Virus record (IMG/VR): IMGVR_UViG_3300042303_000391
Length of the DNA: 20,000 nt
Direction: 5' to 3' (one strand)
DNA from: an uncultured virus (IMG/VR IMGVR_UViG_3300042303_000391)
Taxonomy: Duplodnaviria; Heunggongvirae; Uroviricota; Caudoviricetes
Below, piece after piece: positions 1-20,000 of the stretch. Made by a program: the position numbers and the translations under genes. The stretch's first letter is position 1; the number at the start of each line of letters is the position of its first letter. Below the pieces are notes generated by a model. That model had not been told where the DNA came from and did not search any database. It worked only from the letters and a program-made list of their open reading frames with translations.

Positions 1-46
1 TAAGAATTGAAAAAGTAATTAATACCCCCACTAAATAAATAATCAA

Positions 47-235
47 ATGAAAGTAGGAAAAATCAAACCATTTGCCTATACAGAGGCAGAAAAAAAAGCT
101 ATTATAAAGGAGTATTGTAAATTTTCTAGTCATACGAGTAAAAAACTATTTTGTAGTATATCGGAGGAGTGGAAGATTAAAGATCTATTAGCAGAAAAAA
201 AAGGGTACATATATAGCAAATTTAAAAAATCTTAA
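47..235 (+). CDS. hypothetical phage protein (62 aa)
   Basis: ORF with A-rich leader, same strand as neighbours; no recognisable motif. Confidence 0.55.
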   Translation: MKVGKIKPFAYTEAEKKAIIKEYCKFSSHTSKKLFCSISEEWKIKDLLAEKKGYIYSKFKKS

Positions 236-309
236 TTAAATAAGTAAAAAATTAAACAATTAAAACTCATAAAAAATTAACTTTATTAACACTAAAAATT
301 AACAAAAAA

Positions 310-903
310 ATGGAAAATTTATTTAACAATTTACAAGCACCAACAGGAGACATTAAAGTAAGTACAGAAAAAGAATGGTTAACTCTTCATTTAGGGGGAA
401 ATATTGTACTACAAAAAGGAAATTTTTCTCAATCATTTACATATTGGGGAAATGTTAGTAAAATGAATTTTAATAACACTAACTATATAACAATGGAAGA
501 GTGTGATTGGGATACACATACTACTATGCTAGGCAATCTTAAAATAGATAGTATATCTAAACTTAGAACTACATTAGAAAATAGTGGGTTAAAAACACTT
601 TCAGATAGTCTTGACTTTAGCACTGAAGAAATAAAAAAAGCTATATTTTCTATTGTTCCTAACTCAACCATCGTAAAAAATGTATTTGGAGAAAACTTTA
701 TATTATGGGAGTCATTAACAGATAATGAAAGAAAAATAATAAAAGTAAAAGATGCAATAGAAAATTACAATGATTACTTTGTCAACAATCCTTATAGATT
801 AAAATATTTAATTGTAAAAGAAGATGGTAAATTAGATGGTGAAACAATACCAACAATAGATCAACTAAATGAAAGATTAAATGACTTATTATTTAACAAT
901 TAA
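310..903 (+). CDS. hypothetical phage protein (197 aa)
   Basis: Long ORF in AT-rich DNA, A-rich leader. Confidence 0.8.
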   Translation: MENLFNNLQAPTGDIKVSTEKEWLTLHLGGNIVLQKGNFSQSFTYWGNVSKMNFNNTNYITMEECDWDTHTTMLGNLKIDSISKLRTTLENSGLKTLSDSLDFSTEEIKKAIFSIVPNSTIVKNVFGENFILWESLTDNERKIIKVKDAIENYNDYFVNNPYRLKYLIVKEDGKLDGETIPTIDQLNERLNDLLFNN

Positions 904-1275
904 AAATCATAAAAAATGAACACAACAATTTTAAACAATCAATTAGACAATTTAGAAAAAGAAGTATCTTTGTATTTTAACCACTTACTTACACAAAAAG
1001 AAGAATTTATTATCTTTGATAAAAAAGATTTGGAAGATGATACTCCCGACAATTATTTAGAAATGCGTAACGACTTTACAGGAGATGTATATGATGTACA
1101 GGCTTTATCTGTAAATAAAAACGGAATAGAAGTTGTAGATACTTCGGGCAGTAATAATATATTCCTTATAAGATTACAAGATTTAGCCAGTACACAAAAT
1201 AGAATTGCTTTGTGTGGACTAATGGAAGATGAAATAAACTATTAAACAATTAAAAATCATAAAAAATGAACACAA
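895..1275 (+). repeat. 31-bp exact direct repeat AACAATTAAAAATCATAAAAAATGAACACAA at 895-925 and 1245-1275; degenerate copies near 255-277 and 1827-1850
   Basis: Direct comparison; each exact copy lies at a gene junction and includes the ATG and first codons (MNT) of the next gene. Confidence 0.9.
916..1245 (+). CDS. hypothetical acidic phage protein (109 aa)
   Basis: ORF bounded by the 31-bp repeats. Confidence 0.75.
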   Translation: MNTTILNNQLDNLEKEVSLYFNHLLTQKEEFIIFDKKDLEDDTPDNYLEMRNDFTGDVYDVQALSVNKNGIEVVDTSGSNNIFLIRLQDLASTQNRIALCGLMEDEINY

Positions 1276-1487
1276 TAGAAAGAAAAAAACAATTATTTGA
1301 AACAGACTATGTAATATGGGATAAAGCCAACGACAATTTAGTTCGTTTTGGTAGTAACGATGATATAGTTATCTATGGTAGCAAAGAAGAAGCAGAAATT
1401 GATTGCTATGGTAATGAATACGTTACTAAATGTACCGATTTGCCCCTACATCATCAAGAAGAATTACTTAATCAGATAAATAAATAA
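1266..1487 (+). CDS. hypothetical phage protein (73 aa)
   Basis: ORF starting inside the second repeat copy. Confidence 0.7.
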   Translation: MNTIERKKQLFETDYVIWDKANDNLVRFGSNDDIVIYGSKEEAEIDCYGNEYVTKCTDLPLHHQEELLNQINK

Positions 1488-1490
1488 GAA

Positions 1491-1835
1491 ATGACAACAA
1501 TAGAAAATAATAAGTTAATAGCAGAGTTTATGGGGGTGCGTCATACCGATGATAGCAAATACCTAGAAACCTTAAAAGAAATGAAGTCAGATGGATTATA
1601 CTTTGAGCAAGGGTATATGACTAGCGAATTACACTACTATACCGATTGGCGGTGGCTTATGGAGGTAGTGGATAAAATAAACAACCTTAATAACTTGGTG
1701 CAGATACATGATAATCATGTAAAAATAGTGAACAATACAAAAAGTGAAGTACTGGTAGATGTTATTGAGGGAAGTATGTTTGAAGCGATTTATTCAGCAG
1801 TAGTAGAATTTATTAAAAATTATAAAAATAATTAA
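1491..1835 (+). CDS. phage protein, possibly Phage ABA-sandwich-like family
   Basis: NKLIAEFMG...YYTDWRWLMEVVDKI resembles that family's pattern as I recall it; not verified. Confidence 0.5.
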   Translation: MTTIENNKLIAEFMGVRHTDDSKYLETLKEMKSDGLYFEQGYMTSELHYYTDWRWLMEVVDKINNLNNLVQIHDNHVKIVNNTKSEVLVDVIEGSMFEAIYSAVVEFIKNYKNN

Positions 1836-1846
1836 AAGCCATAAAA

Positions 1847-2077
1847 ATGACAAAAAAGATCTTAACAGATGGAAACACAAATGTAATACAAATGGGAAAC
1901 TATGTATTTATTCAGAGCAAGAAACAAGTGGTGCATTGCGAACCCCTCAAAACATTTAACTTCAACGGATTTGTGGAGGTGCAAGGACTAGACACGGAAA
2001 GTTTTACAAATAAGTGCCAAGCATACCTATTGAAATTTCAAGAAGAGGGTATTTATAATGAATTATTCGTAAATTGA
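1847..2077 (+). CDS. hypothetical phage protein (76 aa)
   Basis: ORF preceded by a degenerate copy of the leader repeat. Confidence 0.65.
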   Translation: MTKKILTDGNTNVIQMGNYVFIQSKKQVVHCEPLKTFNFNGFVEVQGLDTESFTNKCQAYLLKFQEEGIYNELFVN

Positions 2078-2133
2078 AACAAAAATTAAAGTAATTGCAA
2101 CAAAATTGATAACACCCACCCCTTCAATAATCA

Positions 2134-2141
2134 TATTTTTG
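2134..2141 (+). promoter_or_regulatory. Bacteroidota sigma-ABfr type -7 element TATTTTTG(CA)
   Basis: Matches TAnnTTTG, intergenic, 33 nt before the ATG at 2175; -33 element not clearly spaced. Confidence 0.6.
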
Positions 2142-2174
2142 CACCAAAATTAATAACAAATAAAATAAAATAAA

Positions 2175-2414
2175 ATGGATAAAAGTAAATTGCAAATCGG
2201 AACAGAATTAGTAGCCATCAACCCTTGTTTAATGAGAAGCACTGGCGAAGAAGCACTCGTTGTAGGTAAAGAATACAAAATTAGTTATCTTGACACAGAT
2301 GATGAAGATAATGATTGTATTGTAATAATAGATGAACAAAATGAAGAACATTGGTTTCTAATAGATGAATTGTTCGCTTTCTTTGCATATAAAGGATTAA
2401 AAGCATCTAATTAG
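2175..2414 (+). CDS. hypothetical phage protein (79 aa)
   Basis: ORF downstream of promoter motif. Confidence 0.7.
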   Translation: MDKSKLQIGTELVAINPCLMRSTGEEALVVGKEYKISYLDTDDEDNDCIVIIDEQNEEHWFLIDELFAFFAYKGLKASN

Positions 2415-2438
2415 TTTTATAAATTAAAAATAAACAAT

Positions 2439-2618
2439 ATGGACTTTAAAGAATTTTTTGAAGATTTAGACGAGATAATAAATGGAGGTATATTTAGTAA
2501 TCTTGAAACTGAAAACATAGGAGCATTTATGTCGTTTTTAGATGATGGTAGTATACCCGAAACCCCATTTAGGGTAAGTGATAACAATATTTACCCTAAT
2601 TCCTCCACTATAAATTAA
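2439..2618 (+). CDS. small acidic protein (59 aa, MDFKEFFEDLDEIING...), not in the ORF track
   Basis: Manual translation from ATG 2439 to TAA 2618; fills the gap, A-rich leader. Confidence 0.6.
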   Translation: MDFKEFFEDLDEIINGGIFSNLETENIGAFMSFLDDGSIPETPFRVSDNNIYPNSSTIN

Positions 2619-2650
2619 AAAATAATTAATTAAATTAAAAAATAAAAGTT

Positions 2651-2842
2651 ATGACATTAGATTACAAATTGATTAAAGACATAGAGTTTGATGGTATCAA
2701 CCATAATGACTATCCCGATTATTGTGATGCTTATATTGTAAGAGCAGAATATAATGGAGAAGAAATGACTGAGAATCAACTTAACGAATTAAATAATGAT
2801 ATAGACTTTGTTTATGGAAAGTTAATGGATTATCTTAATTAA
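2651..2842 (+). CDS. small acidic phage protein (63 aa)
   Basis: ORF with DYPDYCDAYI motif; function unknown. Confidence 0.7.
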   Translation: MTLDYKLIKDIEFDGINHNDYPDYCDAYIVRAEYNGEEMTENQLNELNNDIDFVYGKLMDYLN

Positions 2843-2872
2843 ACTTATATTATTAACCTTAAAACTATAAAT

Positions 2873-3106
2873 ATGAAAGTAACAACTTTTGTGATAAGCA
2901 CCGCTGCATTTTTAATTATAATTTTAGCTATTATGTTAGCTATGATTTTAGAAACTACAATTCATTCTCATTCAGAGCCAACTGATTGTAGCTTTAGAAT
3001 ATATGTAGTAGATTCTTCTGTAGAAGTATTTGACAACAATACCTTTGTAGGAAGAGTAGAATTGCAAGGACAATTAGACAGTCTAATGACTGATTACTTA
3101 CAATAA
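2873..3106 (+). CDS. small membrane-anchored protein
   Basis: N-terminal hydrophobic stretch FVISTAAFLIIILAIMLAMIL. Confidence 0.7.
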   Translation: MKVTTFVISTAAFLIIILAIMLAMILETTIHSHSEPTDCSFRIYVVDSSVEVFDNNTFVGRVELQGQLDSLMTDYLQ

Positions 3107-3147
3107 ATTTATAAAGACATTAAACTTAACTATAAACCCTTTAATTG

Positions 3148-3190
3148 AATTACACCTAATAGTATATAATATCTGTTAGGTGTAGTTTTT
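3148..3190 (+). terminator. probable intrinsic terminator
   Basis: AATTACACCTAATAG...CTGTTAGGTGTAGTT stem (two G-U pairs) followed by a T run, intergenic. Confidence 0.65.
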
Positions 3191-3232
3191 AAACTATTAA
3201 CATTAAAATTATTAACCTTAAAAATTTTTAAA

Positions 3233-3439
3233 ATGAAAGATCCAATTTTAACAAACCCCATTGACATTAAATTAGCTGCTTTAGTGGCTCGTAAAAAAGC
3301 TAAAAGCGTAGATAACAACCCTGTTGACCTAAATAAAATCTGGTCGAGTACATTGTCTCCCAATACTAGAAGTGCGTTTACAAGTAGAGGGGATAACTAT
3401 TCTCATATAGTAAAAGTAGATAGAAACTATAATGGTTAA
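3233..3439 (+). CDS. hypothetical protein (68 aa)
   Basis: ORF preceded by ATTATTAACCTTAAAA motif. Confidence 0.55.
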   Translation: MKDPILTNPIDIKLAALVARKKAKSVDNNPVDLNKIWSSTLSPNTRSAFTSRGDNYSHIVKVDRNYNG

Positions 3440-3509
3440 TTATAGTCTTTAAAAAAATTAACTCGTTTAAAAAATAATTTTTAATTTTACACTTAAATTT
3501 AATAGATAT

Positions 3510-3695
3510 ATGTTACAAAAAATAATAAAAAAAGTATTTCCACAAACTCACACTAGAATTTTTGATGAAGGTTATCTAAAGGCAGAGAAAGATGCAAAGA
3601 CCCTTGTACTCACTGATGAGCAGAAAAATTGGTATTATTGGGAACAAGAAAGACAAAGAGAAAGAGCCATCAGAGATACCACTAGAAATTATTAA
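3510..3695 (+). CDS. hypothetical protein (61 aa)
   Basis: ORF, strand-consistent. Confidence 0.6.
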   Translation: MLQKIIKKVFPQTHTRIFDEGYLKAEKDAKTLVLTDEQKNWYYWEQERQRERAIRDTTRNY

Positions 3696-3719
3696 ACCTG
3701 GCAAATAAAATCAAAAAAT

Positions 3720-4193
3720 ATGAATATATTCTATCTGTCTACAGATCCCAAAAAAGCCGCTGAGTATATGTATAACAAGCATGTAGTAAAGATGATACTA
3801 GAATCCGCACAATTACTATGTACCGCTCATATCATTTCTGATGGAGATAAGGCTAATGTACCTTACAAAGTAACTCATAAAAACCACCCATCAGCGGTAT
3901 GGGCAAGGGAGTCCATCTCTAATTACAAGTGGTTGTATAAACATATGATTGCACTAGGGGAAGAGTATACAAGACGTTATGGTAAACAACATTTAACTAT
4001 ATTAAAATGTAGTGATATGCTTAGGAATCCTCCTGTTAATGTAACCAAAACAGAATTAACCCCTATGCCACAATGTATGCCCGATAAATACAAAGTTCCA
4101 GGTAATAGCGTGGAAGCCTATTGGAATTATTACGAAGCGGAAAAAGTTAGTGTAAAAAATGCAAACGAATCTACAATAAAAAGACCTCAATAA
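3720..4193 (+). CDS. pyrimidine-dimer DNA glycosylase / endonuclease V-like protein
   Basis: MNIFYL...KHVVKMILESAQLLCTAH...YKVTHKNHPSAVWAR...PMPQCMP, characteristic of the phage DenV-like (Pyr_excise) family. Confidence 0.8.
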   Translation: MNIFYLSTDPKKAAEYMYNKHVVKMILESAQLLCTAHIISDGDKANVPYKVTHKNHPSAVWARESISNYKWLYKHMIALGEEYTRRYGKQHLTILKCSDMLRNPPVNVTKTELTPMPQCMPDKYKVPGNSVEAYWNYYEAEKVSVKNANESTIKRPQ

Positions 4194-4227
4194 TATAGAA
4201 CCAAACCAAATAAAAAAATTATAAATT

Positions 4228-4377
4228 ATGATACATATAGTATTTAAACTTGAAAAAGAAGATTTATTTAGCAACGGAAAAACATACGAAGGTACTGTTT
4301 GCGAGGCTTACCAACAATGGGAAATAGAATACCCCAATGCAACATTTATGGGGTTGTATATTCATTGTATGAATTAA
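4228..4377 (+). CDS. small hypothetical protein (49 aa, MIHIVFKLEKEDLFSNG...), not in the ORF track
   Basis: Manual translation from ATG 4228 to TAA 4377; fills the gap. Confidence 0.5.
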   Translation: MIHIVFKLEKEDLFSNGKTYEGTVCEAYQQWEIEYPNATFMGLYIHCMN

Positions 4378-4394
4378 TAATAAAAAACTAATTT

Positions 4395-5033
4395 ATGAAA
4401 TTATCATTAAATAAAACAAAATTGTACTATTATGATAGGGATTCACTCACCTTTAAAAAAGGCAAATGGATTAACGGACTATACCTATCTTTAATTTTAA
4501 ATATGCTAATAATAGCAGGATTACTTTCTAATAATGTTTCAGTAAATATGAAATATACTAATATGTTAAGCATATTGAAGCAAAAAGAAAAAACTATTAA
4601 GCATTTAGAAGTAAAAAGCCAAGATAGTGCTACTGAATATACTGATTTCAGAAGAAGTTTGCCCCTTAAATTAACTCTAAAAGAAGAAAAAAGATTGAAT
4701 CATTTGTACTTTACCTATAAAAGTTTAATAGATAAGCATCATTGTCCTCATAACTTATTATGGTATATTGCATTTAAAGAATCAAGATTAAACTTAAACG
4801 CTAAAAATTCTAGTTCTTCTGCTAAAGGTATGTTCCAATTTATAAATGGTACCTGGAATGCTATGTGTAAGAGAGGGGGGATGGATGTTTTAAATAGATA
4901 TTCTGAAGAAAAACAAGTAAAGGTGGCTTGCATTTATCTTGATTTTTTATTTGAAAAATATAAAGATTGGCAATTAGTACATAAAGAATATACAGGTGGA
5001 GTTATACATTATAGACTACCTTATTACAAATAA
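4395..5033 (+). CDS. membrane-anchored lytic transglycosylase (SLT/GH23)
   Basis: Catalytic motif IAFKES, then SSAKGMFQFINGTW and YLDFL; N-terminal TM helix and coiled segment. Confidence 0.85.
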   Translation: MKLSLNKTKLYYYDRDSLTFKKGKWINGLYLSLILNMLIIAGLLSNNVSVNMKYTNMLSILKQKEKTIKHLEVKSQDSATEYTDFRRSLPLKLTLKEEKRLNHLYFTYKSLIDKHHCPHNLLWYIAFKESRLNLNAKNSSSSAKGMFQFINGTWNAMCKRGGMDVLNRYSEEKQVKVACIYLDFLFEKYKDWQLVHKEYTGGVIHYRLPYYK

Positions 5034-5063
5034 ATAAATTATCACCCTTAAAATTAAATTAAA

Positions 5064-5303
5064 ATGACAGAAAAAATAGATAATTGCCCAGAGGGCGGAG
5101 ACGGCATAGTAATTATACCCAAGCCCTCCTACTTGCTTCCAAAAGACTATTCAAGATGTATTTCTGTAGATTGCCCTGCTAGAGATTGTGCTAGGCTACA
5201 AAACTATCTTTATGATAGGCAAAGTGAAGAGCCTATATTAATGTCTGATTTTAGTCAAGACAAAAAAATAGAGTCAAAAGAAGATTGTGAATTTTACCTA
5301 TGA
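5064..5303 (+). CDS. small Cys-rich, possibly metal-binding protein
   Basis: DYSRC-x4-CP-x3-CAR...CEFY; ATGA overlap with the helicase. Confidence 0.65.
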   Translation: MTEKIDNCPEGGDGIVIIPKPSYLLPKDYSRCISVDCPARDCARLQNYLYDRQSEEPILMSDFSQDKKIESKEDCEFYL

Positions 5304-6361
5304 AAGCAGAAGTCCAGGAAAAAGCAGTGAACGCTTTCCTATCCTCTAAAGATAGAAGATCCACTATTGCTCTAGCGGTAGGAATGGGAAAGACAAAGTG
5401 TGCTATTGATATTATTAAACACTATAGAAGTACTAACCCTTATTGTAAAATTTTATTTAGTGGTGCAAGACAAATTTATATTAAAAACTTTAAAGATGAA
5501 TTAACTAAATGGGGTTGTTTGGAAAATAACATTACCTTTATATGCAATAAATCTTTGAAAAATTACAACGAAAAGTACGATTTGATTATTATAGATGAAA
5601 TGCACAAGGAAAAAGATCTTATATTGGAAAATTGTTTGAGACTTATGAGAATAAACCCTGCGGTATCTATTCTAGGACTTACAGGTACGCCAAGCAATAC
5701 CCATGAAATTCACAAATACTTTCCTATTTGTTATTCCTACCTTATCAATAATGCTATTGATAATAATTTATTGAATAATTTTCAAATGGTTGTGGTTAAG
5801 TATAAGATGACTCCTGAAGAAAAAAGTGTTTATGATTATCATCACAAAAATTATTTAACATCTCCATATAATGAATCCTACCCTCCTGAATTAGGCAAAC
5901 TGAAGCAGTTCTTAAATACATTACCTAGCAAAGTGGCTCTAGCTAATAGACTAATTAATGAGAAATTTTCAGATAAAAAGCTACTAATCTATGCAGGAAG
6001 TATTGAGCAAGGTGCTAGTTTTGGGTTTTCTCAATTTAATTCTTCTATGGATAATAAAACTAAGAAGAAAAACTATGATGAGTTCTATCACTCTGAATCA
6101 GGTAGACTAGTAAATGTAGGAATCCTAAAAGAATCCGTTAGTATACCAAATTTAAAGTATGGATTTGTGCTAGGAATAGATAGTTCTCCTTCATCAAAAG
6201 AACAACTTATCGGAAGATTTTGCAGGATAGCAGTACATGAGAAAAGTTTTATATATTTCTTAGTAGCTGAGGGAACTTTAGAAGAAAAGTGGGTGTTGAA
6301 TGGTATGGATAAATTTAAAGATAAGATAGCAGTAGTTAACCTTAGTAAAAATAAAAAATAA
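5300..6361 (+). CDS. superfamily 2 DEAD/DEAH-box helicase
   Basis: Walker A AVGMGKT, IIIDEMH, motif III GLTGTP, motif VI QLIGRFCR. Confidence 0.92.
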   Translation: MKAEVQEKAVNAFLSSKDRRSTIALAVGMGKTKCAIDIIKHYRSTNPYCKILFSGARQIYIKNFKDELTKWGCLENNITFICNKSLKNYNEKYDLIIIDEMHKEKDLILENCLRLMRINPAVSILGLTGTPSNTHEIHKYFPICYSYLINNAIDNNLLNNFQMVVVKYKMTPEEKSVYDYHHKNYLTSPYNESYPPELGKLKQFLNTLPSKVALANRLINEKFSDKKLLIYAGSIEQGASFGFSQFNSSMDNKTKKKNYDEFYHSESGRLVNVGILKESVSIPNLKYGFVLGIDSSPSSKEQLIGRFCRIAVHEKSFIYFLVAEGTLEEKWVLNGMDKFKDKIAVVNLSKNKK

Positions 6362-6362
6362 T

Positions 6363-6677
6363 ATGAAAGAAGAAATGATTAAAAAAATGAATGAAGATAT
6401 GATTTTAGCTGAATGGATCTCTACTCGTCTATACAATAGAGTAGTGTGTATTTTAGAAAAACTTGATAGAAAAATTAATCTTCGTAATGAACAAAATGGA
6501 TATAGAAACTTTTGTTTACAAGATTTGCTTTTAGTAAATTTAGATGAACTAAAAGCATTAAGAAATGTAGGAGAAGTTTCTATTAAAGAATTTGAATTTT
6601 GGCATTCAATAGCTTTAAAAACCAAAAAGCTAGAACGACTATGGCTTGGCGAAGGCGTGGCTACTACAAATGCTTAA
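6363..6677 (+). CDS. stand-alone RNA polymerase alpha-CTD-like (HhH) protein
   Basis: ISTRLYN...LQDLLLVNLDELKALRNVGEVSIKEF parallels alpha-CTD LSVRxxN...LxDL...EDLLKxRNFGKKSLxEI. Confidence 0.7.
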   Translation: MKEEMIKKMNEDMILAEWISTRLYNRVVCILEKLDRKINLRNEQNGYRNFCLQDLLLVNLDELKALRNVGEVSIKEFEFWHSIALKTKKLERLWLGEGVATTNA

Positions 6678-6723
6678 CCAAAGAACTAAATTTTATTAGC
6701 CACATTTTATAAATACCTTGTTA
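6634..6723. mobile_element. attC-like element A (chimeric or degenerate)
   Basis: AAC...GGCTTGGCGAAGG (shared with element C)...GTGGCTA/TAGCCAC inner inverted repeat...GTTA. Confidence 0.6.
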
Positions 6724-6732
6724 GGCAAAATT

Positions 6733-6984
6733 ATGATAAACGAAATAATAGAACAATACGAAGATGAAACATTCTTAAAGGCTGATGGGTTTGATGAAGC
6801 CATTATCGGAGTATGTGAGGACTTTAATGCTCCAGTTAGATTAATATATTCAGTTACAAAGTGTATAGAAATACTTATGAGAGATATGTCAGAAGAAGAT
6901 GCAATGGAGCATTTTAATTTCAATGTAAGTGGCGGTTATGTGGGGGAGAAAACTCCGATATGGTGTTGGGACAATTTCACCTAA
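6733..6984 (+). CDS. conserved phage hypothetical protein (ADGFDEAIIG...FNVSGGYVGEKTP type); cassette 1 cargo
   Basis: ATG 6733 is the likely start; the stop codon is the TAA of TAAC; motif familiar from aquatic phage hypotheticals. Confidence 0.8.
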   Translation: MINEIIEQYEDETFLKADGFDEAIIGVCEDFNAPVRLIYSVTKCIEILMRDMSEEDAMEHFNFNVSGGYVGEKTPIWCWDNFT

Positions 6985-7113
6985 CGGTAGGCTACTTTGC
7001 GTAGTTAACCTTGGTAAAAATAAAAACAATGAATGATTTTGAATCTGCAAAAAATATAAATGAATTATTTAAAAATTAATTTCCAATAAATTAACCAACT
7101 AAAAACTAAAAGA

Positions 7114-7380
7114 ATGAAAAAGCAATTAAATTCTACTTACTTAGTAGCAGAGTATCTAAAGGAAAACAAAAAAAGCTACATTCATGACATGAAAAAAAAA
7201 TGTAAAGCAAACAACGTAGGAGCGAGGGTAATGGCACTAAGGCGTTCATTTGAATGGAAAATAGATACTATTTTAGAGGGGTACAAAGATGGCGTTGCGA
7301 TATGGTATTATAAGTTAGTAAAGGCAAAAAAAATGCCAGAGCAGTACAATTTAAAGCCATTGAATAAAGCTAGTGCATAA
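7114..7380 (+). CDS. putative winged-HTH DNA-binding protein (HTH_39-like)
   Basis: GARVMALRRSFEWKIDT...WYYKL resembles ARIxELRxxGxxIxT...YxL; stop codon inside TAAC of element B. Confidence 0.55.
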   Translation: MKKQLNSTYLVAEYLKENKKSYIHDMKKKCKANNVGARVMALRRSFEWKIDTILEGYKDGVAIWYYKLVKAKKMPEQYNLKPLNKASA

Positions 7381-7505
7381 CGTTCCGAGTATTGCCGCAG
7401 TAGCGGAATTAGAATTACAAAACTTAAAATTAAGAACAAATGTCAAATAGAAAAACAAAAGTTGAACATACCACAGAACCCGCTATTGTCGGCAATACTG
7501 TGTTA
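7378..7505. mobile_element. attC-like element B (128 bp)
   Basis: TAAC-6nt-AGTATTGCCG-CAG-TAGCGG...CCGCTA-TTGT-CGGCAATACT-2nt-GTTA. Confidence 0.8.
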
Positions 7506-7751
7506 GCTGCCGTTAAAATCAAGGACTTACCAAAAGATACCAATTTGCAAGGCATAAAGGTTAAACTACCAAAACATATTTATACTTCTTCAAGTCTGCC
7601 GATGTATGGTATAAAAAATAAGCCTGTGTATTTGCAAGGATGGGTAATGGGTGATTTTTTTGTAAAAACAGACTTGAAAAGCAGTCAAATTTATCCTATG
7701 TTTTGGTCGTTTGTTCCGTCAGATTTTCAAGAATGGGAGGTTGTCAGTTAA
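7440..7751 (+). CDS. hypothetical protein; cassette 2 cargo, start codon inside element B
   Basis: ORF track; the first ~21 codons are encoded by the loop and right arm of element B. Confidence 0.7.
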   Translation: MSNRKTKVEHTTEPAIVGNTVLAAVKIKDLPKDTNLQGIKVKLPKHIYTSSSLPMYGIKNKPVYLQGWVMGDFFVKTDLKSSQIYPMFWSFVPSDFQEWEVVS

Positions 7752-7758
7752 TGGCAGC

Positions 7759-7845
7759 TAACGTTATAGGGCTTGGCGAAGGTGGGCTTGTAGGATGCTC
7801 AATTTTAGCAGAATGTGTCTGCCCACTTTTGCCAAGCCCGTGTTA
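7759..7845. mobile_element. attC-like element C (87 bp)
   Basis: TAAC-6nt-GGGCTTGGC-GAAG-GTGGGC...GCCCAC-TTTT-GCCAAGCCC-2nt-GTTA. Confidence 0.8.
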
Positions 7846-7884
7846 TATGCCGTTTGAATTATTAACCAATTAAATAAATATAAA

Positions 7885-8103
7885 ATGAATATCATTAAAG
7901 ATAACAGAATTGTATCAGACAAAACATTTGCAACCCGGTTTGTAAGTTTCTTAAAAGACATACAAGTTAATGACCCAATGAGCGAAGAAGAACTTGAATA
8001 TCTGCGTAGGGTTGCACATTCTTTACTTCTTCATCAAGCTAATACTTGCACCGAAAAAGAAGAATTAAACTACTTAGATAGGTGTCACCCAAATGGCATA
8101 TAA
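7885..8103 (+). CDS. hypothetical protein; cassette 3 cargo
   Basis: ORF whose stop is the TAA of TAAC at 8101-8104. Confidence 0.65.
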   Translation: MNIIKDNRIVSDKTFATRFVSFLKDIQVNDPMSEEELEYLRRVAHSLLLHQANTCTEKEELNYLDRCHPNGI

Positions 8104-8145
8104 CTCGCTGCTTTACGAAATTTTTGTAACACAAATTAAACCTAA

Positions 8146-8328
8146 ATGCAGATAAATACTGAAATATTAAACATAAGGATAAGTAAAGAGCAAAAGCAAA
8201 CCTTAGATAAATTAAAAGAGTATAATGTTAACGTAGCTCAATTTGTGCGAAATGCAATTAAGGAGAAGTTGCAACGAGAAAAAGCCGAAATAATAACTAA
8301 CTATAAAAATTTAGAATGCCCATTTTGA
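8146..8328 (+). CDS. ribbon-helix-helix (CopG/Arc-like) DNA-binding protein
   Basis: Beta strand ILNIRIS, helix KEQKQTLDKL, then NVAQFVRNAIKEKL. Confidence 0.7.
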   Translation: MQINTEILNIRISKEQKQTLDKLKEYNVNVAQFVRNAIKEKLQREKAEIITNYKNLECPF

Positions 8329-8340
8329 AAAAAAAAATAA

Positions 8341-8348
8341 TACATTTG
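8341..8348 (+). promoter_or_regulatory. Bacteroidota -7 promoter element TACATTTG(CA)
   Basis: TAnnTTTG 20 nt before the nuclease/PolA operon. Confidence 0.7.
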
Positions 8349-8368
8349 CACCTAAAAAAATAATAATT

Positions 8369-9244
8369 ATGTTTAATAAAGAAAAAGACAGATTAAGTTA
8401 TAGTTCTCTCACTAGACTTATAAAAGAAGGAGTACAAGGATTTTTAAACCCTGTATACAAAAGAAATAATGCTTTAGAGAAAGGGTCTATTATAGATAAG
8501 ATAGTTTTTGATGAGCCTATCACTGAAACTATTATAGATATTCCTATTCCAAAGCCTCAAATTAAGGCTATTATTGAAAATATTTTTACAGAGGAGTATA
8601 ACTACGACCTCTCTGCGGAAAACTTAGAAAAGGTTTGTGGTATATTAGATGTGAAATCTAAGAATTTTGAGAAAATAAAAGAATCCGTTCTGGAGTTTCC
8701 TGAATATATTGAATATGCAAAAAATCCAAAAGGTAAGTTTCTAAAACCTAATTTTGAATTAGGAACCTCTATTGCCAATAATGTGCTAAAAGATAGAGAA
8801 GCCGCCTATTTATTCAGTAATGGTAAGGCTCAGTTTGAGTGGAGTTTTCAATACAGAGGATATAACTTTTTTATAAAGACAGATTATTTAAAAGTGGATC
8901 ATGATAGACAAGAGATTATTATCACTGATTTGAAATCCAGCAGCTACCCTCCGAAATTTCCTGATAGTGTGCAAAAATATTTGTATCACTTACAGGGGGC
9001 TTTGTATACAAAAGGGGTGGAAGACTGGATGGAGAAAAATGATTTGAACCATTATGTACTAAAAACTTTTCATTGGGTGGTATGCAATTCTACCAAAGTA
9101 GATAGTGTGCTAGTATACCCCCTATCTTATAAAGACGAGATGGAAGGTAAACGTATTTTAGAGGAAACTTTGGATAAGATTGACAAGTACATTGAAAATG
9201 ATTGGCAAGAAATCCCTGAAGAAGATACCTTAACTTTTTTCTAA
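8369..9244 (+). CDS. PD-(D/E)XK exonuclease (RecE/PDDEXK-like recombination nuclease)
   Basis: LSYSSL, KTDYL...ITDLKS, YHLQGALY motifs. Confidence 0.85.
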   Translation: MFNKEKDRLSYSSLTRLIKEGVQGFLNPVYKRNNALEKGSIIDKIVFDEPITETIIDIPIPKPQIKAIIENIFTEEYNYDLSAENLEKVCGILDVKSKNFEKIKESVLEFPEYIEYAKNPKGKFLKPNFELGTSIANNVLKDREAAYLFSNGKAQFEWSFQYRGYNFFIKTDYLKVDHDRQEIIITDLKSSSYPPKFPDSVQKYLYHLQGALYTKGVEDWMEKNDLNHYVLKTFHWVVCNSTKVDSVLVYPLSYKDEMEGKRILEETLDKIDKYIENDWQEIPEEDTLTFF

Positions 9245-11275
9245 ATGACAAACCACATAATCACAAAAAACAAATCCTTTTTCCAAAAAATAGGGGAGTA
9301 TAGTTACTGTAATCTTGAAGACATGGTGCTTCCTGAAATAATAGCGGTAGATACAGAGACTACTTCCCTCTCTGCCTTTGAGGGGGAAATATTTGCCATT
9401 CAAATAGGAACAGGGACAAATAATTATCTAATTGATTTGCAGACACATAAAGAGAATATAATTAATTTAGAGGAAGTTATGCCTTTTATATTGGATAAGG
9501 TTATGATATTTCATAATAGTGCCTTCGATTTGAGTTTCTTCTTTATCAAGAATTACTTCCCTAAAAAAGTGGGAGATACGATGTTGGCATCTATGATTCT
9601 ACACAATGGAGAATTCGGAGTATCACATTCTTTTAAGAATTGTATGCAAAGAGAGCTAGGGGTTATATACGACAAAACAGAACAAGCTAATATTGCTAGA
9701 GTTCAGTTATCGCAGCCATCCACAATTCAATATTGCTTTAATGATGTTGATAGACTATTAGAGTTACACAATGATTTAGTGATTAAATTAAAAGATTATG
9801 AAGCCATAGATTCTTATAAATTGCATTGTAGACATATCAGGGCACTTACATATATGGAGTTATGCGGACTTCCAATATCAAAGGATAGGTGGAAAGCAAA
9901 AATGGATAAAGATTATTCCCAATACAAAAAATGTGAGAGAGAAATAATTGATTATATTTTTGACACCCTGCCTAAATATAGAGTTTTACAGATGGATATG
10001 TTTAGCAACGAAAGGAAAGTAAATTGCCTATTAAGTTCTCCTAAACAAATGATAGAAGTGTTTAAAGATTTAGGTATAAATGTCACTTATAAAGAAAAAG
10101 GAGAGATAAAAGAAAGTTTAGAAAAAGGAGTTATAGCTAAGTCAAATCATGAGTTTGTAAAAATGTGGCTTAAATATAAAGAAGTGGAGCATAATGTAAC
10201 TACTTTTGGAGAGGGTATTTATTCTAAAATAAGGGATGGAAGAATATACACCCACTTCAAACCGATAGTAGACACTGCTAGACTATCTTCAAGAAAGGGA
10301 GAGATAAACTTTTTAAATTTTCCCTCTAACAAAGAAACAAGAGAATGTTTCGTGGCAAATGAAGGATTTGACATTATTGTAGCTGACTACGCAGGGCAAG
10401 AAACAGTTGTAGGGGCTGATATTACTGGAGACCAAGCCATGATTTCTTCTATAGTGGAAGGAAAGGACTTACACTGTGCCTTTGCTAGAGTTCTCTATCC
10501 TGAATTATTAGATCTTTCTGATGAAGAAATTATTAAAAATCATAAAGCAAAGCGAAATGCTTCTAAAGCACCTAGATTTTGTTTCCAATTTGGGGGTACT
10601 GGATTTACTTTAGCAGAGAATGAAGGATTATCTATAGAGGAAGGAGATCGTATTGAAAAATTATTCAAAGAATTACATAATGGAGTGTACTCTTATGGGG
10701 AAAATAAGCTAAAGGAAGCTTTAGAGTTTGGTTATATTCAATATGCAATGGGATTTAAATTAAAGCTACCAATGTTTGATATTTTCAAAGACCTTGATGA
10801 GAAGATTTCAAATATGGATAGAGATTTTTGGAATAAATATAGAGTGGGTAAGCAAGAAAATCTGAAATTTGAGAAAGCTAAAGATAAAGGGAGTTCGTAT
10901 GTAATATCAGATATGGGGGCATACAATTGCTTTAATGCAAATAAACTAATGATGAAGGATTATTTCAGTTTAAAATCTCAGTATATGAGATTATGTTTAA
11001 ATGCTCCCACACAAGGCACTGCTGCCCATCAAACTAAAATGGCTTCAGTGTTGTTATTTAATCAAATTGAAAAAAACAATGACTATTGGAAAGCAAGGAT
11101 AGCAAATGTAATACATGATGAGATAGTTTTGGAAACTGAGACTCACCTATCAGAAAAATATGCTAGAATACTGGAAAAAAGTATGATAGAGGGTGGTAAT
11201 ATATTTCTCACCAACCCTACACTATTTATGAGTGCTGAAAGTAATATTGGAAAATCATGGTATGAAGCCAAATAA
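9245..11275 (+). CDS. polA: family A DNA polymerase with 3'-5' exonuclease
   Basis: ExoI DTETT, ExoII HNSAFD, ExoIII YCFND, TARLSS, motif A DYAGQE, motif B RNASKAPRF, motif C HDEIV. Confidence 0.95.
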   Translation: MTNHIITKNKSFFQKIGEYSYCNLEDMVLPEIIAVDTETTSLSAFEGEIFAIQIGTGTNNYLIDLQTHKENIINLEEVMPFILDKVMIFHNSAFDLSFFFIKNYFPKKVGDTMLASMILHNGEFGVSHSFKNCMQRELGVIYDKTEQANIARVQLSQPSTIQYCFNDVDRLLELHNDLVIKLKDYEAIDSYKLHCRHIRALTYMELCGLPISKDRWKAKMDKDYSQYKKCEREIIDYIFDTLPKYRVLQMDMFSNERKVNCLLSSPKQMIEVFKDLGINVTYKEKGEIKESLEKGVIAKSNHEFVKMWLKYKEVEHNVTTFGEGIYSKIRDGRIYTHFKPIVDTARLSSRKGEINFLNFPSNKETRECFVANEGFDIIVADYAGQETVVGADITGDQAMISSIVEGKDLHCAFARVLYPELLDLSDEEIIKNHKAKRNASKAPRFCFQFGGTGFTLAENEGLSIEEGDRIEKLFKELHNGVYSYGENKLKEALEFGYIQYAMGFKLKLPMFDIFKDLDEKISNMDRDFWNKYRVGKQENLKFEKAKDKGSSYVISDMGAYNCFNANKLMMKDYFSLKSQYMRLCLNAPTQGTAAHQTKMASVLLFNQIEKNNDYWKARIANVIHDEIVLETETHLSEKYARILEKSMIEGGNIFLTNPTLFMSAESNIGKSWYEAK

Positions 11276-11290
11276 ATTAAATTTAAAGTT

Positions 11291-11713
11291 ATGAGAAGAA
11301 AGACAGTAAAAAAATCCAACACCACAACTCCTAGGAAAAAGAAAAAGGTAGTTAATCCTAGAGTAGTGAGAGAATATTGTGGAGGTACAATGACCAAATC
11401 AGCTTTTTTTGGTGCCATTAGAGCTTTTTTAAGACAGAGGTGGTTATACTCTTGTCCTTTTAGAAAAGAGATACTTAAAAGGGCTTATTCTGCCTTGTTA
11501 AAAAAATGGCAATGCAATCATTGTAAAAAAATGTTCTTAAAAAAAGATGTAGAAGTAAATCACATTGAGCCCTGTGGTAGTTTAAGGGATTACTCCGAAA
11601 TAAAACCATTCCACGATAGGTTATTCGTAGAGGATATAAGCAAGCTAGAGGTGCTTTGTAAAGGTTGTCATAAAATTTTTACAGAAAAAAGTAAAATAAC
11701 GCTTGACATTTGA
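11291..11713 (+). CDS. HNH endonuclease-like protein
   Basis: CNHC...EVNHIEP...LEVLCKGCH zinc/HNH pattern. Confidence 0.8.
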   Translation: MRRKTVKKSNTTTPRKKKKVVNPRVVREYCGGTMTKSAFFGAIRAFLRQRWLYSCPFRKEILKRAYSALLKKWQCNHCKKMFLKKDVEVNHIEPCGSLRDYSEIKPFHDRLFVEDISKLEVLCKGCHKIFTEKSKITLDI

Positions 11714-11732
11714 AAAAAATATATTAATTTTG
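11703..11732 (+). promoter_or_regulatory. Bacteroidota sigma promoter: -33 TTG (11703-11705), 19-nt spacer, -7 TAATTTTG (11725-11732)
   Basis: Canonical spacing, upstream of the helicase-primase operon. Confidence 0.75.
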
Positions 11733-11758
11733 CAGAAGTTTTTTAAAACAAAGGGAAT

Positions 11759-12253
11759 ATGAGTTACGAAGAAATGGGAAAATTAGCTATTAATCTTCCC
11801 CAATTAAACATTATCCAATACTTAATAAAGAAAGGGTTTATTAGAAATATACATCTTACAAAAATAAATACTAATAATCCTTTAGATTTTGAAATAACAG
11901 AGTTTGGTAAAGCTATTCTTAATGGAGAAAAATATCAACCTCTTGTTTCTGAACAATTCTTAGATGAATATATGATATTATTTAGTAAACAAAATTTACA
12001 AGGAATAAATAAAAAAGCATTTAGTCCTAAAAATAAAGTTATAACTAAGTTAGAATCATTTATGAAAAAGTATAAAGTTTCTAGTGAAGAAATCCTATAC
12101 GCTGTTAACTATTATCATCAAAATGCTGACGATCTTCGTTATACATTGGATGCTCAATATTTTATTGAGAAAGAGGGAGGCAGCTTATTGTTAGACACTA
12201 TTAATGAAATGAAAGAAGGAATATTTAGTGACCAAGATAAACTCGTATTTTAA
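11759..12253 (+). CDS. hypothetical replication-associated protein (wHTH-like N-terminus)
   Basis: LIKKGFI...FEITEFGKAIL; TAATG coupling to the DnaB-like helicase. Confidence 0.6.
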   Translation: MSYEEMGKLAINLPQLNIIQYLIKKGFIRNIHLTKINTNNPLDFEITEFGKAILNGEKYQPLVSEQFLDEYMILFSKQNLQGINKKAFSPKNKVITKLESFMKKYKVSSEEILYAVNYYHQNADDLRYTLDAQYFIEKEGGSLLLDTINEMKEGIFSDQDKLVF

Positions 12254-13377
12254 TGGATATTTTAAAAGTAATAGAAGAGAGCAGGGATTCATTAATACAA
12301 GGACATATTAATAGTATTCCTATGCCATTCAACGGAACAAGAAAAGCCTTTAGTGGTATATTTCCAGGGGCACTTGTGTGTGTTACTGCTGAAACCTCTG
12401 TAGGTAAAACTTCTTTAGCCAAGTACTTATATTTATTTAGTGTTGCTGATTATATTTTAGATGACCCTGCGTTTAAGTCTTTTAAATATAAATGTATATG
12501 GTTTGGATTAGAAGAGTCTGAGGAAGAATTTGATATTAGTGTACTACAATATGCCATCTCTAAATATTTCAATAAACATTGTACACAAGATGAATTATTA
12601 AGCAGGATAGAGCCTATTTCGGAAGAAGTAATTGCTATGATAAAATCAGATCCTGTTCAAAGGTATTTCGACACTGTAAAATCTTTCACCAAATTTGACG
12701 ACCAAACTGGCCATGCTACAGGTATTTATAAAACTTGTCAAGAGTATTCAAAAGAAATTGGTGAGCACCATTATAAAGAAAAACAATTGAGTGGGGGTAA
12801 AGTGATTAATATTTACAGTCATTACACTCAAAACGACCCTAATGAAATAGTGGCAGTAGTTATAGATAACGTAAACATTTTGGAATTAGAAAAAAATGAA
12901 TTAGGAATGTCGCTTGATTTGTCAGGATGTATAGATAGACTTGTGAATACTTATATGAGAAAGCAAGTTACAAAGCATTGGAAATGGCATGTATGTTGTG
13001 TACAACAGCAACAAATGGCAGCAGGGGACCTAAACCACTATAAAGCAGGTAAGCTTGAGCCTGAGCCTCAGAAATTAGGAGATAATATAAAGGTAGCAAG
13101 ATCTTACCAAGTTATCTTAGGATTATTTTCTCCTTATAAGCACAAAATGACAAATTACTATAAGTATCCGATTTTAGCTTCTGATAGAGTAGATGGCTTT
13201 GAAGAATGCTTTAGAACTATTCATATTTGTAAAAACCGATTCGGTAGAACAGGAGTTGCAGAACCTTTGTTTTTCAACCCTAAAGGCTTTAGTTTTTTCA
13301 GTATGCCAAAAAATGATGACACCCAAAATTTAAACCAATTATTAACCTATAAACAACAAATTTTAAAAGATGAGTAA
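12253..13377 (+). CDS. DnaB-like (SF4) replicative helicase
   Basis: Walker A AETSVGKTS, FGLEES, VVIDNV, VQQQ, ICKNRFGRTG. Confidence 0.9.
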   Translation: MDILKVIEESRDSLIQGHINSIPMPFNGTRKAFSGIFPGALVCVTAETSVGKTSLAKYLYLFSVADYILDDPAFKSFKYKCIWFGLEESEEEFDISVLQYAISKYFNKHCTQDELLSRIEPISEEVIAMIKSDPVQRYFDTVKSFTKFDDQTGHATGIYKTCQEYSKEIGEHHYKEKQLSGGKVINIYSHYTQNDPNEIVAVVIDNVNILELEKNELGMSLDLSGCIDRLVNTYMRKQVTKHWKWHVCCVQQQQMAAGDLNHYKAGKLEPEPQKLGDNIKVARSYQVILGLFSPYKHKMTNYYKYPILASDRVDGFEECFRTIHICKNRFGRTGVAEPLFFNPKGFSFFSMPKNDDTQNLNQLLTYKQQILKDE

Positions 13378-14101
13378 TTTAACATTGCCAACAGGGAAGA
13401 TTGCCCCTTCAGTAGTCAATCCAAGAACTATGGTTATTTTTAGCCAGAAAAAGACGGGGAAAACCCACGCACTCAGTGAGTTGGAGGATAACCTGATTAT
13501 TAACTTCGAGCACGGAGCAGATTTCTATGAATCCATGAGGATTAACATAGATTCCCTGCAACAGTTTGATGAATTAGCTAAACTTTTCCACAAAGAAACC
13601 CCTCATTACAAGTTTATTACACTTGATACGGTGACTTCTTTGAAAGAGAAGCTATTGAATCAATTAGCAGTGAGAACCTATAACAAAGATACAGGTAAAT
13701 CAGAAGCTGCTGACTTTGATATTGATAGACTAGAGTATGGAAAAGGTCAAGTCTATAAACGAGAAGCCTTATTCAAAATTATGGAATTCTTTACAAGATT
13801 CTGTGATACGTTGATTATTGTAGGACACGTTTCGGATAAATCAATCTCTACTTCAGGACAAACAATTAAAGAGCTGAATCTTGAAGGTAAGTTGAAAGAT
13901 TTACTTGCTCTAAGAGTAGATGCAATTGGGTATATGTATAGAAATACAGAAAAACCAAATGTAAATATGCTTTCATTTATCCACTCTGAAGAAATTGTAG
14001 GTGGCACAAGATGTAAGCACCTTAGAAACAAGGAGTTTGAAATCTCAGAACTTATAAATGATGATAAGCTAGAGACTCATTGGGACAAGATTTTTATTTA
14101 A
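13370..14101 (+). CDS. AAA_24/Sak4-like P-loop ATPase
   Basis: FSQKKTGKT, INFEHG, ITLDTVT, IIVGHV. Confidence 0.85.
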   Translation: MSNLTLPTGKIAPSVVNPRTMVIFSQKKTGKTHALSELEDNLIINFEHGADFYESMRINIDSLQQFDELAKLFHKETPHYKFITLDTVTSLKEKLLNQLAVRTYNKDTGKSEAADFDIDRLEYGKGQVYKREALFKIMEFFTRFCDTLIIVGHVSDKSISTSGQTIKELNLEGKLKDLLALRVDAIGYMYRNTEKPNVNMLSFIHSEEIVGGTRCKHLRNKEFEISELINDDKLETHWDKIFI

Positions 14102-14142
14102 TAACACACAAACAATATTTTTAATTTTTAATTTTTTTAAAC

Positions 14143-14979
14143 ATGAACAACAATGTCAAAACGTCATCTGGTTCAGGAACCAGAAAACTATTCTACGGAG
14201 TATCTACTTTTATTCCTAGTATGATTAACCCTAACAAAGCTGCCCTATCTGCATTCTTAGGAAAAGATTTGGAAAAAGAACCTGAATATCTAACTACAAA
14301 AGATATAGATGGTAAACAAGTGAGAGTGTTAAAGCTTGATATTTGGGGAACTCTTCCTCAAGCCGAAAACACAAAAACAAAGATTACATTTTGGCTTGAA
14401 GCTAGACACGATATTTCAAAAAGTGGAAAGCAAAAATACATTAATGGACAAGGGCTTACTTCTTATAATGAAGACCCTGCTGTTATGAATAAAAACAAAG
14501 TGTGGTATTATGGAGACAACCAAAGAAAAGCAATGGTGGGAGAAGATGCCGTAGTGGACTTTTTCATAATCTTGAAAAACTGGGAAACTGAGTTGTCAAA
14601 ATACACTCTGAAAGATGGAGATATTCCAAGTATTTTTCTTCCATTAGAGAAATTGTTTAAGCAAGATTATTCTGACATAAATCCGTTATTTGAAGAAGGA
14701 AGAGGAATCAAAGTTTATGTAGGTATTCGTTCAAGTGAAAGTAATGGCAAGACATATTATGATATGGATATTTATACCAAAGCTTTCATAAAAGACTATC
14801 CTGGGATTAAAAGCTTTGATAAAATCATTAATGCTCTAAAAGGAGAGTATTCTGCATTTAAAAAGAATATTGCTCCAATCACATCTAACTTCCAAGAATT
14901 TGACCCAAATGAATTAGTAACAGAGGAAAATACTTCCGCAGCAAGTAACAATAGTTTTGATGACGAACTTCCATTTTAA
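14143..14979 (+). CDS. putative single-stranded DNA-binding protein
   Basis: Acidic C-terminal tail FDDELPF; located between Sak4-like ATPase and primase. Confidence 0.65.
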   Translation: MNNNVKTSSGSGTRKLFYGVSTFIPSMINPNKAALSAFLGKDLEKEPEYLTTKDIDGKQVRVLKLDIWGTLPQAENTKTKITFWLEARHDISKSGKQKYINGQGLTSYNEDPAVMNKNKVWYYGDNQRKAMVGEDAVVDFFIILKNWETELSKYTLKDGDIPSIFLPLEKLFKQDYSDINPLFEEGRGIKVYVGIRSSESNGKTYYDMDIYTKAFIKDYPGIKSFDKIINALKGEYSAFKKNIAPITSNFQEFDPNELVTEENTSAASNNSFDDELPF

Positions 14980-14988
14980 TCAATAATT

Positions 14989-15993
14989 ATGTTCACTTTA
15001 GATCAACAGAGCGATATATGGAGAAATTACTTTGGAAGTTGGGAAAGTAAGGGTACTTATAGTAATCCGCTAAGGCATGATAAAAGCCCTAAATGCTATT
15101 TTAAAGTTATCAATGATAAGATTTTATTTATAGATTGGGCACATCATCCTACACATTCTGACTGTATTTCTTTTGTATCGCAAAAGTATAACTTAACAAA
15201 TAAAGAAGCTATTACAAAAATAAATTATGATTTAAAGTACACGGATAGAGTGAAGGGAGGTTTTTCAGGAGAAAACAAAGGGGTGGCAGTAACACCCCTT
15301 TCTTCTTCTGTAAATAAAGATAAATACACTCAACAAGTAGCGGAGAAGATAAATTATTCTGTAATAAAGAAAAACTTCTTTGCAAAGGAAGATATTGATT
15401 ACTGGAAAAAATTTGGTATTACAGAAGCTACATTAAAAAAATATGATGTATGCCCTGTAAAGTTTGTTTTAAGAAATGGAGTACTAAACTATTCTAGTGG
15501 TGAATATAATCCTATATTCGGATACTACCAAAATAATCAGCTTTTTAAAGTATATAATCCACTAGGTATTCCTATGCAAAAGTGGAGAACAATTAAAGCA
15601 GTGCTAGAGGGCTACCCACAACTTGAGTATAAAACAAATGTATGCTTTATCACTTCTTCTTTAAAGGATACTATGTGCTTAGATTCTTTAGGATATGATG
15701 CATTTAATTTGCCATCAGAAAATAGCTACAAAATACTACTTCCTATAATTGAAGAACTATTTAGCAAGTTTGACCATGTTTTCGTATATCTCAACAATGA
15801 CGAAGCGGGCAAGAGATTTTCAAGACTATTAACCCTAGAGATTGATAATAGATTGAAATATATCAACAACCCTTCTTATTGGGCACAAACAGATCCTTCC
15901 GATGTTATCAAAGATTTAGGAGTAGAGCCTTTAAAGGAAGTTATAAAAGAAAAATTTTCAAGAGACAAGGTTATTTTAACAAATAAAAATTAA
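14989..15993 (+). CDS. DNA primase (Toprim, Bacteroidota/crAss-like type)
   Basis: NPLRHDKSP N-terminal domain, ITSSLKD, YLNNDEAG, TDPSD. Confidence 0.88.
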   Translation: MFTLDQQSDIWRNYFGSWESKGTYSNPLRHDKSPKCYFKVINDKILFIDWAHHPTHSDCISFVSQKYNLTNKEAITKINYDLKYTDRVKGGFSGENKGVAVTPLSSSVNKDKYTQQVAEKINYSVIKKNFFAKEDIDYWKKFGITEATLKKYDVCPVKFVLRNGVLNYSSGEYNPIFGYYQNNQLFKVYNPLGIPMQKWRTIKAVLEGYPQLEYKTNVCFITSSLKDTMCLDSLGYDAFNLPSENSYKILLPIIEELFSKFDHVFVYLNNDEAGKRFSRLLTLEIDNRLKYINNPSYWAQTDPSDVIKDLGVEPLKEVIKEKFSRDKVILTNKN

Positions 15994-15998
15994 TAAAA

Positions 15999-16442
15999 AT
16001 GATAGTAAAAATAAAAAAATTGAGTGAACTTGCGGTGATACCAGCTTACGGAAAGCCAGGAGACGCAGGAATGGATTTAACCGCTACAAGCTTAACTATT
16101 GATGAGTTCGGAAATTACGAGTATGGAACAGACTTAGCTATAAAAATCCCAGAAGGACACGTTGGGCTTATATTCCCAAGAAGTAGTATTTGCAAGGTGA
16201 CACAATCATTGACAAATTCCGTAGGAGTTATAGATTCGCAATACGTTGGAGAAATAAAATTCAAGTTCAAGCCTACTATGAAAATGCCTAATGGAAACGA
16301 AAAAGCAAAATCAATGTATGAGGTGGGAGAAAGAATAGGGCAATTGATAATCATGCCTTACCCTAAAATAGAATTTGAAGAAGTGGATGAATTACCTACA
16401 ACTGAAAGAGGAGATGGGGGATTTGGCAGCACAGGATTTTAA
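15999..16442 (+). CDS. dut: trimeric dUTPase
   Basis: AGMDL, PRSS, GVIDSQYVGE, RIGQL, RGDGGFGSTG. Confidence 0.97.
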   Translation: MIVKIKKLSELAVIPAYGKPGDAGMDLTATSLTIDEFGNYEYGTDLAIKIPEGHVGLIFPRSSICKVTQSLTNSVGVIDSQYVGEIKFKFKPTMKMPNGNEKAKSMYEVGERIGQLIIMPYPKIEFEEVDELPTTERGDGGFGSTGF

Positions 16443-16502
16443 TAAACTAAATAAAATTTCAAAGCTAAAAAAATTAATCACCATTGTTTATTAAAAAACC
16501 AG

Positions 16503-16510
16503 TATATTTG
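16503..16510 (+). promoter_or_regulatory. Bacteroidota -7 promoter element TATATTTG(CA)
   Basis: TAnnTTTG, intergenic, 22 nt before the ATG at 16533. Confidence 0.7.
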
Positions 16511-16532
16511 CATAAAATTAAAATTATTTATT

Positions 16533-16778
16533 ATGACCACACTTGAATACATATTATTGGCCACTAACATACTAGGGATGGTGACAATTTACATTCTACT
16601 AAAAGAATATAGAAGAATTGAAAAAGACTTCAAAGAATATCTACTAGAATCAGTTACATTTTTAGAAGAAACCTTAAAAGATTTGGATAAACTTCAGACC
16701 GCTTTAGATGAGGTTAAAACAAAACCAGTGGTTAAACCAAAAACTCCTAAAAATGAGAAAAAAACAATCACTAAATAG
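16533..16778 (+). CDS. small membrane protein (N-terminal TM, coiled coil, basic tail)
   Basis: YILLATNILGMVTIYILL followed by a heptad-like helix. Confidence 0.7.
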   Translation: MTTLEYILLATNILGMVTIYILLKEYRRIEKDFKEYLLESVTFLEETLKDLDKLQTALDEVKTKPVVKPKTPKNEKKTITK

Positions 16779-17064
16779 GATTGTAAAAGAATACAAAGAC
16801 GCTACAAGACAGGAAATATGGGAAGGAGTTAGAGATAACTTTATTTGGGGCTTTCTAGGATCTATAATAATAGTATTTGTCTCTACTAAATCTGATATTG
16901 CTGTCTTGGGGTCTTATATAGTTTATTATACATTTTTAAGCAAAATTATTAATAGGCCAAAATACGTTACAGATTTAGGAAAATTAGTGGTGTTTCCTAT
17001 TAGCTCTGCGACAGGAGCCTTTACAGGATATAAGCTTTCTTCATACATTTTAACTCTTATTTAA
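16753..17064 (+). CDS. small multi-pass membrane protein
   Basis: About three hydrophobic segments; ATG 16753 is the more plausible start than 16708 (smaller overlap). Confidence 0.65.
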   Translation: MRKKQSLNRIVKEYKDATRQEIWEGVRDNFIWGFLGSIIIVFVSTKSDIAVLGSYIVYYTFLSKIINRPKYVTDLGKLVVFPISSATGAFTGYKLSSYILTLI

Positions 17065-17065
17065 C

Positions 17066-17635
17066 ATGAAAGACAATTTAAAAAAAATAATTCCTTTATT
17101 AGTATTTCAAAATAGTAGTTTTTATGAAATACTTGTCATACAAAACTCTAATAAACAAGTAATTAAGCATTACATGGTAGATAGTTTGCAAAATTTAATG
17201 GCTAATTACGATGAAATGAAACGTATTGCTGATTATTTAGATGCTAGTGTATATATTAAACTAGGCTCTTATTCTAAAGAAAAACTAGGATATAAAATAA
17301 TAGAAACCTTGTCTAAAAAATTAGAGAAGCAAGAATTAGAATACTCTTTATTAATTGAGGAATCTATCGGCAACTTAAAATCAAATTTTGAGCATTGGAT
17401 AATAGATATAGATTTTAAAGATGTATCTGATACTGATATTATTAGAATTCAAAAGGCAATTAATGATTGTGAACCTGGAGGTAAAAATATTATAGCAGAG
17501 ATACCTACACCTAATGGGGCACATATTATTACAAGACCCTTTAATACTAACCAATTCATACCCCACCAAGATGTCTTTTATAAATGCAAAGTGAATAAAG
17601 ACAGCTCTACAATTTTATATACTAATAGTAAATAA
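17066..17635 (+). CDS. phage protein with AEP/prim-pol-like motifs
   Basis: WIIDID (DxD) and IPTPNGAHII (motif II-like). Confidence 0.5.
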   Translation: MKDNLKKIIPLLVFQNSSFYEILVIQNSNKQVIKHYMVDSLQNLMANYDEMKRIADYLDASVYIKLGSYSKEKLGYKIIETLSKKLEKQELEYSLLIEESIGNLKSNFEHWIIDIDFKDVSDTDIIRIQKAINDCEPGGKNIIAEIPTPNGAHIITRPFNTNQFIPHQDVFYKCKVNKDSSTILYTNSK

Positions 17636-17696
17636 AACATTAATACAGACAACCTTATTAATTAAAATAATCTCAAATAAAATTAAAATTTTTTTA

Positions 17697-17704
17697 TATT
17701 TTTG
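17697..17704 (+). promoter_or_regulatory. Bacteroidota -7 promoter element TATTTTTG
   Basis: TAnnTTTG 26 nt before the ATG at 17731; very AT-rich context lowers specificity. Confidence 0.5.
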
Positions 17705-17730
17705 TAGCTACTAAATTACAAATCTATAAA

Positions 17731-19650
17731 ATGAGAACACTTAAACTATTGATTATAAGCTTATTAGCTTGTATAAACATTTATGGACAAACAGGCCCCG
17801 CAGCTCCTTCTACTGGTATATGGGCATTAATTGACACCGCTTATAATGTAGGAACAACTACACAAGGATTTACAAAAGCAAGAGTTACATTAAAAAATAC
17901 CACCACTACAAAAGTAACAGGTGTGCAATTCAGAGTTTTTTATGACAAAGTTGCTTTTAAAAACTCAGGGGTTAGCTTAGTGGGAAGTACAACCAATCTT
18001 GATTTACAATATGTAACGGATTCTGTAAATGGATTTTCAACTATAACATTAATTTATACAGGTAATAGTAGTGCTTATTCCCTTGCTAATGGAGAAACTT
18101 TTGAGCTTACTCTTACACACGCTGCTCCATCTATTTTTAATAATTTAACTTTTATAGACTCTTTGAAATTTTCAGGAGTATCTACCTTTCCTCAATATGC
18201 TTCTACACAAGCAGGTATGGATACTACTTTAGGACTATACAGTTATAATGGAGAATTCAAAAGACCAAAACTTAACTTCAAAGGTACCTTCGCAAATGTG
18301 AATGGAACTGGAGCTAAAAATTTAACTTTATCTTTAGAGAAAAAACCTAAGTCAGGGTCAACTTGGGCTCAAGTAAATTCTTATAAAACTAATATTGCAG
18401 GTAAGTTTTCATTCTCAGAAACATTGGATACTACTTTCTGGGATGTAAGATTAGCAGTTAAAGGGGATACAATGGGTGTAGGTAATGTAGTTTCTACAAC
18501 AGACGCTCAATTGATTAACCAATGGGTATTGGGTGTGGGTACCCCAAAAGATTTTGATTTCTATGCTGCGGATGTAAATGGCAATTCTAATATTACAGTG
18601 GCGGATGCTTTTGGAGTATTTGGAAGAGTAGCAGGAAGAATAACAAGTTGGTCTAATAATGTAAAAGATATTAAATTCTTTACAGCAGCAGAATATGCTA
18701 CAATTACAGGAACACCTACAACAAACTATACATCAACTATTTCAGGTGTAACTAATTTTTACTTTGATATATTGCCAGGGCAACCTGACTCGGTTACATA
18801 TTATGTAGTGGTTCCAGGAGATGCTAACTCTACAGGATACAATATGGCTAGAACAACTCCAATGGAAATCCTTATAAATGGTCCACAAGATTTAGACCCT
18901 CAAACTCACAGAGTTATTGATACAAAAGTGGAATATGATTTCCCTACTAATAATATTGAGTTAACTGTCCCTAAATTAAATGTAAATGAAGGAAATATGG
19001 TTAATATCCCTGTAAGTTTAAAATCTGACAGCATCAATGTATTGGCTTTGCAATTTGGGTTGAAATATGATAGCACACTTCTTAATTTTAAAGGAATCTA
19101 CTCTAGTGCTAATACACAAAAATGGTTCACTTATGTAAATCCTAGTGAAGGAGAAATTTCTTGGGGAGGATATGATCCAAGTAACAATACTAATCCTTTA
19201 AAAAATGGAGATGAAATTATTACATTTCAGTTTTTAGCATTAAAACCTCAAGCTGATTGGGGAGTTAGTCCTCTTTACACTTCAAGTAAATTTGCAGGAA
19301 ACGTACAATCAAAAGATTTATCTCTATCTCCTAGTAATAATATTATACAAGTGAGAAAAATGTCTCCCACTAATATTGGAAGAATTATAGATGCTAACAC
19401 TATGGAAGTTTATCCAAATCCTACAACGGGAATTATAGATATTGTTTTTAATGTAGAAGAAAGCACAAATGCCACATTATCAGTTTATGATATATTGGGT
19501 AGCTTACGCATTACAGTATTATCAGAACCTGTAGCAAAAGGACAATACACTTATAGAGCGGATTTAGGTACACTATCTGCGGGAATTTATACAGCAAAAT
19601 TGCTATTAGATAACAAAAGTGTGCTAGTTTCAAAAATTATTAAACAATAA
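17731..19650 (+). CDS. secreted cohesin/dockerin protein with type IX secretion C-terminal sorting domain
   Basis: Signal peptide ending IYG|Q; cohesin-like GVQFRVFYD and NIPVSL...ALQFGLKYD; dockerin-like STTDAQLI...AADVNGNSNITVADA; CTD VYPNPTTG...VYDILG...LSAGIY...KIIKQ. Confidence 0.88.
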   Translation: MRTLKLLIISLLACINIYGQTGPAAPSTGIWALIDTAYNVGTTTQGFTKARVTLKNTTTTKVTGVQFRVFYDKVAFKNSGVSLVGSTTNLDLQYVTDSVNGFSTITLIYTGNSSAYSLANGETFELTLTHAAPSIFNNLTFIDSLKFSGVSTFPQYASTQAGMDTTLGLYSYNGEFKRPKLNFKGTFANVNGTGAKNLTLSLEKKPKSGSTWAQVNSYKTNIAGKFSFSETLDTTFWDVRLAVKGDTMGVGNVVSTTDAQLINQWVLGVGTPKDFDFYAADVNGNSNITVADAFGVFGRVAGRITSWSNNVKDIKFFTAAEYATITGTPTTNYTSTISGVTNFYFDILPGQPDSVTYYVVVPGDANSTGYNMARTTPMEILINGPQDLDPQTHRVIDTKVEYDFPTNNIELTVPKLNVNEGNMVNIPVSLKSDSINVLALQFGLKYDSTLLNFKGIYSSANTQKWFTYVNPSEGEISWGGYDPSNNTNPLKNGDEIITFQFLALKPQADWGVSPLYTSSKFAGNVQSKDLSLSPSNNIIQVRKMSPTNIGRIIDANTMEVYPNPTTGIIDIVFNVEESTNATLSVYDILGSLRITVLSEPVAKGQYTYRADLGTLSAGIYTAKLLLDNKSVLVSKIIKQ

Positions 19651-19661
19651 AAATAAATATT

Positions 19662-19961
19662 ATGTCAGAAGAAATTCAAAACGATGGTTCTATGGATAGT
19701 TTGAAAAAAACTATTATCGGAGCAATAGGTACATTAGTTACAGCAGCAGGTGTGTGGGCTTCTACACATTTGTTTGGAGGAGAAACTGAGCACAAAGAAG
19801 AAGTTAAAACTGAAGCGTCTGCTCCTGTGGCACCAATCGTAGTTAATATTGAGAATACTAACCAACAAAAACAAAGTGCAGCTCCTACTACAATCATTAG
19901 AGAAAAAGTTGTAGAAAAACCTGCTAAAAAAGAGAAATCTGAAGATGAAAGTCCTTGGTAG
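19662..19961 (+). CDS. small membrane-anchored protein
   Basis: TM segment TIIGAIGTLVTAAGVWASTHLF followed by a low-complexity tail. Confidence 0.75.
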   Translation: MSEEIQNDGSMDSLKKTIIGAIGTLVTAAGVWASTHLFGGETEHKEEVKTEASAPVAPIVVNIENTNQQKQSAAPTTIIREKVVEKPAKKEKSEDESPW

Positions 19962-20000
19962 TCTATTATTTTTACCTTTATTTACATTCTCCCAAATAGG
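19945..20000 (+). CDS. 5' end of a probable secreted protein (MKVLGSLLFLPLFTFSQI...), runs off the window
   Basis: Manual translation; signal-peptide-like with Gln after the putative cleavage site; overlaps the previous stop. Confidence 0.55.
   Translation, partial: MKVLGSLLFLPLFTFSQI

What the first reader, a model, noticed from the sequence alone, without database searches (positions are those of the whole stretch)
6634..8130. Integron-like gene cassette array inside a phage genome, no integrase in the window
Seen: small genes alternate with GC-rich hairpins that run TAAC...GTTA (A 6634-6723, B 7378-7505, C 7759-7845; half-sites from 6982 and 8101). Each intervening unit has ends complementary to itself: GTTAGGCAAAATT (6720) / AATTTCACCTAAC (ends 6985), 11/13; GTTAGCTGCCGTTAA (7502) / TTAATGGCAGCTAAC (ends 7762), 14/15; GTTATATGCCGTTTG (7842) / CAAATGGCATATAAC (ends 8104), 14/15. 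Three ORF stops coincide with the TAA of TAAC. Established: integron cassettes show this R'/R'' complementarity, which is restored in the excised circle. Inference: the phage gains or shuffles accessory genes as cassettes, using a host or distant tyrosine recombinase. I cannot confirm this is undescribed.
Basis: partly seen in the sequence, partly recalled or inferred. Interest (0 to 1): 0.88.

Follow-up and report, generated by a model that had tools for sequence, protein, structure and literature searches.

The report
Integron-type gene cassettes in a phage
A lytic phage of Bacteroidota carries, between two replication genes, a swappable row of small accessory genes, each bounded by a folded DNA site of the kind that bacterial integrons use to capture genes.

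Summary
Hairpins B and C and the two 15-nt end-pairings are present; two such anchored pairings never arose in 500 shuffles.

Each unit reads TAAC | G, bulge, hairpin, TGTTA, pairing strand, ORF, pairing strand, TAAC |.

The locus between helicase and nuclease is hypervariable among phages whose flanks are 92-100% identical. Of 13 relatives, 2 match the window, 5 are empty and 6 hold other or reordered units. Joints fall at TAAC and at GTTA.

The end-pairing covaries in 15 of 15 distinct cassettes of this phage group, always with G opposite T at position 11.

The hairpin belongs to a large family: more than 122 viral contigs and 103 stretches in bacterial genomes, nearly all Bacteroidota. One member, P12002L_attC1, is already published as a predicted phage attC.

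In bacterial chromosomes the family forms arrays beside a tyrosine recombinase in a fixed layout, 6 of 6 cases.

This phage encodes no such enzyme. Its ORFs run opposite to those of the bacterial arrays.

Verdict: an integrase-less, integron-type cassette array, a new variant of a known kind. The recombination mechanism is inferred, not shown.

The parts
5300..6361 (+). SF2 helicase gene, conserved left flank of the variable locus
   Evidence: Pfam ResIII and Helicase_C. It is 74-100% identical in DNA in all 13 related loci.
6328..6363 (+). Direct repeat (helicase 3' end and upstream leader), repeated at 6997-7032
   Evidence: the repeat finder family D1. The segment 6363-6996 lies between the two copies.
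6363..6677 (+). ORF of 104 aa whose 3' end runs into the left arm of decayed hairpin A
   Evidence: No Pfam or PHROG match. Its last codons vary in L004 exactly within the hairpin arm.
6633..6723 (+). Element A: a decayed hairpin (GAACG ... GTTA). Its left arm is related to that of C; its right arm has eroded.
   Evidence: Direct repeat D15 with C, sequence, weak fold of -7.6 kcal/mol. It travels with ORF 6733-6984 in L004 and L005.
6720..6985 (+). Cassette body 1 with ORF 6733-6984 (83 aa, phrog_13182). Its ends pair 11 of 13.
   Evidence: It lies after the 7114-7380 ORF in L005 but before it in the window.
6986..7113 (+). Remnant: second copy of the helicase-end repeat plus the last 16 codons of an ORF that is whole in L005, L007, L014 and L095
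7114..7380 (+). ORF of 88 aa. Its stop is the TAA of TAAC 7378-7381, which is the left joint of the structured array.
   Evidence: Four different sequences follow this TAAC in the window, L005, L014 and L007.
7378..7505 (+). Element B: TAACG, 4-nt bulge, 19-bp hairpin with a 75-nt loop holding the ATG at 7440, then TGTTA
   Evidence: DNA fold is -15.7 kcal/mol on + and -13.6 on -.
7502..7762 (+). Cassette body 2 (ORF 7440-7751, 103 aa). End-pairing 7502-7516 / 7748-7762 is 14 of 15, with G opposite T at position 11.
   Evidence: Repeat I16. Contig loose ends fall at 7507, 7759 and 7763.
7759..7845 (+). Element C: TAACG, 4-nt bulge, 19-bp hairpin (7769-7787 / 7821-7839, two G-T), then TGTTA. 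The loop holds only a 20-codon ORF.
   Evidence: Repeat I5. A 6426-nt contig of run X7 matches only 7759-7847.
7842..8104 (+). Cassette body 3 (ORF 7885-8103, 72 aa, phrog_24038). End-pairing 7842-7856 / 8090-8104 is 14 of 15, with G opposite T at position 11.
   Evidence: Repeat I10.
8105..8145 (+). Constant right flank that abuts the last TAAC whatever the last cassette is. It is a possible insertion (attI-like) site.
   Evidence: The window, L005, L007 and L014 share this flank after four different last cassettes. L013 and L090 carry a diverged relative of it after two more. The attI reading is inference.
8146..8328 (+). 60-aa ribbon-helix-helix-like protein gene, present only where an array is present
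   Evidence: Weak CcdA and DUF6290 matches and phrog_25647. It is absent from the empty-site loci.
8369..9244 (+). PD-(D/E)XK nuclease gene, conserved right flank
   Evidence: Pfam DUF3799 and PDDEXK_1. Conserved in all relatives.

Best explanation
Window 6363-8145 is an integrase-less array of integron-type gene cassettes (a CALIN) in the replication module of a roughly 106-120 kb virulent phage of Bacteroidota.

Each cassette is one unit. It begins just after the previous TAAC with G, a 3-5 nt bulge, and a G+C-rich hairpin. The hairpin loop often carries the gene's upstream signals and start codon. Then come TGTTA and the ORF body. The unit ends with a strand complementary to the 15-20 nt that follow GTTA, finishing in TAAC.

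If the unit were closed into a circle, the two end strands and the hairpin would form one long bulged hairpin of attC type on the + strand. That strand is the one where every mismatch is G opposite T.

Shown: the anatomy, its covariation, the turnover of units among near-identical phages, and the link of the same hairpin family to tyrosine recombinases elsewhere.

Inferred: cassettes are cut and joined at TAA|C by a tyrosine recombinase supplied in trans, by the host's chromosomal array or by a co-infecting phage. Homologous recombination between the similar hairpins then reshuffles them further.

Cargo in relatives includes DNA methyltransferases, so the array probably serves as an exchangeable store of counter-defence and other accessory genes.
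For: Anatomy in the window:
- Hairpins and end-pairings are present and exceed chance.
- Joining each cassette's 3' end to its own 5' hairpin gives a continuous hairpin: 17 bp, a 4-nt bulge, then 19 bp. DNA energy is -28.0 and -32.1 kcal/mol on the + strand, against -23.4 and -26.0 on the - strand.

Turnover among relatives:
- Of 13 helicase-anchored relatives, 2 equal the window, 5 have helicase directly followed by nuclease, and 6 hold other or reordered units.
- Six different last cassettes all end in TAAC. Four of them abut the same flank; the L013 and L090 cassettes abut a diverged relative of it. Four different sequences follow the TAAC at 7378-7381.
- Contigs of four further runs break at 7377-7382, 7759-7763, 8104, 7507 and 7845-7849.

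Covariation:
- 17 elements were found in the window-group loci, and 2 had no partner. All 15 distinct cassettes with a partner of at least 12 of 15 have G opposite T at position 11, while other positions covary.
- Hairpin arms differ wholly in sequence between cassettes yet stay complementary.

The wider family:
- The short form (fixed loop GTCGTTTTAATGC) occurs in more than 122 viral stretches. 65 unique cores gave 9 of 13 predicted pairs with compensatory changes.
- Among those viral loci, 104 distinct cassettes have a partner: 89 with G-T at position 11, 13 with a mismatch, 2 Watson-Crick.
- L095, an array at this same locus, holds short and long forms side by side. In run X9 a short-form hairpin follows the window's own TAAC at 7762.

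Link to recombinases:
- There are 103 stretches in bacterial genomes, nearly all Bacteroidota.
- A Fluviicola chromosome has 24 same-oriented elements over 38 kb, ending about 1 kb from a tyrosine recombinase gene.
- Cargo there is integron-like: toxin-antitoxin pairs, hydrolases and secreted proteins.
- Five more bacterial loci show the same recombinase-then-array layout, 6 of 6 in all.
- Viral contig L156 has at least 10 cassettes ending 45 nt before a 271-aa recombinase gene.
Against: - No recombinase is shown to act here. PF00589 is absent from the window's record and from four relatives' records, two of them rated 100% complete. It is also absent from 4 of 5 other array-bearing viral contigs.
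- Joints occur on both sides of the hairpin. One hairpin is shared by L014 and L095 while both neighbouring bodies differ. L005 and L014 diverge inside a hairpin loop. Crossover at a single point does not predict this.
- The published family member P12002L_attC1 was the one of six phage sites that class 1 integrase did not recombine (PMC9892861 section 3.4 and supplement).
- The adjacent bacterial recombinases miss the integron-integrase cut-off: TIGR02249 scores 151-208 against 265, matched in two stretches. The listed first stretch ends at model position 170-181, and whole-genome hits resume near 237-244.
- The canonical pair of extrahelical bases was not found. A 4-nt bulge stands in its place.
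- The long end-pairing and G-T at position 11 are features of viral copies. In isolates and complete bacterial genomes, 26 of 36 elements had no partner of at least 12 of 15.
- Many of the 103 bacterial stretches are in metagenome bins and may be phage contigs.
Confidence: 0.58

Rival explanations
1. Homology-driven shuffling. The hairpins, with gene-start signals in their loops, are portable regulatory repeats. The phage's own recombination proteins exchange DNA between them, as promoter-stem-loop (PeSL) repeats do in T4-type phages. No site-specific enzyme is involved.
For: - Joints lie on both sides of the hairpin and inside its loop. Hybrid hairpins exist: L014's first element has the left arm of A and another right arm.
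- Complete relatives have no tyrosine recombinase.
- The array sits among recombination genes: PD-(D/E)XK nuclease 8369-9244 and AAA_24 protein 13370-14101.
- Long-form loops share an upstream motif with other early genes of this phage.
- PeSL-mediated shuffling and mini-circles are documented (abstract of PMC2839356).
Against: - It does not explain why each cassette's two ends pair with each other, covary, and keep G opposite T at position 11 in 15 of 15 cassettes.
- It does not explain why different cassettes meet a shared flank at exactly TAAC with no shared sequence to the left.
- It does not explain why the family sits in a fixed layout beside tyrosine recombinases.
- A simple scan of 6200-8500 found 6 sigma-70-like promoter sites (shuffles: mean 10.9) and 0 intrinsic terminators (shuffles: mean 1.0). 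That scan does not cover Bacteroidota promoter types.
Confidence: 0.25
2. RNA-level element. In the phage the hairpin and the long-range stem act in the mRNA. The stem closes each ORF and the hairpin frames its start. Together they could guide double-strand RNase processing into single-gene messages, or control stability or translation. Mobility would be a side issue.
For: - In viral contigs the ORF has the same sense as the better-folding strand in 79 of 104 cassettes (1 antisense, 24 unclear), and in 9 of 15 (6 unclear) in the window group.
- All stem mismatches are G opposite T on the sense strand, which would be G-U in RNA.
- Start codons lie in hairpin loops and stops lie in the 3' pairing strand.
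- The long 15-20 bp end-pairing is a feature of viral copies.
Against: - In bacterial arrays the same hairpins lie antisense to Pfam-supported genes, in 3 of 3 loci examined. The family's common function therefore cannot be in the mRNA.
- No Rfam family matches.
- It does not explain unit-wise gain, loss and reordering, or the link to recombinases.
Confidence: 0.12
3. Non-autonomous transposons (MITE-like units bounded by terminal inverted repeats GTTA... / ...TAAC), moved by a transposase encoded elsewhere.
For: - The units are 240-950 nt with 15-20 nt inverted ends.
- MITEs shared between Bacteroidota and their viruses are reported. I saw only passages of PMC11602168 and cannot tell whether this element is among them.
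Against: - The window's units show no target-site duplication (direct reading).
- Units abut head to tail in one locus only. Scans of two complete genomes found them nowhere else.
- The inverted ends differ between units while covarying within a unit, which a shared transposase end would not allow.
Confidence: 0.03

Closest known systems
Clusters of attC sites lacking an integron-integrase (CALINs) in virulent phages (Qi et al. 2023, PMC9892861; abstract, section 3.4, passages and supplement read)
   Same: - A virulent phage with no integrase and a row of small ORFs separated by attC-like hairpins with AAC/GTT cores.
- DNA methyltransferases among the cargo.
- Their P12002L_attC1 oligonucleotide is a short-form member of this very hairpin family. 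I found it independently at NC_028924 30008-30056.
   Different: - That site was the one of six that class 1 integrase did not recombine.
- In the parts I read, the paper does not report the 15-20 bp end-pairing with the fixed G-T, start codons inside the hairpin loop, ORFs inverted relative to bacterial arrays, cassette turnover among related phages, or the Bacteroidota chromosomal arrays.
Sedentary chromosomal integrons
   Same: - Long same-oriented arrays with a site after every ORF.
- The 5' end of each cassette is complementary to its own 3' site.
- Toxin-antitoxin cargo and a tyrosine recombinase at one end, as in Fluviicola with 24 sites.
   Different: - The recombinases best match NF040815 and miss the integron-integrase cut-off. 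The matches leave out the middle of the TIGR02249 model.
- The recombinase gene points the same way as the bacterial cassettes.
- IntegronFinder 2.0 reports a single complete integron in Bacteroidetes, in Salinibacter ruber (passages of PMC9024848).
PeSL regulatory cassettes of T4-type phages (Arbiol et al. 2010, PMC2839356; abstract and outline read)
   Same: Repeated stem-loop modules between small non-essential genes in a hyperplastic region of a lytic phage. Insertions, deletions and replacements between close relatives occur at these modules.
   Different: PeSLs are a sigma-70 promoter plus a terminator. Here there is no terminator tail and no excess of sigma-70-like sites. Each gene is also enclosed by its own covarying long-range pairing.

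Membership tests
Integron attC site / gene cassette | Inverse core ...AAC and core GTT... bounding an imperfect palindrome | tested here: met
   B and C and every intact relative have TAAC ... GTTA around a 14-23 bp stem. A has GAAC.
Integron attC site / gene cassette | Site length 57-141 bp (as stated in PMC3053210) | tested here: met
   TAAC-to-GTTA length is 128 nt for B and 87 nt for C. Relatives range from 49 to 140 nt, and short forms at 46-57 nt sit at or below the lower bound.
Integron attC site / gene cassette | The start of each cassette is complementary to the inverse core of its own site, so the excised circle restores one folded site | tested here: met
   14 of 15 for two window cassettes and 11 of 13 for the third. 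15 of 15 distinct window-group cassettes pair at 12 or more of 15. The composite fold is continuous.
Integron attC site / gene cassette | Two extrahelical bases on one side of the folded recombined strand, typically T-N6-G (PMC3053210) | tested here: not met
   The fold shows a 4-nt bulge next to TAACG, one bulged T in B, and a fixed G-T mismatch 10 bp from the core. No T-N6-G pair is present.
Integron attC site / gene cassette | Array boundaries at one crossover point in the core | tested here: inconclusive
   TAAC joints are precise: six last cassettes all end in TAAC and four sequences follow 7381. Joints also occur at GTTA and inside loops.
Integron attC site / gene cassette | Recombined by an integron integrase | not testable with these tools
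   From the literature only: family member P12002L_attC1 gave no verified junctions with IntI1.
Complete integron | Adjacent integron-integrase gene carrying the family's extra domain | tested here: not met
   PF00589 is absent from the window's record and from 4 relatives' records, two rated 100% complete. The recombinases linked to bacterial arrays score below the TIGR02249 cut-off.
PeSL (promoter-early stem-loop) cassettes | Strong sigma-70-like promoter joined to a terminator stem-loop | tested here: not met
   6 promoter-like sites against 10.9 expected, and 0 terminator-like sites, in 6200-8500. The scan does not cover Bacteroidota promoter types.
MITE | Terminal inverted repeats with target-site duplication, dispersed copies | tested here: not met
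   Inverted ends are present, but there is no duplication. Copies are confined to one locus in the complete genomes G001 and G002.

The most novel reading that the evidence does not exclude
Bacteroidota and their phages share a distinct, so far unrecognised integron-like system. It is served by Xer/XerA-like tyrosine recombinases that lack the integron-integrase insertion.

The phage version is turned round. The folded site lies upstream of its gene and carries the gene's own start signals in its loop, so each cassette expresses itself. A long stem with a fixed G-T mismatch marks the cut.

Virulent phages without any integrase would then draw counter-defence genes, such as DNA methyltransferases, from a common cassette pool by borrowing the host's or another phage's enzyme during infection.
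Probability: 0.35. Interest if true: 0.85.

Novelty: new variant of a known kind. Interest (0 to 1): 0.72.

Why it matters
Integrons are regarded as rare or absent in Bacteroidota, and phage attC clusters are regarded as oddities (passages of PMC9024848 and PMC9892861). This window leads to a hairpin family with hundreds of copies in Bacteroidota phages and chromosomes. The family has clear structural covariation, real cassette turnover among near-identical lytic phages, and a fixed link to a non-canonical recombinase.

If the mechanism holds, three things follow. It gives a route by which lytic phages swap accessory and anti-restriction genes gene by gene. It widens the integron concept to a new phylum and a new enzyme type. 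It also gives a simple sequence signature (TAACG, hairpin, TGTTA, G at +11) for finding such cassettes in viromes.

Tried and rejected
- blastn of 5000-9500 against the phage record collection found no match.
- Rfam found nothing relevant in the window, and only a tRNA in five related loci.
- The 16-nt left-arm pattern gave 46 viral loci. All but the window's own group (L021, L022, L049, L050), L047 and L053 were unrelated chance matches.
- A hairpin hit at G000 6038-6192 lies inside a long coding region and was dropped as chance.
- The metagenome scan with the nuclease profile gave only 6 loci.
- I first read recombinase hits in four draft genomes as adjacent to the arrays from matching coordinates. 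A sequence check showed the contig numbers differ, so I withdrew that. Only the single-chromosome Fluviicola case and the tblastn hits inside the loci were kept.
- The cytosine methyltransferase cassettes of L014 and L090 are only 46% identical, so they give no evidence of recent transfer.
- All sequencing runs were available as contigs only. They cannot show rare circles or excision. Two small joints (7786 to 7822 and 7855 to 8089, sides of 24 and 21 letters) were too short to trust.
- IntegronFinder, HattCI and an attC covariance model were not available.
- I did not build a covariance model of my own. The loop length varies from 10 to 100 nt, and a custom duplex scan served instead.
- Literature searches for this family or for Bacteroidota integron-like arrays found no description beyond those cited. 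The library lacks most subscription journals.
Full report
**Setting.** The window is bases 37276-57275 of a 66,670-base virus record rated 61% complete. Its G+C content is 31%. All long ORFs lie on the + strand. Pfam names a replication and recombination module:
- SF2 helicase, 5300-6361
- PD-(D/E)XK nuclease, 8369-9244
- family A DNA polymerase, 9245-11275
- AAA_24 protein, 13370-14101
- dUTPase, 15999-16442

A 639-aa protein carries a type IX secretion sorting tail, which points to a Bacteroidota host. The finding lies between the helicase and the nuclease.

- The repeat finder lists hairpin C (19-nt arms, 89% complementary) and the two inverted repeats that enclose ORFs: 15 nt at 93% and 18 nt at 89%.
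- Hairpin B has 19 paired bases and one bulged T. Its 75-nt loop holds the ATG of ORF 7440-7751.
- Anchored pairs (GTTA plus 11 nt against 11 nt plus TAAC, 60-1500 nt apart, at least 14 of 15 matches) number two. No shuffle among 500 gave two; 13 gave one. At 13 of 15 the test has little power.
- Three stops are the TAA of TAAC.
- 'A' is a decayed copy. It starts GAACG, has an eroded right arm and folds weakly.
- Every stem mismatch is G opposite T on the + strand, so the + strand folds better than the - strand.

**Anatomy of a unit.** Relatives supply many more units. Each reads: previous TAAC, G, a 3-5 nt bulge, hairpin left arm, a loop of 10-100 nt, hairpin right arm, T, GTTA plus 11-16 nt, the ORF body, then the complement of those nucleotides ending in TAAC.

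Joining a unit's 3' end to its own 5' hairpin gives one continuous bulged hairpin. The hairpin arms differ completely between units yet stay complementary. The shared motif TTTTGCCAA is read in two different frames in L005 and L014, so conservation is at the nucleotide level.

The window-group loci hold 17 elements; 2 had no partner. All 15 distinct cassettes with a partner of at least 12 of 15 have G opposite T at position 11 from the G of GTTA, while the other positions covary.

**The locus is a hot spot of unit-wise change.** I found 13 helicase-anchored viral loci.
- Two equal the window over 5300-9500.
- Five have the helicase directly followed by the nuclease.
- Six hold other contents.

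Specific cases:
- L004 lacks about 7357-8334.
- L005 has the unit with ORF 6733-6984 after the 7114-7380 ORF, not before it.
- L014, L013, L007 and L095 carry other cassettes. These include a C-5 cytosine methyltransferase and a second DNA methyltransferase.
- Six different last cassettes all end in TAAC. In the window, L005, L007 and L014 they abut the same flank; in L013 and L090 they abut a diverged relative of it.
- Four different sequences follow the TAAC at 7378-7381.

Contigs of four further runs, labelled lake water metagenomes, break at 7377-7382, 7759-7763 and 8104, and also at 7507 and 7845-7849.

Scans of two records rated complete (119,980 and 105,849 bases) find the elements only at this locus. 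The shorter record has none.

**Which side the hairpin belongs to.** The hairpin goes with the ORF downstream of it. The 7114-7380 ORF is followed by four different sequences. Hairpin A stays with ORF 6733-6984 in two contexts. Start codons lie in hairpin loops.

There are also joints at GTTA and inside loops. One hairpin, with 23 codons in its loop, is shared by L014 and L095 while both neighbours differ. L005 and L014 share a left arm and half a loop and then diverge. A 6426-nt contig matches only 7759-7847. Homologous exchange within the similar hairpins explains these joints most simply.

**The family is large and partly published.** L095, an array at this same locus, holds a 49-nt short form beside long forms that share its arm ends. 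Polaribacter phage P12002L has the same short form. It is the oligonucleotide called P12002L_attC1 in the supplement of Qi et al. 2023. That paper reports attC clusters without integrase in virulent phages. It found that five of six tested sites recombined with class 1 integrase, and attC1 was the exception.

The 65 unique cores show compensatory changes in 9 of 13 predicted pairs.

In those viral loci, 191 elements were found and 59 had no partner. Of the 104 distinct cassettes with a partner:
- 89 have G-T at position 11, 13 a mismatch and 2 a Watson-Crick pair.
- The ORF has the sense of the TAACG...TGTTA strand in 79, is antisense in 1 and is unclear in 24.

**Link to recombinases.** The same pattern matched 103 stretches in the bacterial genome collection, nearly all Bacteroidota. 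These include isolates of Flavivirga, Marivirga, Wandonia, Eudoraea and Putridiphycobacter. Some of the metagenome bins are probably phage contigs.

In a complete Fluviicola chromosome, 24 same-oriented elements span 38 kb and end about 1 kb from a tyrosine recombinase gene. Cargo in three bacterial loci includes ParDE and HigB-type pairs, serine hydrolases, peptidases and secreted proteins. There the Pfam-supported ORFs run antisense to TAACG...TGTTA.

tblastn found related recombinases inside 8 of 80 bacterial loci and 3 of 80 viral loci. In the five bacterial loci that have both a recombinase and a detectable element, and in Fluviicola, the array lies downstream of the recombinase gene with the same relative orientation: 6 of 6.

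Six of these proteins (five from bacterial loci, one from L156) best match NF040815, two of them over its cut-off. They match the integron-integrase model below its cut-off, in two stretches that leave out its middle. The nearest solved relatives of one of them (the L279 protein) are archaeal Xer-type proteins, then IntI4.

Viral contig L156 (147,923 bases) has at least 10 cassettes with G-T at position 11. They end 45 nt before a 271-aa recombinase gene. Four other array-bearing viral contigs have none.

**Reading.** On the strand that carries the bacterial ORFs, the bacterial arrays read ORF...TAAC, hairpin, GTTA..., which is the usual integron layout. On that convention the window's + strand is the 'bottom' strand. 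The bottom strand is the one known to fold and to be bound by integrases (PMC3053210), and it is the strand that folds better here.

I recall, but did not see in the passages I read, that the usual crossover lies between the G and TT of the core. On the window's + strand that point maps to TAA|C, which is where the comparative joints lie. I therefore read the phage array as integron-type cassettes whose genes point the other way, each with its folded site upstream.

Recombinase action in trans is inferred. It is not excluded that shuffling among phages is purely homologous.

The long end-pairing and the fixed G-T are features of viral copies: 26 of 36 elements in isolates and complete genomes lack a long partner. 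These features remain unexplained. They may mark a phage-specific enzyme, or a second role in the mRNA.

**Novelty.** Integrase-less attC clusters in virulent phages are known. The following were not found in the papers I read or in five literature searches:
- the inverted gene orientation, with start codons inside the site
- the long covarying stem with its fixed mismatch
- the direct evidence of turnover
- the family's breadth
- its link to non-canonical recombinases in a phylum where one complete integron had been reported

I rate the finding a new variant of a known kind.

Noticed in passing
L007 7507-7600 and L095 2181-2266: A tRNA gene sits inside the variable locus of two relatives, between the small ORFs upstream of the structured cassettes (Rfam tRNA, 38.2 bits in L095). 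The window has no counterpart.
   Followed up: partly
window 17731-19650: A 639-aa phage protein combines cohesin and weak dockerin matches with a type IX secretion C-terminal sorting domain. This is an unusual secreted or surface protein for a phage, and a marker of a Bacteroidota host.
   Followed up: no
window, upstream of most early ORFs (for example 285-309, 2848-2872, 7089-7113, 7860-7884): A recurring motif, TTAAC(C), then 2-4 nt, then TAAAA, lies about 10-20 nt before start codons. Related A-rich motifs lie in the loops of long-form hairpins. It is probably the phage's early gene-start signal.
   Followed up: no
L156 79-5026 (also L137): A 147,923-base viral contig carries at least 10 cassettes of this family directly followed by a 271-aa tyrosine recombinase gene. 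This is a candidate complete phage-borne platform. A short TAAC-N-GTTAGAC site lies between the array and the gene.
   Followed up: partly
L290 (Paenibacillus dauci scaffold) and loci labelled Planctomycetaceae, Cloacimonadota, Saccharibacteria, Kordiimonadaceae: A few pattern matches lie outside Bacteroidota. Most are in metagenome bins and may be mis-binned. The Paenibacillus isolate locus also shows several strong TAAC...GTTA hairpins.
   Followed up: no
L249 versus L148: A contig filed under a Flavobacterium metagenome bin has the same length (34,585 bases) as an IMG/VR viral contig that holds the same element. Some 'bacterial' hits are therefore likely phage contigs.
   Followed up: no
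window 11291-11713: A 140-aa basic protein has weak zinc-finger and HNH-like matches (E about 0.001-0.006). It may be a small nuclease or DNA-binding protein next to the polymerase gene.
   Followed up: no
window 6997-7080: Only the last 16 codons remain of a 93-aa ORF that is whole in L005, L007, L014 and L095. The joint lies in a short repeat (AATAAAAACAATGAATG-like), which looks like a microhomology deletion.
   Followed up: partly
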